61,235 bases of DNA from Escherichia phage slur01, in the sequence record NC_028831.1; one strand, 5' to 3'. The notes under the pieces were generated by a model. The model was not told the origin of the DNA and searched no databases. It saw nothing but the letters and a program-made list of their open reading frames with translations. Positions within the stretch are counted from its first letter, which is position 1. Each line of letters begins with the position of its first letter. This document shows positions 1 through 61,235 of the stretch, one piece after another. The translations under genes were made by a program, and so were the position numbers.

Positions 1-127
1 CACAGGCATCCCAGGCTGCACGTCCGGACAACCTATAACCACACCATCGCAGGAACCGCCAAAGTGTCCGCCAGCTTCGCTGATACGGAACTGGTGTCCA
101 TTTTCGTCCTGCTGATAGACCTGCATA
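1..127. repeat. 127-bp terminal direct repeat, identical to 61109..61235 (circular permutation or assembly overlap)
   Basis: Bases 1..127 match the last 127 bases of the window exactly; a minus-strand ORF reads through the junction. Confidence 0.9.
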
Positions 128-429
128 CCTGCCGCAAGAAGCATAGCAATGAAACGCGCTTCTTCCAGATGTCCGCGGTTAAACAGTCGAAGCTGGCGTC
201 CGTCAAACTCTTTGCGTGTAGCCCAGCGATATCCATAGAAAAGCTTGCGTGCGCATTGCTGCCCAATAAGGGAAGCGCCTAAGTGGCTGCGGTTACCGCT
301 TTCAGGGCGATAAGCGTCTTCAATTGTGGGAATGACTACGCCAAGATACTTACGGTAAGTCCCACCCTGATCTTTTTGCACACCGTCATTGATCGCTTGA
401 AGTGTTTTTTCTGCAATATAAATAGCCAT
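1..429 (-). CDS. 5' part of a YqaJ/lambda-Exo-like PD-(D/E)xK recombination exonuclease (ATG at 427..429; continues in 60629..61235)
   Basis: The minus-strand frame is open from the ATG at 429 (MAIYIAEKTLQAINDG...GASLIGQQCARKLFYG...) and joins in-frame to MQVYQQDENGHQF at 126, which equals 61234. The ORF-track 33..266 ORF is in another frame. Confidence 0.7.
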   Translation of the reverse strand, partial: MAIYIAEKTLQAINDGVQKDQGGTYRKYLGVVIPTIEDAYRPESGNRSHLGASLIGQQCARKLFYGYRWATRKEFDGRQLRLFNRGHLEEARFIAMLLAAGMQVYQQDENGHQFRISEAGGHFGGSCDGVVIGCPDVQPGMPV

Positions 430-494
430 TGGAATACCTTAGAAAAATAAGCCGTCTTTCGACGGCTTATGGACACTACAGAGGGAGGGTTATC

Positions 495-1382
495 TTACTG
501 CTGCCACGGCGGGACTGCTGCTTGTGCTGGATGCGGTTCAGCTTGCTGCTGCGGCTGAGCTTGCTGCTGAGGTGCTGCTGCCTGACCCGGCTGTGCTACC
601 TGCTGCGCCCACGGCTGCTGGGCTGCTTCCGGTGCTACTGGCTGTTGTACCGGAGCTTGCTGCACTGGCTGCTGTGGTGCTGCGTTTTGAGCAGGATTAT
701 CCCACGGCTGCGGTGCGGCATTCTGCCACGGTTGTGCTGCTGCGCCCTGCTGTGGTGCTGGTTGCTGCTGCACAGGCTGCTGAACTGGCTGCTGTTGCTG
801 CACCGGAGCTTGCTGCTGTACAGGCGCTTGCTGTTGCTGAGCAAACGGGTTAGCTGCTGGTTGCTGTGGTGCTGCGCCCGGGAAAGCTGGCTGCTGAGCT
901 GGCGCACCTGCACCGAACGGGTTAGCTACTGCCGCTTGAGCACCCATTGCTGGAGCACCTGCTTCTTTTTCTGCGTACTTAACCGGATCGTTGATGTTAG
1001 CATAACCGTTAGGCTCGTTGCTGTCTTCATAACCTTCCTGAGAACGAACTTTCAGACGCAGGTTCAGCGGAATGTTATGCAGTTGAGCAGGAGTATCCCA
1101 GCGAATTACGCCAACCGCATGGGAAAGCGCGCCCAGTTGCTCGTATGCAATACGCACAGTATCTTCGTTGTCGTTGATAACGTTGTAACGAGCAAAGATT
1201 TTACGACCTTTAGCAAAACCATCAATAATGCTAAACGTTACCTGGATCGCCATACCGCCATTTTTGGTCGGTTTAAATTCAGATGCTTCAATTACTGCTT
1301 TATACCAACCTTTCGGCAATGCGCCGTAAGAAGGTGCTTGATAGCTGCTCGCGTCAAAGTGGAAATTAGTTGGCATAGTCAT
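495..1382 (-). CDS. SSB-like ssDNA-binding protein with Q/P/A-rich disordered C-terminal tail (likely Sak4 partner)
   Basis: Globular N-terminal domain of about 140 aa followed by a long Gln/Pro/Ala low-complexity tail; start overlaps the upstream stop (TAATG); sits next to a Sak4-type ATPase. Confidence 0.6.
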   Translation of the reverse strand: MTMPTNFHFDASSYQAPSYGALPKGWYKAVIEASEFKPTKNGGMAIQVTFSIIDGFAKGRKIFARYNVINDNEDTVRIAYEQLGALSHAVGVIRWDTPAQLHNIPLNLRLKVRSQEGYEDSNEPNGYANINDPVKYAEKEAGAPAMGAQAAVANPFGAGAPAQQPAFPGAAPQQPAANPFAQQQQAPVQQQAPVQQQQPVQQPVQQQPAPQQGAAAQPWQNAAPQPWDNPAQNAAPQQPVQQAPVQQPVAPEAAQQPWAQQVAQPGQAAAPQQQAQPQQQAEPHPAQAAVPPWQQ

Positions 1383-2110
1383 TAGTTGATACCTTTCATT
1401 TTGTTGATAACAGAACCTAAGTGTGGGACTTCAACCGCATCTAAACGTCCCGAACGATCCTTAGCGATTGTATTAAAGTCCGGTTGAGTTTGCAAGTAAC
1501 GATACGAGTTACCTTGCTGATCCTTATTTACATTCAGACGAAATACTTCGTCGAAGAAGTAAGGGAGCATTTGCCCCAATTTGGATCCAGGCATAGACGG
1601 AGCATACGCGGTAACACCGGAGACTTCATCTTTGTCTTTGCCCATTTTAGCAGACATATAAACATGTTTGCCAGGAATATCGCGAAATTTACGGATCAGA
1701 TCTTGCATCTTTTCAAGCAAAGTACCATAAGCTTGACGAGGATCTTTCGTTCCCTTTTTCGCGTTGTTTAAACATTGTTCAGCAATTTCGCTCAAGCTGT
1801 CAAGTGCAATAGAATCGAAATACTGTTGGTTAGCTGGAGTTACGCACCACTGATAAGCCGCTTCAACGTCTTCCAGACATTTCACTTCAATTACCGGAAT
1901 ATCGTAAACGATGGGCAAACCCATGTTACCATAAACACGGTTAAGGTTTTCCGCTGCAATAGACAACAGACCGGATTCTGCGCTGATTAAAATTGGTTTA
2001 GGTAATGTGGCTACAAGGCTGGTTTTACCCATACCTGCTTCACCGTAAACCAGAATTTTGACACCTGTGTCCTGCACAACTTGTGAAGACATTTTAATTT
2101 CAATGGCCAT
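1382..2110 (-). CDS. Sak4-like RecA-fold ATPase (single-strand annealing recombinase)
   Basis: Walker A motif GEAGMGKTS near the N-terminus; about 240 aa; RBS AGAGAGG; adjacent to SSB-like and exonuclease genes. Confidence 0.7.
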   Translation of the reverse strand: MAIEIKMSSQVVQDTGVKILVYGEAGMGKTSLVATLPKPILISAESGLLSIAAENLNRVYGNMGLPIVYDIPVIEVKCLEDVEAAYQWCVTPANQQYFDSIALDSLSEIAEQCLNNAKKGTKDPRQAYGTLLEKMQDLIRKFRDIPGKHVYMSAKMGKDKDEVSGVTAYAPSMPGSKLGQMLPYFFDEVFRLNVNKDQQGNSYRYLQTQPDFNTIAKDRSGRLDAVEVPHLGSVINKMKGIN

Positions 2111-2175
2111 TTAACGCCTCTCTTTTAAGTTCGCGCTCATTGTAACGTAATATACTTTGAACCCTCAATTACTTT

Positions 2176-3102
2176 TTAATCTAAAGCCTGATCACTTTCA
2201 TCGCGGAAATGCATAAAGTTTGCAAAACGCGGTTTATCTTTCACGCCATGAGGGAAGTGTTTATATGAAATAGTCCGACCTTTAATTTTGTCAGGGTTAT
2301 TCCAATAATAAATCTTATCCTCTTGCGTTAGTTTACCAGGACTAACGTTGATTGTATTGCCCGTCTTAACGTCTTTACAAACCAACGTCCCGATCATACC
2401 GTTAGGAACTTTATTTTCCTGATGCGAAGATCGTGTAGTCCTGCCCAGCTCGTTAACAGTAGCTTCATTAAGGTTAGTTTCACCCTCAATAATATCAAGG
2501 ACAATAGCGTCTTCCTGAATAAATCGTTTAATACGAAGATATCCACCTTCACGAACTGTGCCGCGCCCATGTTTATAAGGCTTGTCAGGATCACGGATAA
2601 TAATACCTTCATAACCCATATCAAGCCAGATATTTTCCCAGTAGAGCAGCTCTTGTAAAGACTTAACCACATGCATCTCTACCACTTTCAGGTCGAACAA
2701 TTCACCCTTCGCGTGCTGTGTGGTTATAAAGTCTTTCATCATGTTGTAGCGAGCTTCATACCCCAGCTCTGCTACACTTTCTGCACACAGATCAAAGATG
2801 TGCCATATTAGCAACGGTTCACCTTCAATTGTATTTACCGCACTGGTTGTTTTACGACACAGGTCTGGATCTGTTTCCAACCCTGCTGCAAGTTCACCGT
2901 CATAGCCCATGTACTGGGGACCGCTGAAAATTGCGCTTGTATGGCGGTTTTTAAACAGCTTTAAGCTTCGCCCTACTATCTGCCCGTCCGGATTTAAACC
3001 GCGCACACCGTCGATTTTAGGCAGTATACAGCACGGAAACTTAATCTTTTCTTCAACCGCGTCAGTTGCTAAATGTGGTTTAAATGCCATTGTTAACCTC
3101 AT
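2176..3102 (-). CDS. ATP-dependent DNA ligase
   Basis: Nucleotidyltransferase motif I KIDGVRG (adenylated lysine); start overlaps the RNase H stop (ATGA). An alternative ATG 12 nt downstream has a better RBS. Confidence 0.8.
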   Translation of the reverse strand: MRLTMAFKPHLATDAVEEKIKFPCCILPKIDGVRGLNPDGQIVGRSLKLFKNRHTSAIFSGPQYMGYDGELAAGLETDPDLCRKTTSAVNTIEGEPLLIWHIFDLCAESVAELGYEARYNMMKDFITTQHAKGELFDLKVVEMHVVKSLQELLYWENIWLDMGYEGIIIRDPDKPYKHGRGTVREGGYLRIKRFIQEDAIVLDIIEGETNLNEATVNELGRTTRSSHQENKVPNGMIGTLVCKDVKTGNTINVSPGKLTQEDKIYYWNNPDKIKGRTISYKHFPHGVKDKPRFANFMHFRDESDQALD

Positions 3103-3725
3103 TCATAATAATCATGTTGATAAGAACTGCTACGCATACCGTAACAACGTTCTAAAAGTGTTGCAGCTTTTTGAGCTTTCTCTTTCATACGAGTATTGCG
3201 ACGTAAATGCCCGCTACCCTTTTTAGGTCTATTTTCCTTTTTCTTTGCTTCGGAAATAAGCTCTTTGCATTCCTGCAAACGGATTTTGCTTCTTTCCAAT
3301 CGCATAGCAGAACGCGCACGTTCATCGCAGAATCTTTGTGCTTTACTACGTTGGTCTTGCGTGCTCGTATGACCTTTAACGTGGCGGAACTCAATAGTTA
3401 GATTATATTTACGCAATTGATCGTTCAACCATTTGAAAGCTACACCTTCCTGTTCACTTTTCCAGCTTGCTTCTTTATACACTTTAATAGCTGTTGAACA
3501 ATCTGTTTGCACAATTAAATGATCGCCTGGATGGATTAATTTAGCCTTCATTCCCTCCCAAATAACATTACAGATTGCCATTGTTTCAGCTGCATTATTA
3601 TCAGGAGCGCCCCGTAACGGTCCACCGTTAGCGTTATTTCCACGGTTGCAGACTACCCAGCCCCCATATCCCGCGGCTTTTGTATTTGGACAAAAACTTG
3701 CATCAGATATAATTGTTACTCTCAT
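3099..3725 (-). CDS. Ribonuclease H
   Basis: N-terminal IISDASF and HVKGH motifs typical of RNase H; basic C-terminal extension. Confidence 0.7.
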   Translation of the reverse strand: MRVTIISDASFCPNTKAAGYGGWVVCNRGNNANGGPLRGAPDNNAAETMAICNVIWEGMKAKLIHPGDHLIVQTDCSTAIKVYKEASWKSEQEGVAFKWLNDQLRKYNLTIEFRHVKGHTSTQDQRSKAQRFCDERARSAMRLERSKIRLQECKELISEAKKKENRPKKGSGHLRRNTRMKEKAQKAATLLERCYGMRSSSYQHDYYE

Positions 3726-3735
3726 TATTTATCCT

Positions 3736-3760
3736 TAATAAAAAGGGGTCTGTTGACCCC
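3736..3760 (-). terminator. Rho-independent terminator (minus strand)
   Basis: Hairpin GGGGTC-AACA-GACCCC followed by TTTTTATT on the minus strand, downstream of 3767..3997. Confidence 0.6.
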
Positions 3761-3766
3761 TTATAG

Positions 3767-3997
3767 TTATGCAGGAATGGATTCTTCCGGTGCTTCCGGA
3801 ATAACAATCTCGATCTCTTCCTCATTCTGGAAGGTTAGTCGAAACCCGTCTCCTGGACGCCCGAAAGCAAAGGTAAGGGCTATCGTATTATCCTGCTCGT
3901 AATGACAGATACTTTCTACTTTCATTTCGTTACCGTAAAAGTCACGGTAAATCATTCCAGGTAGCGCATCGGTCGCTTTGATCTTTCTTACAGCCAT
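3767..3997 (-). CDS. hypothetical protein
   Basis: 76-aa ORF with RBS GGGGGAA; compact minus-strand operon context. Confidence 0.5.
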   Translation of the reverse strand: MAVRKIKATDALPGMIYRDFYGNEMKVESICHYEQDNTIALTFAFGRPGDGFRLTFQNEEEIEIVIPEAPEESIPA

Positions 3998-4008
3998 TAT
4001 TCCCCCGT

Positions 4009-4800
4009 TTACAGTTTGTCTTTGAACTCTTCGATATATTGCTCGATCGGATACTGCTTACGCTTGAAACGATCAAACAAGATTTTAGCAGATTCTACGT
4101 CTTCGTCGCTCTCTTTACTTGCGCCCGGTGCCATAAAATCACGCCATGTAAAACCGTTCAGATTATGCATCTTAGCGATGTGCTTGTTGTAACGGCTTTC
4201 CCAGTCCACACGCGGACCTTCCATCTTGCGTAAACCGCGCCCAAGCACCTGTACATACAAATCTTTCTGACGTTGTACAGCTTCACCATTATAAGGTCCG
4301 GTTTTAAACTCAACAACACTACCGTTAAGATCTGCACCATCCGCAAAGTTGTGTAGCATAGTTTCAATAACGTCATTCAATGTTGGAACCGTCACTTTGC
4401 CCTGGGCAATGCCTGCCAAATAACCGACGTTTTCTTCACCGTACAACTCGATCAGTTCTTTCTTGGTTGCTTCTGCTTCTTTGTTTGCGGACAAAGCCAA
4501 CATCTGTTGTTCGAACATGTGTTCCTGTTCCAGGAAGTGAGCATAGCGCTCTTCGTCTACTTTGCACACAATCCATTTATATTCAACATCCTTGCTGAAG
4601 TCCGGATACTGATCTACTTCTACTACTTCCGTAGTAAAGAACTTGCCGTTATATTGAATAACAACTGTATCGCCCGGCTGCAATTCGTCACTTTCCAGAG
4701 CACGGTAGGTATAAAGACGGCCACCTGCTTCAAACTTAACTTTGACAGTTACAACGCCTTTTAACAGAGCATGATAAGCTTTCTGAAATTCTTTACGCAT
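4009..4800 (-). CDS. hypothetical protein
   Basis: 263-aa ORF with RBS AGAGGA; no motif recognised. Confidence 0.6.
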   Translation of the reverse strand: MRKEFQKAYHALLKGVVTVKVKFEAGGRLYTYRALESDELQPGDTVVIQYNGKFFTTEVVEVDQYPDFSKDVEYKWIVCKVDEERYAHFLEQEHMFEQQMLALSANKEAEATKKELIELYGEENVGYLAGIAQGKVTVPTLNDVIETMLHNFADGADLNGSVVEFKTGPYNGEAVQRQKDLYVQVLGRGLRKMEGPRVDWESRYNKHIAKMHNLNGFTWRDFMAPGASKESDEDVESAKILFDRFKRKQYPIEQYIEEFKDKL

Positions 4801-4841
4801 TTTAGTTTCCTCTTGGGCGGATTGACCGCCCGTTAATGTGG

Positions 4842-5252
4842 TTAGGCTTTATTCGGCACAATTTCCAGAGACGCGGAACCAACTTTTGATTCAACGCACT
4901 GGTTAAAGACTGCGGCTTGCTCCGCTGTAAGTTTACGCCAAGCCGCAACTTTCAACACAGGTTTATTTTCCACAAGCTGATCAACGTTAACACCAACTTT
5001 AATCAGATCGCCCAGGATTCCGTTAAGGCTTGGAAGATCAATCTTGCGATCAATCTTGTGTGTCATTTTCATAACCCCGCCAGTAATTTCAACTTTATTA
5101 GTCCCTTCTGATGGAGCAGGGAAATAGGACTTAATAATCTTTTCGCGTAGTGCTCGCTCGCGAGCTTGAAGCTTTTGTAATTCTGCTTTGGTTTTATACC
5201 ACTCAATAACATCTGCTTCGGTTGCTTGTACTGCTTTATCTGCGTCGAACAT
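4842..5252 (-). CDS. hypothetical protein
   Basis: Start re-picked at internal ATG (MFDADKAVQ...) preceded by AGAGGA; the ORF-track start at 5312 lacks an RBS. Confidence 0.5.
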   Translation of the reverse strand: MFDADKAVQATEADVIEWYKTKAELQKLQARERALREKIIKSYFPAPSEGTNKVEITGGVMKMTHKIDRKIDLPSLNGILGDLIKVGVNVDQLVENKPVLKVAAWRKLTAEQAAVFNQCVESKVGSASLEIVPNKA

Positions 5253-5493
5253 TTTTCTATCCTCTGTTGTGTTTCGATGTATGTATAATAGCACATCCAT
5301 GTGACAGGGCAAGACTCAATTTGTATCAATTAATCTTTTTAAACGGATTAGTAATCTAGCAACCTTCCTCCATTCGGCATCCTCCATTAATGGTGAAGGC
5401 TTATACGCTTCAGGTATCGGACAAGGTATATAGGGTTCCATGTCAGATATTACTTGCTTTGATAACTTTTTCTTCCGTTTACCCATAAATAGC

Positions 5494-6147
5494 CTATTTC
5501 AAATAGCGGGAAGTCATAATTGGATGCAAAGACACTTCTTCCTCAGATGTAACCACATCAGTCGCAGGTACAAAGTTGTTGGACTGCTCGTCTCCAAGTT
5601 TCCACCCTTTGCCGTTACCCTTTTTAAGTTCGCCCGTACCAGTGGACCCAAAGCCATTGGCACCGCGCTCAGTGCTCTTAAGCTCGTCCACTTCTACCAG
5701 TTGCACGCTGGGCAGCTTAATAAGCATAGCTTGCGCAATGCGATCACCATGATTGACAGTAAAACTACCATCGTTATCAATAGTAATCTTAACCTTAAGT
5801 TCCCCAGTGTAGTCGCTATCAATGACGCCCACGCAGTTTGCCAAACGCACGTCATTTTTGAATCCGTGCCCGCTACGGGAATAGACCATAAGCGCGTAAC
5901 CTTCAGGAATATCAAACGCTAACCCTGTGCGGAATATGTGCTCGTAAGAGAAAATAATTTGCTCACATCCATCTTCACTTTTAAGATCCGCGTGCAGGTC
6001 AAAGCAAGCAGCCCCAGCACTGGCAAACGATGGCAGGATTGCGGTGTCTGTTAAGCGTTTTACCCCTAACCGCTTGCAAGGTCTATGGGAAAGAATGTTA
6101 CTCTTTACACCTACATTTCGCATTTCGCTAATAATAATATCCTTCAT
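5494..6147 (-). CDS. dut: dUTP diphosphatase (dUTPase)
   Basis: dUTPase motifs AGAACFDL, RSGHG, GVIDSDYTGE, GDRIAQ and GFGSTG in canonical order; RBS AGGTG. Confidence 0.85.
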   Translation of the reverse strand: MKDIIISEMRNVGVKSNILSHRPCKRLGVKRLTDTAILPSFASAGAACFDLHADLKSEDGCEQIIFSYEHIFRTGLAFDIPEGYALMVYSRSGHGFKNDVRLANCVGVIDSDYTGELKVKITIDNDGSFTVNHGDRIAQAMLIKLPSVQLVEVDELKSTERGANGFGSTGTGELKKGNGKGWKLGDEQSNNFVPATDVVTSEEEVSLHPIMTSRYLK

Positions 6148-6156
6148 AATTTCACC

Positions 6157-6624
6157 TTATTGGATTGAACCGCGATCAATTAACCATTGTTTCGCGTGCG
6201 CTTTAAAAATAATGCGGTAGTCATCAAGACTAATTTCCGCGCGGATGGAATCTTTAACTTCATACCACTGCCATTCACCATTACTGAAGACAACTGGGTT
6301 AAGTGGCAAAACAACCTTCCATCCTTTACGTTCTATTTTATACATCAGAACTGGATATCTGCCAAGCTCTTTAGCAGATTGAACAGTCTGCTTCCACCAT
6401 GTGTTTACTTGTGGCGTAGCGTGGTTTTTTACTTCAACCGCATGGTGGCATGTATTGCTAATGTCGCAACCACCGACCGCACTTTGATTCTGGTTACGCT
6501 GAGCAATAGGTTTTTCCGGTAACTGCATCCCCAGCTCTGCGTAAATTTCGGCATAAATTGCATTAAAGAAATCACATACTTCCCGCTCACCGCGTTGACC
6601 TTTAGCGCGAATATTTACTGCCAT
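6157..6624 (-). CDS. Putative PD-(D/E)xK nuclease, Hjc-like Holliday junction resolvase
   Basis: N-terminal GQRGEREV and downstream VEVK resemble the Hjc/archaeal resolvase catalytic core; start re-picked at ATG with GGAG RBS (track uses a GTG at 6654). Confidence 0.45.
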   Translation of the reverse strand: MAVNIRAKGQRGEREVCDFFNAIYAEIYAELGMQLPEKPIAQRNQNQSAVGGCDISNTCHHAVEVKNHATPQVNTWWKQTVQSAKELGRYPVLMYKIERKGWKVVLPLNPVVFSNGEWQWYEVKDSIRAEISLDDYRIIFKAHAKQWLIDRGSIQ

Positions 6625-6696
6625 GTTTGTCTCCATAACTTTAATGTAAAACACTTCATAAAGAATTTTATATTAAAGTTATGTTGATCGCAAGGA

Positions 6697-6729
6697 ACAA
6701 AAAAGCCCAGGCATAAGGATTCCTGGGCT
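6697..6729 (-). terminator. Rho-independent terminator (minus strand)
   Basis: Stem GCCCAGG/CCTGGGC followed by TTTTTTGTT on the minus strand. Confidence 0.6.
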
Positions 6730-7040
6730 CTCTTGATTGTCGGATAGCTTACTTTGACTGCCGTCTTCGTCTATCCTGGCCTACTTGTACAGCCTCGCCA
6801 AAGGCTGGTGACGGTTTGGTACATCTGGCGCCGTCGCGTTAAACATCGTTCACATCGTTCAGTAAGTTGCGGGTTTACCCTGTCCGCTCCAGGAAGCCTA
6901 GCGAAAGTAGTTGCTGTAAGGAGGTACAGCTACCGCTTTCAAGGGCTGAGTTAAGCATCGTTCACTAAGTTAATGTTGTTAAATTGTTAAACCTCGTTAA
7001 CTGTGGTTATCTTAAAGGATGCAGTCTTGAATGGCAAGCT

Positions 7041-7346
7041 TCAATTTTGCGCGGTTCCCTTTGCCGCTTTTGGTGCTAAAGTACCATCATTTAACATCAA
7101 CTCAAAACCTTGTACTTCATAAGTTGGAACAATAGCATAGCCCATGATTGTAAGTACAATAGATTCATCCTCACGACGCGGATAATAAATATGACACCAA
7201 TGAGGAAAAGCATTGTCGTGACGAATCTCTGCATAAGTTTTATGATCAACCAAAATCTTTTGGATTTGGTTATTGTCCTCATTATTTACATTTTCACGGA
7301 TAAGCTCCGCATAAATTGCTTCACAGATAGTATTTACAATGCTCAT
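7041..7346 (-). CDS. hypothetical protein
   Basis: 101-aa ORF with strong RBS GGAGGTG. Confidence 0.55.
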   Translation of the reverse strand: MSIVNTICEAIYAELIRENVNNEDNNQIQKILVDHKTYAEIRHDNAFPHWCHIYYPRREDESIVLTIMGYAIVPTYEVQGFELMLNDGTLAPKAAKGTAQN

Positions 7347-7585
7347 TTTAACACCTCCAACGGACGAAGTAGTTTATAGTGATTTGTTGCAACCCCGCCA
7401 GTGTTATTATATTTCTTCATAACACTGATGAACCCTTTTTGCCGAAGACTTCTTATACAGCTTGATATCATTGTCTGTTGCAATCCTGTAATTTTAGCCA
7501 ATTTTGCATAACTTATGACAATCTCGTTATTAACACGAGGAGCAAATTTTAATGCTTTATATACTAAAATATCATAAGGACACAT
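7343..7585 (-). CDS. Small winged-helix/HTH DNA-binding protein
   Basis: HTH-like segment ISYAKLAKITGLQQTMISSCIRSLRQKGF; start re-picked at ATG preceded by GAGGTG (track ORF runs to 7759 with no RBS). Confidence 0.45.
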   Translation of the reverse strand: MCPYDILVYKALKFAPRVNNEIVISYAKLAKITGLQQTMISSCIRSLRQKGFISVMKKYNNTGGVATNHYKLLRPLEVLK

Positions 7586-7826
7586 TTCACACCTCATAGA
7601 ATGTACATAAACCAGAAATAACCAGCTACGAAAATAGCACCCGCAAATAATTTTAAAAGCTCGAACATTGTTCCCTCCGTCAACTTTATGCTGTAAGTAT
7701 AGCAGGACTTGCGATGTATGCAACAACTTTAGACTTGAAATACATCTATGAAATAGCACGATTTGCCTTTACCTCTGATCCGTCTAGCTGTACTATTAAC
7801 CCATAAACAGAGCGGAGGATTACAAA

Positions 7827-8051
7827 ATGGTCATGCTGAATAAAGTATATAGCACAATGGGCGCGGATTATAAAGTTGTACGTCACCCGCGTACTGGTAA
7901 ATTTGAAGCATACATCCGTCCAATGGGTGAAGGTTGGATGTATTACGGTACTTATGATGATGCTGAGCAAGCTTATAAAGAAGCGGAAAGTGCCGCGGAA
8001 GCATCCGAAATTATGGCAAGGTACGACGTCGATGATTACTACCTTAACTAA
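7827..8051 (+). CDS. Stand-alone AP2-like DNA-binding domain protein
   Basis: YKVVRHPRTGKFEAYIRPMGEGWMYYGTYDDAEQAYKEAE fits the AP2 pattern (R-x-x-GK-W-x-A-x-I...G-T-F-x-x-x-E-x-A); RBS GGAGGA; plus-strand gene inside a minus-strand block, followed by a terminator. Confidence 0.55.
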   Translation: MVMLNKVYSTMGADYKVVRHPRTGKFEAYIRPMGEGWMYYGTYDDAEQAYKEAESAAEASEIMARYDVDDYYLN

Positions 8052-8055
8052 CAAT

Positions 8056-8083
8056 AAAGGGCCTTTCGGCCCTTTATTTATTC
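8056..8083. terminator. Bidirectional rho-independent terminator
   Basis: AAAGGGCC-TTTC-GGCCCTTT hairpin flanked by A-run and T-run; lies between the convergent AP2 and primase genes. Confidence 0.7.
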
Positions 8084-10420
8084 CTCTTCTCCTAAGTTTG
8101 CCATAATACCTTCAACATCTTGCGTAATGCGCCAAGCTGCGCCAGTGAATCCCAGTTTGATAGTCTCCTCCCGTGTTACCGGAACAAGTGCACCCATAGC
8201 AACCATTTCCTTGATCGTAGACTCGATCGCTGCGGACAATCCGTGGTGATAGTTTTTAAACGCGGACTTACTTGCAAGACGAGTAGTAATATCACCCCGC
8301 GTGATAATGCCTTCCTTACGCAGATCTACACGTTTAACTTTGACCCAATCTTTAGTTAGATAATTCACACAAACCTGGCACATAGTACGGATACGAGCTT
8401 CGTCATTAGTACCGATACCCCCACTATGCCATTCCTTCATAATGATATCCTGTCCATGACGCACAAAGTCCAAGGCCCATTGAACATGATAGGTCTGCAC
8501 AACCGGATTGATCCAGTTTTCTCCCACAGCTAACAGGGCGGATAGACGTAACACCTTCAGGTGGGCACGGTTCCAGGGCTGACGGATTGCTTCGTCTTTG
8601 GTTGCGTTAATATTACGGTCACATTCGTCGTTAAACTGATCACATAATGCTTCCGCTTCTGGACTAAACTGCACTTCAATACTTTGATGCTTTGCCATTG
8701 CGACTAAGGTGTGGTTAACAAGATGGCACACCATATCCCGCAAATGCTGATCCATTGTAGTCTGCTGGTTCTTGTTTAAAGGTGGTCGATCCCCTTCATA
8801 GCGGACAACATGGAAACGGGATAAGAAACCGTCCTCCATCATTTCACGGGTTAATGCTTCAAAGAACGTATCCGGTGTCGTTTCGCCCATGATGCTATAG
8901 GCCACACCTTGTTGAGCTTCCGTATTATTAGCCTTATCAGAATAAGACATACCACCGACAATAGACATCTGACCGGACTTTTGATAAACATCGGTAAGGT
9001 CGTTCTTGAAGCTTTGCATCGGTGAACCTGCTGGCGCCGTAGCCATTGCTTTAATAATCTTACCAAACTCACCGTTCAAGTTGATAAAAGATTGTTTGTC
9101 CGCAAAAGATTTACGCAGTGCAGAGCCGGAAGCACATCGGTCAAAAGATACAAAGCTATGAATCTGCGGAAACGGTTCCTGAAGCTGGCTAACTATATTA
9201 GATAAGCCACTGTTCAACGTTTCTTTACCAACACCAGAACGAGCAATAAGGACAAAATATCCATTAAGACCAGATTGCGGAATCTGCCAGACCTTGCCGC
9301 ATACACCGGCCATAAATCCTAGTGCCGTCACAATAGAAATTTCTTTCACTGGTCGGACGGATGCTTTGTAGATATACTTCGCAAGCTCCCCAGCAAGCCC
9401 CGGCGGCCAGTCAATGGCGGTTGCATCAATAGACGTACTTTCTGCAACTACGGTCTGCCCCTGTGTTGTTTCAACAGTTACGGGCATTTCCGCTACCTGT
9501 TGCATTGCACTGTGTGCCGCTTGCATACGGGCAGCATAATCCCGCGCCAGCGCCGCTACGTTTTCCTGGGCAATGCGCTCACGCTCCATGCGACCGCGAC
9601 ACATACGCAAGCAACGGTCAATATGAACATTGTTCTTATTAGCCTTCTCACGTTTGCCCAGTGCGCTATAACGGAACAGACGACGACATTGCTCATTACT
9701 TTCCGTGTAGAATGCATACATAGAAATAAGGGCAAGGTCTGCTTCAGACTGGGAAGGGAATCCCATTTCAACCCATTCACCGTTAAATAACCGTGCATAC
9801 TTATCGCCGTTATCTGCTTCAAGCGCACGCTGATGAATAGTTGCATCATCTTCTACCGGATCTTTTTCTACCAGTTCAATTTCATATGTCTTGCGCTGAA
9901 GATCAATTTCATTCACAAGCATAGTAAGGTAATGATCACGTTCTGCAACTGGTTTGTTGTAGACGGGATTGCCCGTGCAGATAATAAAACGCTCCTGACT
10001 ATAAACCTCGACACCATCACGTCGACGACCTTTACCGATGTTACCTCTTAACCACAGGTGGACACCCAGGCCTGAGCGACTCACTTCGGTGTAAGTATCG
10101 AATGCAGTCATGATCTGTTCGAAGCGGCGCAACTGTTCCGGCGTCGTGTGCTTTTTGGGATCCGGTTCATTGGTTGCGTTCTTCACATCCAGGTCGATGC
10201 AGGTGAACGGGTCTTGTGCAGTAAGCACGAATCCAATATAAGGTTTATTGAAATGAGCGGCGCAACCTTTGGCAGCTTCAAACGTCATAAGCATATCCGG
10301 ATCGGTAACGTCCGCCGCCATCAAACGTCCAATATCGTTATCCCATACGAGCGGCTTCTTGTCCGCATCGGCCACCGCCCATTGTGGGAAAGCTTTAATT
10401 TCAGCGGGAAACAGTTCCAT
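8078..10420 (-). CDS. Putative DNA primase/replicative helicase (primase-polymerase-like N-terminal domain)
   Basis: 780 aa; N-terminal region resembles bifunctional prim-pol domains; central GYFVLIARSGVGKE P-loop-like segment; strong RBS AGGAGG. Confidence 0.5.
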   Translation of the reverse strand: MELFPAEIKAFPQWAVADADKKPLVWDNDIGRLMAADVTDPDMLMTFEAAKGCAAHFNKPYIGFVLTAQDPFTCIDLDVKNATNEPDPKKHTTPEQLRRFEQIMTAFDTYTEVSRSGLGVHLWLRGNIGKGRRRDGVEVYSQERFIICTGNPVYNKPVAERDHYLTMLVNEIDLQRKTYEIELVEKDPVEDDATIHQRALEADNGDKYARLFNGEWVEMGFPSQSEADLALISMYAFYTESNEQCRRLFRYSALGKREKANKNNVHIDRCLRMCRGRMERERIAQENVAALARDYAARMQAAHSAMQQVAEMPVTVETTQGQTVVAESTSIDATAIDWPPGLAGELAKYIYKASVRPVKEISIVTALGFMAGVCGKVWQIPQSGLNGYFVLIARSGVGKETLNSGLSNIVSQLQEPFPQIHSFVSFDRCASGSALRKSFADKQSFINLNGEFGKIIKAMATAPAGSPMQSFKNDLTDVYQKSGQMSIVGGMSYSDKANNTEAQQGVAYSIMGETTPDTFFEALTREMMEDGFLSRFHVVRYEGDRPPLNKNQQTTMDQHLRDMVCHLVNHTLVAMAKHQSIEVQFSPEAEALCDQFNDECDRNINATKDEAIRQPWNRAHLKVLRLSALLAVGENWINPVVQTYHVQWALDFVRHGQDIIMKEWHSGGIGTNDEARIRTMCQVCVNYLTKDWVKVKRVDLRKEGIITRGDITTRLASKSAFKNYHHGLSAAIESTIKEMVAMGALVPVTREETIKLGFTGAAWRITQDVEGIMANLGEEE

Positions 10421-10426
10421 ATTAAA

Positions 10427-10630
10427 TTAAGACCTCCTACGCTTATCGCCTTGCATTGCTATAAGTGCTGGCTCAGCAATTTCGCGCACGTATACAAATA
10501 CGTTAGCGATACGAACAGCTCCAGGAAGTATATCTCGATTGCGGCACAACTTATAACGACTAACCCCGAAACGGGCTTCAATCTCTGATGTGGTTATATA
10601 CTTAGCATCAAACTCGTCTTGTGCAGTCAT
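10427..10630 (-). CDS. Small HTH DNA-binding protein (AlpA/excisionase-like)
   Basis: ITTSEIEARFGVSRYKLCRNRD helix-turn-helix; RBS AGGAGG. Confidence 0.55.
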   Translation of the reverse strand: MTAQDEFDAKYITTSEIEARFGVSRYKLCRNRDILPGAVRIANVFVYVREIAEPALIAMQGDKRRRS

Positions 10631-10691
10631 AGCTCCTCCTTTGTCCGCACACTATACACAGATAAGAGGAGCCATTGCAACCAAATTTGCA

Positions 10692-11474
10692 TTATTGCGC
10701 AGCAAAGTTCGCATATCCCATAACGCATTCATATACCTCTTCAGGAGTGCGACCTTCCCGTAGATTTATCATCCATTCGTCCAATTGTCCAAGGCGTTGC
10801 TGAGCCTTCGTGATGTCATGAAACGCTTGCCATGGAAAAAAGTTTCCCCCAGCTAGTGCAACCTCTATGCCCGTAGCGGCGTTGCCATATGCCTTGAGCT
10901 TGCAAACAGGCCAACGTCCACGATTATCCCAAATTACGGGTTCCACGTTTTTATCCGGTCGCGAATACCATCTATTTTTAAGAGATGTGATTTCTTTTTC
11001 CGTTAACTGCTCACCCTTCGCACGCTCATTCTTGGCAAGCCAAACTTTAAACACAGACTCATTATTTTTATCCTTTGTTTGGCAAACCTTAAAAGCATTC
11101 TCATATGGTGCTTCCGGCCCAAACCGTTTGTAGTAGTCAAACTTGCCGCGGAACTTTGCAACTTCTTTAGTTGTAAGTTCACGATTTTCTTTTTCCTTTA
11201 TTTGTTCGCGCACCCATGCCATAAACTTATCACGCTCAGGGTTTTCTTTTTTTGCAGCAGCTTTTCCATGTTTAACTTTAGGCGTCACATCTTGTGCGCT
11301 ATCAAAATAATCCTCAACCATCTTAAGAGCCTGCTCTTTAGTTACCTTTCCGCGAATACGGGAGCACGCTTGCACGACCCAGGCCGCGAAGCACAAATCC
11401 TTAACCACATTTGAGTTGGTGCTGGTCGGCTGTTCCTCCGCCACCGCGTTATTGTTAGTCAGCTCTGTATTCAT
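10692..11474 (-). CDS. hypothetical protein (adjacent to iteron array)
   Basis: Start re-picked at ATG (MNTELTNNN...) preceded by GGAGG; the track start at 11534 is a TTG inside the repeat array. Confidence 0.55.
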   Translation of the reverse strand: MNTELTNNNAVAEEQPTSTNSNVVKDLCFAAWVVQACSRIRGKVTKEQALKMVEDYFDSAQDVTPKVKHGKAAAKKENPERDKFMAWVREQIKEKENRELTTKEVAKFRGKFDYYKRFGPEAPYENAFKVCQTKDKNNESVFKVWLAKNERAKGEQLTEKEITSLKNRWYSRPDKNVEPVIWDNRGRWPVCKLKAYGNAATGIEVALAGGNFFPWQAFHDITKAQQRLGQLDEWMINLREGRTPEEVYECVMGYANFAAQ

Positions 11475-11482
11475 ATAGCCTC

Positions 11483-11770
11483 CGATAGGGTATTGCCTTA
11501 ACCCTATGGTAAGACCCTCCCTATTAAATTGCAAGAGTTATTGTAAAACAATAGGTATAGGGTGCAATACAGGGTTCATATAGGGTAACCCTATAAACAC
11601 CCTATAAAATACCCTCCCTATGCAGCTTTCTAAATTTATAGTTTTAGTTTACCCCTTGCGCCCCCGCAGAAAAACTAAAGATAGGGGTACTAGGGTATAA
11701 CAATGGCAAATACCCTATACCCTACTCCCTATACTATGATTCTAAAAAATTTGGTGTATACCCCTATAAA
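11483..11770. repeat. Array of at least 12 CCCTATA/TATAGGG heptamer iterons in both orientations
   Basis: Repeated TATAGGG and CCCTATA in direct and inverted arrangements, e.g. TATAGGGTAACCCTATA; followed by an AT-rich tract (11771..11940). Confidence 0.7.
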
Positions 11771-12106
11771 CTTATAAACTTTCAGTCAACTAACTAAAAT
11801 AAACCTAATTAAACTAATATTAATAATAACTATAAATATATATAAAATAAGGATTTATTATTATTGTATATAGTACCTATTGGTATTATGTGATGAGTTT
11901 ATAGTCACTAAATAAACTCTATAAATTTTAATAAACCTGAACGGATGCAGATCAAAAATGAGAAGTCAAGTGCTTTTGAGGGAAATTTATTGAACTATTG
12001 TGATCGGATGGTATATCAAGCTATAATGCGCTTAATCGCGGGATATTGGAGGAGGACTTTATTGCGCGGTTAACCGGACCAGTAGGAGGGCTGGCCCGGA
12101 AGTAGT

Positions 12107-12433
12107 TTAGAGTTGTACAGGTGTGAAGTGGGCTAGCGTATCGTCGGACATAATACCCGACAGTTTTTCGCTTACCCATTCGGACCAAATACTATCCGGT
12201 TCCTGGCGGTGTACAAACCAGATCTCGGATGTGCCTTCTTTGCGCATCGGTTGCACTTCTGCAAGGAACTTGTCCTGCATGAGGCGGGTGAAGCAGACGC
12301 TGGTCATTGGAACTGGCTTTTCGTCTTTATTGTAATAAGGGACCAATATTTTATTTCCGAAGTCGGCAACTTCATAAACCGTTCCTTTACGTAGACCTCT
12401 GATGTCTGTGTAAGAGCGGATAAATGTTCTCAT
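12107..12433 (-). CDS. hypothetical protein
   Basis: Start at ATG with AGGAG RBS (track uses an upstream GTG at 12439). Confidence 0.5.
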   Translation of the reverse strand: MRTFIRSYTDIRGLRKGTVYEVADFGNKILVPYYNKDEKPVPMTSVCFTRLMQDKFLAEVQPMRKEGTSEIWFVHRQEPDSIWSEWVSEKLSGIMSDDTLAHFTPVQL

Positions 12434-12483
12434 GTTCACTCCTAGGGCTCCCGCAGAAGCCCGTTGGTTGATGTGGTTATGGA

Positions 12484-13098
12484 TTATGCGTCCAGTCCGT
12501 TATATTTGCGCCAGGCGTAGAACTGAATGGCGACCGTTGTCCCGTTGTAAGAAGGCATTGCAGCTTTCATTTCTTTCAGCTCCGGCGTGCGGCCCAGTTC
12601 GGCTAAAAGTTTATCGCCCATTGCCCACACGTCGGCGGTTTTTCCTTTCAGAGGCTTGCGAGCGCCATTTTTGAAATCACAGCGAGCAGCTTTTGCATCC
12701 TGTTTTGGTGCGGCAGCTTTTGGCTCTTCAATTTTGATCTCAGAAACCTGCGTGGCAGCTTTTGCGTGTTTCATATCTTTCTCTTCCTCCTGCTCCAGAG
12801 CTTCGAGGCAGCTTTTGACAATTTCCGGATTTACCATTGGGCGCAGTACCGAGACGCTGGCAGCGGGCGCGGCGGTTGGTGCCGGGACTTTCTGCTCCGG
12901 CTGTTGCGCTTTCTTATGGTCGCGCAGCACCTGAAGCACTTCCTTTTCGACGATGTAAAAACCGATCTCGTCCTGATGGATTAACTGTTCGTGTGCGTCG
13001 CGTGCAACCTGGCCCCAGCGAGTTTTGAGGGCGCGGCGTGCATTCGTTTTCATGGTGTAGCGCATTTTGTCCTGTTCGCGGTGAGTTACTTTAGACAT
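12484..13098 (-). CDS. hypothetical protein
   Basis: Start re-picked at MSKVTHREQ with GGAG RBS; Ala/Pro-rich linker in the middle. Confidence 0.5.
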   Translation of the reverse strand: MSKVTHREQDKMRYTMKTNARRALKTRWGQVARDAHEQLIHQDEIGFYIVEKEVLQVLRDHKKAQQPEQKVPAPTAAPAASVSVLRPMVNPEIVKSCLEALEQEEEKDMKHAKAATQVSEIKIEEPKAAAPKQDAKAARCDFKNGARKPLKGKTADVWAMGDKLLAELGRTPELKEMKAAMPSYNGTTVAIQFYAWRKYNGLDA

Positions 13099-13171
13099 GG
13101 TATAGCTCCTTTCGTTAATATTAGTTTGCTTATTACTGCCCACCGTAATGATGAGCAGTGTATAAGAAAAC

Positions 13172-13420
13172 TTATTGCACGATTGCTACGAAATCGGCGG
13201 TTGCGATATCCATGCTTGCGAAAGCAACGATGCTATAGTCGGTGTCGTTGTCCGCGTTAAAAGCTTTGAGGAACTGCTGCACCGCTGCTTTATGGTTAAG
13301 AGTTACGTCGATAGCATAGTCCCAGCTATAGACTTTGCGCTTGCCAAAACCTTTAACTGCAATGCGAGCGCTTTTAGTGTTGGTTGGTGCCAAAAATTTG
13401 GTGACGATAGAAGTAGCCAT
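13172..13420 (-). CDS. hypothetical protein
   Basis: 82-aa ORF with RBS GAGGA. Confidence 0.5.
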   Translation of the reverse strand: MATSIVTKFLAPTNTKSARIAVKGFGKRKVYSWDYAIDVTLNHKAAVQQFLKAFNADNDTDYSIVAFASMDIATADFVAIVQ

Positions 13421-13451
13421 GATGTAATCCTCGTTTTGTTTAAGTTGACTT

Positions 13452-13480
13452 ATTATTGCCCAGTCAGATCAACTAGGCAA
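13452..13480 (-). promoter_or_regulatory. Putative sigma70-type early promoter (TTGCCT-17-AATAAT) for the leftward operon
   Basis: On the minus strand, hexamers TTGCCT and AATAAT with a 17-nt spacer about 30 nt upstream of the 13420 start codon. Confidence 0.3.
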
Positions 13481-13958
13481 GATATAAATCACTTAATTTG
13501 TACTAAATCGTATTCCTTGTAGATGTCGCTAATGTACATATCAAACTGACCCATTAAGAAGATTTCGGCCTCCTCCCAGCTTGGGGCAGATACATAACCA
13601 GCTATTTACCGGAGGCGAGTTCCACTAATTTGAATTCCATGATGCAACCTTAATGTGGTTAAGCAGTATTGCTTTGTTGAAGTAATAATAGCCTTGCATC
13701 GTGATATTGAATAGGCCAAAAGTGCTCTTTTAGAATTGTTTTGCATCTAGTGAAAAATACGCTTGCCCTGCATGTTTAGCACTAATGGCCTAACTAACAT
13801 CACATTATCTGGAGTATTCGCGCGGGCGCACACATACATATAAAGCTGCCAAAATATTTTTATAAAAAGATGCAAAAAGGTGTAGACATATGATCGGTCT
13901 AGCATTACTATATACACATACCGCAAGGTACTACAAATTAACTTAAAGGGTACACATT

Positions 13959-14243
13959 ATGTCCATCGTCACTATGTCGTTCTTCGACCATTGCAATAAC
14001 GAAAAACAAATTATCGTTAACCTGCAAAAAGGGTTTGTTGTCGCACGCAATGCTAACCGCCAATGCATCGCGCTAACCGATTTTGCTTTCCGCCTTAACG
14101 TGGACAACACCACCGCTAAAAATATCGTTCACGATACAGCGTTGGAAGCTGCTCACGCTGCGAAGGATAAAGGTATCCGTGCCGCACGCGAGATTATGCA
14201 CAAGGCGCTCGGCGTCACGTTCTTCGTTGGGATTAAGGGGTAA
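13959..14243 (+). CDS. hypothetical protein (first gene of rightward block)
   Basis: 94-aa ORF at the head of the plus-strand block after a divergent intergenic region. Confidence 0.5.
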   Translation: MSIVTMSFFDHCNNEKQIIVNLQKGFVVARNANRQCIALTDFAFRLNVDNTTAKNIVHDTALEAAHAAKDKGIRAAREIMHKALGVTFFVGIKG

Positions 14244-14248
14244 CTACT

Positions 14249-14392
14249 ATGTCACGCAAATACACGCTTACACGCGCACAGCACGCGTTATTATTGCAGG
14301 TTATGCGCATGGAGTACGAAGAGACTACATGGGCACAAGCTATGCAGACAGGGCGCGAGTTCTACGCGCAACTAATAGCACAAAATGCCTAG
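14249..14392 (+). CDS. hypothetical small protein (47 aa)
   Basis: ATG preceded by AAGGGG; below the ORF-track size cutoff. Confidence 0.3.
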   Translation: MSRKYTLTRAQHALLLQVMRMEYEETTWAQAMQTGREFYAQLIAQNA

Positions 14393-14451
14393 ACAACATG
14401 ATCGGTCTGGTGGATACTACACACATCAACCAAACAACGGGGGTAAACAAA

Positions 14452-14679
14452 ATGCGTAGTTTCAAATGTGTAAGCGTAAATACTACTGGTAACGGTCTGT
14501 TCACGGCAGGTAATGTATATGACTTCAACATGGAAAGTTATAAAGACACAACGCTTACAGGTGTAATGTTCGGTGGCGCTCGTGTCGTTCGCTGCCATTT
14601 AAACAAGAACACGGAAAATGAATATACCCTTATCAGTCGCTACACGGGCGAGCCGTTAGCTGTGTTCCATGCAGCTTAA
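14452..14679 (+). CDS. hypothetical protein
   Basis: ATG preceded by GGGGG; the track's longer 14083..14679 ORF has no plausible upstream start. Confidence 0.45.
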   Translation: MRSFKCVSVNTTGNGLFTAGNVYDFNMESYKDTTLTGVMFGGARVVRCHLNKNTENEYTLISRYTGEPLAVFHAA

Positions 14680-15143
14680 GCTATAACGCACACAGCGCCG
14701 CGCTAGCGAGCTAATGTACATAGGTAATGGTAATGCATTAGCTCGGGCGAAACAGGCGCACAGCGTCGCGCACAGCTCGCACAGCGCACACAGACCCACG
14801 CAGGCCCAGCCGCGCAACCCGACCCATCCTTTTCCAGGTACTTGGATCGCTGGGGCGTGCCCTGTCCATCCTGATAGTATCCTTGTTTGAAAATCTAACT
14901 CGTCAACTATGTTGTTGCCGACATACGCACCCATCACATCCCTGTCCACCTACATCCATGACCCCACCTACCTTCTTTTTGAATATATTACACTCATCCT
15001 TTCTAAATATATGGATTTTGGTAGTAAATTCTGAGTCGTCAACGTATAATTCGTCTTGTAGCTGCTCCATAGCTATCATCTTTAAGCGGATGCAACCAAT
15101 TTCTATCAATTCTTACCAGTTTTACAGCATCAAGGAGGTATTT

Positions 15144-15401
15144 ATGTGCGACTCCAGTGCAAGCGCTACACCCAGCACCTCCAGCAATGTGGTTACAGAG
15201 GTAAATGCAATGCGATTAGGTCCATATCGCGGCTATTATGGTCGGGCAGCATGGAATGACGCTACTCAACGTTTTGAAGGCTGGATTATCTGTCCGGAAC
15301 GTGTTAAATTTCACTCCGTAAAAGAGAAAAATATCGTTCTTAATTTTCAAAAATGTGTCACTAAATATGTAGAGGAGCAAGAAGAATGTCTTATCAATTA
15401 G
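15144..15401 (+). CDS. hypothetical protein
   Basis: ATG preceded by AGGAGG; the track start at 14883 lies in a non-coding repeat region. Confidence 0.55.
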   Translation: MCDSSASATPSTSSNVVTEVNAMRLGPYRGYYGRAAWNDATQRFEGWIICPERVKFHSVKEKNIVLNFQKCVTKYVEEQEECLIN

Positions 15402-15748
15402 CTTTAGAAGCTGCCGGATGCGAAGTATTAGATTATGTTGAATACGGCTGCTATCAAGGTGAGTGGCTTGCATTGATCCGCAAGGACGGCGCTTTGGGAG
15501 TTTGCGAAGGGTCTTATGGTTCCTGCTTAGGTTGCGATGCATTTGAGGCTGAATTTGGTTATTTAGATGATGAGGAAGCGGATTACCAGAAACGTCTTGC
15601 AGATTTTGGAGAAGGTTACTTACCCGCAAATACTTTTGAAGAGATGATTGCTAAGCTTCAGAAGGATGTTGAAAACTATTCATACGATGACGATTATAAG
15701 TCAATGTTGAATACAGTTATTAACTGGCAAAAGCAATACGGGGTTTAA
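15386..15748 (+). CDS. hypothetical acidic Cys-containing protein
   Basis: 120 aa, acidic, with GSYGSCLGCDAFE segment; RBS GAGGAG. Confidence 0.55.
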   Translation: MSYQLALEAAGCEVLDYVEYGCYQGEWLALIRKDGALGVCEGSYGSCLGCDAFEAEFGYLDDEEADYQKRLADFGEGYLPANTFEEMIAKLQKDVENYSYDDDYKSMLNTVINWQKQYGV

Positions 15749-15749
15749 G

Positions 15750-15989
15750 ATGCGTTTAAAGTATAAGCAAAAGATTGTAGAATACTTCGGGATGCAACTT
15801 GTTGTCCCTGAATGGGTTAAATGGCTTGCTGTCGATGGTGATGGGGAGCTGTACGGTTACGAATGCGAGCCTGATATCTTAGTTGATGAACCGTGGGACG
15901 AATGGTACACAGAAGAAGGTAAATGTTACCGCATTACAGAAGTAGTTCTTGAAGAACATTGGTCTGAAACCTTAGTGGAGCTTTTCTAA
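15750..15989 (+). CDS. hypothetical protein, small paralog family member
   Basis: Shares W-x-AVDGDG...Y-x-x-x-P and W...TL motifs with 16333..16629 and 55631..55885. Confidence 0.55.
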   Translation: MRLKYKQKIVEYFGMQLVVPEWVKWLAVDGDGELYGYECEPDILVDEPWDEWYTEEGKCYRITEVVLEEHWSETLVELF

Positions 15990-15990
15990 A

Positions 15991-16281
15991 ATGCACATAG
16001 AAGAGATTGTTGAAGGCAAAGAGTATCGTTTACTGACCGATATTGGTGGTGTTGGGTATACTCCGGATGATGCGGCTTGTTTTAACGTCCTTCCGCAAGG
16101 TGCTATCGTGACAGTTAACAAGGTCGTTACCGATTTATACAGTGTTCATGACGGCAGATGGCCACATGCAGTTATTGTCACCTTCGGTAAAGATGGTTAT
16201 GTGGACCTTGATGGCGAAGACGATACTTACGAAGTTGCGTATACAGGTCTGGTAAGTCCCAATTTCCTGGAAGAAGTATAA
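15991..16281 (+). CDS. hypothetical protein
   Basis: 96-aa ORF, tightly packed with neighbours. Confidence 0.5.
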   Translation: MHIEEIVEGKEYRLLTDIGGVGYTPDDAACFNVLPQGAIVTVNKVVTDLYSVHDGRWPHAVIVTFGKDGYVDLDGEDDTYEVAYTGLVSPNFLEEV

Positions 16282-16332
16282 TTATCAATCTATAATGGGC
16301 TCTACGGAGCCCTTAATTATCTGGAGGCTGTT

Positions 16333-16629
16333 ATGCTGTATTTAGGAATGGACGAAACTGGACACGCGATCCCTTCTGTTAACAAGGAGACGCAAGTATT
16401 TACAGACTATTACGGGTCTGCTATCCCTGTAGAGCCCTGGGCAAACTTTATTGCTGTAGACGCAGACGGTAAAGTTCATTGTTATGACGCCAAACCTTCT
16501 TGCTATGAATCTGGTAAGCAATGGATGCTTGGCGTATACGGTTTGCATGTCCGCTACTGCGGCGAAGTTGACATTGAAGGTGTGGACTGGCGCGATACGT
16601 TGAAGGAGATTAAAGATGTCCGCGGCTGA
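16333..16629 (+). CDS. hypothetical protein, small paralog family member
   Basis: ANFIAVDADGKVHCYDAKP...DWRDTLKEI matches the family motif. Confidence 0.55.
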   Translation: MLYLGMDETGHAIPSVNKETQVFTDYYGSAIPVEPWANFIAVDADGKVHCYDAKPSCYESGKQWMLGVYGLHVRYCGEVDIEGVDWRDTLKEIKDVRG

Positions 16630-16705
16630 AGTTACGACATTTATAATAGCTTTTGCTGTTGCTTTATTCCTTATAGCTAAGTTAGATTTAATGATGGGAT
16701 AGTTT

Positions 16706-16930
16706 ATGCGCTTACTCATGGTGTTAGGTGTTATACTTGCCGCTTTCGTTGTATTTGCAATTGTAGACTCTAAAGAAATGGAGCGGCAAAACTGCCAACG
16801 TACTGGTAACAGCCGGGATGATATTATTTGGCAATATATTTACGATGCAAAAGGTAATGTTATGTCAATGTATCCTCAGGTTATTACTAAGTATGAATAT
16901 AAATGCAATGACCGTAACAGGTGGAGATAA
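16706..16930 (+). CDS. hypothetical membrane protein (one N-terminal TM helix)
   Basis: Hydrophobic N-terminus LLMVLGVILAAFVVFAIV. Confidence 0.5.
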   Translation: MRLLMVLGVILAAFVVFAIVDSKEMERQNCQRTGNSRDDIIWQYIYDAKGNVMSMYPQVITKYEYKCNDRNRWR

Positions 16931-16932
16931 TA

Positions 16933-17286
16933 ATGGAAGTTACTGAAGCTGCTAAACGCATGGTAAAATTCTATGTCGGTTCTGATGCACCTTTAATTCG
17001 CGCTTTTGGTCAGGAACTTTATGTTTTCCAGGGCGATCGAGAGGAGGCTGAAGAAATTGCTCAGGCAATCCTCGATCTGCAAGCAAAAGCGGATCGTGCG
17101 GAAGCCCTTGAAGCCGAATGGCGTGCTCAGGAAGAACGTGCCGAAAATGCTGAAACTGAATTAGTCGACTTGCGTGATCGCTATAGTCAATTGGAAGCTG
17201 TAGCAAAGGACTTCCTGCGTCGTAATAAATATGGTCCTTTGTTCTATCGTGATCTGTATAACCGTTTTAAGGAGATTGTAAAATGA
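16933..17286 (+). CDS. hypothetical coiled-coil protein
   Basis: ATG preceded by GTGGAG; Glu/Ala/Arg-rich heptad-like region. Confidence 0.5.
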   Translation: MEVTEAAKRMVKFYVGSDAPLIRAFGQELYVFQGDREEAEEIAQAILDLQAKADRAEALEAEWRAQEERAENAETELVDLRDRYSQLEAVAKDFLRRNKYGPLFYRDLYNRFKEIVK

Positions 17287-17552
17287 TTACTGCTCAAGAA
17301 GCTCGTGAATTAAGCGATAAGCTGGATATTAGCGAAGATATTGAATTTATCAGTGACAGCATTCGCGTAGCTGCTACAAAGGGATACAATAAAGTATCAC
17401 TGGTAACCAAATACGGCGCTGTTGGCAATCCTGACACTCAAGACCCGACCACTATGAAGATTGCTAAATGGTTAGCTGATTCTGGTTTTACGGTGTTATA
17501 TTATCCTTCAATGGACCAACGTGATAACGAGCGTACTGAGGTAGCATGGTGA
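17283..17552 (+). CDS. hypothetical protein
   Basis: 89-aa ORF; start overlaps the upstream stop. Confidence 0.5.
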   Translation: MITAQEARELSDKLDISEDIEFISDSIRVAATKGYNKVSLVTKYGAVGNPDTQDPTTMKIAKWLADSGFTVLYYPSMDQRDNERTEVAW

Positions 17553-17619
17553 TTGAAGAAAATATCAAATATTGGAAAGGCTTTATTGACGAAATGTTGA
17601 AACCATTGGAGAAGAAATA

Positions 17620-18012
17620 ATGCTATTAGTCGTCACCGGAGGTCGAAATTTTAAGCATGTGGAGTATATTTATGCTCAATTGGATAAGCTGCATATGCAA
17701 AGAAGGATAACCACACTTCGCCACGGTGACGCTGACGGTGTTGACCGCATTTGTGCACAGTGGGCAGAGCGCAACGGTATTAAGACAGAAGCGTTCCCTG
17801 CCCCGTGGGACAATCTTTCCTTACCAAATACCAAGATACGGTATAACGCCAAGGGTGCTTATAATGCACAAGCTGGCGCATACCGTAACCAATTAATGCT
17901 GGATACTGATCCTAAACCAGATCACGCTATTGTGTTTCCTGGCGGAGCTGGTACTATGGATATGTACAGACGGATTAAAGCATCCGGTATCCATTACACA
18001 TTAGCGGAGTAA
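17620..18012 (+). CDS. SLOG/DUF2493-like Rossmann-fold protein
   Basis: Motif series VVTGGRNF, HGDADGVDR, WAERNGI, VFPGGAGTMDM resembles YpsA/DprA-LOG (SLOG) superfamily proteins. Confidence 0.45.
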   Translation: MLLVVTGGRNFKHVEYIYAQLDKLHMQRRITTLRHGDADGVDRICAQWAERNGIKTEAFPAPWDNLSLPNTKIRYNAKGAYNAQAGAYRNQLMLDTDPKPDHAIVFPGGAGTMDMYRRIKASGIHYTLAE

Positions 18013-18015
18013 ATA

Positions 18016-18486
18016 ATGGCTGACGTTAAAACTATTGTTGATGCAATGGACGAATCCAAAGACTGCCAACTGAAGAAGTCGTTTGAAGTAAAACAGGTTA
18101 CAGAGACTCAGTTGGTCTGTAATTTTGCGCGTTATTGTGGACTGGGGCGCGGGAAAGACTGGAACGGGCTTATTGTTATGCCCACATCACAAATCCTCGT
18201 TTACGTTCGCAATATTCTTGAGGATTTATTATATCTTCAGATTGATATCGGTGATGTAGAAATCAATATGACTGCGAGCTCTACCATTGTGGTTAAATGG
18301 CAGTCGGGCGAGACACTGCGTTTGGAAGCGTGCCATTGTGCTAAGAGCCTACACCACCTGCGCGGTTGTCATTACCAGTTCGTTGGGTTTGTACATCCGC
18401 AAGGGTTAAGCGAGCGTACGGCGCTTGTAGCGCGTTTGCTTCTGCGTCCTTATAATAACGAGCCGGAAGTTATATACGAGGCATAA
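18016..18486 (+). CDS. hypothetical protein
   Basis: 156-aa ORF; no motif recognised. Confidence 0.5.
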   Translation: MADVKTIVDAMDESKDCQLKKSFEVKQVTETQLVCNFARYCGLGRGKDWNGLIVMPTSQILVYVRNILEDLLYLQIDIGDVEINMTASSTIVVKWQSGETLRLEACHCAKSLHHLRGCHYQFVGFVHPQGLSERTALVARLLLRPYNNEPEVIYEA

Positions 18487-18487
18487 A

Positions 18488-18913
18488 ATGTCAGTAAATT
18501 TTGTCAAACAGCCAACTTTAAATACATGCGTTTCTGCGTGTTTGGCAATGATCCTTAATAAACCTGTCGAAAAGGTCATTAAGGAATTTCACAGTCGTTA
18601 TTATAACAACTGGGAAATCACTATCAGCGAATATTTGACTAAAAACGGCGTCCCGCATCATTGTTCAGAAGGTGGTGGGCGTGAAACTTTGCATATGGGA
18701 GGTTTGTTCCTGTGCACGGTGCCAAGTCTTAATATTCCTGGCGCATTGCACCAGATTGTGATTGATATGACAGATCACAAGTTTATTGTGCATGATCCAA
18801 TTAAAGGATGGGAAGGTAAAAAGTTCTATGTTGGTCCGGATCAAGATCCTGAAGAGCCTGGAGCTTTTATCATTCATACTTGGGTCAAAGACGTTGAAAT
18901 CCTGCCTTATTAA
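18488..18913 (+). CDS. Putative papain-like (C39-like) cysteine peptidase
   Basis: N-terminal QPTLNTCVSACLAMIL (Gln-Cys arrangement as in C39 peptidases) with a downstream His in FIVHDP. Confidence 0.35.
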   Translation: MSVNFVKQPTLNTCVSACLAMILNKPVEKVIKEFHSRYYNNWEITISEYLTKNGVPHHCSEGGGRETLHMGGLFLCTVPSLNIPGALHQIVIDMTDHKFIVHDPIKGWEGKKFYVGPDQDPEEPGAFIIHTWVKDVEILPY

Positions 18914-18975
18914 TTTTCTTGCTATCACATAACCCTTCATTGTATTGTGTACCCATCGAATAAGAGGGGTACACA

Positions 18976-19161
18976 ATGACCAAACTATACGCCGGATTGT
19001 TTTTATTTGCGACGTTGATGTTCGCTGGGCTTTATACCTATACAGTAGTCGAACAACCTTCCACGGTTATCCGAATCTTTGCAAGTACAGGGCTTTGCAT
19101 CTGTCTTATTCTATTTGTTTTATGCATTGTTATTATCCAAGACCAAAGGAAAATTAAATGA
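18976..19161 (+). CDS. Small membrane protein (two TM helices)
   Basis: Two hydrophobic segments separated by a short loop; RBS GAGGGG. Confidence 0.5.
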   Translation: MTKLYAGLFLFATLMFAGLYTYTVVEQPSTVIRIFASTGLCICLILFVLCIVIIQDQRKIK

Positions 19162-19622
19162 CCACAATTGCGTTTGATGGAAAAGTATTAGCTGCGGACC
19201 GTGGAGTTATGCGCGGGGAAGCTGTGACTGCTTATAAGAAAGTTCATAGCGTGAATGGACATCGTGGACGGTTTTTACTGGGCTTGTGCGGCCTTACAGC
19301 ATTTACCGATCAGGTGTTGCGTTATTTTAATAGCGCGGAACCTGTTAAGTTCCCTGATATTAAACTTTACAGCAAAGATGATGATTACGGGCAAACTTGC
19401 GGTCTTGCTGTCACTCCGGAAGGTACTTGCCATTTTATTTATAATGATGGTACTTTGAGCGAGCCCATGCTGGATGGATGGGGGTCTGAGGGTAGCGGTT
19501 GTGTGTTTGCTGCTGGCGCGTTAGCTGCTGGTGCAAGTGCGAGCGAAGCTATTGAGTTGGCAATTAAACACACCACATGCGCATTCCTGGGAGTTGATAC
19601 AATATCATTTGAGGGTTTTTAA
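19158..19622 (+). CDS. HslV/proteasome-like Ntn-hydrolase peptidase homolog
   Basis: Starts MTTIAFDGKVLAADRGV (Thr directly after Met, as in HslV TTIV...); GWGSEGSGCVFAAGALAAG parallels the HslV GSGG segment. Confidence 0.5.
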   Translation: MTTIAFDGKVLAADRGVMRGEAVTAYKKVHSVNGHRGRFLLGLCGLTAFTDQVLRYFNSAEPVKFPDIKLYSKDDDYGQTCGLAVTPEGTCHFIYNDGTLSEPMLDGWGSEGSGCVFAAGALAAGASASEAIELAIKHTTCAFLGVDTISFEGF

Positions 19623-19623
19623 A

Positions 19624-20115
19624 ATGGAATGGTCTTCCATATTCACTTATTTGGATGGAAAGCTGTTCTGGAAAACTTCTAGAGGTGGTAGAGTTATACC
19701 AGGAGCACTTGCTGGTCATGCTACAAAGAGGGGTTACGTCAAAATACGATGCGGTTGTAGTTTCTATCTAAGGCATCGTATAGTATGGGAAATGCATAAT
19801 GGTTCCATTCCCGAAAATATGCAAATAGATCATATTAATCACGTTCCTGGAGATGATAGGATAGAGAATCTTAGATTAGTTACAAGTACATTAAATAATA
19901 GGAACGTAACCAGATCTAAGCTTAATAAGTCTGGTGTTACTGGTGTTTGCTATCACAAAAGAAATAAAAGATGGATAGCTTATATTAATACACAGGTCGG
20001 TCAAGTAAGACTTGGCTCTTTTATTAATTTTGAAGATGCTGTCAATGCTCGTAAAAATGCTGAGATTGTATATGAATACCACGAGAATCATGGAACTGAA
20101 CGTAAGAGTTTTTGA
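19624..20115 (+). CDS. HNH homing endonuclease with C-terminal AP2 domain
   Basis: HNH core HRIVWEMHNG...IDHINHVPGDDRIENL followed by AP2 segment SGVTGVCYHKRNKRWIAYI...GSFINFEDAVNARKNAE; start re-picked at ATG with GAGGG RBS. Confidence 0.75.
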   Translation: MEWSSIFTYLDGKLFWKTSRGGRVIPGALAGHATKRGYVKIRCGCSFYLRHRIVWEMHNGSIPENMQIDHINHVPGDDRIENLRLVTSTLNNRNVTRSKLNKSGVTGVCYHKRNKRWIAYINTQVGQVRLGSFINFEDAVNARKNAEIVYEYHENHGTERKSF

Positions 20116-20359
20116 TGTTTTACCTTCACAATTAAACTGGAGGATAAAAGATTTTTATAACTATGTCCAAGTGAACGATGATATTTTCTTCACTGATTGT
20201 GAGGAGGTAGCTATTGCGATTATTGATAGTCTGCAAACTAATGGCCTTGTTATCTTTTGGGATGGGGTTAACGATTACTCAGTATATTCAGAAAAGTATC
20301 TTGGCGAAGGGAACTCATTATTCGCTAAGTCCTGCGTTCTGGCATTCCTTAATAGATGA
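20090..20359 (+). CDS. hypothetical protein
   Basis: Start uncertain; chosen as the first ATG not deep inside the HNH gene. Confidence 0.35.
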   Translation: MELNVRVFDVLPSQLNWRIKDFYNYVQVNDDIFFTDCEEVAIAIIDSLQTNGLVIFWDGVNDYSVYSEKYLGEGNSLFAKSCVLAFLNR

Positions 20360-20444
20360 TCCGTCATATCCAATTCAGCTTGCTCCTCTTGATCAAAGCC
20401 TGTTAATATTATCAAGCCTAAATCAAGCGGAGGAGGCTTTATCT

Positions 20445-20882
20445 ATGGCACTTCAACCTCGTGGTATTCGTAATAACAATCCAGGCAATATTCGCTGGGG
20501 TGACAATTGGCAGGGCTTAGTTCCTGCTGATAAGCGAACCGATAAATCTTTTGCGCAATTCACGCAACCGATTTACGGCATTCGTGCACTAGCGAAAATC
20601 CTGACAAACTACACCAAACGTGAAGGCTTACCCAATGTGGGTAAGAAAAACATCGATACTGTACGTGAAATCATCGCTCGCTGGGCACCGCCTAACGAAA
20701 ACGATACGGAAGCGTATATTCGCTCTGTTGCCAAAGCAATTGGTGTTCAACCTAACGATCCAATTAATGTCTTCGACAAGGCAATTATGTCAGGATTGGT
20801 GAAAGCAATCATTCGTCATGAAAATGGCATGATGCCCTATACCGACGACGTAATTAACCGCGCTATTGCAATGGTACTTTAA
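20445..20882 (+). CDS. Putative endolysin (peptidoglycan hydrolase, fold unassigned)
   Basis: Strong RBS GGAGGAGG; conserved-looking GIRNNNPGNIRWGDNWQG motif; sits immediately upstream of holin and spanin genes. Confidence 0.4.
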   Translation: MALQPRGIRNNNPGNIRWGDNWQGLVPADKRTDKSFAQFTQPIYGIRALAKILTNYTKREGLPNVGKKNIDTVREIIARWAPPNENDTEAYIRSVAKAIGVQPNDPINVFDKAIMSGLVKAIIRHENGMMPYTDDVINRAIAMVL

Positions 20883-20884
20883 CT

Positions 20885-20909
20885 GACGGGGCGTTAGCCC
20901 CTTTTATTT
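20885..20909 (+). terminator. Rho-independent terminator
   Basis: GGGGCGTTAGCCCC hairpin followed by TTTTATTT. Confidence 0.55.
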
Positions 20910-20918
20910 GGAGGGAAC

Positions 20919-21263
20919 ATGTTCAATTCACCCAACGAACATTGGGCAGTTCTAGCGGGGTTTGCGTTTATCTCCCTCATTGGGGGAGCTCTCGGTTATG
21001 TCATGCGTACAATAGACGCTGGTAAGAAAGTACGGGCGAGCATTGCATTTCTTGAAGGCTTATCCGCCGCTTTCTTTGGCGTTATAATGTATGCGATCTA
21101 CAGGGAGTTTAACATCAGCCTTTGGTTCGCTTTTGGCCTTGCTGGCCTATTTGCTTGGGCAGGTTCACGTGCTACGCTAAAAGCCCTAACGTCGCTTATA
21201 GCTTCACGGACAGGGATCAAACTCGATTCAGGGGACTGCAAACATGAAAACGATTCTAAATAA
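20919..21263 (+). CDS. Putative holin (multi-TM membrane protein)
   Basis: Three to four hydrophobic helices and a charged C-terminus; directly upstream of the spanin pair. Confidence 0.5.
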   Translation: MFNSPNEHWAVLAGFAFISLIGGALGYVMRTIDAGKKVRASIAFLEGLSAAFFGVIMYAIYREFNISLWFAFGLAGLFAWAGSRATLKALTSLIASRTGIKLDSGDCKHENDSK

Positions 21264-21720
21264 CTTCTTCGGTTTTATAAAAACTAAACCGCGTCTGTTT
21301 ATCGAGTATTTGATGATCGGCGCGGTTGTGTTTTTATGCGGGGTGGCTGCATACTTGTGGTCACAGAACGAGCTCAGCAAAACTAATTTAAATCATGCTG
21401 AGCAAAGACTAACCGTTGTAGAACGGGACAATGCAAAGCTGGGCGAAGCTGTTGTATTTCTTGCATCCCAACGGGAGAAGGATACTGAATCCTATCGAAA
21501 ATTGGCTTCAGCGATTGAAAGTGAGCAACATAACCACAGGTTGCTTCAGGACAAATTAAAAGCACTGGAGAAAAGCAATGCCGACGTCAAAGCTTATCTT
21601 AATGAGCGTGTTCCTGATGATTTGCGCAGGCTGCTCGACGGAGATACAACCTCCACCACCGCCGCAGATAGTGAAGATAAAACTTCCGGCCCATCTGTTG
21701 GTAGAATGTCGGGAAGTTGA
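21244..21720 (+). CDS. Inner-membrane spanin (Rz-like i-spanin)
   Basis: N-terminal TM helix followed by a coiled-coil periplasmic region; the o-spanin gene overlaps its 3' end in another frame. Confidence 0.6.
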   Translation: MKTILNNFFGFIKTKPRLFIEYLMIGAVVFLCGVAAYLWSQNELSKTNLNHAEQRLTVVERDNAKLGEAVVFLASQREKDTESYRKLASAIESEQHNHRLLQDKLKALEKSNADVKAYLNERVPDDLRRLLDGDTTSTTAADSEDKTSGPSVGRMSGS

Positions 21721-21883
21721 TAAATATCCTTTGGTTTATACAAGGGACATTATCCAACGTTTGCAGGATACAGAAACAGCTCTGACTGAATGTAAACTGA
21801 GGGTTAAGGAAATCATACGCTATGAAGCTGAAAATGTTTCGCTTGATTTTGTAGGATCAAGCAATTATATTCAGCCTAAATAG
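21578..21883 (+). CDS. Outer-membrane lipoprotein spanin (Rz1-like o-spanin)
   Basis: Lipoprotein signal with lipobox LMICAGC|S and a Pro-rich stretch; overlaps the i-spanin out of frame. Confidence 0.6.
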   Translation: MPTSKLILMSVFLMICAGCSTEIQPPPPPQIVKIKLPAHLLVECREVDKYPLVYTRDIIQRLQDTETALTECKLRVKEIIRYEAENVSLDFVGSSNYIQPK

Positions 21884-21903
21884 CAATAAGAAAGGGGGCT
21901 TCC

Positions 21904-22461
21904 ATGAACGGGGCAAGTCAAGAGCAATATGATCGTGACTGGACGAATTACATCCAGTATGCAAATAGCTTGTCCGCTGAAGAGATGGCAATACGTGACA
22001 AAGTTGTTGCTGAGTACATGTTCGACTACAATTGGACTAACGCTTGCATGAGATGCGGGTTCAATGCTATGTTTGCACAGGAGCTTGGCCAACGCTTTGC
22101 CACGGACTGTTATGTTCGATGGAAGCTCAAGGAGATTGAAAGATCCCGTGTTCAACGTACTTCTGAGCAAGCTAACATTGAAGCAGACCTTGAGCGTCAG
22201 CATATCATTGAAGCATTAAAACGTGAAGCTCATTATACAGGACCGGGATCTTCTCAAGCTGCTAGAGTCGCCGCATTGGGCAAGCTTGCACAAATTTATG
22301 ATTTGGATGCTCCCAAGAAGGCTAAGATTGATGTTACTAACAGAGGCGGCGTAATGATAGTCCCTGCTGTAGCAAATATTGACGAATGGGAAAAAACTGC
22401 ATCCGAGTCTCAACAACGACTAGTTAAAGAGACTGAAGATGGAGCTAAACCGACAACCTGA
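21904..22461 (+). CDS. Terminase small subunit
   Basis: 185-aa protein immediately upstream of the large terminase; RBS AAGGGGG. Confidence 0.55.
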   Translation: MNGASQEQYDRDWTNYIQYANSLSAEEMAIRDKVVAEYMFDYNWTNACMRCGFNAMFAQELGQRFATDCYVRWKLKEIERSRVQRTSEQANIEADLERQHIIEALKREAHYTGPGSSQAARVAALGKLAQIYDLDAPKKAKIDVTNRGGVMIVPAVANIDEWEKTASESQQRLVKETEDGAKPTT

Positions 22462-23998
22462 TAACATGCCGCGAGTCGTCTGGAAACCACATCCAGGTTC
22501 ACAGACACTCGCTCTATCCTGCCCCGCTGATATTATCCTATACCACGGAACTCGCGGTCCTGGAAAAACGGACTGCCAGCTTATGCGTTTCCGTAAGAAT
22601 GTTGGTGTAGGGTACGGTAAATTTTGGAAGGGTATTATATTCGACCGTGAATATAAAAACCTTGATGACCTTGTAACTAAATCCCAGCGTTGGTTTCCTG
22701 AATTTAAAGACGGGGCTAAATTCCTTAGCTCTAAGTCTGATTATAAATGGGTTTGGCCTACAGGTGAAGAGCTACTTTTCCGCGTTGCTTGTAAAGAAAA
22801 GGATTACTGGTCTTATCACGGTCACGAATACCCATTTATCGGATGGAACGAATTAACAAAATATCCGGACGGGCGTTTGTTTGAAGCTATGATGTCCTGT
22901 AACCGTTCATCTTTCTTACCAGAAGATAACCCAATTATTAATCCAGATGGTACGGTCACATATTTACCGGATATCCCTCTTGAAGTGTTTGCTACCAGTA
23001 ACCCGTTTGGTGCGGGGCATAACTGGGTTAAGAAACGCTTCATTGACGCTGCACCGATGGGTAAAATACTCAGGAAGACTACGCGAGTGTTTAACCCGAG
23101 GACGCAGAAAGACGAAGATGTGGTTACGACGCAATGCCATATCTTTGGTTCGTACCGTGAAAACAAAAACCTAAGTCCAAAATATATTGCAGAACTTATG
23201 TCTATCACAGACCCGAACAAGCGTGCTGCATGGTTGGGCGGGAGCTGGGATATTACATCCGGTGGTATGTTCGATGATCTGTGGCGTAGCACTGTTCACA
23301 AAGTACGACCATTCCCAATTCCAGCAAGTTGGAAGATTACACGTTCGTTTGACTGGGGTTCTTCAAAACCTTTCTCTGTCGGTTGGTGGGCCATTAGTGA
23401 TGGTTCGGATGTTGTGCGCGAAGACGGCACTACATTCTCCACGGTCCGCGGTGACCTGTTTAGGATTAACGAATGGTATGGGACCAACGGTAAGACAAAC
23501 GAAGGTCTACATTTGCTGGACTCAGAAATTGCAAGCGGTATACTGGAGCGGGAATTGGCCTGGGGTATACACGATCGTGTAGTTCCTGGTCCTGCGGATA
23601 ACTCCATTTGGGATCTGGAGAACAATAACTCCACCGCTGCAACAATGGCGAAGAAAATTCGTCTTAACGGGAAGTTATACGACGGTATACATTGGAAGCG
23701 CAGTGATAAGTCTGCTGGGTCGCGTAAACGGGGCTGGCAGAAAATGCGTGAGTTCCTTAAAGCTGCACTGCGGGAAGATGCGAACGGTAAACCTTTGCCC
23801 GGTCCGCGCGAGAATCCAGCAATGTACATTTTTGATAACTGCAACTATTTCTTTGAGCTGGTTCCAAGTCTACCTCGCGATGAAGTAGATCAGGACGACG
23901 TTGATACGGAATGTGAAGACCATATGGGTGATGAAGTTCGTTATATGGTTCTGGATCAAGCTGTTTATACAGGTGTTGGCAAAACTATCGGTATTTAA
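22439..23998 (+). CDS. Terminase large subunit
   Basis: N-terminal Walker A-like YHGTRGPGKTD and a C-terminal nuclease-like region; about 520 aa; followed by the portal gene. Start could instead be the ATG at 22466. Confidence 0.8.
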   Translation: MELNRQPDNMPRVVWKPHPGSQTLALSCPADIILYHGTRGPGKTDCQLMRFRKNVGVGYGKFWKGIIFDREYKNLDDLVTKSQRWFPEFKDGAKFLSSKSDYKWVWPTGEELLFRVACKEKDYWSYHGHEYPFIGWNELTKYPDGRLFEAMMSCNRSSFLPEDNPIINPDGTVTYLPDIPLEVFATSNPFGAGHNWVKKRFIDAAPMGKILRKTTRVFNPRTQKDEDVVTTQCHIFGSYRENKNLSPKYIAELMSITDPNKRAAWLGGSWDITSGGMFDDLWRSTVHKVRPFPIPASWKITRSFDWGSSKPFSVGWWAISDGSDVVREDGTTFSTVRGDLFRINEWYGTNGKTNEGLHLLDSEIASGILERELAWGIHDRVVPGPADNSIWDLENNNSTAATMAKKIRLNGKLYDGIHWKRSDKSAGSRKRGWQKMREFLKAALREDANGKPLPGPRENPAMYIFDNCNYFFELVPSLPRDEVDQDDVDTECEDHMGDEVRYMVLDQAVYTGVGKTIGI

Positions 23999-24009
23999 CT
24001 GGAGGGTAT

Positions 24010-25506
24010 ATGGGTATTGATGCAACTCACCCGCTATATGACAAGTGGAAGGATGCATGGGTCAAGTGCAACGACTGCTATGAGGGTGAAGATAAAATTA
24101 AGGAAGAAGGTGTTAAATATCTACCGCCTTTAGCTTCCATGATTATTGATGGGATGAATAATCCTAATGATTTGGGCTTTCAACGTTGGCTCGCTTATCG
24201 TCTGCGTGCTAACTTCCCTGACGATTATTCAAGTGCGGTTACAAACAATTTAGGTCTGCTGCACCAGAAGCCTCCTACAATCCAGCTTCCACCTGAAATG
24301 GAATACATGCGGGAGCTGTGTACTGCGGACGGTGAAGACATTATTGCTCTGCTACGTCGCATCAATGAAATGCAGTTAAAAAATGGACGTTTGGGCCTGC
24401 TGCTGGACTTGCCGAAAGGTGAGGATGTAAATAACAGACCTTATATTAGCGTTTATGATGCTTTATCCATTATCAACTGGGATGATGGTAAAGATGAATT
24501 GGGCAATATCAACTTGAACATGGTTGTTCTGGATGAAAGCGGTCCTGTACGTGTCAATCAGTTTGACTGGAAAGAAGAGAAGCGTTATCGCGTTCTACAA
24601 TTAGGTCCAATGGACACAGATGAAGTAGCAGGTGGAGCGGTCTACTCCCAACATCTGTTTATTAACAATACCAATTATGATGAAGGGCAAATGATTGCTC
24701 CTTATTATAAAGGTAATACGCTGGATGAAATTCCTTTCCAGTTTGTCAATACAACAGATATTACCCCAGCACCGGAAGCGCCGCCATTGTTGGGTCTTGC
24801 TAACATTTGTCTAAGCATGTACCGAAGTGACGCGGATTACCGCCAATGCTTGCATATGCAGGGTCAGGATACTTTAGTTGTTGTTGGTGGTTCCATGGAA
24901 AATGGAGATAAAGCCCCTCAGCGTATTGGTCCTGGTGCAGTCATTAACGTTTCTCAGGGAGGTGACGCTAAATATGTAGGTGTTAGCGGTGACGGTTTGT
25001 CCGAGCAACGTCTTGCACTGGCAGCGGATAAGCAAGAAGCCCAAATTAAAGCCGGGCAAATGGTAAACAACACCAAGAGCACGCAGGAATCAGGCGAAGC
25101 TATGAAAACGCGTATTGCTGCGCGTACAGCTAGTTTGATTCGAATTGCGTATACTGGTGCGGCTGGTTTGGAGAACTTGCTGAAGGTTTGCGCTAAGTGG
25201 ATGGGTGCGGATCCCGAGAAAGTTGTGGTTAAGCCTAATCTTGAATTTACCAAGAGCATGTTTAACGGTCAGGACTTTGTTCAAATTATTACTGCACGCA
25301 ACCTTAAGGCTCCGATTAGCTTGCAGTCTATTCATGGCTGGCTTGTTGATCAGGGCTTAACCACACTAAGCTTTGAAGAAGAAATGGCAATTCTTGAAGA
25401 AGAGCTTAAGAAGTGGCCTCTGCCCGATGATGCTAAAGCTGATTTAAACGCAGAGCAGCAAGTAAGCAAAGATCCTAAGGAAGACGACGCTTCCGATAAA
25501 GAATAG
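24010..25506 (+). CDS. Portal protein
   Basis: 498 aa, between terminase and scaffold genes, acidic C-terminus; RBS GGAGGG. Confidence 0.7.
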   Translation: MGIDATHPLYDKWKDAWVKCNDCYEGEDKIKEEGVKYLPPLASMIIDGMNNPNDLGFQRWLAYRLRANFPDDYSSAVTNNLGLLHQKPPTIQLPPEMEYMRELCTADGEDIIALLRRINEMQLKNGRLGLLLDLPKGEDVNNRPYISVYDALSIINWDDGKDELGNINLNMVVLDESGPVRVNQFDWKEEKRYRVLQLGPMDTDEVAGGAVYSQHLFINNTNYDEGQMIAPYYKGNTLDEIPFQFVNTTDITPAPEAPPLLGLANICLSMYRSDADYRQCLHMQGQDTLVVVGGSMENGDKAPQRIGPGAVINVSQGGDAKYVGVSGDGLSEQRLALAADKQEAQIKAGQMVNNTKSTQESGEAMKTRIAARTASLIRIAYTGAAGLENLLKVCAKWMGADPEKVVVKPNLEFTKSMFNGQDFVQIITARNLKAPISLQSIHGWLVDQGLTTLSFEEEMAILEEELKKWPLPDDAKADLNAEQQVSKDPKEDDASDKE

Positions 25507-25601
25507 TTGCAACTTCCAAGTTGATTGGTTTATATTAACGAACACGGGGCTGGGACGGCTCAGCTCCAAAAACGTCACACGGGTGACAACGGAGATAAGA
25601 A

Positions 25602-26474
25602 ATGAAAAAGAGTTCTGTAGCTATTAGTGTTGGTATGGCTTTAATTAATCCACGCGCTCGCGGTGAAGGTGATGTGGAACTGGAATACGAATATGCATCT
25701 GCGGAAGAGATCCCGGCAGAGTTTGCAACTCTTTACGCAGAGCAGGGCGGTAAATACGTTCTTGCAAAAGTTAAAGGTGTAGCCCCTGCTGATAGCGTTC
25801 GTCGTCTGGAAAGTGCATTGGCAAAAGAACGTAACGACCATCGTCAGGTGAAGCAACAGATTAGCGCACTTGGGCGTCCGGTTGAAGAAGTCCTTGCGGA
25901 CCTTGATCGTATCCCTCAACTGGAAGCTGCCGCTAACGGTAAAGGTACTCCGGAAGACATCGAAAAGATGGTTAAAGCTCGTCTTGCTCCGCTCGAGCGT
26001 CAATTGCAAACTGTAGCAGCTGAACGCGATTCCGTTAAGCAGGAAATTGAAGGCTACCGCACTCGCGAAACTAAAGCGAAGATTAAAGACGCAGTTATTG
26101 CTGCTGCATCCGGTGCTAAGCTGCGTCCGTCTGCTATCGAAGATGCGGTGACTTATGCACAGTTGCAAATGACCGTCGACGAGAACGGCAATGTGGTTAC
26201 GAAAGATGGGGCGGGTGTAACTCCATACCTAACCCCGGCGGATTGGCTTAACGAGATCCTCCCGAAACGTCCTCACTGGGTTGAGGGTTCTGCTGGTGGC
26301 GGTGCATCTGGTCCGGGCGCTGGCGGTCATCACGGTGAAGACCCATACAGTCACGACGGTTGGAACATCTCTAAGCAGATGAATCTCTGGAAAACTAATC
26401 AATCTTTAGCTAAACGCTTAGCTGAAAAGAATGGCGTAGATCCGCTGAAGCCTGTACGTCCTGCTAAGAAATAA
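25602..26474 (+). CDS. Head scaffolding protein
   Basis: Coiled-coil-rich, charged 290-aa protein immediately upstream of the major capsid gene. Confidence 0.6.
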   Translation: MKKSSVAISVGMALINPRARGEGDVELEYEYASAEEIPAEFATLYAEQGGKYVLAKVKGVAPADSVRRLESALAKERNDHRQVKQQISALGRPVEEVLADLDRIPQLEAAANGKGTPEDIEKMVKARLAPLERQLQTVAAERDSVKQEIEGYRTRETKAKIKDAVIAAASGAKLRPSAIEDAVTYAQLQMTVDENGNVVTKDGAGVTPYLTPADWLNEILPKRPHWVEGSAGGGASGPGAGGHHGEDPYSHDGWNISKQMNLWKTNQSLAKRLAEKNGVDPLKPVRPAKK

Positions 26475-26475
26475 G

Positions 26476-26504
26476 TTGACATCCCGACGTCCCTGATGTT
26501 AAGT
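26476..26504 (+). promoter_or_regulatory. Putative sigma70-like promoter TTGACA-17-TTAAGT upstream of the major capsid gene
   Basis: Consensus -35 TTGACA, 17-nt spacer, -10 TTAAGT; overlaps a 10-bp inverted repeat (26490..26520). Confidence 0.4.
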
Positions 26505-26596
26505 TTCAACACATCAGGGACACGGGTTCCTAAACAGCCTTCCACGGGGAAAGGCTACCAACAGTAAACAAATCAATCCTTTTCCTGGAGACAAGT

Positions 26597-27658
26597 ATGT
26601 CTAAATCTAAAATTATTCTGCCATTTGGTCGTGGTGAAACTGACCTGACTCGTTTGACGGATGTCATTGTCCCTGAGATCTTCACTGGTTATGTGCAGAC
26701 GCAGACCGCTGAACTTTCTGCTCTGATTCAATCCGGTGCGGTTGTAATGGACGAGCGTTTATCTGCTAACCTTGCTGGTGCAGGTCTGACTTTTAACGAG
26801 CCGTTCTATAACGACCTGAAAGATGAAGACGAAGATATCGCGGTTGATAAAGGTAATCCGTCAAAACCGTCTAATATCACTACCGGATCTGAAGTTCAGG
26901 TTCGTATGAGTCGTTCAAAATCCTGGGGTTCTGCGGATCTGGTATCAGCTTTGATTGGTAACGACCCAATGACCGCTATCGGTAACCGCGTGTCTGCGTG
27001 GTGGGTCCGCCGTCTGCAAGCTGCATACATCGCAACCTGGAAAGGTGTATTTGCTAATGCGAAGAAATCTCATAACGACGATTTGACTTTCGACATCTCT
27101 GGTTCTTCTTTTGTAAATAACCAGACCAACTTTACCGCGTCTAACTTCATCAACGCAACTGCAACGATGGGTGATGCTGCTCGCGGTCTGACCATGATTA
27201 TGGTACACTCTACCGTTCGTAACCGTATGCGTCAGTTGAACCTGATCGACTTCATTCCGGATGCTCGCGGTGAAACTCAGTTTGAGTATTATCAGGGTCT
27301 GCGTATTATTGAAGACGACTCCATGCCGCACGATCCGTCTACTGGTGTGTTTGAAAGCTGGCTGTTCGGCCCGGGCGCAACTGCAATGGGTGCTGGATCA
27401 CCGAAAGTTCCGACCGCTGTGGTGCGTGACGAAGCCGCTAACCAAGGCGCTGGTGAAGAAGTTCTTCACAACCGTGTTGAATGGATTCTGCATCCGGTTG
27501 GCCATGCTTGGGCTGCTGCTCAAACTGCTAAAGGTGGTCCGTCTAACGCTGCTACCACTAACAACCTGGCCCATGAAGATTCCTGGCGTCGTGCGTTCCC
27601 TGAGCGCAAGCAGCTTAAAGTTGCACGCCTGATTACTCGTGAGTATCAGGGTTCCTAA
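26597..27658 (+). CDS. Major capsid protein
   Basis: 353 aa, follows the scaffold gene, followed by a strong terminator. Confidence 0.75.
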   Translation: MSKSKIILPFGRGETDLTRLTDVIVPEIFTGYVQTQTAELSALIQSGAVVMDERLSANLAGAGLTFNEPFYNDLKDEDEDIAVDKGNPSKPSNITTGSEVQVRMSRSKSWGSADLVSALIGNDPMTAIGNRVSAWWVRRLQAAYIATWKGVFANAKKSHNDDLTFDISGSSFVNNQTNFTASNFINATATMGDAARGLTMIMVHSTVRNRMRQLNLIDFIPDARGETQFEYYQGLRIIEDDSMPHDPSTGVFESWLFGPGATAMGAGSPKVPTAVVRDEAANQGAGEEVLHNRVEWILHPVGHAWAAAQTAKGGPSNAATTNNLAHEDSWRRAFPERKQLKVARLITREYQGS

Positions 27659-27689
27659 GGCTTCACTCAACGCCGCGCTGTAGTATTTT

Positions 27690-27716
27690 GGGGACATCTT
27701 ATGTCCCCTCTTTTTT
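27690..27716 (+). terminator. Rho-independent terminator after the major capsid gene
   Basis: GGGGACAT-CTT-ATGTCCCC hairpin followed by TCTTTTTT. Confidence 0.8.
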
Positions 27717-27728
27717 AGGAGAACAACC

Positions 27729-28052
27729 ATGCGTTATCAACGTTATGAGCGACATGACTTGATGGAAAAATCGTTGCAGGTGGAGCCAATTTCGATTACT
27801 CTCGATCCTGCTACGATTGACACCACAACTTCAGAAGTAAAAACGGTTACTGTTAAAATAAACTTTGTCCCAGGCGGAACTACAAACAAAGCGTATAGCG
27901 CGTCAGTTGACGGTTCCTCTGCTACAATTAAAGACAACGGGGACGGTACAATTACTGTGACCACAACCGAAAGCAGTGGTACTTCAAACTTGACAGTAAC
28001 GTCCAAGGCAAAGGATAGTGTTACTGGTACATGTGTTATTAATGTGACCTAA
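27729..28052 (+). CDS. Ig-like domain protein (probable capsid decoration protein)
   Basis: Thr/Ser-rich beta-strand pattern (TVTVKINFVPGG...TITVTTTESSGTSNLTVTSKAKDSVTGTCVINVT) typical of bacterial Ig-like domains; sits directly after the capsid gene. Confidence 0.5.
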   Translation: MRYQRYERHDLMEKSLQVEPISITLDPATIDTTTSEVKTVTVKINFVPGGTTNKAYSASVDGSSATIKDNGDGTITVTTTESSGTSNLTVTSKAKDSVTGTCVINVT

Positions 28053-28069
28053 AAAATAAGGATTAAACA

Positions 28070-28723
28070 ATGAAGACATTAATTGAAGCATTGTTAGAAC
28101 TTGATCCGGATAACCCGAATCATTGGACTAGCGACGGTCTACCTAAAGTAGACGCTCTGCGTTTCGCTACCGCTAACCCGTCTTTAACCCGCGACGATAT
28201 TACGACTGCTGCCCCTCTATTCACCCGCGATAACCGCGTGCTGGAAGAGCCCGAGCCTGTGGAACCCGTTAAATCTGCTGATCCAGTTTTACATGAAGCA
28301 GTTAAACAGGAGAAAGCTCATGAAGAACAAAAGAAAGTCGCGGTTGCAACGATGCAAATCGAAGTTAAGATTAGCGAAGCACTGCGTGCTCTTCTGGAGC
28401 CGGAAAAAATCGGTGACGCTTCCAGCTTAACCGATGAAGAACTGAAAGCGAAGCGCGAAAAGCTTAGCAATGTGGTTAAAGAGATTGCCCACACTAAGCA
28501 CGCGCTGGAGCTTGCTATTGCCGACGTTCAAGCGGATCTGGATAAGATTATCGTTGAGCAGGAAAGTCGTCGTCCTAAGTCCGGGCTTACTGCAACTCAG
28601 ATGTATCTTGAAGCGCAGAAAAAACGTAAACCTGAAGACATGCTTTCTGACCATCTCTTCCAGAACCCTATTGACGATCCGGTCGCCCGTATGGTTGCGC
28701 GTAATATGATGCGTCGAGGTTAA
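28070..28723 (+). CDS. hypothetical structural protein
   Basis: 217 aa, charged and helical; head-to-tail module position. Confidence 0.5.
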   Translation: MKTLIEALLELDPDNPNHWTSDGLPKVDALRFATANPSLTRDDITTAAPLFTRDNRVLEEPEPVEPVKSADPVLHEAVKQEKAHEEQKKVAVATMQIEVKISEALRALLEPEKIGDASSLTDEELKAKREKLSNVVKEIAHTKHALELAIADVQADLDKIIVEQESRRPKSGLTATQMYLEAQKKRKPEDMLSDHLFQNPIDDPVARMVARNMMRRG

Positions 28724-28776
28724 CCATGGAAATGAGCCATAGACAATATGTGTTGTGGCTCCTCCGACGTAATAGA

Positions 28777-28808
28777 AAACGGCGTCAAGAAGACGCCGTT
28801 TCTGTTCC
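28777..28808 (+). terminator. Possible rho-independent terminator or attenuator
   Basis: Perfect 10-bp stem AAACGGCGTC/GACGCCGTTT with loop AAGAA, followed by CTGTTCC (weak T-run). Confidence 0.35.
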
Positions 28809-28861
28809 TGAAGAAGAGCTCCCGCCGCTTATCCCTACAACCATCGCAATGAGGAAGAAAG

Positions 28862-29368
28862 ATGGAGATTCCACTGATAGTTGAAGATGGTACTGGTGTA
28901 CCGGACGCCAACAGTTATGTTACCATTGAACAAGTCCGCATGTATGCAGCAATGCGAGGTATTGTACTTCCAAGTGAAGACGAAGATCTAAAGACAAAGA
29001 TCTTTGACGCTATGGATTTTGTGGAAGGGTACAGCCAACGCTTTAAAGGTTATAAAATTAACCCACAGCAACCGCTAAATTGGCCACGCTACGGGGTGTT
29101 TGTGGACGGGTTCGAGCTACCCCAAAGCCCCTTACCAAAGGCGCTTATAAACGCTGTTTGCCAGCTTACAGCGGACTCAGCTACTGGCGGTCCTCTTAAT
29201 GGGAAAACTACTGCATATGCAGTCAAAAGAACTAAAGTAGAAGGTCTTGAGATTGAATACGCAACTGGTAGCACAGCACAGTCAGGTCCAGCAAAAACAT
29301 ATGATAAAGCTATGACGTTTTTATCACCTTTGCTGGGTTATCAAATGGGTAACAGATTAATACGGTGA
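28862..29368 (+). CDS. Putative head-tail adaptor/connector protein
   Basis: 168 aa; position between head and tail genes. Confidence 0.4.
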   Translation: MEIPLIVEDGTGVPDANSYVTIEQVRMYAAMRGIVLPSEDEDLKTKIFDAMDFVEGYSQRFKGYKINPQQPLNWPRYGVFVDGFELPQSPLPKALINAVCQLTADSATGGPLNGKTTAYAVKRTKVEGLEIEYATGSTAQSGPAKTYDKAMTFLSPLLGYQMGNRLIR

Positions 29369-29371
29369 TTT

Positions 29372-29752
29372 ATGAGCTTTCCTTATGAGCAGTTAGTTGA
29401 AGCTGCAAAGCAAATGATCAACGACGCTGGCGTTAACTGTACCCTTGTTGTTATGGAGCAAGGGGAAGGTCAAGATGAATGGGACGATCCGAGCGTTGAA
29501 AAACGATACCCATTCATTGGAGCTTTCCTTTCACCGAAGGAAAAGATGATTGGCGGCAGTCTTGTTTCTGCTGGTGAACTGAAAGTGTTGACTTACCCAA
29601 TGACACCTCCATTGACTCGCGATAAAGCAATGACTGCACGCATTGAGCGTGTGTCACCGGATGGGGAACTGGAAGTGTGGACAATAAATGAGTTTGTTGA
29701 TACACGACCAGCTAACGTTTCTGTTCTTTACACTTTTAAGGTGACGCGATAA
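29372..29752 (+). CDS. Putative head closure/neck protein
   Basis: 126 aa; start overlaps the upstream stop; position. Confidence 0.4.
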   Translation: MSFPYEQLVEAAKQMINDAGVNCTLVVMEQGEGQDEWDDPSVEKRYPFIGAFLSPKEKMIGGSLVSAGELKVLTYPMTPPLTRDKAMTARIERVSPDGELEVWTINEFVDTRPANVSVLYTFKVTR

Positions 29753-30159
29753 TGGGATTCGGGGCGGATATTCGACGTGCAAGTCAGAAGGTACTTGTTC
29801 AGACAAGCGAACAGGCCAAAAAAGTCGTTGTCAAGTTCACAGAGAACGTGATACAGGATACTCCTGTTAAGACCGGACGCACAAAAGGTGGTTGGCGGTC
29901 ATCCATTGGTGCGCCGTATGCAACGGAAACTATCCGCCTCGATCCTACTGGAGAGATGGCTAAAGCTGAAGCCCGAGTTATTGCACGCAAACTACCTAAT
30001 GATAAAGACTGGACTTTCTATTTTAGCAACCTGACACCATATGCTGGCAAACTGGAGTTCTTAGGTTGGTCACAGCAAGCCCCGAACGGTATGGTTCGTA
30101 TTAACGTAGCGAAGCTTCCAATGTTGATACGTCAAGCTATAGCAGAAGGAAAACTATAA
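29752..30159 (+). CDS. HK97 gp10-like tail component (neck/tail completion)
   Basis: DTPVKTGRTKGGWRS matches the HK97 gp10-family PVDTGRLRGSW motif. Confidence 0.6.
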   Translation: MGFGADIRRASQKVLVQTSEQAKKVVVKFTENVIQDTPVKTGRTKGGWRSSIGAPYATETIRLDPTGEMAKAEARVIARKLPNDKDWTFYFSNLTPYAGKLEFLGWSQQAPNGMVRINVAKLPMLIRQAIAEGKL

Positions 30160-30608
30160 TGCTTGGATACGATTTCATTAATGATGCATTTAATAAGATG
30201 CTACGCGAAGCAGTTGGACCGGATATTGGTATAGCGTGGAAGAATAAGAAGTTTACACCTAAAGCTAACCAGATGTGGTTAAAGGCAATCAATGCTCCCG
30301 CTTCCACTTACGCTGCAACGCTAGGTGATAACGGTCTGAATGAAATTCCAGGCTTCTACCAAATCACAGTATATAGTCCTTTAAACACTGGAACGTCTAA
30401 GCAGAATCAAATCTTGGATTCTATTCGGAAAAAGTTTAAACTGGGCTTGCGTATCCCGTGCCCGGATGACCACACGTTACGGATTGTCAGTTTAGACTTT
30501 TCGCAAGGTGGACAAACTTCGCTGAACGATTTTACCAAAGGCGGGGTTGAAGATAACTGGGACGTTAACTTTATCACAATCTATTGGTCGGCTCGTGAGC
30601 CGAGGTAA
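30159..30608 (+). CDS. Putative tail terminator/completion protein
   Basis: 149 aa, immediately upstream of the major tail protein. Confidence 0.4.
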   Translation: MLGYDFINDAFNKMLREAVGPDIGIAWKNKKFTPKANQMWLKAINAPASTYAATLGDNGLNEIPGFYQITVYSPLNTGTSKQNQILDSIRKKFKLGLRIPCPDDHTLRIVSLDFSQGGQTSLNDFTKGGVEDNWDVNFITIYWSAREPR

Positions 30609-30622
30609 GAGAGGATCTAAAT

Positions 30623-31546
30623 ATGGCTACAGGTTCACGTTATTCGTGTTACTACGTCAAAGAAGATGTAAGCAACACTACGCCAGCGAGTGCGAAGTTT
30701 ACTCCGTTCCGTGTGACCAGCTCCGGTCTGGACATTAATATTGCAACGCTGGAATCTGAAGAACTGCGCGATGACGCTGAAACTGCGGACTTCCGCCTCG
30801 GTGCTCGCAGTGTTGAAGGTACAGTAACGGGCGAAATGTCCTTCGGCACCTTCGATGATCTTATTGCTGCTGCACTTCGTGGGGAGTGGCAAGACAACGT
30901 CCTTAAAGGCGGTATTATCCGTCAGTCGTTTACTTTCGTAGACTATAACGCAGATCTACCGTCAGGTAAATATACAATTTATCGCGGTTGCGAAGTTAAT
31001 AGCATGACTTTCTCATTGTCTGCTGAAAACATGACCACAGTGGAATTCGGTATTGTTGGTCGCTCGATGGAGATTGCGGAATCGCTTCCATCTGGTGCAA
31101 CTATCAAAGAGCGTACGACTACTTCACCGATGGATGGTTTCTCCGGCCGCTTGCTGGAAAACGACGAAGAAATCAGCGTTATTACGGAAATCGGTCTTAC
31201 CGTTGAAAACGATATTGCACCACGCTTTGTTGTTGGTTCTAAGTTCTCCATTGAACCGTCCGCTGGTCGTCGTGCGGTAACTGGTACAGCTAACGTGTAC
31301 TTCCTGGATAACAAGCTGCGTATGAAGTATCTGGATGAAGTGGAAACTTCAATCAAGTTTGATCTGATTGACCCAAGCAATCCGGAACAAAAATACACTG
31401 TGGAAATCCCTCGCGTGAAGTTCACTGAAGCTCCACGTCCTATTAACGGCGAAGGGGATATCATGCTTAATATGGGCTACCGCGGATTGCTGGACCCAAC
31501 AACCGCAAGTTCCATCAAAATTACCCGCGTTCTAGCGGCAGCCTAA
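30623..31546 (+). CDS. Major tail (tube) protein
   Basis: 307 aa, directly upstream of the chaperone-frameshift-tape measure unit. Confidence 0.65.
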   Translation: MATGSRYSCYYVKEDVSNTTPASAKFTPFRVTSSGLDINIATLESEELRDDAETADFRLGARSVEGTVTGEMSFGTFDDLIAAALRGEWQDNVLKGGIIRQSFTFVDYNADLPSGKYTIYRGCEVNSMTFSLSAENMTTVEFGIVGRSMEIAESLPSGATIKERTTTSPMDGFSGRLLENDEEISVITEIGLTVENDIAPRFVVGSKFSIEPSAGRRAVTGTANVYFLDNKLRMKYLDEVETSIKFDLIDPSNPEQKYTVEIPRVKFTEAPRPINGEGDIMLNMGYRGLLDPTTASSIKITRVLAAA

Positions 31547-31555
31547 GGATAAGAA

Positions 31556-31963
31556 ATGACCGACACCAAAAAAGCCAAAGTTGTAGTAGCTAAAAGCTTC
31601 CGTGATTTTAAAACTGTGAGCCGGGCCAACGACCCGGCAAACACTAAGCCTATGAATGTGGTTATTCCTGGTGTAGGCGACACTGGCGAAAAACTCTACA
31701 TTCGTAGCCGCTACTGCACAGAGTACCGTGATGCTGAACTGAAAGCACAGCGTCAACTGTTGGCTCTTATGCAGGGTAAAGACGGTGAAGTAACGGATGC
31801 TATGAAGGAAGATATCCTTACCCGTTCACTGTGTAACCTTGTAGCAGGTTGGACTTTTGACGAGCCACCGACTGTTGACAACGTGTTTGAGTTCTTAACG
31901 GAGAACCCAACTGTCCGAGAAGATCTTAACGTATTTGCCGCTAAAGATAGTAATTTTTTCTAA
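31556..31963 (+). CDS. Tail assembly chaperone (G-like, 0-frame product)
   Basis: 135 aa between major tail and tape measure genes; ends with slippery heptamer T-TTT-TTC just before the stop. Confidence 0.7.
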   Translation: MTDTKKAKVVVAKSFRDFKTVSRANDPANTKPMNVVIPGVGDTGEKLYIRSRYCTEYRDAELKAQRQLLALMQGKDGEVTDAMKEDILTRSLCNLVAGWTFDEPPTVDNVFEFLTENPTVREDLNVFAAKDSNFF

Positions 31964-32361
31964 AAGCGCGCAGACAGTTAATTGATAAGAAGATCCTCCA
32001 ATGGGAACTAAATAGCAAAGTCCCCGGCGGGGGATCTTCTTTATTATCGCAACTGCAAAAGGTTGAGGAACAGTCTGGTAAGACGCCACCTAAGCTTAAA
32101 GAATATCGGGAAAAGGAAATACCGGTTTGCTTTGAATACCTGTCTACTTTATTTGATGACATTTACACTGGAGGGGATTTTAGTTATACAGAATTGCACA
32201 GCTATCAGGTAACAATGGGCTTACATCTTCAACCGTACGAATGCGAAATACTGCGACAGCTATGGCTTGAAAAGCGCGTGTCTGAAGCTGAACAAAATGC
32301 TAAACTCATGGAAAGTCAAATGCAAAATCAGAATAAAGGTAGAAGGAAAAGGAGAAGGTAA
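31556..32361 (+). CDS. Tail assembly chaperone frameshift product (GT-like; programmed -1 frameshift at 31954..31960)
   Basis: The -1 frame after the slippery site TTTTTTC is open for 133 codons with no ATG and ends at a TAA overlapping the tape-measure ATG. Confidence 0.6.
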
Positions 32362-35300
32362 TGGCCGAAACTGCTTCGCTAGTAATCAGGGTTGACGCGA
32401 AAGGGATTAGCACAGCGGACTCCATGCTGCGTAACCTTGCGCGTACAGGTGACACAGCGGAGCGTTCCGCTCAACGTGTCACATCCAGCTATAAAACATT
32501 GTCTAACACATCTAACGAACTTGCAACTGTCACAAGTCGTTTAGATGCTGCAATTGTAGGAATGATCAGCGTTGACACCATTAACCGTGTTATTTCGCTA
32601 TCGGACTCCTGGACTATCCTCACCAACAAACTTGAACTGGCTCGTACGGGTAATGAAACCGTTGCGGATGCACAGCAACGCGTGTTTGATATTGCCCAGC
32701 GGTCACGTACAAGCTTGGAAGCAACTGCAACTCTATATTCCCGTCTCCAGCGTGCAATGAAGAATACTGGTATGACGGGTATGGAGCTTGGACGTATCAC
32801 TGAAACAATTAACAAAGCGATGATTGTTTCCGGTGCAACGTCACATGAAGCAAGCGCTGCTCTTATTCAGTTTTCGCAAGCAATGGCATCCGGTGTTTTG
32901 CGCGGGGATGAATTCCGTTCTGTTGCAGAACAAGCCCCGCGCTTAACTCAAATCATGTCCGATGCGTTAGGTGTTACCATTGGACAATTGCGTGAAATGG
33001 CTTACAGCGGCAAGTTGAGCGCCGATGTGGTTATCAAATCGTTGTCTGGTGCTGCGGATACAATTGATAAAGAATTTAGCCGCACTATGCCAACGTTTAA
33101 CCAGCAATGGACGGTTGCAACAAACAACTTGACTAAGTTCATGGGCGAATCCCAAAAGACTCAAGGTGCGGTTGCTGCATTGGGACAGACGTTTGTTGCG
33201 TTATCCGAAAACTTAGGAACGGTTGTAACAGTTGGTTCAGCTTTAGCCACAGTGATTACCGCCCGTATCATTACGGCAATGCTTGCTAAGACTAAAGCGT
33301 CTATAGCTGCTGCAAAAGCATCGCAGATGGAAGCTGCACAAACGGCGGCAACTACTGCGGTGATGCAAAGCTCTATTGGCGTTACCGCGCAGAAAGCGGC
33401 TGCGGATCGTGCTGCCTCTCTTGCAGCGTTACAGGTTGCTCGCGGGTCATTAGCGGTTGCTAAAGGTACGGCAGCGGAAGCAGGCGCACGTCTTGCGCTT
33501 ATTAACGCTACCCGTGCGCATTCTGCGGCAATTATGGCGGACGTACAAGCGCGGCAAGCGCTCAATGCTGCGCTTAATGCAACTGTACCAGCCGCAAGCC
33601 GAGCAGCTACAGCAATGAGCGTGCTGCGCGGTACTATGGGGTTAATTGGCGGTCCTGTTGGTGTAGCAATGCTGGCAGCGGGTGCAATTTACTCCTATAA
33701 AGCGTCGTTGGAAGCTGGTCGTGCGGAAAACAATCAGTTTGCGGATAGTGTTGATTCTGTACGCGAGAAACTGATGCAGATGACAGAAGCTCAGTTGGCA
33801 GCTAACGCAGTTAAAGCTCGCGCAATTCTCCCCGAACTTGAAGAGCAAATGAAGCGGGAGCAAACTGCTCTTAAATCTGCAACGGAAACGCAGAAGTTCT
33901 ATGAAGCACAATTAAAACGTCGCGCTGCGTCCGGTCGTAATACAGCTAGTGCCGAGAAGAATTTACAGATTGCTACGGATAACGTCAAGCTTGCTGCTGA
34001 ACGTGCTGAAGAAGCTCAACGCCGTTACAACAATGTCTTAGAAATGACAAGCCCTGCTATCGAGAAGATAATTCCGTTAGCTCGTCAGCTTGCAGCGGAT
34101 ATGAAAGCAGTGCTTAATATCAAATCCGGTCCGCTTATTGACGAGAAAGTGCTTGATCGTTTTAAAGGTCAGTTAGGTGACGTTAACCGTGAGATTGACG
34201 TTAACACGGTTAAAGGTGCTGGTAATGCTCGCCAGGCTGCAATCCTTAGTGGGCTGTATCAAACTCTGGGCAAAGATGCAGACACCTACGGAAGTCTAAT
34301 TCGCAAAGTAGCTATGGGGCAGGATGTTAGCTCTGAAGCAACAAGCGAGTCCGCAAAAGAACTTGTTAAATATGCTCAAGAGCTAGCGGAAGCTTACGGC
34401 AAGAATTATGATCTTGAAGAAGCGGAGAGAAATCGAACCAAAGCTACAAAAGACGCTATTAAGGCGGATCAACAGAACGCCAAAGTTATTGACGATTTAC
34501 GCAACAAGCTTAACGAAGTAACCACAGGGGTTAAGGAAAACGCTAAAGCTAAAGCGCAAGCTGTAGCACTCAATAAGTTAAATGCGTCCGCAACGGCTGC
34601 GGAAAAAGCAGAAGTTGTTAGTCTTGCTGCTGCAATTTACGATGCAGAAGAAGCTCAAAAGAAACTGGACGAGCGTAAGAAGAATCGTAAGTTTGCTCAG
34701 GGTCTGTTAGATGAAGGTATGACAGACTACGCGCAAATTGAATACGAGATGCAAGAAAAGATTATGAAGCTTCACAGGGATCAACAAGCGGATGATCTTG
34801 AGCATTATAAGCTCTACGAAGATGCAAAGACGCAAGTCCTGAAGAAAGCAAGTATGGAAAGAGAAAATCTGGATAAAGTTCTTATGAACCGAATGATATC
34901 TTTTTCTCAGGAATCCTTAGGCATTATAATGGATGGCCTGTCACAGGCTGTAAGCCAGCAGAACTTCTTTTATAAAGCTATGTTTGCAGCACAGAAAGCA
35001 ATGCAAATCCCATCAATCCTTGCCAACACGGAAACGGCAGCATCTGCGGCGCTTGCATGGGGTACACAGCAAGGAGGTGCTACGATGGGTGCAACAATGG
35101 CAGCTATAGTGAAAACTATGGGTTATGCGTCCGCTGCTACTGTGGGTGGCTTGGCGATCGCTGGTATGGCTCACGACGGTATTGATAACGTTCCGCGTGA
35201 AGGTACATGGCTGCTGGATAAGGGTGAACGTGTACTTAATGCTCCGTCTAATGACAAGTTAAATCGCTTCCTGGATAGCCAAGCTTCACAACAAGGTGGC

Positions 35301-35477
35301 GTGAATATGTCCGGTGGTGTTAGCATTGTTCAGTATATCACGGTGCAAGGGAATGGCGATGCAGCACTCACACAAGCCATGCAAAAAGCGGCCCGTGATG
35401 GCGCTGAGCAGGGATATAATAAAGTTCTCAATGACTTTGCATCCCGAGGAACAATTCGTAGAACTGCAATGGGGTAA
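32361..35477 (+). CDS. Tail tape measure protein
   Basis: 1038 aa, Ala-rich helical, after the chaperone frameshift unit; RBS AAGGAG. Confidence 0.85.
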   Translation: MAETASLVIRVDAKGISTADSMLRNLARTGDTAERSAQRVTSSYKTLSNTSNELATVTSRLDAAIVGMISVDTINRVISLSDSWTILTNKLELARTGNETVADAQQRVFDIAQRSRTSLEATATLYSRLQRAMKNTGMTGMELGRITETINKAMIVSGATSHEASAALIQFSQAMASGVLRGDEFRSVAEQAPRLTQIMSDALGVTIGQLREMAYSGKLSADVVIKSLSGAADTIDKEFSRTMPTFNQQWTVATNNLTKFMGESQKTQGAVAALGQTFVALSENLGTVVTVGSALATVITARIITAMLAKTKASIAAAKASQMEAAQTAATTAVMQSSIGVTAQKAAADRAASLAALQVARGSLAVAKGTAAEAGARLALINATRAHSAAIMADVQARQALNAALNATVPAASRAATAMSVLRGTMGLIGGPVGVAMLAAGAIYSYKASLEAGRAENNQFADSVDSVREKLMQMTEAQLAANAVKARAILPELEEQMKREQTALKSATETQKFYEAQLKRRAASGRNTASAEKNLQIATDNVKLAAERAEEAQRRYNNVLEMTSPAIEKIIPLARQLAADMKAVLNIKSGPLIDEKVLDRFKGQLGDVNREIDVNTVKGAGNARQAAILSGLYQTLGKDADTYGSLIRKVAMGQDVSSEATSESAKELVKYAQELAEAYGKNYDLEEAERNRTKATKDAIKADQQNAKVIDDLRNKLNEVTTGVKENAKAKAQAVALNKLNASATAAEKAEVVSLAAAIYDAEEAQKKLDERKKNRKFAQGLLDEGMTDYAQIEYEMQEKIMKLHRDQQADDLEHYKLYEDAKTQVLKKASMERENLDKVLMNRMISFSQESLGIIMDGLSQAVSQQNFFYKAMFAAQKAMQIPSILANTETAASAALAWGTQQGGATMGATMAAIVKTMGYASAATVGGLAIAGMAHDGIDNVPREGTWLLDKGERVLNAPSNDKLNRFLDSQASQQGGVNMSGGVSIVQYITVQGNGDAALTQAMQKAARDGAEQGYNKVLNDFASRGTIRRTAMG

Positions 35478-35480
35478 TAT

Positions 35481-36065
35481 ATGCTCACTTGGCCCGAAGA
35501 AATTAGACCGTCTGAGATGGAATGGTATCTAGTTTCAAACTCTGTAGAATTTACAAGCCCCTTCAATGGGGCTTCCCAAACTGTGTCCTATCCTGGATCA
35601 CGATGGGAAGCAACGTTGACATTTAGTAATTTAAATGACTGGCAATCCAGAAAGCTTGAATCAACATTAGCTAAGCTTGATGGTAAAGCTGGTCGAATCA
35701 TGCTCCAGGATTTTGGTCGTTGGGGACGTGCACCGATTGGATCACCTGTGGTTAACGGTGCAAACAATACGGGGACAACTTTATCAACTAAAGGTTGGAC
35801 ACCTAATAGAAAGGTTTTATGGGAAGGGGATTACATCGCAGTAAACAATGAATTAAAATTAATAACCGAGGATGCTTGGAGCGATTCTTCTGGCAACGTG
35901 ATATTAAATATCGCCCCGATGCTAAGGACTATTCCACCGAATGGGGCTAAAATCGAAACTCAAAAGCCACAAGGGGCTTTCCGGTTAGCGGAAAATACTA
36001 ACGGGGTTAAGCGTCAGCCAGCTTTTAATAATTCATTCACTCTAAAATTCTCGGAGGCGTTCTAA
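35481..36065 (+). CDS. Minor tail protein (lambda gpM-like position)
   Basis: First gene after the tape measure in a lambda-like tail-tip cassette. Confidence 0.45.
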   Translation: MLTWPEEIRPSEMEWYLVSNSVEFTSPFNGASQTVSYPGSRWEATLTFSNLNDWQSRKLESTLAKLDGKAGRIMLQDFGRWGRAPIGSPVVNGANNTGTTLSTKGWTPNRKVLWEGDYIAVNNELKLITEDAWSDSSGNVILNIAPMLRTIPPNGAKIETQKPQGAFRLAENTNGVKRQPAFNNSFTLKFSEAF

Positions 36066-36649
36066 TGCTATTCAGTCCTTTCAGCGATACGCTTCTCAAC
36101 GCAATGGAGCAGTCGAACGTTAGTCTGGTACTTGCTGCGGAAATTGACTTTCCTTCTGGTGTAACGCGTGTGCATACTGGGACAGGGGTTGTTGTTATTA
36201 ATGGTCAGACTTTCCTTGGCGTTGGTACTCTTGGGGACGTTGGGTCCGTGACTGAGGAAAACAGCACTAGCTCCAGCACAATGTCCATGGCGCTTAGCGG
36301 TCTGGACATGAGTCTTGTTGGGGAGACATTAAACGAAGAAGTTATCGGGCGTAATGTTGTTTGCTATATTGCAGTGATGAGCGATCAAGGTAATGTCATT
36401 GCTGCTAATATTTTATTTGAAGGTTTTATTACAGACACCGCATTACAAGCAGGTCAACAGAATGCCTTGAGTTATGTTATTTCCAACGTGTTTGAGCGTT
36501 GGTCACAAGGTTTACCGGATCGCTATACAGATGAAAGTCAACAGCGTTTATATCCAGGCGACCGTTTCTTTAGATACATTGCACAAATGGCTGAACGTTC
36601 AATCTTTTGGGGGAGTAAGAAAGATGCGCCAGGGTTCTCCTATGAGTAA
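36065..36649 (+). CDS. Minor tail protein (lambda gpL-like position)
   Basis: Second gene after the tape measure; RBS GGAGG. Confidence 0.45.
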   Translation: MLFSPFSDTLLNAMEQSNVSLVLAAEIDFPSGVTRVHTGTGVVVINGQTFLGVGTLGDVGSVTEENSTSSSTMSMALSGLDMSLVGETLNEEVIGRNVVCYIAVMSDQGNVIAANILFEGFITDTALQAGQQNALSYVISNVFERWSQGLPDRYTDESQQRLYPGDRFFRYIAQMAERSIFWGSKKDAPGFSYE

Positions 36650-37058
36650 GTTGCCGGGCTGGCAGACACGTTTATTAACCACAGTAAAGGAGTTGTCATC
36701 GACTCCTTTTTCTTGGGGTGAAAATGATTGCTGCACCTTCGCGGCTAAATGTGTTGATGCGCAATACGGCACAAATATCTACGAACAAGTTGCTGGAAAA
36801 TATAGTACCGAGCTTGGAAGTAAAAAGTTCACTATTGAAAGAGTTGGAACCGCTTACCTTCCATTGTTATTGGATACTTACCTCAGCGAACGAGTTGACA
36901 AGAACTATGCGCAAAGAGGCGATGTGGTTACATTTGAGGGAGCATTGGGCTTAACTGCTGGCATATTATGGACTGGATATGTATGGGCTATGGGTCCGAA
37001 CGGTGTGGAAACATTCCCGCTTAATAAGATCAAAATTACGGATATTTGGAGGGTCTAA
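36624..37058 (+). CDS. Tail assembly protein with NlpC/P60-like cysteine peptidase motif (lambda gpK-like)
   Basis: FSWGENDCCTFAAKCV resembles the NlpC/P60 catalytic Cys region; start re-picked at ATG with GGGAG RBS. Confidence 0.5.
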   Translation: MRQGSPMSKLPGWQTRLLTTVKELSSTPFSWGENDCCTFAAKCVDAQYGTNIYEQVAGKYSTELGSKKFTIERVGTAYLPLLLDTYLSERVDKNYAQRGDVVTFEGALGLTAGILWTGYVWAMGPNGVETFPLNKIKITDIWRV

Positions 37059-46948: not shown

Positions 46949-47242
46949 CTAGCCCCCAAAAGTACCCATATGATCAAGGGTTCTAATGCGCTGCTCCAGC
47001 CAACGTGCGTTCTTTTCAAAATGTTTATTGGTACGCGCTGCTTTGCACGCATCAATAATACCTAACTCACATCCAAGCTGCGTTTGTCCCATCACGTAAG
47101 AATGGGTCAACATGCTGGATACAAGCTCTTCACATTGTAACTTAATAGGATGGTCTTGGCATAGTTTCTTTGCTGCATCTTTTAAATCCACAGCTTGGAC
47201 ACCAGGCGCTATCAGCAAAGTTACGAGTAATAAACGTTTCAT
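46949..47242 (-). CDS. Secreted/periplasmic hypothetical protein
   Basis: Sec signal peptide MKRLLLVTLLIAPGVQA; four Cys. Confidence 0.5.
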   Translation of the reverse strand: MKRLLLVTLLIAPGVQAVDLKDAAKKLCQDHPIKLQCEELVSSMLTHSYVMGQTQLGCELGIIDACKAARTNKHFEKNARWLEQRIRTLDHMGTFGG

Positions 47243-47526
47243 TATGCTTTCCCTTTACGACATAAGGCTTGAAGTTCCAGAAGCGCATCAATGTCTTCCT
47301 GTGGAGTTACACCAACGTGAATTGGATATTTAGCGCGGCATTCGTTGCCGACTTCAACAGTGTGGTTAATGTAGCCGTAAACACATCCGCCAATAACAGT
47401 GAAGATAAGCGCAACAATCATTGTAAGGTACTTACCTTGTTTGCGTTCTTCATTTTGTTTATTAAGCTGACGGTTAAGTTCTACCGCGTCGATTTTACCT
47501 TTATTGTAATCGTCTACTAAGCTCAT
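47242..47526 (-). CDS. hypothetical membrane-anchored protein
   Basis: Start re-picked at ATG with GAGGAG RBS; one TM helix LTMIVALIFTVIGGCVYGYI. Confidence 0.45.
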   Translation of the reverse strand: MSLVDDYNKGKIDAVELNRQLNKQNEERKQGKYLTMIVALIFTVIGGCVYGYINHTVEVGNECRAKYPIHVGVTPQEDIDALLELQALCRKGKA

Positions 47527-47552
47527 TTTGTATCTCCTCTTGTTGTATGCAT

Positions 47553-47580
47553 ATATTAAAACAGACCCGCGAAGGGTCTG
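47553..47580 (-). terminator. Rho-independent terminator after the DNA polymerase gene (minus strand)
   Basis: CAGACCC-GCGAA-GGGTCTG hairpin followed by TTTTAATAT on the minus strand. Confidence 0.7.
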
Positions 47581-47590
47581 CAAGTAGAAT

Positions 47591-49576
47591 TTAGGCGTAT
47601 CCCATGTCTTCGAGATACTTCTCTGCTTTAGCTATATAAGCATCATAATCTATGTCGTCCGGTATTTTATCCGGTAGCGTCATAATCGGGACGCCTCCCG
47701 CGCTACCAGCTACACGGTTGCCCGAGTTAGCATAGATTATTTCAGGTGTTTCTTCATTAGTGCTTAAGTACCAGCGTACAACCTTACCCAAAAATTCGCC
47801 ATTCCATACCGCGCCACCTTTTACCGCACGTAGGATAATGAATTTTCTAATATCGTTGCAATTGCGTATAGTACGAGAAACAGGCGTACCGTGGGCCAAA
47901 CATTCACATACAGCTTCCATAATGATCTCACCAGTACAGTTCTTTTGAAGACCTGTCTTTGCGAACCACCCTTTACGTTTAATTTCAACATTTCCTTCCT
48001 CGTCAGGTTCTTTTACTGCAACATAGTTATTGACGTTAGCGCTGTACAGCTTGTCATAGTAGTTGGACTCCATTACAAAACCTGTTACGGATTCCCACCA
48101 CTTGATCATATTATCAACGAAGTCCTGCATGTGGTCCGGATACTTAAGCACAATGCCGTCCGTGTTGGCTGAAATTACTTTAACTCCGTTCAGCTCAAAC
48201 GCTTCAATAAGCATTAACAGCGATAACTGCCCAGTTAATGTAACTTGTATCAATAATTGCGGAGCGTACAGTACAGACCACATTGATCCCAACTTACCGA
48301 ACGATCCGTTGATTACGATCTTCAGAGTATTGGCTGTGTTCTTGTCCCCTGACTGCTTAGCTGCAATACGGCGGTCTACAATGCTTTTATAAACACGAAG
48401 AAACGCTGGTCCCAACTGTTCTGGATATAAGCCCTGATTAAGAATGATTGTAGGATAATAAGACGTTACGTCAATGTCCCGCTTTTTGATACCAGGCTCT
48501 TTACCGTGGCCAGCACACTCTTCGGAGCTGTGCAAACCACCAATACCCATACGGTAGACACCGTCCGCAATCTTGATCTCAAGACCTGTTAATGCAGGAG
48601 GTAAGCTGACACCACCGTTATCGCTAACAATAAAGCGACAGTCCCGAACAATATCCAAAACACTATTCATCAGAGGTGTTTGAAAACGAATAAAGTCCGG
48701 TATGTTATATGCATATTTAGTTCCAGGATAAACTTGTGGACGCTGCGGACGCACGCCCGTTAACGCTTGAATTTCGTGTTTAATCACGTCTTCTGCAATC
48801 TGCGCATCAGAACGTGAACGCAGATCCACACCGTATTCTTTCGACATAATTTCACGAAGATGTAAAGGTTCCTGTAATGCAATAAAACATTCTTCCGTCT
48901 GTACAAGGTCGTTAATACAGTACCAGCGTACAATCAACATCTGGTCCTGCGTCAGCATTGTATTTGGCTTGAACGGTAAATCCTGCATACGGCGAGTATG
49001 TACACGTCCGCCATATTGTTTCAAACCACCGGACCCAGGCAGCACTTCCATAATATCGATGTGGTTAACGTTCTGCATACGCTTGAGACGGTAACTCTTC
49101 AATACATCCGAAGGACGCCAGTCTTCAACGATTATTTTATCAGTTGCGTCTTTAAGCTGAGCATTAGAGCAGCCGTTAAGCGCAAGCGTAGCAATGGGCA
49201 TATCGTACCCGTTACCGTTAAAGCTTACGATAAGGAAGTTTGTCATTACCCAGTTAAGTAATAAGCAATTCAAACTACAACCGTGATACATCTCGAAGTA
49301 GACAACTTTCTTAGTTCGCACTCCGCGAAATGCAATTAAGAAATAATTTGGATAACATTCTATATCATATACAAGCGGTTCGCGGTTAATCCATGCTTGA
49401 ATAAGTTCGTCCTGTGTGTACAGGTTGTATTGGAAGTTCCGCGCTTCCTCAAGGTTAGGCAAATAATCCGGGCGCTCCCAAGTTCGCTCCGGCGGTAAAC
49501 GTTTAACCTTTTCTTTCTTTGCTTTTGGCTCAGGCGGTAAGTCCTGCCAAAAGAAACCAATAGCATCTGTCCGCAT
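47591..49576 (-). CDS. DNA polymerase with N-terminal 3'-5' exonuclease domain
   Basis: Exo-I-like YDIECYPNYF; polymerase motifs DVTSYYPTII, KIVINGSFGKLG, ANTDGIVL; start chosen at ATG overlapping the upstream stop (TAATG). The track ORF extends to 49630. Confidence 0.85.
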   Translation of the reverse strand: MRTDAIGFFWQDLPPEPKAKKEKVKRLPPERTWERPDYLPNLEEARNFQYNLYTQDELIQAWINREPLVYDIECYPNYFLIAFRGVRTKKVVYFEMYHGCSLNCLLLNWVMTNFLIVSFNGNGYDMPIATLALNGCSNAQLKDATDKIIVEDWRPSDVLKSYRLKRMQNVNHIDIMEVLPGSGGLKQYGGRVHTRRMQDLPFKPNTMLTQDQMLIVRWYCINDLVQTEECFIALQEPLHLREIMSKEYGVDLRSRSDAQIAEDVIKHEIQALTGVRPQRPQVYPGTKYAYNIPDFIRFQTPLMNSVLDIVRDCRFIVSDNGGVSLPPALTGLEIKIADGVYRMGIGGLHSSEECAGHGKEPGIKKRDIDVTSYYPTIILNQGLYPEQLGPAFLRVYKSIVDRRIAAKQSGDKNTANTLKIVINGSFGKLGSMWSVLYAPQLLIQVTLTGQLSLLMLIEAFELNGVKVISANTDGIVLKYPDHMQDFVDNMIKWWESVTGFVMESNYYDKLYSANVNNYVAVKEPDEEGNVEIKRKGWFAKTGLQKNCTGEIIMEAVCECLAHGTPVSRTIRNCNDIRKFIILRAVKGGAVWNGEFLGKVVRWYLSTNEETPEIIYANSGNRVAGSAGGVPIMTLPDKIPDDIDYDAYIAKAEKYLEDMGYA

Positions 49577-50529
49577 TAGACACGTTCTCCAATTAATACA
49601 CCGCGAAGATTTTCCCCAAAGAATGCACAAGGTTGCGGATATAAACTAAAGTCCGCAGTCTTAACCACATTTTCGAGTAATAACAGGATGTCGATATTGT
49701 AAACTCCTGTTATTGATCTGTCCTGCAATACGAAGCTTGCACCTTCTGCATCATCGTAATGAGTACGTGCTAGACCGTTTTCAATATATACGCGAGGACG
49801 ATCTTCCGCAAACGGTTTGATTTTATGCAGACCCTCAAAAAGTCCTGGATCAACAGGATGTGCATTGCATTGAACATTTAAAATACGACGTATATCAGGC
49901 CACTCCGCATCAATAAGCTGTGTCCGCAACCAGCGACCTTCCGGATAATGAAACGTGACATTGTTCTTGCTAACCTGAATATGTGTCGGGTTAGATTTAA
50001 TACGCAGTATTTCTTTAATAGCAACAGACGGTATTATGCAGTCAATAGGGAATTGATTACCGAACCAATATTCCGCAATGGTGACGTTATTTGTAGCAAA
50101 CAGGCTACCGTTATTAATCAGAATACCGCAAGCCCACGGGCGGGATGCATCTGAGCCTACAAACGGAGCAACGGACTTCACACCGTGTACGAAGCGAGCA
50201 CCGTCTATTTCGTATAACTCCCCTTCAGGGAATACGTGAGGCGTTTCCTTGTCAATGCAGCGTATAGCAACACGAAAAGGCCCGGACTTGATATTAAGTT
50301 TACCGTTAGCCATCATTGTTAGCTGCACTGTTTCATCGCAGTTCGAAATAGCTTTAATCATAGGGCCAGCTTCGGGCTTGCAATCAATATCCAGCTCAAT
50401 AGGGCTACCCAGTGCAATAACACCGTTAAAGCCCTGTACCTGTCCGTCACGAATAAGAAAACTGGTAAGCCCTTCTACCAGTTCCTTTTTAGCGACCGAG
50501 CCTTGAACAAATTTAAGAGCGTCTAACAT
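49576..50529 (-). CDS. hypothetical protein, possibly sliding-clamp-like processivity factor
   Basis: 317 aa, translationally coupled to the DNA polymerase gene; N-terminus loosely resembles beta-clamp starts. Confidence 0.3.
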   Translation of the reverse strand: MLDALKFVQGSVAKKELVEGLTSFLIRDGQVQGFNGVIALGSPIELDIDCKPEAGPMIKAISNCDETVQLTMMANGKLNIKSGPFRVAIRCIDKETPHVFPEGELYEIDGARFVHGVKSVAPFVGSDASRPWACGILINNGSLFATNNVTIAEYWFGNQFPIDCIIPSVAIKEILRIKSNPTHIQVSKNNVTFHYPEGRWLRTQLIDAEWPDIRRILNVQCNAHPVDPGLFEGLHKIKPFAEDRPRVYIENGLARTHYDDAEGASFVLQDRSITGVYNIDILLLLENVVKTADFSLYPQPCAFFGENLRGVLIGERV

Positions 50530-50756
50530 TAGCGGTCCTCGATTGCTCTAATTGTGGTTAAATCTAATTCACAGGTTGGAGGGTATCCATAAAGTCCAAT
50601 TTGTTTTCCTTGTGCATTAAACCATGTACCTGACGGATCCTGCCACTGCTTAGGTGTCTTGTGGAGAAATACTACTCTGTTTTCACCGTAATAATTAATT
50701 CTTACACCTGTGTGAGTATATTTACGTTTACCTTTTGGTCTTCTTAAGTTAGCCAT
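50529..50756 (-). CDS. hypothetical protein
   Basis: 75-aa basic ORF coupled between dpdA and the downstream gene. Confidence 0.45.
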   Translation of the reverse strand: MANLRRPKGKRKYTHTGVRINYYGENRVVFLHKTPKQWQDPSGTWFNAQGKQIGLYGYPPTCELDLTTIRAIEDR

Positions 50757-51676
50757 CAGAACAACTCCATTACACGATCACGGAATGTGCCGTCATGGGT
50801 GGCGTTAATGTTTGCAGCAATTACACCATACGCCCATAAGTTGAAGGCAGCACGTGATTCATAGATTGTTGATAAACGTTCGTAAGTGAAACCGTTTTGC
50901 TCAAGGTATTTAAGGACAGCGTCTTGTTCAATTTCAGTTAATGTTGAAACATGCTTACCAAAATGGTGGCGGTCCGGCGACTTATCTGATACGCGCATTG
51001 GGCCCCACGGAGGAGTAACCACACTTCCAAACGCTGCTGCTTGAATCCAGGAGGATGAGTCACAGCTATACCACGGATAACGCTCCATAATGGTTGTGGA
51101 CGTAATACCAAACGCATGAAGTTTAATCTTAGCACGTCCGCTACCGTCGCAAATATATTTGTCCCACATGCGGTCAAGCCAAGTTTTAAGCGTGTCTGTG
51201 GAACGCCCTACCATGCCACCGATGGTGATATATTCGTAGTTCTTCATGTAGTATTCAAGATAGCGGAAGTCCTCCCCAAAGTGAAAGCAAGGTAACGGTT
51301 TAGCACCGCGTGCTTCCATTTCAAGTTGGTTACGGTAGGTTTGCAACGGATCACCGATACCATCGAGCACCGACGCCATTACTGCGCCATCTTCTACGCG
51401 AAGGATGTCTTTGTTGCGCTTGATGTATTCGCAGTATTCAACAATATCAATGTGAGCACCTAACGAGTGCGCGGAGAATGCACCGGAGTCGAGAAACACT
51501 TTAGCCCCGTCCGCACGCATCTGATCGACATACTTCTGACGCCCAACGTAGTGGTATGATTCCAAAATATGGGGCAGATTGCGCGTGATATTTTTCTCAT
51601 GCTCAGACAGCTTTTCATAACGCTGCTGGCCAGGCATATAGCCGTTAGTATACACAGCCGCCATGAATACATTCAT
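50756..51676 (-). CDS. dpdA: DpdA-like DNA-guanine transglycosylase (TGT superfamily)
   Basis: 306 aa with FLDSGAF and ITIGGMVGRS segments, encoded next to the folE-queD-queC-queE cluster; RBS GGAGG. Confidence 0.6.
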   Translation of the reverse strand: MNVFMAAVYTNGYMPGQQRYEKLSEHEKNITRNLPHILESYHYVGRQKYVDQMRADGAKVFLDSGAFSAHSLGAHIDIVEYCEYIKRNKDILRVEDGAVMASVLDGIGDPLQTYRNQLEMEARGAKPLPCFHFGEDFRYLEYYMKNYEYITIGGMVGRSTDTLKTWLDRMWDKYICDGSGRAKIKLHAFGITSTTIMERYPWYSCDSSSWIQAAAFGSVVTPPWGPMRVSDKSPDRHHFGKHVSTLTEIEQDAVLKYLEQNGFTYERLSTIYESRAAFNLWAYGVIAANINATHDGTFRDRVMELF

Positions 51677-51697
51677 ATCTTAAATAAACCTCCAATG

Positions 51698-51736
51698 ACT
51701 AAAAAGCCCATACCAGTATTATGACCGATATGGGCT
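51698..51736 (-). terminator. Rho-independent terminator (minus strand)
   Basis: AGCCCATA...TATGGGCT hairpin followed by TTTTTAG on the minus strand, downstream of the HNH gene. Confidence 0.55.
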
Positions 51737-51755
51737 TGATCTGTAAAGCTATCTA

Positions 51756-52214
51756 TTATTTAAAATTAGCTTTCTTAGTTTCGCTAATTTTACGTTTGGT
51801 TTCCTCTGTATGATGTTTCCCGTACATTGGATTCAGTTCACCATATTTTTGATACATTGGGTTATCTTTCCCAAACCGTGGACGTGTCCTTGCCCTCCCT
51901 CTAACTTTCTTATCCAACCCGTTTTGTTTTTGATCTCCTAAATATAAATGATCTGGGTTAATGCAAGACGGATTATCACATGTATGCAGAACGCACCCTG
52001 TAGCGGAATCAGGTAAACCAATTTCTCCTTTGTACAGTTTATAGCTCTCGCGATGCGCAAAACTAAAAATTCGTTCACCTTTGGAACCACTAATCATTCT
52101 ACCGTAACCGTCTTTATCCTTACTACCAGTCCAGTTCCAGCAACCAGTAGAAGGGTCTATAACGTATTTGCTTAGTCTTTCGGACATCGGCTTTTTAGTA
52201 TAGACCCTTGGCAT
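51756..52214 (-). CDS. HNH homing endonuclease
   Basis: GCWNWTGSKDKDGYGRM and HTCDNPSCINPDHL HNH_3-type motifs; inserted between folE and dpdA. Confidence 0.75.
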   Translation of the reverse strand: MPRVYTKKPMSERLSKYVIDPSTGCWNWTGSKDKDGYGRMISGSKGERIFSFAHRESYKLYKGEIGLPDSATGCVLHTCDNPSCINPDHLYLGDQKQNGLDKKVRGRARTRPRFGKDNPMYQKYGELNPMYGKHHTEETKRKISETKKANFK

Positions 52215-52215
52215 A

Positions 52216-52875
52216 TTAACGAATCCGTTGATAATTAGTAGCAGATTCTAAAAATTCTTGGCGCCATTGTTTACCAATATCACTACCATGTTCCAGCTCT
52301 GTAGCTCCACGGAAAGCTTTCGTAATAGTGCTCGAGCCACAAACCTGCTTGATTCCTCTTGCCTCCATGCACATATGCTTAGCGTCAATATAAACACATA
52401 CAGCTTTCGGGTTTAAATGCTCCTGAATAGCGTCTGCAATCTGGTTAGTAAGACGTTCCTGAACTTGCAGTCGACGACTAAAAGCATCCACAACGCGAGA
52501 CAGCTTACTAAGCCCAACAATCTTCCCATTGGGGACATAACCAACAACAGCACGACCGATGATAGGAGCCATGTGATGCTCACAATGACTGTATACAGGA
52601 ATATCACGGACAATGACCATTTCATTGGTGTTTTCCGCCCCATCCTCAAAGGTTTTAAACAGTCCAGCAATATCTACATCATAGCCCCCGAACCACGTCT
52701 GGTATGCTTTAGCAACACGATATGGAGTCTCTTCCAAACCTGGACGTAATTCAATGCAATCTTCAATACGAGTTAGTAAAGTACGCACAGCTCGAGTAAT
52801 ATCAAATTGAGTAGCTTCGTTATCAATAGTAAATTTTGGCATGGTTTGCAGTTTCCTTGTTGTTAATGTGGTCAT
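52216..52875 (-). CDS. folE: GTP cyclohydrolase I
   Basis: Signature SHCEHHMAPI and HMCMEARG motifs. Confidence 0.9.
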   Translation of the reverse strand: MTTLTTRKLQTMPKFTIDNEATQFDITRAVRTLLTRIEDCIELRPGLEETPYRVAKAYQTWFGGYDVDIAGLFKTFEDGAENTNEMVIVRDIPVYSHCEHHMAPIIGRAVVGYVPNGKIVGLSKLSRVVDAFSRRLQVQERLTNQIADAIQEHLNPKAVCVYIDAKHMCMEARGIKQVCGSSTITKAFRGATELEHGSDIGKQWRQEFLESATNYQRIR

Positions 52876-52876
52876 A

Positions 52877-53371
52877 TTACAGGCTATAGTTTACGTGACA
52901 TTTCGAAGTTTCTTCGATGGTGCATTCTACAAGTTGAACACCATGTTCGTCAAGCAGTTGTGGCCCAATTACGTTGACCATATATGCAGCTAAGTTTTCC
53001 GCAGTTGGGTTGAATGGTAAAGATACCAATGAGCTTAAGAAATGCTCATGGTCTTCATGTTCCAGAGGACAACTCGGGCGACTTGCTGCAATTTTCAAAG
53101 CGTCAATCAAATTATCACGATTCCAATGCAGGAACTTATGATCCCAATTATCTTCCAACCACTGGCAGAGCGTAGTTTTAACCACACTGAAGTCGATAAC
53201 CCGCCCAACGTCGTCCAGCAAGTTACTATTGATTTCTTGAAACCCTTTTTTCGGCGCAACCTTAAAGTGAAACTTATAGTTGTGACCGTGAAGGTGACGA
53301 CACTTACTTTCATGACCCACAACGCGGTGACCAGCGCAAATTTCATGTGAACGAATTACTGTATAACTCAT
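52877..53371 (-). CDS. queD: 6-carboxy-5,6,7,8-tetrahydropterin synthase
   Basis: Zn-binding CxxxHGH pattern (CAGHRVVGHESKCRHLHGHNY); T-fold size. Confidence 0.85.
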   Translation of the reverse strand: MSYTVIRSHEICAGHRVVGHESKCRHLHGHNYKFHFKVAPKKGFQEINSNLLDDVGRVIDFSVVKTTLCQWLEDNWDHKFLHWNRDNLIDALKIAASRPSCPLEHEDHEHFLSSLVSLPFNPTAENLAAYMVNVIGPQLLDEHGVQLVECTIEETSKCHVNYSL

Positions 53372-53925
53372 TTTAATACCTCTTTAGACTGTTCAATTTC
53401 TAACGCACGCTGCGCCGACGCAATAATGTCTTTCAAATCTTCTACAAGACTTTTATGACCGCGTTCGCCAGGCTGCAACGCCTTTTTAATCAAATGTTGT
53501 AAAGCTGGGTTAGTTGTCTTCCAAGCTTCCAAGACATCATAGACGTCCACGATGCATTTTACAACATTCCCGTTTTGATCTTTACCATAAATAACTTTCT
53601 GATATTTATTCATGGGAATTTTAGACGGTTCGTATTTCATAAAAATTGCGGTTTTGTCAGTTCGCCAATTGGGTAAATTCCCTTCAATAGCTTGCTTGGC
53701 ATAATCCTCCGCAACGATATATCGCCAGGCTATAATATCTTGAATTTTATAAGGGCTATTCTCATCCATAGCTGAACGCCCTTCTACAGCCCAATCCCAT
53801 CCATCTAATAGATTCTTAACGTGTGTGCCGTTGCGCAAACGAACTTCAAACTTTTCATTGCGAAGAAAGATAGGCATTCCTTTCCCATCGTGCTGGTGCC
53901 AAATTTTATTCAAATTATCTTTCAT
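53368..53925 (-). CDS. hypothetical protein inside the 7-deazaguanine cluster
   Basis: 186 aa from the ATG 2 nt after the upstream stop; no recognised motif. Confidence 0.5.
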   Translation of the reverse strand: MKDNLNKIWHQHDGKGMPIFLRNEKFEVRLRNGTHVKNLLDGWDWAVEGRSAMDENSPYKIQDIIAWRYIVAEDYAKQAIEGNLPNWRTDKTAIFMKYEPSKIPMNKYQKVIYGKDQNGNVVKCIVDVYDVLEAWKTTNPALQHLIKKALQPGERGHKSLVEDLKDIIASAQRALEIEQSKEVLK

Positions 53926-53927
53926 TT

Positions 53928-54407
53928 TTACACTCTCGCTGTACGTGAATGAACTTCGTAAACAATCCAAAGGATAGCGGACGCTGTGAACTTACTTAAG
54001 CTCATTGCTACCATAGATCCTGGATTAACAATACCTATAATACTTAAGAACACAATGGAATCAATTGGTACAGCTACCAAAGAGCTGATAAATACACGTT
54101 GATGAAACGGCTTCTTAGTAATCGTGTATACCGCATAGTCCGCAAACTCGCTAAGAGCAAAGGATGCAACGGATGCAACTACAACCGCAGGATTACCGAA
54201 CACCCAGCTAAGGATGCAACCAACAATCATTGCCGGGATGACGCCTTTACCAGCGTTACGCTGTGCGTAATCACGCAGGACAAAGATAATGCCTACAAAG
54301 AAAGCCATCATTGGGACTACGCCAAGTGGCGTGTTAAGCATTGGAAGGTAGGAAAATCCCAGATTTACGAATATGATTGCAGCCAAGTAAGCAACGATAA
54401 ATTTCAT
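53928..54407 (-). CDS. Integral membrane protein, candidate queuosine-precursor transporter
   Basis: Four to five predicted TM helices; encoded inside the que cluster. Function is inferred from context only. Confidence 0.35.
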   Translation of the reverse strand: MKFIVAYLAAIIFVNLGFSYLPMLNTPLGVVPMMAFFVGIIFVLRDYAQRNAGKGVIPAMIVGCILSWVFGNPAVVVASVASFALSEFADYAVYTITKKPFHQRVFISSLVAVPIDSIVFLSIIGIVNPGSMVAMSLSKFTASAILWIVYEVHSRTARV

Positions 54408-54527
54408 ACTTTTGTTCTCCAGTTTTAACAGCGCTATTCGCTGGTTGTTGGGTTTAAAAGCTTTAGTAGTATAGTTGGGTTACCGCACCCTAAACAATGC
54501 GCTAGCGGTGCGGTTTTCGCGGTAAGA

Positions 54528-55235
54528 TCAAGCTTTGCTGATAAATTCGCTATAGCCTTTAGCGCGAAGTTTACACGCCGGGCATTCCCCGCAACCGTAT
54601 CCCCAGTCATGCAGAGTGCGACGGACGCCATTATAGCACGTATGGGACTGCTCAATTACTGTGGTTAAGAAACCAACCTTATCCGCCAGCTCAAACGTTT
54701 CTGCTTTATTTAAACGCATAAGCGGAGTAACAAAATGGATATCTGTTTCATATCCAACGTTTAATGTAGCTTCAAGAAGGTCTACAAACTGCTGACGGCA
54801 ATCCGGATAACCGCTATAGTCCGTTTCACAAACGCCCGTAACCACATATCGGGCTCCAACCTTCTGCGCGTAGGCGTGCGCGGTAGTCAGGAAAAGAGCA
54901 TTACGGTTGGGCACAAAGCTTGCCGGAAGGTTGTTGTGCTGTTCGTGATGTTCGTTAACATCACCTTCGTTCCCGATTAAAGCACTATTGCCGATCTGTT
55001 TCAAAGCAGGTAATTCAAAGACAACAAACGGGACATTGTGCTCTTTACAAATTTGATTAGCACAAGCCAGCTCAATGTTATGACGTTGACCGTATGCAAA
55101 ACCAATAGCGTACACCTTATCATAGTTATTAAGCGCAAGACCCAAACAGGTCACGCTGTCCTGGCCGCCAGACAGGACGACAACGGCGGAGTTATGATTT
55201 TTTACAGGGAATACCAGTTTATCTAATTTATTCAT
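54528..55235 (-). CDS. queC: 7-cyano-7-deazaguanine synthase
   Basis: PP-loop VLSGGQDS and C-terminal Zn motif CGECPAC; 235 aa with no amidotransferase fusion. Confidence 0.9.
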   Translation of the reverse strand: MNKLDKLVFPVKNHNSAVVVLSGGQDSVTCLGLALNNYDKVYAIGFAYGQRHNIELACANQICKEHNVPFVVFELPALKQIGNSALIGNEGDVNEHHEQHNNLPASFVPNRNALFLTTAHAYAQKVGARYVVTGVCETDYSGYPDCRQQFVDLLEATLNVGYETDIHFVTPLMRLNKAETFELADKVGFLTTVIEQSHTCYNGVRRTLHDWGYGCGECPACKLRAKGYSEFISKA

Positions 55236-55236
55236 T

Positions 55237-55425
55237 TTAGAAACCTTTAAGGCTAATATTAAGGTTAATGACTACTTGTTCAACTACAGCTTCAGAGGTT
55301 ACCTGACGCTGGTGTATCTCAAGCTCCGTATGTATTTTCTTGGATGCAGCACGACAAATAGCGTCATTCAACTCGTCTTGTAAACGTTGAATTTTCTGCA
55401 TAAGGATTACAGTTTCTTCATTCAT
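55237..55425 (-). CDS. hypothetical small protein in the que cluster
   Basis: 62-aa ORF between queC and queE. Confidence 0.4.
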   Translation of the reverse strand: MNEETVILMQKIQRLQDELNDAICRAASKKIHTELEIHQRQVTSEAVVEQVVINLNISLKGF

Positions 55426-55630
55426 TTACTTCACCTTTAATATCACAAGGGTTGATTGTTACGTTAGACATTACAATTGGATGATTGCGCGCTCCAATTG
55501 TGCTAACGTGATTAATATCTAATTCTACATGCACGCCCTGCATAGTAGCGTGAGCAATTGAAGAATTAAGTTTTTCTACCAGCTCAGTAATCATTTCCTG
55601 ATGCTGTTTCGCTTCTTCCAAAGTGATCAT
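55418..55630 (-). CDS. hypothetical small protein in the que cluster
   Basis: 70-aa ORF; shares a loose pattern (hydrophobic-H-x-EL-x-I-x-H...V-x-x-N-x-x-I) with 55237..55425. Confidence 0.4.
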   Translation of the reverse strand: MITLEEAKQHQEMITELVEKLNSSIAHATMQGVHVELDINHVSTIGARNHPIVMSNVTINPCDIKGEVNE

Positions 55631-55885
55631 TTAAACCTCCGTTAATGTTTGAGTCCAGTCTAAGCCTTCAAGATCTACATCAGCTATTTCATCGTACTCG
55701 TAAGCTTCCGGATCTGCTGGCAACCATCTATCAAAGCGATGGCTAAGTTCTGGAGGAATTGCTTCATACCCCCAAACCTTCCCATCCTTGTCGGCTGCCA
55801 GATAATCAACTCGACTTGGAACGGTTAAAGTGACACCACAAAAATTAACATCTTTAGTATGCACAACCTGGCTTAACACACGCAT
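55631..55885 (-). CDS. hypothetical protein, small paralog family member
   Basis: YLAADKDGKVWGYEAIPPE...DLEGLDWTQTL matches the family at 15750..15989 and 16333..16629. Confidence 0.5.
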   Translation of the reverse strand: MRVLSQVVHTKDVNFCGVTLTVPSRVDYLAADKDGKVWGYEAIPPELSHRFDRWLPADPEAYEYDEIADVDLEGLDWTQTLTEV

Positions 55886-56592
55886 TATTCCACTCCGATA
55901 TATTTGTGAACCTGAAGCTGCAACGTGTAACCGTGTTTCATACAGCTTTGGACAACGGCTTGGATATTACTGTGGTTAAGGTCTTCATCCTGCTCGTCCA
56001 TTGGCTGTAAATATATCTTACCCTTGAAACCCTTCGGAGGTCTAGCGATAAATGGCGTAGCTTGATGATCTAATGCCTGAAGCGGCAAACCATCTTCCAC
56101 GTTTACACAGCACGCTTTAAGTACATATTTAAATGCATTAGCGCGGCGCAGCACAGAAGGATGAATCTTTGAGGTCTTGGGACTACATACAATTACAGGT
56201 AACTGGGAAAAGTTCTTAGGTAAAGGCATAGACCCATTAGTTTCAATTTGCACCAAATACCCGCGCGATAACAGTTGTTCAATAAACGGGTTAATTTGCT
56301 GACGGAACGGTTCACCCCCAGTGATAACCACAAGTGAGGTGCTATTACCTGATTCCAGCTTACGGCTTTCGATTAAACGCATAATATCGACAATATGATA
56401 AAGACTACGACCAACAGTATAATCCGTATCACAGCCAGGACATTGCAGGTTGCACCCAGCAAGACGCACAAATACAGCAGGTTGTCCGCAGAATGGACCT
56501 TCACCCTGAATGGTAGAGAATACCGAATGCACGTCTAAATACATATCGTTTTCTTTAGAACGAGACTCGGGAGCTTGTTGATTAATATTCAT
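55885..56592 (-). CDS. queE: 7-carboxy-7-deazaguanine synthase (radical SAM)
   Basis: Radical-SAM cluster motif CNLQCPGC; 235 aa; coupled to the downstream gene. Confidence 0.85.
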   Translation of the reverse strand: MNINQQAPESRSKENDMYLDVHSVFSTIQGEGPFCGQPAVFVRLAGCNLQCPGCDTDYTVGRSLYHIVDIMRLIESRKLESGNSTSLVVITGGEPFRQQINPFIEQLLSRGYLVQIETNGSMPLPKNFSQLPVIVCSPKTSKIHPSVLRRANAFKYVLKACCVNVEDGLPLQALDHQATPFIARPPKGFKGKIYLQPMDEQDEDLNHSNIQAVVQSCMKHGYTLQLQVHKYIGVE

Positions 56593-56606
56593 CTTAAATC
56601 CTCTAG

Positions 56607-56634
56607 TGAAAAAGAAAGCGCCTCATTGGGCGCT
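56607..56634 (-). terminator. Rho-independent terminator (minus strand)
   Basis: AAGCGCC-TCATT-GGCGCTT hairpin followed by CTTTTTC on the minus strand. Confidence 0.6.
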
Positions 56635-56661
56635 TTCATTATAACGTGATATGTTTTGATA

Positions 56662-57465
56662 TTACAAGCCGTTCAGGGCTTCCGGTACTGGCATAGGTAC
56701 GCGACCAGTTACACCATTAAACTTCTTCCAACGTGCATACTGAGTTTTAACGGTATCTTCGTTCAGACCGTGGCGACCAGCCAGATTCAGAACATAAGAG
56801 ATCGGAGCAGGCTGACCCAGCGTAGCGCTAATCTGATCCATCAGAGCCCAGGCACGACCGCAGGAAGTTTCAGGTTGTGGACGACGAACACCATTCTGTT
56901 CAGGCATACGGTTCGCTTCTTTCGCTTTTTCACGTTCAGCTTTTTCGCGGGCTTTTTCAGCAGCCTTTTCAGCCTGTTTAGCAGCGCGGATCTTGTCTTT
57001 GAAGCCTTTGATAAACGAATCCAGTTCGTCAACCATGCTCTGAGCAGCACTTACTGCACCGGACAGATCTTCATCTTTGGATTTTTTAACAACTGCTTTC
57101 AGCTCTTTCAGTTTATTCTTAAAAAGCTTCAGCTGTTCAGAACCCTGAAATTCAGCTACCGTAATCTCTTCAATAGTGCCTTTATCGGCAACATCGGATA
57201 AAACAGACCTCACGGTTTCAACTCCGCGGGAAAGAGCGGTAAATTTATTTTCCGCTACAGCACGAATTTCAGCTTGTTTCTTTTCAGCGGCAGCTTTTTT
57301 CTCTGCTTCTTTTTTCTCTTTTGCTACGCGTGCAGCTTCAGCGGCAGCGGCTTTTTTAGCTTCTGCATCGTTAGCAGTAACTTCTTTCTTTGCAGGCTTA
57401 GCAGATTTTGCAGCGGCAGCAGCGGCTGCGGCAGCAGCGGCTTTCTTATCTTCAATATTACTCAT
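56662..57465 (-). CDS. Ala/Lys-rich histone-H1-like protein with a globular C-terminal domain
   Basis: N-terminal AAAAAAAAAAKSAKPAKK and AEKKAAAEKK repeats; start re-picked at ATG with GGAG RBS. Confidence 0.55.
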   Translation of the reverse strand: MSNIEDKKAAAAAAAAAAAKSAKPAKKEVTANDAEAKKAAAAEAARVAKEKKEAEKKAAAEKKQAEIRAVAENKFTALSRGVETVRSVLSDVADKGTIEEITVAEFQGSEQLKLFKNKLKELKAVVKKSKDEDLSGAVSAAQSMVDELDSFIKGFKDKIRAAKQAEKAAEKAREKAEREKAKEANRMPEQNGVRRPQPETSCGRAWALMDQISATLGQPAPISYVLNLAGRHGLNEDTVKTQYARWKKFNGVTGRVPMPVPEALNGL

Positions 57466-57592
57466 TTTCTTCACTCCGAATTATTATGGGTTCGTTTGTT
57501 ACCAACGGGGTTAAATGTACCAAAGGATTTTGTGACACGCAACCACTTACATAAACATTTTTAAAAATATTTTTGATCAGGGTTAGAACTTA

Positions 57593-58087
57593 TTAGCTCT
57601 TCGCACCTCTGCCCGGTGTCCATGCGGCTTGCAATGCGGGTTGCTCACAAATGACCCTGGCACCGGAAATAATACCACCCTCCCGTTCAGCATCGTATTT
57701 GACACGGGCAGGTTTCCAAAGTCCTTCATCCATTGACGGTACGTATTGCCCAAGTTGAGGCGAGCAAAAGCCCTGGATATCATATTCCACACAGAATTCG
57801 GCTTGTGCGCTAATTTGGGCGTGATCCAGGATTGTTTCTGGAAGTTGCGTAAAGTAATCAGACAAAATGCGCTCAACGATTTCCCGTTCATATGGTGCAG
57901 CTCCTAAATTTTCTGTCAGGTTAATATAAAGCATTTGAAGATCAACATCTTCAAGATCTTTTAAATCGTTTACTGGTGTTACCAGTGTTGACTCCGGACA
58001 ACAGATAATTCCAAGTTGGTGTAGTGTCAACCAATTGGGATGTTTTGCCAAGAGTTCAAATTTATCTGTATCAATTAGGACGTACAT
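57593..58087 (-). CDS. hypothetical protein
   Basis: 164-aa ORF; preferred over the overlapping 57583..57891 ORF in another frame. Confidence 0.5.
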   Translation of the reverse strand: MYVLIDTDKFELLAKHPNWLTLHQLGIICCPESTLVTPVNDLKDLEDVDLQMLYINLTENLGAAPYEREIVERILSDYFTQLPETILDHAQISAQAEFCVEYDIQGFCSPQLGQYVPSMDEGLWKPARVKYDAEREGGIISGARVICEQPALQAAWTPGRGAKS

Positions 58088-58146
58088 TGCAATCCCCTAT
58101 AAATAAGTAATGCCCCAATAGTAGGGGCATTAGATGTTGAAGTCAA

Positions 58147-60123
58147 TTAGAAAGGAACGTAATCCGGATCGTCTACTTGCACAGGGTTAACCACATTGTT
58201 CACCGTTATACCTTGCGTATTCTGCGAAACAATATCGTCCCAACTTACATCATCGTTATAGCTCGGACCTTCTGTTGTTCCATCCTGACCGTATACTTTA
58301 ACCTGAATAGCTTCGTCGTCCTGTGGAGCTTCAAACTTACCGAAACAAGTACCGTCATAATCATAGTTCAATATCTCAGGCCATTTCTTATTGGTATGAA
58401 CTTTGATGTATTTTGGTGTTTTAAGCATTGCAGCAACATCAAGAGCTTCTTCAATAGTTTGTGGTAAAGGTAAATGTGTCCTTTTCTTCCACCATGCGAC
58501 AGCTTTACGACCTGCCCAGTCCCCATGAAGCAGAGCTACCCATTCACTGAATATTTTACTACCGCAATAATAAGTCACCTTCATTGTTGGAGGTTTAGAG
58601 CTGTCATTGCGTTTAGTATGCTTTGCATAAGTAACATGCGTAACTTTGAAGTCTTCAACTACTGGAATATCCTGCTTGATCAGGGCTTCCGTACTTGCAG
58701 CTTTCTTGAGTTTGGTCTGGAACTTAAACTCATGACCGCAAAAGCCTTCTTTAACGTAATCCGTCCCGCGTAGCCTAAATCCTTTCAGATATAATTGTTG
58801 AACTTGTTCCTGTGTGACGCTGTCCATTGGGATTGGTGCGAAGCCACCGCAATAGCGAGCGGATGCATGATTATACGACCCACATACATCGCATTCTTTA
58901 ACCGGAGCAGTGCCAGCACCTTTTTCGCCCGGGCGCTTGGGTTTAACAGGGTCGTTAATAGGGCCCAAACGGCGCGTATTACCGCTGAAATCCAGTACAA
59001 GGCAGTTCTGCTTGGGGCTTGCCGCAATAGCTTGTAAGCGTCCCTCCTGCGTGGAAAGATCAAAGCCCTCCGCGTACACCGGACGCGTACCGCGACCCAG
59101 CATCTGAACCCATAGCACCGCCGACGCAGTGGGACGGAGCATGATAATTAAGTCCAGCATTGGATGATCAAAACCTGTGGTTAAGACGTTATTGTTAGTT
59201 AATGCTCGAAATTCACCGCGCTTGAATTTTTCAATAATCTCGTCACGTTCTTTTGCATCAAGCTTAGAGTGAATACATCCACAGCTAATACCCATATCGT
59301 TCAGCATATCGCACGCGTCTTTAGCGTGTTCAATGCCAGAACAAAATATAAGCCAGCTTTGACGGTCTTCACCACATTCAATTGCTTCCTCAAGTGCGCG
59401 GAGTGTTGCGTCATCGCGGTTTACCGCACTTTGCAGCTCACTCTGAATAAATTCACCGCCGCGTTTACCTACCCCGTTGAGGTCTAGTTCCATCTTAGTA
59501 CGCTTTGGCACAACCGGAAGAAGATAACCTTGTTCCAGAAACCAGTTGAAGGCTTCCGGAGTAGTTGCATCAAACGTTACCTTATCAAATAACGCATCAT
59601 CGTCTTCGTTTTCCTTAACAATTGAACCATACCCCAGTCGATAAGGTGTAGCAGTAAGACCGATGATTTTTAAGTAAGGGTTAACTTCACGCAACGCTGC
59701 AAAGAACTTCTTATACATTGTTGCATCACGCGGACTAATAAGATGCGCTTCGTCCACAAAAATAAGATCAACTTTGCCGAACTTTTTCGGATGCTTAGCA
59801 ACGGACGCAATTCCTGCAAAGGTAATAAGATTGTAGACTTCTTTACGCTTCAAACCCGCGCTGTAAATACCTGCTGGCGCTTCGGGCCAGACTTTCATTA
59901 ATTTATCATAGTTTTGTGCAATTAACTCTTTGACGTGAGTTAACATCATTACGCGCTGGTTTGGATACCATTTGTAAAGCAGATCGAGGAACCCCGCGAT
60001 AACGAGCGATTTTCCTGTCCCTGTTGGTAACAGGATCAAAGGGTTCCCCGCGTTACCCTTTTCAGCATCAAAATAGCGGAATACGCTATAAACTGCTTCC
60101 TGTTGATAATCTCTTAATTTCAT
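58147..60123 (-). CDS. Superfamily-2 DEAH-box DNA helicase with C-terminal extension
   Basis: Walker A LLPTGTGKS, DEAH box FVDEAHLIS, motif III GLTATPYR, motif VI QMLGRGTR; about 250 extra C-terminal residues with Cys cluster CDVCGSYNHASARYCGG. Confidence 0.85.
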   Translation of the reverse strand: MKLRDYQQEAVYSVFRYFDAEKGNAGNPLILLPTGTGKSLVIAGFLDLLYKWYPNQRVMMLTHVKELIAQNYDKLMKVWPEAPAGIYSAGLKRKEVYNLITFAGIASVAKHPKKFGKVDLIFVDEAHLISPRDATMYKKFFAALREVNPYLKIIGLTATPYRLGYGSIVKENEDDDALFDKVTFDATTPEAFNWFLEQGYLLPVVPKRTKMELDLNGVGKRGGEFIQSELQSAVNRDDATLRALEEAIECGEDRQSWLIFCSGIEHAKDACDMLNDMGISCGCIHSKLDAKERDEIIEKFKRGEFRALTNNNVLTTGFDHPMLDLIIMLRPTASAVLWVQMLGRGTRPVYAEGFDLSTQEGRLQAIAASPKQNCLVLDFSGNTRRLGPINDPVKPKRPGEKGAGTAPVKECDVCGSYNHASARYCGGFAPIPMDSVTQEQVQQLYLKGFRLRGTDYVKEGFCGHEFKFQTKLKKAASTEALIKQDIPVVEDFKVTHVTYAKHTKRNDSSKPPTMKVTYYCGSKIFSEWVALLHGDWAGRKAVAWWKKRTHLPLPQTIEEALDVAAMLKTPKYIKVHTNKKWPEILNYDYDGTCFGKFEAPQDDEAIQVKVYGQDGTTEGPSYNDDVSWDDIVSQNTQGITVNNVVNPVQVDDPDYVPF

Positions 60124-60626
60124 AAAGGTCTCACTGTTCCATGATTCTTGTTAAACCCGTATGTAATTTCAGCCTCTTTTCTTGTCTTTATTGCGTCTTG
60201 TAGACTTTCAAAATAACCAAGATGCAGCCGAATACCGTATACATCAATTTGAGCTTTCCATTTCTTATTTGCCTTAGCCCATGTCACTCCAGGACAACCG
60301 CTCTTATTATTCGATGGTAGTTTTCTATTATGGTTGTTATGGTATTTATTACTTTTATTTAGATTAGTTTTCCAATTATGCGTACCATCACCATCATCAT
60401 GATCAATATATTCAGGTTCTTCATCATAGAGCATTTTCCAGATTATACGGTGTGCGTAATAATTAAGACCGTTCATAAAAACCATAATATAGGTTTTACC
60501 ATGATTAAAAGTAACTTCACTCCCTGCAATTTGACCGTTATGGTTCCAAAATAAGTTACCGCTATCTTCGCTATAGCTAAAAATCCTATTGAGTTCTTCT
60601 TGCGTCGGTAACGGCAACCTTTTCAT
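60120..60626 (-). CDS. HNH homing endonuclease with C-terminal AP2 domain
   Basis: HNH segment HRIIWKMLYDEEP...IDHDDGDGTHNW and AP2 segment SGCPGVTWAKANKKWKAQIDVYGIRLHLGYFESLQDA; start at ATG (track uses a TTG at 60632). Confidence 0.7.
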   Translation of the reverse strand: MKRLPLPTQEELNRIFSYSEDSGNLFWNHNGQIAGSEVTFNHGKTYIMVFMNGLNYYAHRIIWKMLYDEEPEYIDHDDGDGTHNWKTNLNKSNKYHNNHNRKLPSNNKSGCPGVTWAKANKKWKAQIDVYGIRLHLGYFESLQDAIKTRKEAEITYGFNKNHGTVRPL

Positions 60627-60628
60627 AA

Positions 60629-61235
60629 TCAATCTTTCCCGTAATAATTAGCTACTTGATAGTTTTGACAACCAACTTTCTGTCCTTGCGTATCCACTGC
60701 GGCGGAATGGAAATTGCAATACCATGTTCCATCTTCTTTTGGTTCAAGGAATTGACATGTGCGGCAGTTTACTTCCGGCATAGTTTTACGCCAGCATAGT
60801 GAGGAGTGATCGCACCATTTACATTCGAAGAAAGTGGAATCTTTAAATGCGCGGTCCGGAATATCTGTAGCAATAGCAATCTGCACACCACGATCAATAT
60901 ACATGTCCGCGGTAACAGGATCAAACGGAATAATTTCTGCGTAAACTTCATCGTCATTCTTGTTTACAGCAAGATATAACGCTGCGCCAAGACCTAGTTT
61001 TCGCATGTACACGTTCATCTGTACATAGTGCTCAGGTTTGGCTTCTTTAACACCTTTAGCTTTCAGCTTTTTAAAAGACTTATCGTTATGCGTCTTCATT
61101 TCGGTGAGCACAGGCATCCCAGGCTGCACGTCCGGACAACCTATAACCACACCATCGCAGGAACCGCCAAAGTGTCCGCCAGCTTCGCTGATACGGAACT
61201 GGTGTCCATTTTCGTCCTGCTGATAGACCTGCATA
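60629..61235 (-). CDS. 3' part of the YqaJ/lambda-Exo-like PD-(D/E)xK exonuclease (5' part at 1..429 across the junction)
   Basis: In frame with the 1..429 segment through the terminal repeat; C-terminal Cys cluster CKWC...CWRK...CRTC; total about 302 aa. Confidence 0.7.
   Translation of the reverse strand, partial: MQVYQQDENGHQFRISEAGGHFGGSCDGVVIGCPDVQPGMPVLTEMKTHNDKSFKKLKAKGVKEAKPEHYVQMNVYMRKLGLGAALYLAVNKNDDEVYAEIIPFDPVTADMYIDRGVQIAIATDIPDRAFKDSTFFECKWCDHSSLCWRKTMPEVNCRTCQFLEPKEDGTWYCNFHSAAVDTQGQKVGCQNYQVANYYGKD
61109..61235. repeat. 127-bp terminal direct repeat, identical to 1..127
   Basis: Exact identity with the first 127 bases of the window. Confidence 0.9.

What the first reader, a model, noticed from the sequence alone, without database searches (positions are those of the whole stretch)
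26476..26520. Consensus-like promoter overlapping a hairpin immediately upstream of the major capsid gene
TTGACA-17 nt-TTAAGT lies about 95 nt upstream of the capsid start codon, and a 10-bp inverted repeat (TCCCTGATGT/ACATCAGGGA) overlaps the -10 element. The arrangement suggests regulated late expression, with the repeat acting as an operator or RNA structure. The capsid gene is followed by the strongest terminator in the window.
Basis: seen in the sequence. Interest (0 to 1): 0.35.

Follow-up and report, generated by a model that had tools for sequence, protein, structure and literature searches.

The report
Capsid promoter embedded in RNA hairpin
Just upstream of the major capsid gene of this Seurat-like E. 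coli phage lies a probable host-type promoter whose -10 element sits in the loop of a conserved RNA hairpin. This hairpin can form only in transcripts arriving from upstream, and it masks one of two small, apparently undescribed "ACGG-loop" leader hairpins that mark the scaffold and capsid mRNAs across a wide group of phages.

Summary
TTGACA is at 26476-26481. A perfect 11-bp inverted repeat (26489-26499 / 26511-26521) encloses the -10 region. The capsid gene (26597-27658) ends in a canonical terminator.

The promoter match alone is at chance level (1 found, 1.32 expected). Comparative data support it: a sigma-70-type promoter occupies the same place in 45 of 75 distinct capsid leaders, against 2 of 75 coding controls. 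The best -10 register is TGtTAAGTT with an 18-nt spacer, not TTAAGT.

The inverted repeat is not an operator. Its arms differ completely between genera but stay complementary, arm spacing varies, and internal mismatches are G.U (11) and never A.C (0). It is therefore a plus-strand RNA hairpin (H0). Its 5' arm lies inside the promoter spacer, so it exists only in read-through transcripts.

H0 is mutually exclusive with hairpin A, a 5'-terminal hairpin with a C-[AYGG]-G apex. Hairpin A and a second such hairpin (B) form the leader of promoter-initiated capsid mRNA. A similar promoter plus two ACGG hairpins precedes the scaffold gene.

The AYGG motif is clade-wide, matched nothing in Rfam 15, and I found no published description. 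Its function is inferred, not shown. No transcription-start data were found.

The parts
25507..25536 (+). Promoter-like site upstream of the scaffold gene (TTGCAA - 18 nt - TATATT). It starts directly after the portal stop codon.
   Evidence: Listed by the promoter scan; sequence. The match is only 9 of 12. It is supported mainly by its design matching that of the capsid leader.
25546..25567 (+). Scaffold-leader hairpin A': GGGGCUGGG-ACGG-CUCAGCUCC (9 bp, ACGG tetraloop). It starts about 2-5 nt after the predicted transcription start.
   Evidence: Predicted energy -13.8 kcal/mol.
25574..25587 (+). Scaffold-leader hairpin B': GUCAC-ACGG-GUGAC, 14 nt before the scaffold ATG.
   Evidence: Relatives also carry AUGG hairpins in their scaffold leaders.
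25602..26474 (+). Head scaffolding protein gene. It is the source of read-through transcripts that contain the whole of H0.
   Evidence: phrog_206, E = 2e-44. ORF list.
26476..26481 (+). -35 hexamer TTGACA, 2 nt after the scaffold stop codon.
   Evidence: TTGAC is invariant in 8 of 8 aligned relatives. TTGACA, TTGCAA or TTTACT occupies the same place in distant genera.
26497..26505 (+). Extended -10: TG-t-TAAGTT (hexamer 26500-26505, 18-nt spacer). It lies at the 5' end of the H0 loop.
   Evidence: The homologous hexamers are TAGTTT, TAATTT, TAAATT, TACATT and TACTGT, which all keep T1, A2 and T6.
26511..26513 (+). Predicted transcription start, 6-8 nt after the -10. This is an inference and has not been mapped.
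   Evidence: Standard sigma-70 geometry. In 41 of 45 leaders with a good promoter, the first hairpin starts 3-10 nt after the -10.
26483..26526 (+). It has an 11-bp core (26489-26499 / 26511-26521), an outer helix CCCG/CGGG and an 11-nt loop containing the -10. It can form only in read-through RNA.
   Evidence: -23.4 kcal/mol, pair probability about 1.0 in read-through RNA. Conservation of structure with changed sequence.
26516..26531 (+). Leader hairpin A: AGGGAC-ACGG-GUUCCU. It is 5'-terminal on promoter-initiated RNA. Its 5' arm and loop overlap the 3' arm of H0, so the two structures are mutually exclusive.
   Evidence: Probability of A is 0.78 in promoter-initiated RNA and 0.00 in read-through RNA.
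26536..26556 (+). Leader hairpin B: AGCCUUCC-ACGG-GG(A)AAGGCU. The 18-nt core GCCTTCCAYGGGGAAAGG is identical in all 8 aligned relatives except at the Y position.
   Evidence: Predicted energy -9.0 kcal/mol. Top hit of model R1.
26578..26590 (+). CCUUUUCCUG (26578-26587) followed by the Shine-Dalgarno GGAG (26587-26590). The first segment can pair with the 3' arm of hairpin B (26545-26554) as an alternative to B.
   Evidence: pair probability 0.67-0.9. A CTTTCC segment is conserved in the alignment.
26597..27658 (+). Major capsid (head) protein gene.
   Evidence: phrog_247, E = 2e-104. 100% identical to the capsid protein of phage Skure.
27690..27717 (+). Intrinsic terminator: GGGGACAU-CUU-AUGUCCCC followed by UCUUUUUU. 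It closes the promoter-capsid unit.
   Evidence: Annotated as a terminator in the Seurat and SA126VB records. A strict terminator lies within 110 nt of the capsid stop in 35 of 71 relatives, against 5 of 270 control windows.

Best explanation
**What it is.** The site is an internal host-type (sigma-70) promoter for the major capsid gene. It lies inside a conserved structured leader.

**How it most likely works (inferred).**
1. Host RNA polymerase starts at about 26511-26513 and stops at the terminator at 27690-27717. This gives an abundant single-gene capsid mRNA of about 1.2 kb.
2. The 5' end of that mRNA folds at once into hairpin A (26516-26531). Hairpin B (26536-56) can follow, though the folding model favours an alternative pairing of its 3' arm (probability 0.32 against 0.67). 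Both hairpins have an ACGG tetraloop closed by a C-G pair.
3. Polymerases arriving from the scaffold-gene promoter (25507-25536) or further upstream transcribe the promoter itself. In those RNAs the spacer segment 26483-26499 pairs with 26511-26526 to form the strong hairpin H0. H0 consumes the 5' arm and loop of hairpin A.
4. It is not an operator and not a structure on the promoter's own transcript.

**Most likely roles (inferred).**
- Hairpin A acts as a 5'-terminal stabilising and identity element of capsid mRNA.
- H0 acts as an intercistronic barrier or processing hairpin. It would protect the 3' end of scaffold mRNA, or be cut by a double-strand-specific RNase, so that read-through RNA is converted into, or kept distinct from, the promoter-initiated form.

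**What is shown.** The sequence features, their conservation, covariation, strand-specific G.U pattern, mutual exclusivity in folding models, and positional linkage to the promoter.

**What is inferred.** The transcription start, promoter activity, and every functional consequence.
For: **Promoter**
- TTGAC and the TAnnTT hexamer are conserved while the flanking sequence diverges.
- The best promoter score is at least 9.5 in 45 of 75 distinct capsid leaders, against 2 of 75 equal-length coding windows.
- Spacing is 17-18 nt throughout.
- No RNA polymerase or sigma factor is annotated in the first 50 kb of the 56.6-kb genome of the close relative Bas21.
- A terminator follows the capsid gene in 35 of 71 relatives, against 5 of 270 controls.

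**H0 as an RNA structure**
- The perfect 11-bp repeat is rare in the window.
- Stems of score 10 or more enclosing the -10 occur in 17 of 75 leaders from about 8 lineages. They occur at 0.07% of random positions.
- Arm sequences are unrelated between lineages.
- Single internal mismatches are 11 G.U, 0 A.C and 1 other.
- The two substitutions in the STP-SP5 stem both turn G-C into G.U.

**Mutual exclusivity**
- The probability of hairpin A is 0.78 in promoter-initiated RNA and 0.00 in read-through RNA.
- The same switch is predicted in 11 of 24 leaders, and never in the reverse direction.

**Leader hairpins**
- CAYGGG occurs at 9.8 per kb in leaders, against 0.88 per kb in coding sequence.
- 63% of leader copies sit on a stem of at least 4 bp, against 6.6% of coding copies.
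- At stem layers 2-4 there are 47 G.U and 9 A.C pairs.
- The first hairpin starts 3-10 nt after the -10 in 41 of 45 leaders.
- The covariation score is 0.77, against 0.21 in shuffles. The hairpin set used for that count was chosen partly by stem.
Against: - No transcription-start or RNA-end data were found for any phage of this clade.
- The promoter match is at chance level within this window alone.
- The -10 hexamer TAAGTT is weak (3 of 6).
- Only about a quarter of leaders have a long H0. Vibrio-type leaders instead place a long AUGG hairpin with a U-tract right after the promoter. H0 is therefore not essential to the design.
- In the window's folding model, hairpin B competes with a long-range pairing (probability 0.32 against 0.67).
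- The lineages are not phylogenetically independent in all counts. For example, the NP1-like group contributes 5 of the 11 G.U mismatches.
- The conserved AYGG apex is not explained by a plain stabiliser role.
Confidence: 0.6

Rival explanations
1. H0 is an intrinsic (rho-independent) terminator or strong pause for transcripts of the scaffold gene. The promoter then re-initiates transcription for the capsid gene. This would be a composite terminator/promoter, like the PeSL cassettes of T4-type phages.
For: - The SA126VB GenBank record annotates exactly this hairpin as a rho-independent terminator found by TransTermHP/WebGeSTer.
- The hairpin is strong (-23.4 kcal/mol) and begins 9 nt after the stop codon.
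- In two lineages (L021, L023) the equivalent stem is followed by a U-rich run.
- PeSL composite terminator/promoter elements are documented (PMC4122927).
Against: - In the window the stem is followed by ACGGGUUCCUAAAC, with no U-tract, and the terminator scan did not list it.
- Most lineages with H0 lack a U-tract.
- The conserved overlap of the H0 3' arm with hairpin A is not needed for termination.
Confidence: 0.15
2. H0 is an RNase III (or other double-strand RNase) processing site. Cutting it releases a capsid mRNA with nearly the same 5' end as the promoter-initiated RNA and leaves a protective 3' hairpin stub on scaffold mRNA. This would resemble the paired promoter and RNase III sites of phage T7. 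It is a specific sub-case of the best explanation.
For: - H0 has a 15-bp helix with a small internal loop, and its structure is conserved.
- In T7, promoters and RNase III sites are adjacent (R3.8 with phi3.8, R6.5 with phi6.5), with the start site lying just upstream of the cut (PMC6938266).
Against: - H0 is shorter than classical RNase III substrates, which are about two helical turns (from my own knowledge).
- In T7 the promoter's own RNA still contains the cleavage hairpin, whereas here it cannot.
- No cleavage data exist.
- Hosts of the clade are very diverse.
Confidence: 0.2
3. The inverted repeat is a DNA operator for a dimeric phage or host protein that represses or activates the capsid promoter by binding across the -10 element.
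For: There is perfect 11-bp dyad symmetry centred on the -10 and start region. A putative DNA-binding protein is annotated in the close relative Bas21.
Against: - Half-site sequences are completely different in sister genera.
- The arms are 9-16 bp long with 7-22 nt between them, so centre-to-centre distance is about 20-35 bp.
- Symmetry is kept through G.T but never A.C mismatches (11 against 0), which is a signature of RNA, not duplex DNA.
Confidence: 0.05
4. There is no active promoter. The TTGACA...TAAGTT resemblance is incidental to a purely RNA-level intercistronic element, and the capsid gene is transcribed only by read-through.
For: The pattern is at chance frequency in the window. The -10 is poor. 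There are no start-site data.
Against: - A promoter-like pair at fixed 17-18 nt spacing recurs in 45 of 75 leaders against 2 of 75 controls.
- Conservation falls on exactly the promoter-informative bases, whereas the RNA arms drift.
- Leader hairpins start at a fixed short distance after the -10.
Confidence: 0.1

Closest known systems
Internal sigma-70 promoters in front of phage major capsid genes, with a downstream terminator (for example T7 phi10-gene 10-Tphi, or the T4 gene 23 late promoter). From my own knowledge.
   Same: A dedicated promoter directly upstream of the most abundant virion protein and a terminator directly after it give a short, highly abundant mRNA on top of the polycistronic late transcripts.
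   Different: Here the promoter is of the host sigma-70 type. T7 uses a phage RNA polymerase and T4 uses gp55. This promoter is also physically interleaved with an RNA hairpin.
Paired promoter and RNase III sites of phage T7 (R3.8/phi3.8, R6.5/phi6.5; PMC6938266, citing Dunn and Studier 1983)
   Same: A promoter and an intercistronic double-stranded RNA element occupy the same few tens of bases. Read-through and newly initiated mRNAs therefore end up with similar 5' regions.
   Different: [quoted passage not shown]
- Here the start lies inside the hairpin, so only read-through RNA carries it.
- RNase III cleavage is not shown here.
PeSL (promoter-early stem-loop) composite terminator/promoter cassettes of T4-type phages (PMC2839356, PMC4122927)
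   Same: A stem-loop is combined with a near-consensus sigma-70 promoter, a Shine-Dalgarno sequence and a start codon in one compact intergenic cassette.
   Different: - PeSL stem-loops lie just upstream of the promoter. They are repeated many times in hyperplastic early regions and are linked to recombinational shuffling.
- Here the stem encloses the -10.
- The element is single-copy, precedes a core late gene, and is conserved by covariation rather than by sequence.
5'-terminal stem-loops that stabilise bacterial mRNAs (ompA type), and the C(UUCG)G intercistronic hairpins of phage T4. From my own knowledge.
   Same: These are short hairpins within a few nucleotides of the mRNA 5' end or between cistrons, with a defined tetraloop closed by a C-G pair.
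   Different: - The loop here is AYGG. To my recollection it is not on the list of unusually stable tetraloops.
- The hairpins occur in pairs.
- In this phage they are restricted to the scaffold and capsid leaders, which suggests specific recognition rather than generic stability.

Membership tests
Sigma-70 (host housekeeping) promoter | -35 hexamer close to TTGACA | tested here: met
   TTGACA at 26476-26481 is a 6 of 6 match. TTGAC is invariant in 8 relatives.
Sigma-70 (host housekeeping) promoter | -10 hexamer TAnnnT at 16-18 nt, optionally preceded by TGn | tested here: met
   TAAGTT at 26500-26505 with an 18-nt spacer and TG at 26497-26498. It matches only 3 of 6 consensus bases but keeps T1, A2 and T6. 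The homologous hexamers keep the same three bases.
Sigma-70 (host housekeeping) promoter | More frequent than chance, or conserved in position | tested here: met
   Within the window the match is at chance level (1 found, 1.32 expected). Across relatives it is met: 45 of 75 leaders against 2 of 75 coding controls.
Sigma-70 (host housekeeping) promoter | Primary transcript 5' end 6-8 nt downstream of the -10 | not testable with these tools
   No start-site data were found for Queuovirinae or relatives.
Intrinsic (rho-independent) terminator, as H0 is annotated in OL960573 | G+C-rich stem-loop | tested here: met
   11 + 4 bp, -23.4 kcal/mol.
Intrinsic (rho-independent) terminator, as H0 is annotated in OL960573 | Run of U directly after the stem | tested here: not met
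   The tail is ACGGGUUCCUAAAC. The site was not listed by the terminator scan. Most relatives lack a U-tract.
Protein operator (dyad-symmetric DNA site) | Half-site sequence conserved among related phages and fixed half-site spacing | tested here: not met
   The arms are unrelated in sequence. The gaps between them are 7-22 nt.
Protein operator (dyad-symmetric DNA site) | Symmetry breaks show no preference for G.T over A.C | tested here: not met
   11 G.T, 0 A.C and 1 other.
RNase III processing site | Double-stranded RNA of roughly two helical turns, often with an internal loop | tested here: inconclusive
   15 bp with a 2x1 internal loop in the window. Relatives have 9-16 bp uninterrupted.
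RNase III processing site | Staggered cleavage in vivo that depends on rnc | not testable with these tools
   No data.
Any Rfam 15 RNA family | Covariance-model match | tested here: not met
   Only chance-level hits (E = 3.5-9) in window 26300-26800. Nothing relevant in 15 diverse relatives' loci at E <= 1.
PeSL composite terminator/promoter cassette | Stem-loop just upstream of the promoter; many copies per genome in variable early regions | tested here: not met
   The stem encloses the -10. The repeat sequence occurs once in the window. It precedes a core late gene.

The most novel reading that the evidence does not exclude
The paired hairpins with a C-[AYGG]-G apex may be a previously uncatalogued, clade-wide cis-regulatory RNA signal.

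- In this phage they mark only the scaffold and capsid mRNAs.
- They would be read by a specific trans-acting factor. Candidates are a head-module protein giving autogenous balance of scaffold and capsid synthesis, or RNA polymerase or the ribosome.
- The promoter-embedded anti-hairpin H0 would then be a device that makes the signal depend on where transcription started. The same DNA would yield 'marked' capsid mRNA from the internal promoter and 'unmarked' capsid mRNA from read-through.
Probability: 0.25. Interest if true: 0.7.

Novelty: new variant of a known kind. Interest (0 to 1): 0.5.

Why it matters
Taken at face value, an internal promoter before a capsid gene is ordinary. Three things are less ordinary.

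1. **Origin-dependent folding.** The promoter spacer doubles as one arm of a conserved RNA hairpin. The 5' leader therefore folds differently depending on which promoter made the RNA. This is a compact way to give two mRNA populations of one gene different fates.

2. **A conserved, uncatalogued loop motif.** The AYGG tetraloop has a fixed apex, freely covarying stems and a G.U bias. It is found upstream of capsid genes, and often scaffold genes, in phages of Escherichia, Salmonella, Klebsiella, Providencia, Pseudomonas, Vibrio and Stenotrophomonas, and in many uncultured hosts. It matched nothing in Rfam 15.

3. **A testable handle.** In this whole genome the motif occurs only in front of the two proteins needed in the highest copy number for procapsid assembly. 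That gives a way to test how siphoviruses set the scaffold-to-capsid ratio.

There are also practical uses. The GenBank annotation of this hairpin as a terminator is probably wrong. The promoter-leader-terminator cassette is also a candidate strong expression module for phage engineering.

Tried and rejected
- **Rfam searches.** Searches of the region and of 15 diverse relatives' loci found no family.
- **Single-hairpin covariance model.** Model R1, built from 70 anchored hairpins, carried too little information (0.62 bits per position). Only hairpin B reached E = 0.11 in the window. Hairpin A, although in the training set, scored below the E <= 10 cut-off. The model cannot be used for discovery.
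- **RNAalifold across genera.** On a cross-genus alignment it recovered only hairpin A (4 pairs, 2 compensatory). H0 is in a different register in each lineage. H0 was therefore tested with register-free stem searches against a positional background instead.
- **First covariation count.** The count used hairpins chosen partly by their stems and is biased. It was redone with motif-only selection.
- **Literature searches for start-site or RNA-seq data.** Searches on Seuratvirus, Queuovirinae and phage 9g found none.
- **CsrA/RsmA-type GGA-loop sites.** Considered and rejected, because hairpin A in the window and the NP1-type hairpins contain no GGA.
- **Start-codon mimicry by AUG in the loop.** Rejected, because the enterobacterial phages have ACG there.
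- **Loop-loop kissing through palindromic CAUG.** Rejected, because CACG is not self-complementary.
- **N4-type single-stranded hairpin promoters.** These came to mind, but the stem and loop sizes do not fit (from memory). No RNA polymerase is annotated in the first 50 kb of the 56.6-kb record of the close relative Bas21.
- **More distant capsid relatives.** SPP1, BcepGomr, Kagunavirus and Jerseyvirus (30-35% capsid identity) have scaffold-capsid gaps of only 2-32 nt. The leader is therefore specific to the clade with at least 46% capsid identity.
- **Terminator scan.** One scan call failed on a range limit. As a result about 27 kb of the window was not scanned for terminators.

Full report
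**Identity of the window.** The 61,235-base window is a complete, circularly assembled genome; bases 1-127 repeat at 61109-61235. It is a Seuratvirus (Queuovirinae), about 99% identical in the head region to E. coli phages CAjan, Skure and Seurat. The finding lies in the 122-nt gap between the head scaffolding gene (25602-26474; phrog_206) and the major head protein gene (26597-27658; phrog_247). The portal gene (24010-25506) lies upstream.

**The observation.**
- TTGACA is at 26476-26481, 2 nt after the scaffold stop codon.
- The inverted repeat is real and is in fact 11 bp: GTCCCTGATGT at 26489-26499 and ACATCAGGGAC at 26511-26521. An outer CCCG/CGGG helix (26483-26486 / 26523-26526) extends it.
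- Perfect hairpin repeats of at least 11 bp are rare here: 4 distinct ones, against 0.5 in shuffles.
- The promoter pattern is not rare. TTGACA-N17/18-TANNNT occurs once, against 1.32 expected. The sequence alone therefore cannot establish a promoter.
One base further on, TAAGTT (26500-26505, 18-nt spacer) has T1, A2 and T6 and is preceded by TG at 26497-26498, which makes an extended -10.
- The terminator at 27690-27708 is canonical. Others of similar quality exist in the parts of the window that were scanned.

**Comparative evidence for the promoter.**
- I aligned the gap from Seuratviruses of decreasing similarity (ECP2304, STP-SP5, yong3) and from the Klebsiella and Enterobacter phages K4PH164 and EC151. 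TTGAC is invariant, and the -10 column reads TAAGTT, TAGTTT or TAATTT.
- Phages whose capsids are only 46-55% identical keep a -35-like hexamer (TTGACA, TTGCAA, TTTACT) at 17-18 nt from a TAnnnT hexamer. These are Providencia PSTCR4, Nonagvirus JenP2, Pseudomonas NP1, Vibrio CHI and VpKK5, and Stenotrophomonas BUCT548.
- I then fetched 80 further loci from IMG/VR using a capsid profile.
- Over 75 distinct leaders, a simple sigma-70 score of at least 9.5 is reached in 45. Only 2 of 75 equal-length windows inside the capsid gene reach it.
- The first 50 kb of the 56.6-kb genome of the close relative Bas21 has no annotated RNA polymerase or sigma factor.
- A strict intrinsic terminator follows the capsid gene in 35 of 71 relatives, against 5 of 270 control windows.
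- I therefore regard a promoter-capsid-terminator unit as well supported, although no start site has been mapped in any of these phages.

**The inverted repeat is an RNA hairpin, not an operator.**
- A stem that encloses the -10 recurs in Seuratvirus, Nonagvirus (two forms), NP1-like phages, BUCT548 and several uncultured lineages (L021, L023, L066, L074).
- 17 of 75 leaders have a stem score of at least 10. Only 0.07% of random positions in the same loci do.
- The arms share no sequence between lineages. They range from 9 to 16 bp and are separated by 7-22 nt.
- When stems were seeded with Watson-Crick pairs only, the single internal mismatches flanked by further pairs were 11 G.T, 0 A.C and 1 other. 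This asymmetry is expected for plus-strand RNA and not for a protein-binding DNA palindrome.
- Within Seuratvirus, the two stem substitutions of STP-SP5 both convert G-C to G.U.
- The 5' arm lies between the -35 and the -10, so RNA started at this promoter cannot contain it. The hairpin, which I call H0, can exist only in read-through transcripts from the scaffold gene.
- The SA126VB record annotates H0 as a rho-independent terminator. There is no U-tract (ACGGGUUCCUAAAC), and the terminator scan does not list it.

**The context that explains H0: AYGG leader hairpins.**
- Downstream of the -10, nearly all leaders carry two, and sometimes three, small hairpins. Their apex is an AUGG or ACGG tetraloop closed by a C-G pair. 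They lie at about -105 to -80 and -65 to -50 relative to the capsid start.
- In the window these are hairpin A, AGGGAC-ACGG-GUUCCU (26516-26531), and hairpin B, AGCCUUCC-ACGG-GG(A)AAGGCU (26536-26556). The core of B is identical in all eight aligned relatives except at one Y position.
- With motif-only selection, which has no stem requirement, CAYGGG is 11-fold enriched in leaders over coding sequence (9.8 against 0.88 per kb).
- 63% of leader copies cap an uninterrupted stem of at least 4 bp, against 6.6% of coding copies.
- At stem layers 2-4, G.U outnumbers A.C by 47 to 9.
- The first hairpin begins 3-10 nt after the -10 in 41 of 45 leaders with a good promoter. That places it at the very 5' end of the predicted transcript.
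- No Rfam 15 family matches.

**H0 and hairpin A are alternatives.**
- The 3' arm of H0 (26511-26526) covers the 5' arm and loop of hairpin A.
- In partition-function folding, read-through RNA forms H0 with probability about 1.0 and hairpin A with probability 0.00. RNA starting at 26512 forms hairpin A with probability 0.78.
- The same direction of switch is predicted in 11 of 24 testable leaders (Seuratvirus, NP1-like, one Nonagvirus-like). The reverse is never predicted.
- Lineages without H0 form hairpin A in both contexts.

**A second module.**
- In the whole window, ACGG-loop hairpins with good stems occur at only four places, all on the plus strand. Two are in the capsid leader. The other two are in the portal-scaffold gap: GGGGCUGGG-ACGG-CUCAGCUCC (25546-25567) and GUCAC-ACGG-GUGAC (25574-25587).
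- These two follow a promoter-like TTGCAA-18-TATATT (25507-25536).
- The scaffold leaders of many relatives also carry AUGG hairpins.
- Phages with more distant capsids (SPP1, BcepGomr, Kagunavirus, Jerseyvirus) have scaffold-capsid gaps of only 2-32 nt and no such leader.

**Mechanism.**
- Shown: the sequence features, their conservation and covariation, the RNA-strand signature, the positional coupling of promoter and first hairpin, and the predicted mutual exclusivity.
- Inferred: host RNA polymerase starts near 26512 and makes a capsid mRNA of about 1.2 kb. This mRNA would be capped by a 5'-terminal hairpin and closed by the terminator hairpin, a design expected to give a stable, abundant message.
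- Inferred: read-through RNA instead forms H0 between the two cistrons.
- What H0 achieves is open. It could be a barrier to exonucleases or to RNase E scanning, a double-strand RNase site comparable to the adjacent promoter and RNase III pairs of T7 (PMC6938266), or a deliberate masking of hairpin A.
- The invariant AYGG apex argues that hairpins A and B are recognised by something. A simple stabiliser would not need a fixed loop. I could not identify the partner.

**Comparison with known systems.**
- The closest known arrangements are the internal capsid promoters of T7 and T4, the T7 phi/R pairs, the PeSL terminator/promoter cassettes of T4-type phages (PMC4122927), and 5'-terminal or C(UUCG)G stabilising hairpins.
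- The element resembles each of these in part but fits none fully.
  - Unlike PeSLs, the stem encloses the -10 and the element is single-copy.
  - Unlike the T7 pairs, the promoter's own RNA lacks the hairpin.
  - Unlike generic stabilisers, the loop is fixed and restricted to two genes.

**Verdict.**
There is a promoter and an RNA structure. There is no operator, and no evidence of regulated initiation.
- The more interesting result is the clade-wide AYGG leader motif together with the promoter-embedded anti-hairpin. I found no description of them in Rfam or in the papers searched. They are testable with standard 5' end mapping and reporter experiments.

Noticed in passing
window 25507-25601: The portal-scaffold gap repeats the design of the capsid leader. 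It has a promoter-like TTGCAA-18-TATATT, then two ACGG-tetraloop hairpins (25546-25567 and 25574-25587), then the Shine-Dalgarno sequence and the scaffold ATG. The SA126VB record annotates part of this gap as a terminator.
   Followed up: partly
window 26545-26554 with 26578-26587: The 3' arm of hairpin B (CGGGGAAAGG) can pair instead with CCUUUUCCUG, which abuts the Shine-Dalgarno GGAG. The predicted probability is 0.67-0.9, against 0.04-0.32 for hairpin B itself. EC151 (GGAAAGGU/ACCUUUCC) and K4PH164 (GGAAAG[G]CUU/AAGCUUUCC) look compensatory. This may be a translational switch. It was not tested statistically.
   Followed up: partly
window 26476-26481 (the GA within TTGACA), and the genome as a whole: CAjan DNA carries preQ0 (7-deazaguanine) at GA and GGC motifs (PMC7544227). 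The G of the invariant -35 TTGACA sits in a GA. It is therefore expected to be modified in the major groove, where sigma region 4 reads the -35. The effect on promoter use is unknown.
   Followed up: no
L011, L013, L034, L045, L077 (leaders of Vibrio-type and uncultured relatives): In these lineages hairpin A is long (11-19 bp) and is followed by a U-run directly after the promoter. An example is AAAUGCAACUC-AUGG-GAGUUGCAUUU followed by UUAUUU. It looks like a leader terminator or attenuator rather than a short 5' hairpin, and there is no H0.
   Followed up: partly
L010, L026, L029, L033, L060, L072, L074, L075, L085 (leaders of NP1-like relatives): A third conserved helix, UCGAGU...ACUUGA, with variants that keep the pairing, lies between hairpin B and the Shine-Dalgarno sequence. 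It is absent from the window.
   Followed up: no
window 1-127 and 61109-61235: An exact 127-nt direct repeat at the two ends of the window. It is an assembly overlap of a circular or circularly permuted genome, not a biological terminal repeat as far as can be told.
   Followed up: no
window 523-906: A dense, imperfect tandem-like array of GCTGCTG/GCTTGCTG units (11 copies of a 45-nt family, spaced by multiples of 3). It probably encodes a low-complexity protein segment.
   Followed up: no
window 40186-40213, 18944-18977, 8053-8078: These are the other three perfect hairpin repeats of at least 11 bp in the genome. The repeat at 40186-40213 is AATTAACCCCTC/GAGGGGTTAATT. The repeat at 8053-8078 looks like a terminator. 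The other two are unexplained.
   Followed up: no

What the first reader, a model, noticed from the sequence alone, without database searches (positions are those of the whole stretch)
31954..32361. Programmed -1 ribosomal frameshift in the tail assembly chaperone (G/GT-like)
The chaperone gene ends with the canonical slippery heptamer T-TTT-TTC (31954..31960) immediately before its stop. The -1 frame then stays open for 133 codons with no ATG start and terminates at a TAA overlapping the tape-measure ATG. This is the conserved G/GT arrangement of long-tailed phages and would be missed by a start-to-stop ORF track.
Basis: partly seen in the sequence, partly recalled or inferred. Interest (0 to 1): 0.55.

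Follow-up and report, generated by a model that had tools for sequence, protein, structure and literature searches.

The report
Tail chaperone frameshift in a Seurat-like phage
This is the ordinary, already-annotated "G/GT" trick of long-tailed phages: a few ribosomes slip back one base at TTTTTTC at the end of the tail-chaperone gene and make a longer fusion protein needed to build the tail.

Summary
A 135-codon chaperone ORF (31556..31963) ends ...AAT TTT TTC TAA. T_TTT_TTC (31954..31960) is in the correct register. The -1 frame is open only from 31954, so this heptamer is the only possible shift point. It runs 133 codons to a TAA overlapping the tape-measure ATG (32361).

The window is a Seuratvirus (Queuovirinae) coliphage. 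GenBank record KM236243 (phage Seurat, 93.7% identical) already annotates this site as ribosomal slippage with a joined "tape measure chaperone" CDS.

Comparative support is strong:
- 34 of 35 related loci keep an in-register T_TTT_TTC or T_TTT_TTA, although the chaperone stop sits 0-93 nt downstream of it.
- One PHROG profile spans both halves.
- The extension matches Pfam Phage_TAC_18.
- Substitutions among 11 Seuratviruses are overwhelmingly synonymous in the -1 frame, including the 78 codons with no start codon.

No RNA structure lies at the usual 5-9 nt. A stable hairpin starts 22 nt downstream. Hairpins of different sequence occur at about the same place in related lineages. Its role is unknown.

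Verdict: correct, ordinary and already known by annotation. The fusion protein is untested experimentally in this genus.

The parts
30623..31546 (+). Major tail tube protein gene (307 aa), immediately upstream; context that defines the G/GT position
   Evidence: Pfam Phage_tube_2 E 3.9e-41, phrog_290 E 2.8e-81
31556..31963 (+). G-like tail assembly (tape measure) chaperone ORF, 135 aa, zero frame, stop TAA at 31961-31963
   Evidence: ORF list. Matches phrog_569 positions 11-126 at E 7.1e-26 and phrog_313 'tail assembly chaperone' at E 3.6e-11. Annotated 'tape measure chaperone' in phage Seurat.
31951..31953 (+). TAA in the -1 frame directly 5' of the heptamer. It closes the -1 frame upstream, so the shift can only occur within 31954-31963.
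   Evidence: Frame translations; -1 frame open from 31954
31954..31960 (+). Slippery heptamer T_TTT_TTC. Two tRNA-Phe on UUU and UUC re-pair on UUU and UUU.
   Evidence: Read directly. In-register heptamer kept in 34 of 35 related loci. U_UU.U_UU.C belongs to the class of motifs most efficient in E. coli (PMC4066793).
31960..32361 (+). T-like extension in the -1 frame: 133 codons plus TAA (32359-32361). Reached only by frameshifting. The fusion GT = join(31556..31960, 31960..32361), 268 aa.
   Evidence: Pfam Phage_TAC_18, 38.3 bits against a cut-off of 27. phrog_569 positions 130-256, E 8e-47. tblastn homology starts at residue 1 in Nonagvirus and other relatives. Variable codons split 33 synonymous to 11 non-synonymous in the -1 frame, against 1:43 in the zero frame.
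31983..32046 (+). Stable branched hairpin inside the T coding region, starting 22 nt after the heptamer. Outer stem 31983-31999 pairs with 32029-32046. Function unknown.
   Evidence: 31961-32060 folds to -33.7 kcal/mol, z -5.0. More stable than all 200 synonymous recodings. Hairpins of different sequence sit at about the same place in yong3, Nonagvirus, Kpn2-P2-like, Vid5 and K4PH164-like lineages.
32020..32045 (+). Alternative local fold: a terminator-like GC hairpin (GTCCCCGGCGGGGGAT) followed by CTTCTTTATT
   Evidence: Consensus scan only. The count of such sites in the region was no higher than in shuffles, and the U-rich tail is not conserved outside Seuratvirus and yong3.
32350..32354 (+). 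Shine-Dalgarno AGGAG for the tape measure gene, embedded in the Arg/Lys-rich last codons of the T extension
   Evidence: Read directly from the sequence; 6 nt before the ATG at 32361
32361..35477 (+). Tape measure protein gene (1038 aa). Its ATG overlaps the TAA of the -1 frame (TAATG).
   Evidence: Pfam TMP_3 E 6.5e-60, phrog_339 E 3.9e-181

Best explanation
The window carries the tail module of a Seuratvirus (Queuovirinae) coliphage. Most ribosomes translate 31556..31963 and stop, giving a 135-aa chaperone, the analogue of lambda gpG. A small fraction slip one base backwards on U_UUU_UUC (31954-31960), continue in the -1 frame to 32361, and make a 268-aa fusion, the analogue of gpGT.

The slip could happen in either of two ways. 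The tRNA-Phe pair in the P and A sites could slip together. Alternatively, the P-site tRNA-Phe alone could slip while the adjacent UAA waits in the A site. Both routes give the same junction, ...DSNFF-LKARRQ....

By analogy with lambda, the G part coats the tape measure protein and the T part recruits the tube protein. The fixed low G:GT ratio is set by slip efficiency, and neither protein ends up in the virion.

Shown here: the anatomy, conservation of the slip site, coding selection on the -1 frame, and homology of both halves to chaperone families. Inferred: that the fusion is actually made, its abundance, and the binding partners.
For: Anatomy
- The heptamer is in register and abuts the stop. 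The G/-1 frame overlap is 7 nt, and there is no start codon for 78 codons.

Context
- The ORFs lie between the tube gene and the tape measure gene.

Homology
- One 256-position profile, phrog_569, is matched by the G part (positions 11-126) and the T part (positions 130-256).
- The T part passes the Pfam Phage_TAC_18 gathering score.

Conservation
- An in-register T_TTT_TTC is present in 28 of 35 loci, and T_TTT_TTA with an overlapping T_TTA_AAG or T_TTA_AAC in 6 more.
- The heptamer stays at the homologous position while the zero-frame stop lies 0-93 nt downstream and the zero-frame tail is unconserved.
- tblastn alignments of the T part begin at residue 1, right at the slip site, in phages only 35-56% identical. 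Residues R4, I8 and W15 are invariant in the 5-sequence alignment A3, and they lie upstream of the internal 'start' codons some annotators used.

Selection (11 Seuratviruses)
- 39 of 55 variable columns fall at the third position of the -1 frame, and 25 of 31 in the start-less first 78 codons.
- Variable codons are 33 all-synonymous to 11 non-synonymous in the -1 frame, 1:43 in the zero frame and 3:41 in the +1 frame.

Prior annotation and literature
- U_UU.U_UU.C is in the most efficient class of -1 motifs in E. coli and is used by IS elements (PMC4066793).
- The G/GT arrangement is widely conserved in long-tailed phages (PMC5009743).
Against: - There is no direct evidence that the fusion protein exists in this phage or genus; the Seurat annotation is itself by analogy.
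- No stimulatory RNA structure sits at the canonical 4-10 nt, since the first 40 nt after the site do not fold at all. No SD-like sequence is visible upstream. In reporter contexts without a stimulator, motif-alone frameshifting is reported at 2.1-10 times a background of about 0.055%, so under 1% (PMC4066793). The achieved ratio is therefore unknown.
- No detectable sequence homology to lambda gpG or gpT families. The functional assignment of the two domains rests on position and on generic chaperone families.
- The structure model of the G part was too poor to test the fold (pLDDT 45).
Confidence: 0.9

Rival explanations
1. There are two separate genes and no recoding. The downstream reading frame is expressed only as a short independent protein from an internal start (TTG 32194 or ATG 32215, 48-55 aa), as many GenBank records annotate it. 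The open frame upstream of that start is untranslated.
For: Relatives are annotated this way: VogelGryff and CSP1C carry a 48-aa 'tape measure chaperone', Skure a TTG start, and KS_W4 and Dru_SM1 two small ORFs. More distant relatives have TTG or ATG codons 30-50 nt after the slip site that annotators used as starts.
Against: - The first 78 start-less codons show a clear coding signature in the -1 frame: 25 of 31 variable columns at the third position, and 20:6 synonymous to non-synonymous variable codons against 0:25 in the zero frame.
- Protein homology begins at the slip site in distant phages. Conserved residues R4, I8 and W15 precede the candidate internal starts.
- phrog_569 covers both halves contiguously.
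- The window has no ATG, GTG or TTG at the position used in relatives; that codon is CTA.
- Internal initiation may still occur in addition, but it cannot explain these data.
Confidence: 0.04
2. The fusion is made, but by RNA polymerase slippage on the T6 run (one extra U in a fraction of transcripts) rather than by ribosomal slippage.
For: The site is a homopolymeric run of T6, and T7 in Nonagvirus and the K4PH164-like clade. Sequence alone cannot separate the two mechanisms, because both give the same protein.
Against: - From my own knowledge of the field, not checked here: productive transcriptional slippage in bacteria generally needs runs of about 9 or more A or T, so six is short.
- The K4PH164-like clade has acquired a second overlapping ribosomal motif, T_TTA_AAG or T_TTA_AAC. 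T_TTA_AAG is one of the best E. coli -1 motifs (PMC4066793), which suggests selection on tRNA re-pairing.
- The most distant homologue keeps only a T5 run, C_TTT_TTA.
Confidence: 0.03
3. The arrangement is a decayed or mis-sequenced single gene (an indel in a T run) with no programmed function.
For: Homopolymer runs are typical sites of sequencing and mutational indels.
Against: The same two-frame arrangement, with a zero-frame stop after the heptamer, recurs in 35 independently sequenced loci from isolates and metagenomes. They span several genera and differ in the position of the stop. Both frames are under purifying selection in their own segments.
Confidence: 0.01

Closest known systems
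Escherichia phage Seurat gp13/gp14 'tape measure chaperone' (GenBank KM236243, CPT_Seurat13/14)
   Same: Same genus, 93.7% nucleotide identity over the 4.9-kb query (30600..35500). The heptamer and stop context (TAATTTTTTCTAAAAGC) are identical, the T part differs at 1 of 133 residues, and the -1 frame ends in the same overlap with the tape measure ATG.
   Different: Nothing of substance: 31 nucleotide differences in the 808-nt G-T region, almost all synonymous. Most other records of the genus (CAjan, Greed, SLUR phages, phiG7, the BASEL phages) lack the joined CDS.
Bacteriophage lambda G/GT (Levin, Hendrix & Casjens 1993; Xu, Hendrix & Duda 2004, 2013, 2014, as summarised in PMC5009743)
   Same: Two overlapping ORFs lie between the major tail gene and the tape measure gene. 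A -1 shift near the end of the first ORF gives a fusion. No stimulatory structure is evident at the usual spacing. The arrangement is conserved despite sequence divergence.
   Different: - The slip site is U_UUU_UUC rather than G_GGA_AAG.
- Here the stop directly abuts the heptamer and the ORF overlap is 7 nt. In the lambda record the G and T CDS overlap by 19 nt.
- There is no detectable sequence homology to lambda G or T families.
- A strongly selected hairpin lies 22-35 nt downstream here. The same test on lambda gives a weaker signal (z -2.05, 5 of 200).
Classical bacterial -1 frameshift cassettes (IS911/IS3 transposases, dnaX)
   Same: An X_XXY_YYZ heptamer with tandem tRNA re-pairing. 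U_UU.U_UU.C is itself among the motifs found in IS elements (PMC4066793).
   Different: Those cassettes have a hairpin or pseudoknot starting 4-10 nt downstream, an SD-like element upstream, or both. Here neither is present at those positions (sequence read).

Membership tests
G/GT-type tail assembly chaperone pair with programmed -1 frameshift (Xu, Hendrix & Duda 2004 arrangement) | Two ORFs located between the major tail (tube) gene and the tape measure gene | tested here: met
   Tube gene 30623..31546 (Phage_tube_2), ORFs at 31556..32361, tape measure gene 32361..35477 (TMP_3)
G/GT-type tail assembly chaperone pair with programmed -1 frameshift (Xu, Hendrix & Duda 2004 arrangement) | Second ORF in the -1 frame, overlapping the end of the first, without its own start signal near its 5' end | tested here: met
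   The -1 frame is open 31954..32361. The first ATG, GTG or TTG is at codon 79, 32194.
G/GT-type tail assembly chaperone pair with programmed -1 frameshift (Xu, Hendrix & Duda 2004 arrangement) | Slippery sequence in the overlap, in register with the zero frame | tested here: met
   T_TTT_TTC at 31954..31960, the only in-register position in the 7-nt overlap. Background frequency is 0.25% per codon position.
G/GT-type tail assembly chaperone pair with programmed -1 frameshift (Xu, Hendrix & Duda 2004 arrangement) | Slip site and frame arrangement conserved among relatives, with the -1 ORF under coding selection | tested here: met
   34 of 35 loci keep the heptamer. Variable codons are 33:11 synonymous to non-synonymous in the -1 frame against 1:43 in the zero frame.
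G/GT-type tail assembly chaperone pair with programmed -1 frameshift (Xu, Hendrix & Duda 2004 arrangement) | Fusion protein actually produced at a low, fixed ratio to the short product | not testable with these tools
   Needs immunoblotting, targeted mass spectrometry or a reporter assay
G/GT-type tail assembly chaperone pair with programmed -1 frameshift (Xu, Hendrix & Duda 2004 arrangement) | Both products required for tail assembly and absent from virions; the G part binds the tape measure protein and the T part binds the tube protein | not testable with these tools
   Known for lambda only (PMC5009743); inferred here
Pfam PF23812 Phage_TAC_18 / PHROG 569 | Score above the family threshold | tested here: met
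   T part scores 38.3 bits against a gathering score of 27. For phrog_569 the G part gives E 7.1e-26 and the T part E 8e-47, on adjacent halves of one profile.
Lambda gpG and gpT sequence families (Pfam families for lambda G and 'minor tail protein T'; names from memory) | Detectable sequence homology | tested here: not met
   No such Pfam hit at E up to 1. The G part has only a sub-threshold Phage_TAC_4 hit (14.3 bits against 21.1). It works like lambda G/GT but is not a sequence-family member.
Classical -1 frameshift cassette with 3' stimulator (IS3/IS911/dnaX type) | Hairpin or pseudoknot starting 4-10 nt after the heptamer, and/or an SD-like element 6-17 nt upstream | tested here: not met
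   31961-32000 has an MFE of 0 kcal/mol. The nearest stem starts 22 nt downstream. The upstream sequence GCCGCTAAAGATAGTAA has no GGAG-like element. Criteria taken from PMC4066793.
Intrinsic (Rho-independent) terminator at 32020-32045 | GC-rich hairpin immediately followed by a U tract, conserved and functional | tested here: inconclusive
   It matches a loose consensus (6-bp stem, CTTCTTTATT), but the number of such matches in the region is no higher than in shuffles (4 against 3.4). It competes with a more stable long stem. The U-rich tail is absent in Nonagvirus, Kpn2-P2 and Vid5.

The most novel reading that the evidence does not exclude
The most novel reading concerns the hairpin, not the frameshift. 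Every Queuovirinae-like lineage examined keeps a stable hairpin centred about 50-55 nt (62 nt in Vid5) 3' of the slip site. Its sequence differs between lineages, and it always lies beyond the zero-frame stop. It may be a functional RNA element of a kind not described for G/GT loci.

Possible roles:
- a distal modulator of the frameshift or of termination at the adjacent stop;
- a partial terminator, processing site or 3' stabiliser that sets the stoichiometry of tube and G against T and tape measure protein;
- an occluder of spurious internal initiation of a free T domain.
Probability: 0.3. Interest if true: 0.45.

Novelty: already known. Interest (0 to 1): 0.2.

Why it matters
Practically, it matters for annotation. 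In most GenBank records of this genus the 400 nt between the chaperone and the tape measure gene are left empty, split into 48-70 aa 'hypothetical proteins', or labelled 'tail length tape measure protein'. They should instead carry a joined CDS with ribosomal slippage, as in phage Seurat.

Biologically it adds nothing new about G/GT. It does give one more well-supported case where the slip site is U_UUU_UUC directly abutting a stop codon, conserved from E. coli Seuratviruses out to Pseudomonas and Alteromonas siphophages.

The only point of possible wider interest is the hairpin. It is selected at synonymous sites and lies too far downstream (22-35 nt) to be a classical stimulator. Reporter assays would settle whether it affects frameshifting, transcript 3' ends or internal initiation.

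Tried and rejected
1. Homologue search with the artificial 268-aa fusion found nothing at E <= 0.001. The G part alone gave only 8 clusters, too few for a deep alignment.
2. AlphaFold2 on the G part with that 8-sequence alignment gave mean pLDDT 45.3 and pTM 0.31. This is unusable, so no fold search was run and the chaperone fold is untested.
3. Sequence search of the fusion against PDB chains gave only chance-level hits (E about 0.4, protein Rof).
4. The search for related loci with a 9-sequence T alignment failed for lack of a conserved stretch. A 5-sequence alignment worked.
5. RNAalifold on 16 heptamer-anchored sequences predicted no consensus pairs. The hairpin's 3' arm sits in different registers in different lineages, so column-wise covariation cannot be claimed across the whole set. 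Only the Nonagvirus and Kpn2-P2-like clades share a register, with 2 compensatory pairs that amount to roughly two events.
6. Rfam gave no family at gathering score in the whole window. Around the site there were only sub-threshold miRNA-precursor-like hits, which reflect a generic long hairpin.
7. A canonical stimulatory structure 5-9 nt downstream was rejected.
8. The hairpin as an exceptional genome-wide outlier was rejected. Raw 80-nt MFE puts it outside the top 15 windows of the 61-kb window, which are GC-rich stretches. Its significance rests on the synonymous-recoding test, not on raw energy.
9. Reduced synonymous variability at 31960-32079 (2 of 40 third positions) is suggestive, but variability is patchy elsewhere too, so it is not counted as independent evidence.

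Full report
**1. What is in the sequence**

The region was read directly and translated in all three forward frames.
- An ORF at 31556..31963 encodes 135 aa and ends ...GAT AGT AAT TTT TTC TAA.
- T_TTT_TTC therefore lies at 31954..31960 in X_XXY_YYZ register, and the zero-frame stop (31961-31963) follows immediately.
- In the -1 frame the triplet just before the heptamer is TAA (31951-31953). The -1 frame is thus open from exactly 31954, and its overlap with the chaperone frame is 7 nt. That leaves a single place where a -1 shift can join the two frames, and it is occupied by a slippery heptamer.
- After the shift the reading is TTT TTT CTA AAA GCG ..., giving the junction ...DSNFF-LKARRQLID....
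- The -1 frame then runs 133 sense codons to TAA 32359-32361, which overlaps the ATG (32361) of a 1038-aa ORF.
- The -1 frame has no ATG, GTG or TTG until TTG 32194 (codon 79) and ATG 32215.
- A mechanical ORF list shows only a 55-aa fragment, 32194..32361.

**2. Is it more than chance?**

- In + strand ORFs of at least 80 aa, in-register XXXYYYZ heptamers occupy 34 of 13,490 codon positions (0.25%).
- Among them this site has the longest -1 frame open downstream, 135 codons.
- Over the same 133 codons the zero frame has 4 stops and the +1 frame 15-19 in the 11 Seuratviruses compared, against none in the -1 frame.

**3. Context and identity**

- The upstream gene (30623..31546) is a tail tube protein (Pfam Phage_tube_2, E 3.9e-41). 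The downstream gene is a tape measure protein (TMP_3, E 6.5e-60).
- A 4.9-kb query spanning these genes (30600..35500) is 98.7% identical to Escherichia phages vB_Eco_SLUR76 and SLUR26, 98.5% to Greed, 96.3% to CAjan and 93.7% to Seurat. All are Seuratvirus, subfamily Queuovirinae.
- GenBank KM236243 (Seurat) already annotates a two-piece joined CDS, 'tape measure chaperone', across this site, and marks the short CDS 'ribosomal slippage (10236)'. That position lies inside the homologous heptamer.
- Most other records of the genus annotate nothing in the 400-nt stretch (CAjan, phiG7), or small ORFs of about 48-70 aa (VogelGryff, WildeMaa, CSP1C, Skure, ECP2304, KS_W4, Dru_SM1).

**4. Homology of the two halves**

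- The 135-aa part matches phrog_569 at profile positions 11-126 (E 7.1e-26). The 133-aa -1 frame part matches the same 256-position profile at positions 130-256 (E 8e-47). The family profile was therefore built from fused proteins, and this locus supplies both halves in order.
- The G part also hits phrog_313, 'tail assembly chaperone' (E 3.6e-11).
- The T part passes the gathering score of Pfam PF23812 Phage_TAC_18 (38.3 against 27 bits). The G part has only a sub-threshold Phage_TAC_4 hit.
- No hit to the lambda G or T families was seen. The locus works like lambda G/GT without being a detectable sequence relative.

**5. Conservation in relatives**

- tblastn with the T part found 85 phage records. 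In phages only 35-56% identical (Hafnia yong3, Nonagvirus 9g/JenK1/JenP1/SE1, Kpn2-P2) the alignment starts at query residue 1, at the slip site.
- I fetched 14 annotated loci and 22 IMG/VR loci, and located the frames mechanically.
- In 34 of 35 loci, window included and some phages present in both databases, the overlap contains an in-register heptamer at the homologous position. It is T_TTT_TTC in 28. In 6 it is T_TTT_TTA with an overlapping T_TTA_AAG or T_TTA_AAC.
- This holds in Pantoea Vid5, Providencia PSTCR4, Alteromonas R7M and Pseudomonas Ab18 and Baskent_P4_1. In those phages the zero-frame stop has moved 3-93 nt downstream of the heptamer and the zero-frame tail is unconserved, while the -1 frame protein aligns without gaps from the heptamer onward.
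- The one exception, L043 (32% identity), keeps only C_TTT_TTA, a U_UUU tetramer.

**6. Coding selection on the -1 frame**

Eleven Seuratvirus sequences align without gaps over the 808 nt.
- In the T region, 39 of 55 variable columns fall at the third position of the -1 frame. In the start-less first 78 codons the figure is 25 of 31.
- Variable codons are all-synonymous 33 times and non-synonymous 11 times in the -1 frame, against 1:43 in the zero frame and 3:41 in the +1 frame.
- The G region shows the mirror pattern: 60:14 in its own frame.

Together with invariant residues (R4, I8, W15 in the 5-sequence alignment) that lie upstream of the internal start codons used by some annotators, this rules out the idea that only a short internally initiated peptide is made.

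**7. Mechanism**

- Both codons of the heptamer are Phe. After a -1 shift the P-site tRNA reads UUU again and the A-site tRNA moves from UUC to UUU, so both re-pairings are cognate.
- Sharma et al. (PMC4066793) place H_HH.U_UU.Y, which includes U_UU.U_UU.C, among the most efficient -1 motifs in E. coli. They list U_UU.U_UU.C among motifs giving more than 0.10% without any stimulator, and find it in IS elements.
- Because UAA follows directly, a single P-site slip of tRNA-Phe (UUC to UUU) while the stop waits in the A site would give the same product. Sequence cannot separate this from tandem slippage. That slow decoding of the adjacent stop could raise the rate is my inference from general knowledge, not tested here.
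- By analogy with lambda (PMC5009743), G is the abundant product that binds the tape measure protein. GT carries the T domain that recruits the tube protein. The ratio is about 30:1, and neither protein is in the virion. For that reason infected cells, not virions, are the right sample for mass spectrometry.

**8. Downstream RNA structure**

- The first 40 nt after the heptamer do not fold (MFE 0). No SD-like element lies upstream. The locus therefore lacks the classical stimulators, which start 4-10 nt downstream (PMC4066793).
- However, 31961-32060 folds to -33.7 kcal/mol (z -5.0 against dinucleotide shuffles). A long stem, 31983-31999 with 32029-32046, begins 22 nt after the heptamer. A smaller terminator-like alternative sits at 32020-32045.
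- Hairpins of different sequence are predicted at nearly the same place in yong3, Nonagvirus, Kpn2-P2-like phages, Vid5, K4PH164-like phages and two IMG/VR lineages.
- Against 200 recodings that keep the protein and resample synonymous codons, T codons 7-32 are more stable than every recoding in 8 of 12 such lineages, and z is -2.0 to -2.6 in three more (L035 is weaker, z -1.3). Most control segments further along the ORF are near zero.
- Lambda gives a weaker signal in the same test (z -2.05, 5 of 200).

Limits of this evidence:
- RNAalifold finds no column-wise consensus, because the register drifts between lineages.
- Only the Nonagvirus and Kpn2-P2 clades share a register, with two compensatory pairs.
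- There is no Rfam match.
- In raw energy the hairpin is not among the 15 most stable 80-nt windows of the window.

In the lineages with a clear hairpin it lies beyond the zero-frame stop, so only frameshifted ribosomes would unwind it. Its function is open: distal modulator, partial terminator or 3' stabiliser, or occlusion of internal starts.

**9. Rivals**

- Independent initiation of a short T peptide is contradicted by sections 4-6.
- Transcriptional slippage on T6 cannot be excluded from sequence. It is unlikely for so short a run (my knowledge). The overlapping T_TTA_AAG or T_TTA_AAC ribosomal motif acquired in one clade points to tRNA re-pairing instead.
- Sequencing error or gene decay is excluded by recurrence of the arrangement in 35 loci.

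**10. Verdict**

The feature is a standard G/GT-type programmed -1 frameshift, already annotated in a congeneric phage, so it is not novel. Production of the fusion remains experimentally untested in this genus. The conserved distal hairpin is the only item that might repay an experiment.

Noticed in passing
window 31983-32046 (also L004, L005, L006, L008, L010, L035, L037 and L038 at 22-36 nt after their heptamers): A stable hairpin lies inside the T coding region, starting 22-35 nt after the slip site. It is present with different sequences in the Queuovirinae-like lineages examined. It beats all 200 synonymous recodings in 8 of 12 lineages. It is too far downstream to be a classical frameshift stimulator, and its function is unknown.
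   Followed up: partly
L005, L007, L025, L027 and L028 (Klebsiella K4PH164 / Enterobacter EC151-like) at the heptamer; L037 has the variant: This clade has CTTTTTTTAAAG, two overlapping in-register heptamers: T_TTT_TTA and T_TTA_AAG. The second is among the most efficient E. coli -1 motifs. L037 carries T_TTA_AAC instead. The slip site may have shifted by one codon in this clade.
   Followed up: no
L043 1425-1441 (IMG/VR 3300033143_000346): The most distant T homologue (32% identity) has no XXXYYYZ heptamer in the overlap. It has only A CTT TTT ATG (C_TTT_TTA, a U_UUU tetramer), which suggests a weaker or single-tRNA slip site.
   Followed up: partly
GenBank and RefSeq records of relatives; PHROG 569: There is a systematic annotation problem. 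The 135-aa chaperone is labelled 'tail length tape measure protein' in the GenBank or RefSeq records of K4PH164, Vid5, JenK1, PSTCR4, Kpn2-P2, Dru_SM1 and KS_W4, and in PHROG 569. The T region is left blank or cut into small 'hypothetical proteins'. Among the fetched records, only Seurat carries the joined CDS.
   Followed up: yes
window 32335-32361: The T extension ends in a very basic tail, ...NKGRRKRRR. Its purine-rich codons (AAA GGT AGA AGG AAA AGG AGA AGG) contain the AGGAG Shine-Dalgarno of the tape measure gene. Relatives also end in Lys/Arg-rich tails, so the tail may partly be a by-product of the ribosome-binding site.
   Followed up: no
L011 1201-1470 (Aeromonas phage AP1, MT713136, 240650-240919): A T-like sequence (34.6% identity, E 7e-12) occurs in a 254-kb Straboviridae genome, on the strand opposite to the annotated CDS there. 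This is odd for a T4-like myovirus. It could be an acquired fragment or an assembly chimera.
   Followed up: no
window 500-930: A GC-rich (about 0.65) stretch full of GCTGCTG-type repeats gives the most stable local RNA folds in the window (-35 to -42 kcal/mol per 80 nt). It was not examined further.
   Followed up: no
window 28768-28805: A canonical-looking intrinsic terminator (AAACGGCGUC-loop-GACGCCGUUU followed by CUGUU) lies just upstream of the ORF starting at 28862.
   Followed up: no
whole window: There are no tRNA genes and no Rfam family at gathering score in the 61-kb window.
   Followed up: yes

What the first reader, a model, noticed from the sequence alone, without database searches (positions are those of the whole stretch)
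49576..50756. Two unassigned genes translationally coupled between dpdA and the DNA polymerase
A 317-aa and a 75-aa ORF link dpdA to the polymerase through overlapping stop/start codons (TAATG). This implies co-expression and possibly physical coupling of replication and base exchange. The larger one might be a clamp-like processivity factor or a DpdA partner.
Basis: inference. Interest (0 to 1): 0.45.

Follow-up and report, generated by a model that had tools for sequence, protein, structure and literature searches.

The report
Phage sliding clamp plus small orphan gene
The larger gene encodes the phage's own ring-type DNA sliding clamp for the neighbouring polymerase, which close relatives already annotate. 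The small gene is a lineage-specific accessory gene of unknown function. The one new lead is that the DNA-modifying enzyme DpdA carries a conserved tail that looks like a clamp-docking peptide.

Summary
On the minus strand, dpdA (50756-51676), a 75-aa ORF (50529-50756), a 317-aa ORF (49576-50529) and a family-B polymerase (47591-49576) are joined by 1-nt stop/start overlaps. These read TGATG, TAATG and TAATG, not TAATG throughout.

The window is a CAjan-like Seuratvirus. The 317-aa protein is a DnaN-type three-domain beta-clamp (PHROG 947, E 8e-82; AF2 pLDDT 92.6; Foldseek TM 0.82-0.85 to bacterial DnaN). CAjan already annotates it as a processivity factor, so it is not "unassigned". The polymerase carries an invariant N-terminal R-x-D-x-h-G-h-F-W peptide, probably its clamp-docking motif.

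The 75-aa protein is a real but fast-evolving basic ORFan found only in Seuratvirus. It sits in a variable slot that is empty in 43 of 74 related loci and holds unrelated small ORFs in others. It is therefore not a core partner of either enzyme.

The new lead is that DpdA ends in a conserved [IV]-Q/M-[ED]-L-F-COOH tail resembling validated clamp-binding motifs. LF tails go with clamp-gene neighbours; tail-less actinophage DpdAs sit beside ParB-like genes. Tethering of DpdA to a clamp is plausible (about 0.4) but untested.

The parts
49576..50529 (-). orf317: phage DnaN-type (beta) sliding clamp, 317 aa, three domains
   Evidence: phrog_947 'DNA polymerase processivity factor' E 8e-82 over the full length. 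TIGR00663 dnaN E 8e-9 and Pfam DNA_pol3_beta_2 E 9e-5, both below their curated cut-offs. AF2 pLDDT 92.6, pTM 0.86, with six main helices, two per domain. Foldseek PDB top 50 are all bacterial DnaN, E 1e-20, TMq 0.82-0.85. hhalign to E. coli DnaN gives probability 83.5% over domains I-II. 99% identical to CAjan gp33.
50529..50756 (-). orf75: Seuratvirus-specific small basic protein (75 aa, pI 9.9), function unknown
   Evidence: phrog_38388 (unknown function) E 1e-57; no Pfam or NCBIfam hit. Only 8 clusters in 5.8 billion proteins and 6 hits in 1.84 billion representatives. dN/dS 0.08 against STP-SP5 shows a real coding gene, but amino-acid identity is 80% against 89-94% for its neighbours. The AF2 model is unusable, pLDDT 53. 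Truncated variants exist in Seurat and in metagenomic contigs.
50756..51676 (-). dpdA: 7-deazaguanine DNA transglycosylase (306 aa), upstream neighbour
   Evidence: phrog_887 E 8e-96. 100% identical to CAjan DpdA, whose role in dPreQ0 insertion is published (PMC7544227, PMC6884629).
50759..50773 (-). DpdA C-terminal tail V-M-E-L-F-COOH: candidate clamp-binding motif
   Evidence: In 69 unique DpdAs at 51-100% identity, the last residues are L 68/68, F 66/68, Q53/M8 at -3 and E53/D5/G5 at -2, after a variable segment. 59 of 69 end exactly at F. Function is inferred only.
47591..49576 (-). Family-B DNA polymerase (661 aa from the ATG at 49576)
   Evidence: phrog_1252 E 1e-226. Weak NCBIfam Pol II / PolB hits. 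CAjan gp32 is annotated 'DNA polymerase (B)'.
49547..49573 (-). Polymerase N-terminal peptide R-T-D-A-I-G-F-F-W (residues 2-10): candidate clamp-docking motif followed by a K/P-rich linker
   Evidence: R, D, G, F and W are invariant in 47 of 47 unique N-termini from 70 loci; positions 5 and 7 are hydrophobic. PaMx25 reads DALGLFW. Function is inferred only.
50754..50758 (-). dpdA stop / orf75 start overlap, TGATG
50527..50531 (-). orf75 stop / orf317 start overlap, TAATG; GAGGA 6 nt upstream at 50536-50540
49574..49578 (-). orf317 stop / polymerase start overlap, TAATG; GGAG 10 nt upstream at 49587-49590
47561..47581 (-). Terminator-like hairpin (8 bp stem, 5 GC pairs, T-rich tail) 10 nt after the polymerase stop: probable end of the transcription unit
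   Evidence: This is a pattern match only; terminator-like sites overall number 14 against 10.4 expected.

Best explanation
The block dpdA-orf75-orf317-polB is the distal end of the early/middle operon of a CAjan-like Seuratvirus. orf317 encodes the phage's own beta-type (DnaN-like, three-domain) sliding clamp. By analogy with bacterial beta, it presumably forms a head-to-tail dimer around DNA. It serves as the processivity factor of the family-B polymerase encoded immediately downstream. That polymerase most likely docks on the clamp through its invariant N-terminal R-x-D-x-h-G-h-F-W peptide, which is held on a flexible Lys/Pro-rich linker. orf75 is a non-core, lineage-specific accessory gene: small, basic, beta-rich and fast-evolving. 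It occupies a variable insertion slot at the dpdA/clamp junction and is simply co-translated with its neighbours. The 1-nt overlaps reflect the compact, translationally coupled organisation typical of this operon. Shown here: the ORFs, the overlaps, clamp homology and fold, synteny, motif conservation, and the narrow distribution of orf75 with purifying selection on it. Inferred: ring formation, clamp-polymerase docking through the N-terminal peptide, actual translational coupling, and any function for orf75.
For: Clamp identity comes from PHROG 947 at E 8e-82, a high-confidence AF2 model and Foldseek top hits that are all DnaN, with TMq 0.82-0.85. BFVD shows many phage beta-clamps with the same fold, and hhalign to E. 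coli DnaN is significant. The family occurs in 360 phage records, widely annotated as a replicative clamp. The clamp gene directly precedes the polymerase gene in every genus examined: Seuratvirus, Nonagvirus, Nipunavirus, Amoyvirus, Vidquintavirus, Lokivirus and Septimatrevirus. This includes phages without a dpdA annotated in the fetched regions (Halfdan, PaMx42), so its primary partner is the polymerase. The junction overlaps in 43 of 69 loci. The polymerase N-terminal motif is invariant at 5 of 9 positions in 47 unique sequences. It resembles QL[SD]LF, the CBM consensus given in PMC9690074 and PMC12867686. For orf75: it has 8 homolog clusters, all Seuratvirus-level; dpdA abuts the clamp gene directly in 43 of 74 loci; the 78 gap ORFs from the other loci fall into 68 unrelated clusters; and dN/dS is 0.08.
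Against: The clamp scores below the curated thresholds of Pfam and TIGRFAM dnaN models. Its identity to solved clamps is only 15-18%. No clamp loader was detected among the window ORFs tested, so how the ring would get onto DNA is open. No biochemical data exist for any member of this phage clamp family in the papers searched. The polymerase N-terminal motif lacks the canonical Gln. For orf75, 'accessory' is a conclusion from distribution, not from any functional evidence. Its conserved 1-nt overlap with dpdA, even in yong3 where another ORF separates it from the clamp gene, could hint at a DpdA link.
Confidence: 0.8

Rival explanations
1. Extension rather than strict rival. The clamp is also the platform for DpdA. 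DpdA's conserved C-terminal [IV]-Q/M-[ED]-L-F-COOH tail would be a clamp-binding motif that tethers the transglycosylase to the phage clamp, to the host beta clamp, or to both. Guanine-to-preQ0 exchange would then occur on freshly replicated DNA just behind the fork. The dpdA-clamp-pol gene order would reflect this three-way functional unit.
For: The tail is conserved at the extreme C-terminus after a variable segment in 69 unique DpdAs. A second DpdA clade (Dp-1/Flasso-like, 38-99% identity) keeps x-L-F-COOH in 24 of 25 unfused members, with a DnaN gene 11-3,400 nt downstream in 23 loci. In Flasso both DpdA (QGKLF-COOH) and Pol I (N-terminal QNSLF) carry QxxLF. Seven DpdA homologs without an adjacent clamp gene lack the tail; the actinophage ones sit next to ParB-like genes instead. 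Bacterial DpdA needs DpdB, a ParB-like ATPase modelled as encircling DNA (PMC10164549). Validated phage CBMs include QHDLF, QPDLF and a minimal DLF (PMC12867686). The published docking of dsDNA to CAjan DpdA needed a protein change or duplex melting (PMC7544227). phiSM DpdA lacks the tail and was inactive when expressed alone (PMC10516641). No paper in the library links DpdA to a clamp.
Against: 9g DpdA with Gat-QueC modifies 9-18% of plasmid G in E. coli with no phage clamp present (PMC6884629), so the phage clamp is not required for catalysis; the host beta clamp might substitute. The two LF-tailed clades probably inherited the tail from a common ancestor, so the correlation rests on very few independent events. 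The Gln is displaced by one position relative to QL[SD]LF. The spacing F(-8), V/I(-4), L(-1), F(0) also fits an amphipathic helix that could pack on DpdA itself. dpdA may sit beside the clamp gene only because the que cluster abuts the replication module. No structure or binding test could be run.
Confidence: 0.4
2. orf75 is a dedicated DpdA partner, for example a specificity or DNA-handling factor explaining CAjan's two target motifs, GA and GGC.
For: It is always immediately downstream of dpdA with a 1-nt overlap, including in yong3, where a second ORF separates it from the clamp gene. It is basic, with a Lys/Arg-rich N-terminal arm. CAjan DpdA modifies two motifs (PMC7544227), whereas phage iggy's DpdA has a strict GA motif (PMC10484667 abstract).
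Against: It is absent from all other genera that carry orthologous DpdA. Truncated or frameshifted copies exist in isolates such as Seurat. It has no detectable domain. It evolves much faster than DpdA: 31% against 90% identity to yong3.
Confidence: 0.1
3. orf75 is a small clamp-binding modulator, acting on the phage clamp or inhibiting the host beta clamp, through an internal Q-[IML]-G-L motif (residues 52-55, QIGLY).
For: Q52 and G54 are invariant among the six close homologs, and the motif resembles QL[SD]LF. From my own knowledge, small staphylococcal phage proteins that target host DnaN are described in the literature.
Against: The fifth position is Y, N, R or G, so it is not a conserved aromatic residue. 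The motif is lost in the yong3 homolog. It lies in the least conserved, indel-rich part of the protein. This is pure pattern matching.
Confidence: 0.06
4. The overlaps carry no specific regulatory meaning. The four genes are adjacent and overlapping only because of genome compaction, with independent translation from their own SD sites.
For: About half of all junctions in this operon overlap. Each gene has its own SD-like site. In relatives both junctions are often opened by inserted ORFs without loss of the core genes.
Against: The clamp/pol overlap is the most frequent state across divergent phages (43 of 69). dpdA/clamp overlaps or abuts in 43 of 74. This suggests some selective maintenance of tight linkage.
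Confidence: 0.3

Closest known systems
Bacterial beta sliding clamp DnaN (E. coli beta, PDB 1MMI/2POL family)
   Same: Three structurally repeated domains per chain, with two helices per domain. A conserved A-T-[DN]-[GN] strand aligns with E. coli A-T172-D-G174. The C-terminal end resembles that of beta: relatives end ...GMRL, and I recall E. coli beta ending ...PMRL. PMC2685083 (abstract) states that the last five residues of beta are needed for both hydrophobic clefts. The gene is encoded next to its polymerase.
   Different: 317 aa rather than 366. Only 15-18% identity. Below the Pfam and TIGRFAM curated cut-offs. Partners a family-B polymerase rather than Pol III. No cognate clamp loader was found in the phage.
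Phage T4/RB69 gp45 clamp with gp44/62 loader (from my own knowledge; T4 late-transcription role cited in PMC2988020)
   Same: A phage-encoded processivity clamp for a phage family-B polymerase. The clamp also serves non-replicative clients (T4 late transcription).
   Different: gp45 is a PCNA-like trimer of two-domain subunits with a dedicated loader. This protein is a DnaN-like three-domain chain, and no loader was detected.
Phage Mu MuC/Mor clamp-binding motifs (PMC12867686)
   Same: A phage protein that is not a polymerase uses short terminal motifs (QHDLF, QPDLF, minimal DLF) to bind the beta clamp and couple its activity to replication. The DpdA tail ([ED]-L-F-COOH) matches the validated core.
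   Different: MuC binds the host clamp and acts in transcription. For DpdA the binding is only inferred, and the client would be a base-exchange enzyme.
Bacterial Dpd system, DpdA with DpdB (PMC10164549)
   Same: The same transglycosylase family. The bacterial enzyme depends on a second, DNA-associated protein, a ParB-like ATPase modelled as encircling DNA.
   Different: No DpdB or ParB-like gene lies next to dpdA here. The neighbour is a replicative clamp. Phage 9g DpdA works without DpdB in E. coli (PMC6884629).
DNMT1-PCNA and UNG2-PCNA tethering in eukaryotes (from my own knowledge)
   Same: This is the conceptual analogue for the novel reading: a DNA-modifying or base-excising enzyme recruited to the sliding clamp by a short motif so that it acts on newly replicated DNA.
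   Different: A different clamp, a different motif (PIP box) and different enzymes. No homology is implied.

Membership tests
PHROG 947 (phage DNA polymerase processivity factor / beta-clamp-like) | Full-length profile match | tested here: met
   E 8.1e-82, residues 1-317 on profile positions 12-365 of 368
DnaN beta sliding clamp (Pfam DNA_pol3_beta / _2 / _3; TIGR00663) | Score above the curated family threshold | tested here: not met
   PF02767: 23.1 bits against a cut-off of 27, central domain only. TIGR00663: 34.9 bits against 137.65. It is a distant relative, not an equivalog of bacterial DnaN.
DnaN beta sliding clamp | Three topologically equivalent domains, each with two helices backed by beta-sheets | tested here: met
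   AF2 pLDDT 92.6 with six main helices in three repeats. Foldseek top 50 PDB hits are all DnaN over about 355-370 aligned columns, TMq 0.82-0.85.
DnaN beta sliding clamp | Head-to-tail homodimer forming a closed ring around DNA | not testable with these tools
   Only monomer prediction was available.
DnaN beta sliding clamp | Hydrophobic client-binding cleft between domains II and III, including the C-terminal residues | tested here: inconclusive
   Family-invariant residues S142, A145-N148, R309, G310 and G314 lie in segments that align with, or resemble, the cleft-lining A-T-D-G strand and C-terminus of E. coli beta. Domain III was not aligned by hhalign and no coordinates were available.
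DnaN beta sliding clamp | Loaded by an AAA+ clamp loader | tested here: inconclusive
   No loader-like PHROG or Pfam hit among the 30 larger window ORFs scanned. Use of the host loader cannot be tested.
Clamp-binding motif (QL[SD]LF class) in the polymerase | Short conserved terminal peptide with hydrophobic-x-[small or acidic]-[LFM]-F, on a flexible linker | tested here: met
   R-x-D-[AS]-[ILV]-G-[LFM]-F-W, invariant at 5 positions in 47 unique sequences and followed by a variable K/P-rich stretch. Actual binding was not tested.
Clamp-binding motif in DpdA | Conserved terminal [SDE]-L-F preceded by a variable linker and co-occurring with a clamp | tested here: met
   with negative controls. 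The canonical Gln at position 1 is shifted, and binding was not tested.
Clamp-binding motif in DpdA | Physical binding to the clamp cleft | not testable with these tools
   No complex prediction or experiment was possible.
PHROG 38388 (orf75 family, unknown function) | Full-length profile match | tested here: met
   E 1.2e-57, residues 1-75 of 75. The family has no annotated function.

The most novel reading that the evidence does not exclude
Phage DpdA would be a client of the sliding clamp. Its conserved C-terminal [ED]-L-F-COOH tail would dock into the clamp's client cleft, in competition or alternation with the polymerase's N-terminal G-h-F-W peptide. 7-deazaguanine base exchange would then be mechanically coupled to the replication fork. 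This would parallel the dependence of bacterial and actinophage DpdA on ParB-like (DpdB) DNA-encircling partners. DpdA enzymes in general would then need a sliding, DNA-encircling helper, and two unrelated helpers would have been recruited.
Probability: 0.35. Interest if true: 0.7.

Novelty: already known. Interest (0 to 1): 0.4.

Why it matters
As stated, the finding is ordinary. The large ORF is an already annotated phage beta-clamp, and the small one is one of many lineage-specific ORFans. The follow-up yields one testable idea of wider interest. How phage DpdA finds and opens its target guanines, and reaches 25-32% replacement of G without the DpdB ATPase that the bacterial enzyme requires, is unexplained in the papers read here (PMC6884629, PMC7544227, PMC10164549, PMC10516641). 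A clamp-docking tail on DpdA would give a concrete mechanism: recruitment to newly replicated DNA. It would be a first bacterial-virus analogue of clamp-tethered DNA modification. It can be tested with the CRISPR-Cas9 editing and nanopore or LC-MS read-outs already established for CAjan. The invariant N-terminal peptide of the polymerase is likewise a simple handle for studying an uncharacterised clamp/PolB pair that appears to lack its own loader.

Tried and rejected
- **orf75 family searches.** Pfam and NCBIfam gave no hit. PHROG gave only unknown-function families.
- **orf75 profile search.** A profile search of 1.84 billion representatives gave 6 hits. Two of them are repeat-protein noise: P0130 and P0131, a beta-hairpin-like repeat.
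- **orf75 structure.** AF2 on the 6-sequence alignment gave pLDDT 53, so no fold search was run.
- **orf75's most distant homolog.** The context of P0132 is a 713-bp contig and is uninformative.
- **A recurrent gene in the dpdA-clamp gap.** Rejected: 78 gap ORFs fall into 68 clusters.
- **A clamp loader in the window.** None was found.
- **A solved DpdA relative to place the tail structurally.** There was no PDB hit at E <= 0.01.
- **A second ELF-COOH client.** The 79-aa ORF at 15750-15989 ends LVELF. Only three close homologs exist, and the paralogous ORF at 55631-55885 ends WTQTLTEV. The tail therefore looks like part of that fold, and I treat it as coincidence.
- **RNA families.** Rfam gathering scan of the whole window: no hit.
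- **Promoters.** Promoter-like sites are not enriched (22 against 22.5 expected). The site upstream of dpdA at 51718-51747 therefore carries little weight.
- **Clamp-peptide fusion.** I did not submit an artificial clamp-linker-peptide fusion for structure prediction, because the tool is restricted to native window or database sequences.
Full report
**Observation.** The window's minus strand carries four abutting genes: dpdA (50756-51676, 306 aa), a 75-aa ORF (50529-50756), a 317-aa ORF (49576-50529) and a DNA polymerase (47591-49576, 661 aa). The junctions read TGATG, TAATG and TAATG, so each stop overlaps the next ATG by one base. Each start has a GGAG or GAGGA 6-10 nt upstream, inside the preceding gene. 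The ORF lister extends the polymerase to a TTG at 49630. The true start is the ATG at 49576, because a strongly conserved N-terminus (MRxDxxGxFW) begins exactly there in all relatives. A terminator-like hairpin lies 10 nt after the polymerase stop, at 47581-47561. There is no comparable site inside the block. Overlaps of this kind are common in this operon: 10 of 21 consecutive junctions in the CAjan annotation overlap. The overlaps are therefore real but not distinctive.

**Identity of the phage.** The 4.1-kb block is 94-96% identical in DNA to CAjan-like Escherichia phages of the genus Seuratvirus, subfamily Queuovirinae. CAjan replaces about a third of its G with dPreQ0 through DpdA (PMC6884629, PMC7544227). 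In CAjan RefSeq the homolog of the 317-aa ORF (gp33) is annotated "DNA polymerase processivity factor", and gp34, the 75-aa ORF, is "hypothetical protein". Only the small gene is therefore truly unassigned.

**The 317-aa protein is a beta-type sliding clamp.**
- It matches PHROG 947 ("DNA polymerase processivity factor") over its full length at E 8e-82.
- It hits TIGR00663 dnaN and Pfam DNA_pol3_beta_2 weakly, below their curated cut-offs.
- It aligns with E. coli beta at E 0.006 by phmmer and at 83.5% probability by hhalign over domains I-II.
- An AlphaFold2 model built on 42 homologs has mean pLDDT 92.6 and pTM 0.86. It shows three repeats with two helices each.
- Foldseek against the PDB returns only bacterial DnaN clamps in the top 50, at E down to 1e-20, TM 0.82-0.85 and 15-18% identity.
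- Against predicted viral structures it matches many phage "beta clamp" proteins.
- The family is present in 360 phage records and 535 protein clusters.

The clamp gene is followed by the polymerase gene in every genus examined. These include Lokivirus Halfdan and Septimatrevirus PaMx42, which have no dpdA annotated in the fetched regions. Across 69 metagenomic loci the clamp/pol junction overlaps in 43. The clamp is therefore primarily the polymerase's partner.

**How the polymerase probably docks.** In 47 unique polymerase N-termini from 70 loci the peptide R-x-D-[AS]-[ILV]-G-[LFM]-F-W is invariant at R, D, G, F and W. A variable Lys/Pro-rich stretch follows it. PaMx25 reads DALGLFW. The bacterial clamp-binding consensus is QL[SD]LF (PMC9690074, PMC12867686), and from my own knowledge E. 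coli Pol II ends in QLGLF. A short invariant terminal peptide on a flexible linker is the typical format of a clamp-binding motif, so I infer that this is the docking site. No AAA+ clamp loader was detected among 30 window ORFs scanned with PHROGs and Pfam. How the clamp is loaded, whether by the host gamma complex or by itself, remains open.

**The 75-aa protein.**
- It has no Pfam or NCBIfam match and belongs to PHROG 38388, of unknown function.
- It has only eight homolog clusters in 5.8 billion proteins and six hits in a full HMM scan of 1.84 billion representatives. All convincing hits come from Seuratvirus-like contigs.
- It is a real gene: against Salmonella phage STP-SP5 it shows 29.5 synonymous and 18.5 non-synonymous differences, dN/dS 0.08.
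- It evolves faster than its neighbours, with 80% amino-acid identity against 89-94%, and 31% against 64-90% when compared with Hafnia phage yong3.
- It is basic (pI 9.9), with a Lys/Arg-rich N-terminal arm.
- AlphaFold gave an unusable model, pLDDT 53.
- Truncated versions occur in phage Seurat and in metagenomic contigs.

Its distribution also argues against a core role. In 74 related loci, dpdA abuts the clamp gene directly in 43. Elsewhere the gap holds 0-5 small ORFs that are mutually unrelated, 78 ORFs in 68 clusters. JenK1, PaMx25 and R7M have no gene there, Vid5 has three unrelated ones, and yong3 has the orf75 homolog plus another. The best-supported reading is a non-essential, lineage-specific accessory gene sitting in a variable slot. 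It is not a dedicated partner of DpdA or the polymerase. Its biochemical role cannot be assigned. A nucleic-acid-binding role is a guess from its charge.

**An unexpected lead: DpdA's tail.** DpdA here ends ...FRDRVMELF-COOH. In 69 unique DpdAs at 51-100% identity from 77 loci, the last residues are strongly conserved:
- L at -1 in 68 of 68, and F at 0 in 66 of 68;
- Q (53) or M (8) at -3;
- E (53), D (5) or G (5) at -2;
- V, I or L at -4.

Most positions between -15 and -5 vary, except an F at -8 (50 of 68). 59 of 69 proteins end exactly at the F. A clamp gene lies downstream in 74 of 77 loci, and the other three end within 1 kb.

A second, distant DpdA clade (Streptococcus phage Dp-1, Bacillus phage Flasso and 30 metagenomic relatives, 38-99% identity to Dp-1) also ends x-L-F-COOH, in 24 of 25 unfused members. 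Examples are QRRLF, QGKLF, RRTLF and SNRLF. A canonical DnaN gene lies 11-3,400 nt downstream in 23 loci. Flasso's Pol I begins with QNSLF.

By contrast, seven DpdA homologs without an adjacent clamp gene lack any such tail: Qyrzula, Finch, Megan gp2 and gp3, Mufasa8, Epa33 and phiSM. The Qyrzula, Finch and Mufasa8 copies sit beside ParB-like genes.

This dichotomy fits published biochemistry:
- Bacterial DpdA needs DpdB, a ParB-like ATPase modelled as a DNA-encircling dimer (PMC10164549).
- Functionally validated clamp-binding motifs in phage Mu proteins include QHDLF, QPDLF and a minimal DLF (PMC12867686).
- Docking of duplex DNA on the CAjan DpdA model needed protein rearrangement or local melting (PMC7544227).
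- phiSM DpdA, which lacks the tail, was inactive when expressed alone (PMC10516641). Its overlapping downstream ORF ends SVNLF.

No paper in the searchable library connects DpdA with a clamp.

**Limits of that lead.**
- Phage 9g DpdA, with Gat-QueC, modifies 9-18% of plasmid G in E. coli without any phage clamp (PMC6884629). The phage clamp is therefore not needed for catalysis. At most the tail improves targeting, or it uses the host clamp.
- The two LF-tailed clades probably inherited the tail, so the correlation rests on few independent events.
- The Gln is shifted by one position relative to QL[SD]LF.
- The hydrophobic spacing at -8, -4, -1 and 0 could equally be an amphipathic helix packing on DpdA itself.
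- I could not run a complex prediction or a DpdA monomer model.
- I rate clamp tethering of DpdA at roughly 0.35-0.4.

**Verdict.** The clamp guess is right but already in public annotation. Co-expression is plausible but generic. The small ORF is an orphan accessory gene. "Physical coupling of replication and base exchange" remains an untested but now concretely testable hypothesis, based on the DpdA tail rather than on the two ORFs themselves.

Noticed in passing
window 50759-50773 (-); loci L013-L092, L108-L138: DpdA ends in a conserved [IV]-Q/M-[ED]-L-F-COOH tail. The Dp-1/Flasso clade ends in x-L-F-COOH. Both resemble clamp-binding motifs. LF tails go with neighbouring clamp genes, and tail-less actinophage DpdAs go with ParB-like neighbours.
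   Followed up: yes
window 51756-52214 (-): A 152-aa HNH endonuclease gene (phrog_1872, E 4.5e-40) lies between folE and dpdA. CAjan has a 68-aa hypothetical gene (gp36) at that position, so this is probably a homing-endonuclease insertion. A second HNH gene lies at 60120-60632.
   Followed up: partly
window, whole (ORFs scanned): The phage encodes a clamp, a PolB, a primase-helicase, a helicase, a ligase, an RNase H, a DUF669 SSB-like protein, a Sak4-like protein, a RusA-like protein and a Cas4-like exonuclease, but no recognisable clamp loader.
   Followed up: partly
window 15750-15989 (+) and 55631-55885 (-): These are two paralogous small proteins sharing a W-L-A-x-D-x-D-G-x-x-x-G-Y-E motif. 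The first ends ...TLVELF, like DpdA, but the tail appears to be part of the fold and is conserved only in three close homologs.
   Followed up: yes
L095 (Cellulophaga phage phiSM) 3129-4303: phiSM DpdA (240 aa) lacks the LF tail. The overlapping next ORF, CEPG_00052 (154 aa), ends ...SVNLF. A DnaN-like 360-aa gene lies 2.5 kb downstream. The published failure of phiSM DpdA1 expressed alone might reflect a missing partner.
   Followed up: no
L105 (Pseudomonas phage PaMx42) 4375-7598; L104 (Halfdan) 4429-7583: Distant members of the clamp family carry a Lys/Arg-rich N-terminal extension. The PaMx42 clamp ORF ends ...SDDPYSDDIPF, which resembles the tip of the E. coli SSB C-terminal tail as I recall it. 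The PaMx42 polymerase ends ...ELAFF instead of having the N-terminal G-h-F-W motif.
   Followed up: no
L119, L121, L123, L124: Some Dp-1-clade DpdAs are 522-540 aa fusions with an extra C-terminal region ending ...GGF or ...GFNS instead of LF.
   Followed up: no
window 56614-56637 (-) and 56638-56667 (-): The strongest terminator-like hairpin of the region (9 bp stem, 6 GC pairs, T-run) is directly preceded by the best promoter-like site (TTGTAA-18-TATAAT). Both lie upstream of queE and probably mark an operon boundary.
   Followed up: no
L014 8920-9111; phage Seurat (H57/H58): The orf75 homologs are truncated or frameshifted (63, 56 and 51 aa) in some otherwise near-identical genomes. Either the C-terminal third is dispensable or these are sequencing errors.
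   Followed up: partly

What the first reader, a model, noticed from the sequence alone, without database searches (positions are those of the whole stretch)
50756..56592. Phage-encoded 7-deazaguanine DNA hypermodification module (dpdA-folE-queD-queC-queE)
Four enzymes that convert GTP to preQ0 (FolE, QueD, QueE, QueC) are recognisable by catalytic motifs, clustered with a TGT-like DpdA homolog on the same strand next to the replication genes. In phages this pathway is known to insert 7-deazaguanines into genomic DNA as anti-restriction protection. QueC here is unfused (no amidotransferase domain), so the simplest prediction is a dPreQ0-type modification, but five unassigned ORFs sit inside the cluster.
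Basis: partly seen in the sequence, partly recalled or inferred. Interest (0 to 1): 0.85.

Follow-up and report, generated by a model that had tools for sequence, protein, structure and literature searches.

The report
Known phage dPreQ0 DNA-modification gene cluster
This is the well-studied gene cluster that Seuratvirus phages of E. coli use to replace about a third of the guanines in their DNA with the base preQ0 to evade restriction enzymes; its key enzyme is identical in protein sequence to the tested one from phage CAjan, so the finding is correct but ordinary.

Summary
On the minus strand, 50756-56592 encodes DpdA, FolE, QueD, an unfused QueC and QueE.

The window is a complete, circularly permuted Seuratvirus (Queuovirinae) genome. 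About 89% of it aligns with E. coli phage CAjan, mostly at 95-99% nucleotide identity.

DpdA and QueE are 100% identical in protein sequence to those of CAjan, and QueC is 97.9% identical. For CAjan, dPreQ0 at about 32% of G, loss of modification on dpdA deletion, reduced modification on folE or queC deletion, GA/GGC target motifs and restriction protection are all published.

Corrections to the finding:
- Six ORFs, not five, lie inside the cluster.
- Two of them can be assigned: a YhhQ-like putative preQ0 transporter, and an HNH/NUMOD3 homing endonuclease.
- The endonuclease is specific to this genome. It is inserted two codons before the folE stop and gives FolE a new tail.
- The other four (185, 62, 70 and 84 aa) remain unknown. 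Three of them are also in CAjan, whose DNA contains only dPreQ0.

A high-confidence AlphaFold model of DpdA matches only tRNA-guanine transglycosylases in the PDB. DpdA nevertheless lacks a Pfam TGT match and the zinc motif.

No experiment can be run here, so the presence of dPreQ0 in this phage's DNA is inferred.

The parts
50756..51676 (-). dpdA: DNA-guanine transglycosylase of the phage DpdA1 type, 306 aa. It is predicted to exchange G for preQ0 in double-stranded DNA.
   Evidence: 100% protein identity to CAjan DpdA, with 32 nucleotide differences that are all synonymous. The published pocket and catalytic residues D63, S64, F67, D105, H132, G153, G154, F189 and D206 are all present. In 78 diverse homologs H187, S204 and D206 are invariant, and D63, S64, D105, H132, G153, G154 and F189 are at least 90% conserved. 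The AlphaFold2 model has pLDDT 96.6. The top 50 Foldseek PDB hits are all TGTs; the best is 1j2b_A at E 3e-7.
51701..51737 (-). Hairpin with a 14-bp stem followed by a T-run, lying between the folE/HNH stop and dpdA. It looks like an intrinsic terminator that separates dpdA from the upstream que genes.
   Evidence: Sequence AAGCCCATATCGGT-CATAAT-ACTGGTATGGGCTT-TTT. An 84-nt stretch containing it folds at -25.9 kcal/mol. It is conserved at 97-99% in the relatives. The record of phage SA80RD annotates a terminator and a promoter under the matched 116-nt stretch that contains it. Function is inferred only.
51756..52214 (-). Free-standing HNH/NUMOD3 homing endonuclease gene (152 aa). It is specific to this genome and is inserted two codons before the original folE stop.
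   Evidence: Pfam NUMOD3 33.8 bits against a cut-off of 20.4; phrog_1872 E 4.5e-40; motif HTCDNPSCINPDHL at residue 77. No DNA match in 50,697 phage records beyond the conserved flank. The best phage protein homolog is 38.7% identical. The junction was read directly: the ORF ends in the ancestral folE 'AAA TAA'.
52216..52875 (-). folE: GTP cyclohydrolase I, 219 aa. The tail ...EFLESATNYQRIR replaces the ...EFLEACK of relatives.
   Evidence: Pfam PF01227 E 7.8e-63; TIGR00063 191.7 bits against 181.6; CEHH at residue 98. 82-92% protein identity to CAjan, WildeMaa and SLUR75 over residues 1-211.
52877..53371 (-). queD: 6-carboxytetrahydropterin synthase, 164 aa.
   Evidence: Pfam PTPS E 1.4e-23, 83.6 bits against 22.4. 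TIGR03367 QueD scores 67.7 bits, below its equivalog cut-off of 89.25. CRHLHGH at residue 24. 74-85% identity to relatives.
53368..53925 (-). orf185, of unknown function. The ATG start at 53925 is the likely one; the listed TTG start at 53970 would give 200 aa.
   Evidence: phrog_23361 E 1e-111, with the match starting at residue 16 of the 200-aa form. No Pfam, NCBIfam or PDB sequence match. The C-terminal 55-80 aa module occurs in 670 phage records, most from genera (for example Salmonella siphophages) for which no 7-deazaguanine genes are known to me; I did not check their gene content. It also occurs in the JenP1 (Nonagvirus) cluster gene between queE and gat-queC. 55% identity to CAjan gp40.
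53928..54407 (-). yhhQ-like membrane protein, 159 aa; putative preQ0 transporter.
   Evidence: Pfam Vut_1 26.8 bits against a cut-off of 27.2; TIGR00697 21.9 bits against 50.95; phrog_4899 E 4e-48; several hydrophobic segments. 96.8% identical to the CAjan homolog, whose deletion left modification unchanged.
54528..55235 (-). queC: 7-cyano-7-deazaguanine (preQ0) synthase, 235 aa, unfused.
   Evidence: Pfam QueC E 7.2e-75 over residues 17-230; TIGR00364 243.1 bits against 150.3; SGGQDS at residue 22 and CGECPAC at residue 215. 97.9% identical to CAjan QueC, and 100% to SLUR75.
55237..55425 (-). orf62, a small protein of unknown function.
   Evidence: phrog_24420 E 2.6e-44. Present in CAjan at 85% identity. 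Weakly similar to orf70: 38% over 26 aa, E 6e-5.
55418..55630 (-). orf70, a small protein of unknown function. The 'radical SAM' label it carries in some records has no support.
   Evidence: phrog_26258 E 4.9e-51. No Pfam hit apart from noise. 94% identical to CAjan gp44.
55631..55885 (-). orf84, a small protein of unknown function. It is absent from CAjan.
   Evidence: phrog_1972 E 1.3e-22. Present in WildeMaa and SLUR75, absent from CAjan. It has a paralog elsewhere in the window at 15750-15989 (37% identity, E 1e-11).
55885..56592 (-). queE: 7-carboxy-7-deazaguanine synthase (radical SAM), 235 aa.
   Evidence: 100% protein identity to CAjan QueE. phrog_2076 E 5.9e-69. The five best NCBIfam hits are QueE models, at E 5.7e-28 to 1.8e-20, all below their equivalog cut-offs. 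CNLQCPGC at residue 47.
56614..56637 (-). Terminator-like hairpin upstream of queE, with a promoter-like site at 56667-56638. It is a possible 5' boundary of the que transcription unit.
   Evidence: Consensus scan only.

Best explanation
The region is the 7-deazaguanine DNA-modification module of a Seuratvirus phage.

Proposed mechanism:
1. During infection, FolE, QueD, QueE and QueC convert GTP, through H2NTP, CPH4 and CDG, into the free base preQ0.
2. DpdA, a divergent member of the tRNA-guanine transglycosylase fold, excises guanine from phage double-stranded DNA after replication and inserts preQ0 in its place. Asp206 acts as the nucleophile and Asp63 as the general base.
3. Because this DpdA has the same protein sequence as the CAjan enzyme, the targets should be the G of GA and the first G of GGC. 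Those sites make up 28.4% of all G in this genome.
4. The resulting dPreQ0 blocks many type I and type II restriction enzymes.

Roles of the other ORFs:
- The YhhQ-like protein may salvage preQ0 but is dispensable.
- The HNH gene is a selfish insertion.
- The four small or unknown ORFs are not needed to explain the chemistry.

What is shown here: gene identities, catalytic residues, the fold, and identity to the tested CAjan proteins. What is inferred: that this phage's DNA actually carries dPreQ0, at which sites, and that it protects against restriction.
For: - HMM assignments for all five enzymes.
- Protein identity to CAjan: DpdA 100%, QueE 100%, QueC 97.9%, YhhQ-like 96.8%. The 32 nucleotide differences in dpdA are all synonymous.
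- About 89% of the window aligns with CAjan, mostly at 95-99% nucleotide identity, and the gene order is the same.
- Published CAjan data: 70,628 dPreQ0 per 10^6 nt, about 32% of G, with other deazaguanines below 6 per 10^6; none in the dpdA deletion mutant, which also becomes sensitive to restriction (PMC6884629).
- Deletions of folE, queC and dpdA abolish or strongly reduce modification, a yhhQ deletion does not, and the motifs are GA and GGC (PMC7544227).
- GA plus GGC sites account for 28.4% of G in the window and 28.1% in CAjan.
- All published pocket and catalytic residues are present, and they are conserved across 78 homologs at 29-65% identity.
- The AlphaFold2 model has pLDDT 96.6, and its top 50 PDB matches are all TGTs.
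- The best PDB sequence match for the family profile is bacterial DpdA, 7ui4_A, across the GGMV and S-x-D-S motifs, at a marginal E of 0.056.
- No amidotransferase, QueF or other tailoring domain was found in QueC or in the six largest ORFs that the window has and CAjan lacks outside the cluster and the tail-fibre region.
- BASEL Seuratvirus phages with this module resist type I and II restriction-modification systems in vivo (PMC8594841).
Against: - Nothing was measured for this genome.
- FolE has an altered C-terminal tail because of the endonuclease insertion, and FolE and QueD are only 74-92% identical to those of tested or annotated relatives. Pathway flux could therefore differ.
- orf84 and the divergent orf185 are not covered by the CAjan experiments.
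- QueE and QueD score below NCBIfam's strict equivalog cut-offs.
- GA plus GGC sites predict 28% of G, slightly less than the 32% measured in CAjan, so the motif rule is not exact.
Confidence: 0.93

Rival explanations
1. The module yields a derivative other than dPreQ0, such as dADG, dG+, dPreQ1 or a further tailored base, because one of the unassigned ORFs (orf185, orf62, orf70 or orf84) is an unrecognised tailoring enzyme.
For: Four ORFs inside the cluster have no recognisable family. orf84 is absent from CAjan, and orf185 is only 55% identical to its CAjan counterpart. New tailoring enzymes (DpdL, DpdM, DpdN) were found in other phages as recently as 2023 (PMC10516641).
Against: CAjan has orf62, orf70 and an orf185 homolog, yet contains only dPreQ0. 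orf84 has a paralog far from the cluster and belongs to a broad phage family, phrog_1972. The conserved module of orf185 is spread over 670 phage records of many genera, most of them genera for which no deazaguanine genes are known to me; I did not check their gene content. The three small ORFs, at 62-84 aa, are too small for the known tailoring enzyme families.
Confidence: 0.04
2. The genes serve RNA rather than DNA: they boost preQ0 supply for queuosine in host tRNA, and the DpdA-like protein is a tRNA-guanine transglycosylase.
For: Older database annotations call the protein 'queuosine tRNA-ribosyltransferase'. The fold is that of TGT.
Against: The protein sequence is identical to CAjan DpdA, whose deletion removes dPreQ0 from DNA. 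There is no Pfam TGT match at E<=10 for this protein, and none at E<=0.01 for 78 relatives. It lacks the CxCxxC zinc motif and the C-terminal domains of TGT and arcTGT, being 306 aa against about 375-580 aa. The genome has no tRNA genes and no queF, queA or queG.
Confidence: 0.02
3. The module is partly crippled in this particular genome. The endonuclease insertion altered the FolE C-terminus, and perhaps transcription into dpdA, so modification is lower and depends on the host FolE or host preQ0.
For: The last two residues of FolE are replaced by eight new ones, and a 459-nt gene now sits between folE and the terminator. CAjan folE and queC deletion mutants still incorporate some host-derived preQ0, about 12-fold less.
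Against: The Pfam GTP cyclohydrolase I domain (residues 27-195) and the CEHH and HMC motifs are intact. The replaced tail lies outside the conserved domain. From my own recollection of the sequence, E. coli FolE also has a longer tail there. All other genes are intact and nearly identical to functional ones. The terminator hairpin and the dpdA ribosome-binding region are unchanged.
Confidence: 0.05

Closest known systems
Escherichia phage CAjan (Seuratvirus cajan) dPreQ0 module: dpdA-folE-queD-yhhQ-queC-queE (Hutinet et al. 2019, PMC6884629; Kot et al. 2020, PMC7544227)
   Same: Same gene order and strand, and the same position between the DNA polymerase/clamp genes and the helicase gene. Protein identity: DpdA 100%, QueE 100%, QueC 97.9%, YhhQ-like 96.8%. 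orf62 and orf70 are also shared. GA plus GGC site density is essentially the same (28.4% against 28.1% of G).
   Different: FolE is 82% and QueD 74% identical. orf185 is 55% identical. CAjan lacks orf84 and the HNH gene, and it has two small ORFs that the window lacks (gp36 between dpdA and folE, and gp39 after queD). FolE in the window has a new C-terminal tail.
Other Seuratvirus genomes (SLUR75, SLUR76, SLUR26, WildeMaa/Bas23, Greed, Seurat, and others), annotated as encoding dPreQ0
   Same: 92-96% nucleotide identity over 78-92% of the 6.2-kb region. SLUR75 has 100% identical DpdA, QueC, QueE and orf84.
   Different: None of the 50,697 phage records carries the HNH gene at the folE 3' end. 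Most have a small hypothetical ORF between dpdA and folE that is missing here, as it also is in SA80RD.
Nonagvirus phages (9g, JenP1): dG+ (2'-deoxyarchaeosine) module with Gat-QueC
   Same: Same subfamily (Queuovirinae) and the same core. Identity to JenP1: DpdA 68%, FolE 75%, QueD 73%, QueE 64%. JenP1 also has a cluster gene that carries the C-terminal module of orf185.
   Different: Nonagvirus has a 471-aa Gat-QueC fusion, whose QueC part is only 28.6% identical, and it makes dG+. It has no yhhQ-like gene and no orf62, orf70 or orf84.
Bacterial Dpd system (DpdA/DpdB/DpdC, Salmonella Montevideo; PDB 7ui4) and tRNA-guanine transglycosylases (TGT, arcTGT)
   Same: TIM-barrel transglycosylase fold with the catalytic Asp pair and a preQ0 pocket. 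The reaction is base exchange of G for preQ0.
   Different: Only 10-16% sequence identity. NCBIfam bacterial DpdA scores 16.9 bits against a cut-off of 200. There is no Pfam TGT hit, no zinc subdomain, and no DpdB or DpdC partners. The substrate is phage DNA modified at about 30% of G, against less than 0.1% for bacterial DpdA.

Membership tests
Phage DpdA + preQ0-pathway DNA modification system, dPreQ0 (CAjan/Seuratvirus) type | A DpdA1-type DNA transglycosylase with the catalytic Asp pair and the preQ0/guanine pocket | tested here: met
   100% protein identity to CAjan DpdA. D63, S64, F67, D105, H132, G153, G154, F189 and D206 are present and conserved in 78 homologs. phrog_887 E 8.2e-96.
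Phage DpdA + preQ0-pathway DNA modification system, dPreQ0 (CAjan/Seuratvirus) type | A complete GTP-to-preQ0 pathway encoded by the phage (FolE, QueD, QueE, QueC) | tested here: met
   FolE and QueC pass curated Pfam and NCBIfam cut-offs. QueD passes the Pfam PTPS cut-off. The best NCBIfam hits for QueE are all QueE models (below equivalog cut-offs), and QueE is 100% identical to the CAjan protein. All catalytic motifs are present.
Phage DpdA + preQ0-pathway DNA modification system, dPreQ0 (CAjan/Seuratvirus) type | No enzyme that converts preQ0 further (Gat-QueC, ArcS, QueF/QueF-L, DpdC, DpdL/M/N) | tested here: met
   The QueC domain covers residues 17-230 of 235 aa, leaving no room for a Gat domain. 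Every segment of 60 nt or more that has no CAjan counterpart was located, and the six largest ORFs in those segments outside the cluster and the tail-fibre region were scanned with Pfam. They gave only an HNH/AP2 endonuclease, a DnaD-N/HTH-like protein and no match for the other four. The remainder matches CAjan, which makes only dPreQ0. A completely novel enzyme cannot be excluded.
Phage DpdA + preQ0-pathway DNA modification system, dPreQ0 (CAjan/Seuratvirus) type | dPreQ0 actually present in virion DNA and dependent on dpdA | not testable with these tools
   Needs LC-MS/MS or nanopore data. It is known only for CAjan.
Phage DpdA + preQ0-pathway DNA modification system, dPreQ0 (CAjan/Seuratvirus) type | Protection of the phage DNA from restriction enzymes | not testable with these tools
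   Shown for CAjan in vitro and for BASEL Seuratvirus phages in vivo, but not for this genome.
Canonical tRNA-guanine transglycosylase (Pfam TGT PF01702; bacterial TGT, arcTGT) | Sequence match to the TGT family model | tested here: not met
   No Pfam hit for this protein at E<=10. None of 78 diverse relatives hits TGT at E<=0.01. No PDB sequence match with the single sequence or the shallow profile.
Canonical tRNA-guanine transglycosylase (Pfam TGT PF01702; bacterial TGT, arcTGT) | The TGT TIM-barrel fold | tested here: met
   AlphaFold2 model with pLDDT 96.6 and pTM 0.92. All top 50 Foldseek PDB hits are TGTs. The best is arcTGT 1j2b_A at E 3e-7, probability 1.00, TM-score 0.53 normalised to the query.
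Canonical tRNA-guanine transglycosylase (Pfam TGT PF01702; bacterial TGT, arcTGT) | The zinc-binding CxCxxC...H subdomain and C-terminal RNA-binding parts | tested here: not met
   No CxCxxC motif in the 306-aa protein. It is 60-270 residues shorter than the matched TGT chains. That this motif defines TGT is from my own knowledge of the family.
Bacterial Dpd restriction-modification system (DpdA-K) | A bacterial DpdA equivalog together with the DpdB ATPase and DpdC | tested here: not met
   NF041059 DpdA scores 16.9 bits against a cut-off of 200. The best profile match in the PDB is 7ui4_A, but only at E 0.056. No dpdB- or dpdC-like genes are present in the phage genome.
YhhQ / COG1738 queuosine-precursor transporter | A match to the family model above its curated cut-off, and a polytopic membrane protein | tested here: inconclusive
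   Pfam Vut_1 scores 26.8 bits against 27.2, and TIGR00697 scores 21.9 against 50.95. The match covers only part of the profile, and the protein is 159 aa. Several hydrophobic segments are present. Transport has not been tested, and the CAjan deletion has no phenotype.
Free-standing HNH homing endonuclease | An HNH catalytic motif with a DNA-binding NUMOD module, and presence/absence polymorphism between otherwise conserved flanks | tested here: met
   NUMOD3 scores 33.8 bits, above its 20.4 cut-off. HNH_3 and zf-His_Me_endon score below their cut-offs, but the motif HTCDNPSCINPDHL is present and phrog_1872 gives E 4.5e-40. The gene is absent from all related genomes, whose flanks are 97-99% identical. 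Cleavage activity has not been tested.

The most novel reading that the evidence does not exclude
The most novel reading not excluded is that one or more of the conserved unknown ORFs inside the cluster has a real role in the modification system. Candidates are orf185, whose C-terminal module also sits inside the Nonagvirus dG+ cluster, and the tandem pair orf62/orf70. Possible roles include steering DpdA to GA/GGC sites, coupling it to replication, or shielding host tRNA or DNA. None of these ORFs has been deleted in any published study that I read. A smaller novelty is the homing endonuclease, which spread into a genome where about 30% of G is dPreQ0 and so presumably cleaves modified DNA or acts before modification.
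Probability: 0.1. Interest if true: 0.45.

Novelty: already known. Interest (0 to 1): 0.12.

Why it matters
7-Deazaguanine DNA modification is a real and important anti-restriction strategy. It is relevant to phage therapy host range and to sequencing or cloning of phage DNA.

For this lineage, however, it has already been shown chemically, genetically and at motif resolution. This window adds only another Seuratvirus genome with the same module.

Practical points:
- The DNA of this phage should be expected to resist many type I and II restriction enzymes.
- It should give lowered nanopore basecalling quality, as was seen for modified CAjan DNA.
- It should remain sensitive to type III systems, as reported for its relatives.

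The only new details are the homing endonuclease inserted at the folE 3' end and, among distant homologs, inteins that split DpdA next to its catalytic aspartate.

Tried and rejected
1. The single DpdA sequence against Pfam (E<=10) and against PDB sequences gave nothing. A shallow profile (A1: 30 sequences at 68-75% identity) against PDB also gave nothing relevant.
2. AlphaFold2 with the shallow alignment A1 gave a poor model (pLDDT 60.2). Its Foldseek search returned only generic TIM barrels at E>=0.04, and I discarded that result. I then rebuilt the alignment from 50%-identity cluster representatives (A2), which gave pLDDT 96.6 and clean TGT matches.
3. I tested transitive homology by scanning 78 DpdA relatives against Pfam TGT. 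There were no hits, so the link to TGT rests on fold and on the marginal 7ui4 match, not on Pfam.
4. I considered that the HNH gene might lie in a group I intron in folE. I rejected this because there is no Rfam match anywhere in the window at gathering thresholds. In addition, the 459-nt ORF fills all but about 30 nt of the roughly 490-nt inserted segment, and those 30 nt encode the new folE tail and stop.
5. I looked for tRNA genes that might point to an RNA role. There are none.
6. I tried to assign orf185, orf62, orf70 and orf84 with Pfam at E<=10, NCBIfam, PHROGs, PDB sequences and the 5.8-billion-protein search. I got only unnamed phage families and no precomputed Pfam domains. Both structure-prediction jobs went to DpdA, so none of these four was folded.
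7. I searched the held literature for inteins in DpdA and found no relevant paper.

Full report
OBSERVATION

On the minus strand, the ORF list shows a tight array running from 50756 to 56592:

| Gene | Coordinates | Length |
|---|---|---|
| dpdA | 50756-51676 | 306 aa |
| HNH ORF | 51756-52214 | 152 aa |
| folE | 52216-52875 | 219 aa |
| queD | 52877-53371 | 164 aa |
| unknown ORF | 53368-53925 (or to 53970) | 185 or 200 aa |
| yhhQ-like | 53928-54407 | 159 aa |
| queC | 54528-55235 | 235 aa |
| orf62 | 55237-55425 | 62 aa |
| orf70 | 55418-55630 | 70 aa |
| orf84 | 55631-55885 | 84 aa |
| queE | 55885-56592 | 235 aa |

The stated limits are exactly the dpdA stop and the queE start.

The profile searches leave no doubt about the enzymes:
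- FolE: Pfam E 7.8e-63, and TIGR00063 above its cut-off.
- QueD: Pfam PTPS E 1.4e-23.
- QueC: Pfam E 7.2e-75 over residues 17-230, and TIGR00364 243 bits against a cut-off of 150.
- QueE: the five best NCBIfam hits are all QueE models, and phrog_2076 gives E 5.9e-69.
- DpdA: phrog_887 E 8.2e-96.

The catalytic motifs can be read directly: CEHH (FolE residue 98), CRHLHGH (QueD 24), SGGQDS and CGECPAC (QueC 22 and 215), CNLQCPGC (QueE 47) and SCDSSS (DpdA 204). QueC has no room for an amidotransferase domain. The replication genes flank the cluster on the same strand: polymerase and clamp downstream of dpdA, and helicase upstream of queE. The only correction is that six ORFs, not five, lie between the pathway genes.

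WHAT THE WINDOW IS

megablast against 50,697 phage records finds 25 genomes that cover at least 80% of the 6.2-kb region. Nearly all are E. coli phages, the three I opened are classified in the genus Seuratvirus (subfamily Queuovirinae), and the identities are 91-96%. The rest of the window matches the same genomes.

A local blastn comparison with CAjan covers 54,579 of 61,235 bases, mostly at 95-99% identity. It also shows that the window is circularly permuted relative to CAjan. The first 127 bases are identical to the last 127. The window is therefore a complete genome of 61,108 bp with an assembly overlap.

IDENTITY TO THE CHARACTERISED SYSTEM

Protein identity to CAjan:

| Protein | Identity to CAjan |
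|---|---|
| DpdA | 100% (306/306) |
| QueE | 100% |
| QueC | 97.9% |
| YhhQ-like | 96.8% |
| FolE | 82% |
| QueD | 74% |

The dpdA genes differ at 32 nucleotide positions, all of them synonymous. FolE and QueD are closer to those of other Seuratvirus phages (92% and 85% to SLUR75). The middle of the cluster is therefore mosaic while its ends are nearly invariant.

For CAjan the chemistry and genetics are published:
- LC-MS/MS found 70,628 dPreQ0 per 10^6 nt, about 32% of G, with dADG, dG+, dPreQ1 and dQ all below 6 per 10^6.
- A dpdA deletion has no deazaguanine at all, and its DNA becomes fully cleavable (PMC6884629).
- Deletions of folE and queC strongly reduce modification; a residual, roughly 12-fold lower level comes from host preQ0. 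A yhhQ deletion has no effect.
- The modified sites are the G of GA and of GGC (PMC7544227).
- All nine residues that the same paper proposes for the pocket and for catalysis are present here, necessarily so since the proteins are identical.
- GA plus GGC sites make up 28.4% of G in this genome and 28.1% in CAjan.
- The BASEL study treats dPreQ0 as the signature of Seuratvirus. It reports that these phages resist type I and II restriction-modification systems in vivo but remain sensitive to type III systems (PMC8594841).

INDEPENDENT TEST OF THE DPDA FOLD

Sequence methods alone do not connect this protein to TGT:
- There is no Pfam hit at E<=10.
- There is no PDB sequence hit.
- None of 78 relatives hits Pfam TGT.
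- The NCBIfam bacterial DpdA model gives 16.9 bits against a cut-off of 200.

A first AlphaFold2 run with 30 close homologs failed (pLDDT 60), and its fold search was uninformative. I then searched the 1.84-billion representative library with the family profile (6,463 hits at E<=0.001) and aligned 77 representatives at 29-65% identity with the query. H187, S204 and D206 are invariant. D63, S64, D105, H132, G153, G154 and F189 are at least 90% conserved.

With this alignment the model reached pLDDT 96.6 and pTM 0.92. All 50 best Foldseek matches in the PDB are tRNA-guanine transglycosylases, led by archaeosine TGT 1j2b_A (E 3e-7, 16% identity). The best PDB sequence match of the deeper profile is the solved bacterial 'DNA-guanine transglycosylase' 7ui4_A. 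It aligns the GGMV and S-x-D-S motifs, at a marginal E of 0.056.

The protein therefore has the TGT fold and active site. It is not a canonical TGT: it is short (306 aa), has no CxCxxC zinc motif, and the genome encodes no tRNA.

THE ORFS INSIDE THE CLUSTER

(a) The HNH ORF at 51756-52214
- It is an HNH/NUMOD3 endonuclease: NUMOD3 scores above its cut-off, phrog_1872 gives E 4.5e-40, and the motif HTCDNPSCINPDHL is present.
- Relatives match the window up to position 51765 and again from about 52260. No phage record contains the intervening DNA. The best protein homologs, in Pseudomonas and Aeromonas phages, are only 38-39% identical.
- Reading the junction shows the following. Relatives end FolE with ...EFLEACK-stop, followed by a conserved hairpin. 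In the window FolE ends ...EFLESATNYQRIR-stop. One base later the endonuclease ORF starts, and it finishes in the ancestral 'AAA TAA'.
- This is a free-standing homing endonuclease gene inserted two codons before the folE stop, and it supplies a substitute tail. Nothing in Rfam matches, so an intron is unlikely.
- The conserved GTP cyclohydrolase domain (residues 27-195) is untouched.

(b) The yhhQ-like ORF at 53928-54407
- It is a short, divergent YhhQ/Vut_1-like membrane protein, just under the Pfam cut-off.
- It is dispensable in CAjan.

(c) orf185
- It belongs to phrog_23361, and nothing else matches.
- Its C-terminal 55-80 residues form a module found in 670 phage records of many genera, most from genera for which no deazaguanine genes are known to me; I did not check their gene content.
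- The module is also present in the gene between queE and gat-queC in the Nonagvirus phage JenP1.

(d) orf62 and orf70
- They are adjacent, weakly similar small proteins.
- Both are present in CAjan.

(e) orf84
- It is absent from CAjan but present in SLUR75 and WildeMaa.
- It has a 37%-identical paralog at 15750-15989, outside the cluster.

None of these ORFs looks like a known tailoring enzyme. The Pfam scan of the six largest ORFs that the window has and CAjan lacks outside the cluster and the tail-fibre region gave only an HNH/AP2 endonuclease, a DnaD-N/HTH-like protein and no match for the other four.

MECHANISM

Shown here:
- the gene set and its motifs
- the TGT-like fold
- sequence identity to proteins whose deletion phenotypes are published

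Inferred:
- In infected cells FolE, QueD, QueE and QueC make preQ0 from GTP.
- DpdA then exchanges G for preQ0 in double-stranded phage DNA after replication, at GA and GGC.
- This gives about 28-32% dPreQ0 and resistance to many restriction enzymes.

A 14-bp hairpin with a T-run at 51701-51737 separates the que genes from dpdA. Another hairpin, at 56614-56637, lies upstream of queE. These suggest transcription-unit boundaries but prove nothing.

RIVALS

- A different end product made by an unrecognised enzyme (about 4%).
- A tRNA role (about 2%).
- A partly disabled pathway caused by the insertion in folE (about 5%; this one is compatible with the main explanation).

The evidence for and against each is set out under the rival explanations.

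COMPARISON AND NOVELTY

The module belongs to the CAjan/Seuratvirus dPreQ0 system by every criterion that sequence can test.

It differs from the Nonagvirus dG+ module by having a stand-alone QueC. That QueC is only 28.6% identical to the QueC part of JenP1 Gat-QueC, although the other enzymes are 64-75% identical. This points to gene replacement rather than simple domain addition.

It is not a member of the bacterial Dpd system or of the canonical TGT family, although it shares their fold and reaction type.

The finding is correct but already known. I score interest at 0.12.

SIDE OBSERVATIONS

- The genome carries two further HNH-type ORFs that CAjan lacks, at 19531-20115 and 60120-60632.
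- The lateral tail-fibre region 40863-43609 has no DNA match in CAjan.
- Among distant DpdA homologs, which are not in the window, six proteins of 535-637 aa carry canonical inteins. Each has Cys as the first intein residue, ends in ...GN, and is followed by Ser at position +1. The insertion lies between the residues equivalent to Y203 and S204, two residues before the catalytic Asp. I found no paper in the held library that describes this.

Noticed in passing
window 1-127 and 61109-61235: The first and last 127 bases are identical. The window is a complete, circularly permuted Seuratvirus genome of 61,108 bp with an assembly overlap. Window position 21904 corresponds to CAjan position 1.
   Followed up: yes
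window 51756-52259: A homing endonuclease gene (HNH/NUMOD3, 152 aa) is inserted two codons before the folE stop. It gives FolE a new 8-residue tail and itself ends in the ancestral folE 'AAA TAA'. It is absent from all 50,697 phage records searched, and the nearest protein homologs are 38-39% identical.
   Followed up: yes
window 19531-20115 (+) and 60120-60632 (-): Two more endonuclease-like ORFs that CAjan lacks. The first hits Pfam HNH_3 (E 1.8e-19) with a weak AP2 match. The second has no Pfam hit but resembles it by eye, with an HNH-like HDDGDGTHN motif and an AP2-like tail. This genome therefore carries at least three mobile endonuclease insertions relative to CAjan.
   Followed up: partly
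window 55631-55885 (-) and 15750-15989 (+): orf84 inside the que cluster has a 37%-identical paralog (79 aa) in the early-gene region. Both fall in DNA that has no CAjan counterpart. This argues that orf84 is a general small accessory gene, not a modification gene.
   Followed up: partly
window 55237-55630 (-): orf62 and orf70 overlap by 8 nt and are weakly similar to each other (38% over 26 aa, E 6e-5), so they may be a tandem duplicate. The 'radical SAM domain-containing protein' label on the CAjan orf70 homolog (gp44) has no support in Pfam.
   Followed up: partly
window 53368-53925 (-); L006 4488-5249 (JenP1 gp37): The C-terminal 55-80 aa of orf185 is a conserved module, up to about 79% identical in the protein-database hits, joined to variable N-termini. 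It matches 670 phage records and about 970 protein-database entries, with no Pfam family. A gene carrying it also sits inside the Nonagvirus dG+ cluster. Its function is unknown.
   Followed up: partly
P0242, P0248, P0257, P0266, P0303, P0274 (DpdA homologs from metagenomes, not in the window): Six DpdA-family proteins carry an intein of about 310-320 aa (Cys as first residue, ending ...GN, then Ser at +1) inserted between the equivalents of Y203 and S204, two residues before the catalytic Asp206. One has a weak LAGLIDADG hit. No paper in the held library mentions inteins in DpdA.
   Followed up: partly
window 52216-53925 compared with 50756-51676 and 54528-56592: The cluster is mosaic. DpdA, QueC and QueE are 98-100% identical to CAjan, but FolE is 82%, QueD 74% and orf185 55%, and these three are closer to SLUR75 or WildeMaa. 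This implies recombination within the module.
   Followed up: partly
L006 5251-6666 (JenP1 gat-queC) compared with window 54528-55235: The QueC part of Nonagvirus Gat-QueC is only 28.6% identical to the Seuratvirus QueC, while the other module enzymes are 64-75% identical. The dPreQ0/dG+ difference between the two genera therefore looks like a gene replacement, not a domain added to the same QueC.
   Followed up: partly
window 40863-43609 (+): The central and C-terminal part of the 1032-aa lateral tail-fibre ORF (40519-43617) has no DNA match in CAjan. This is the usual host-range variable region of these phages.
   Followed up: no
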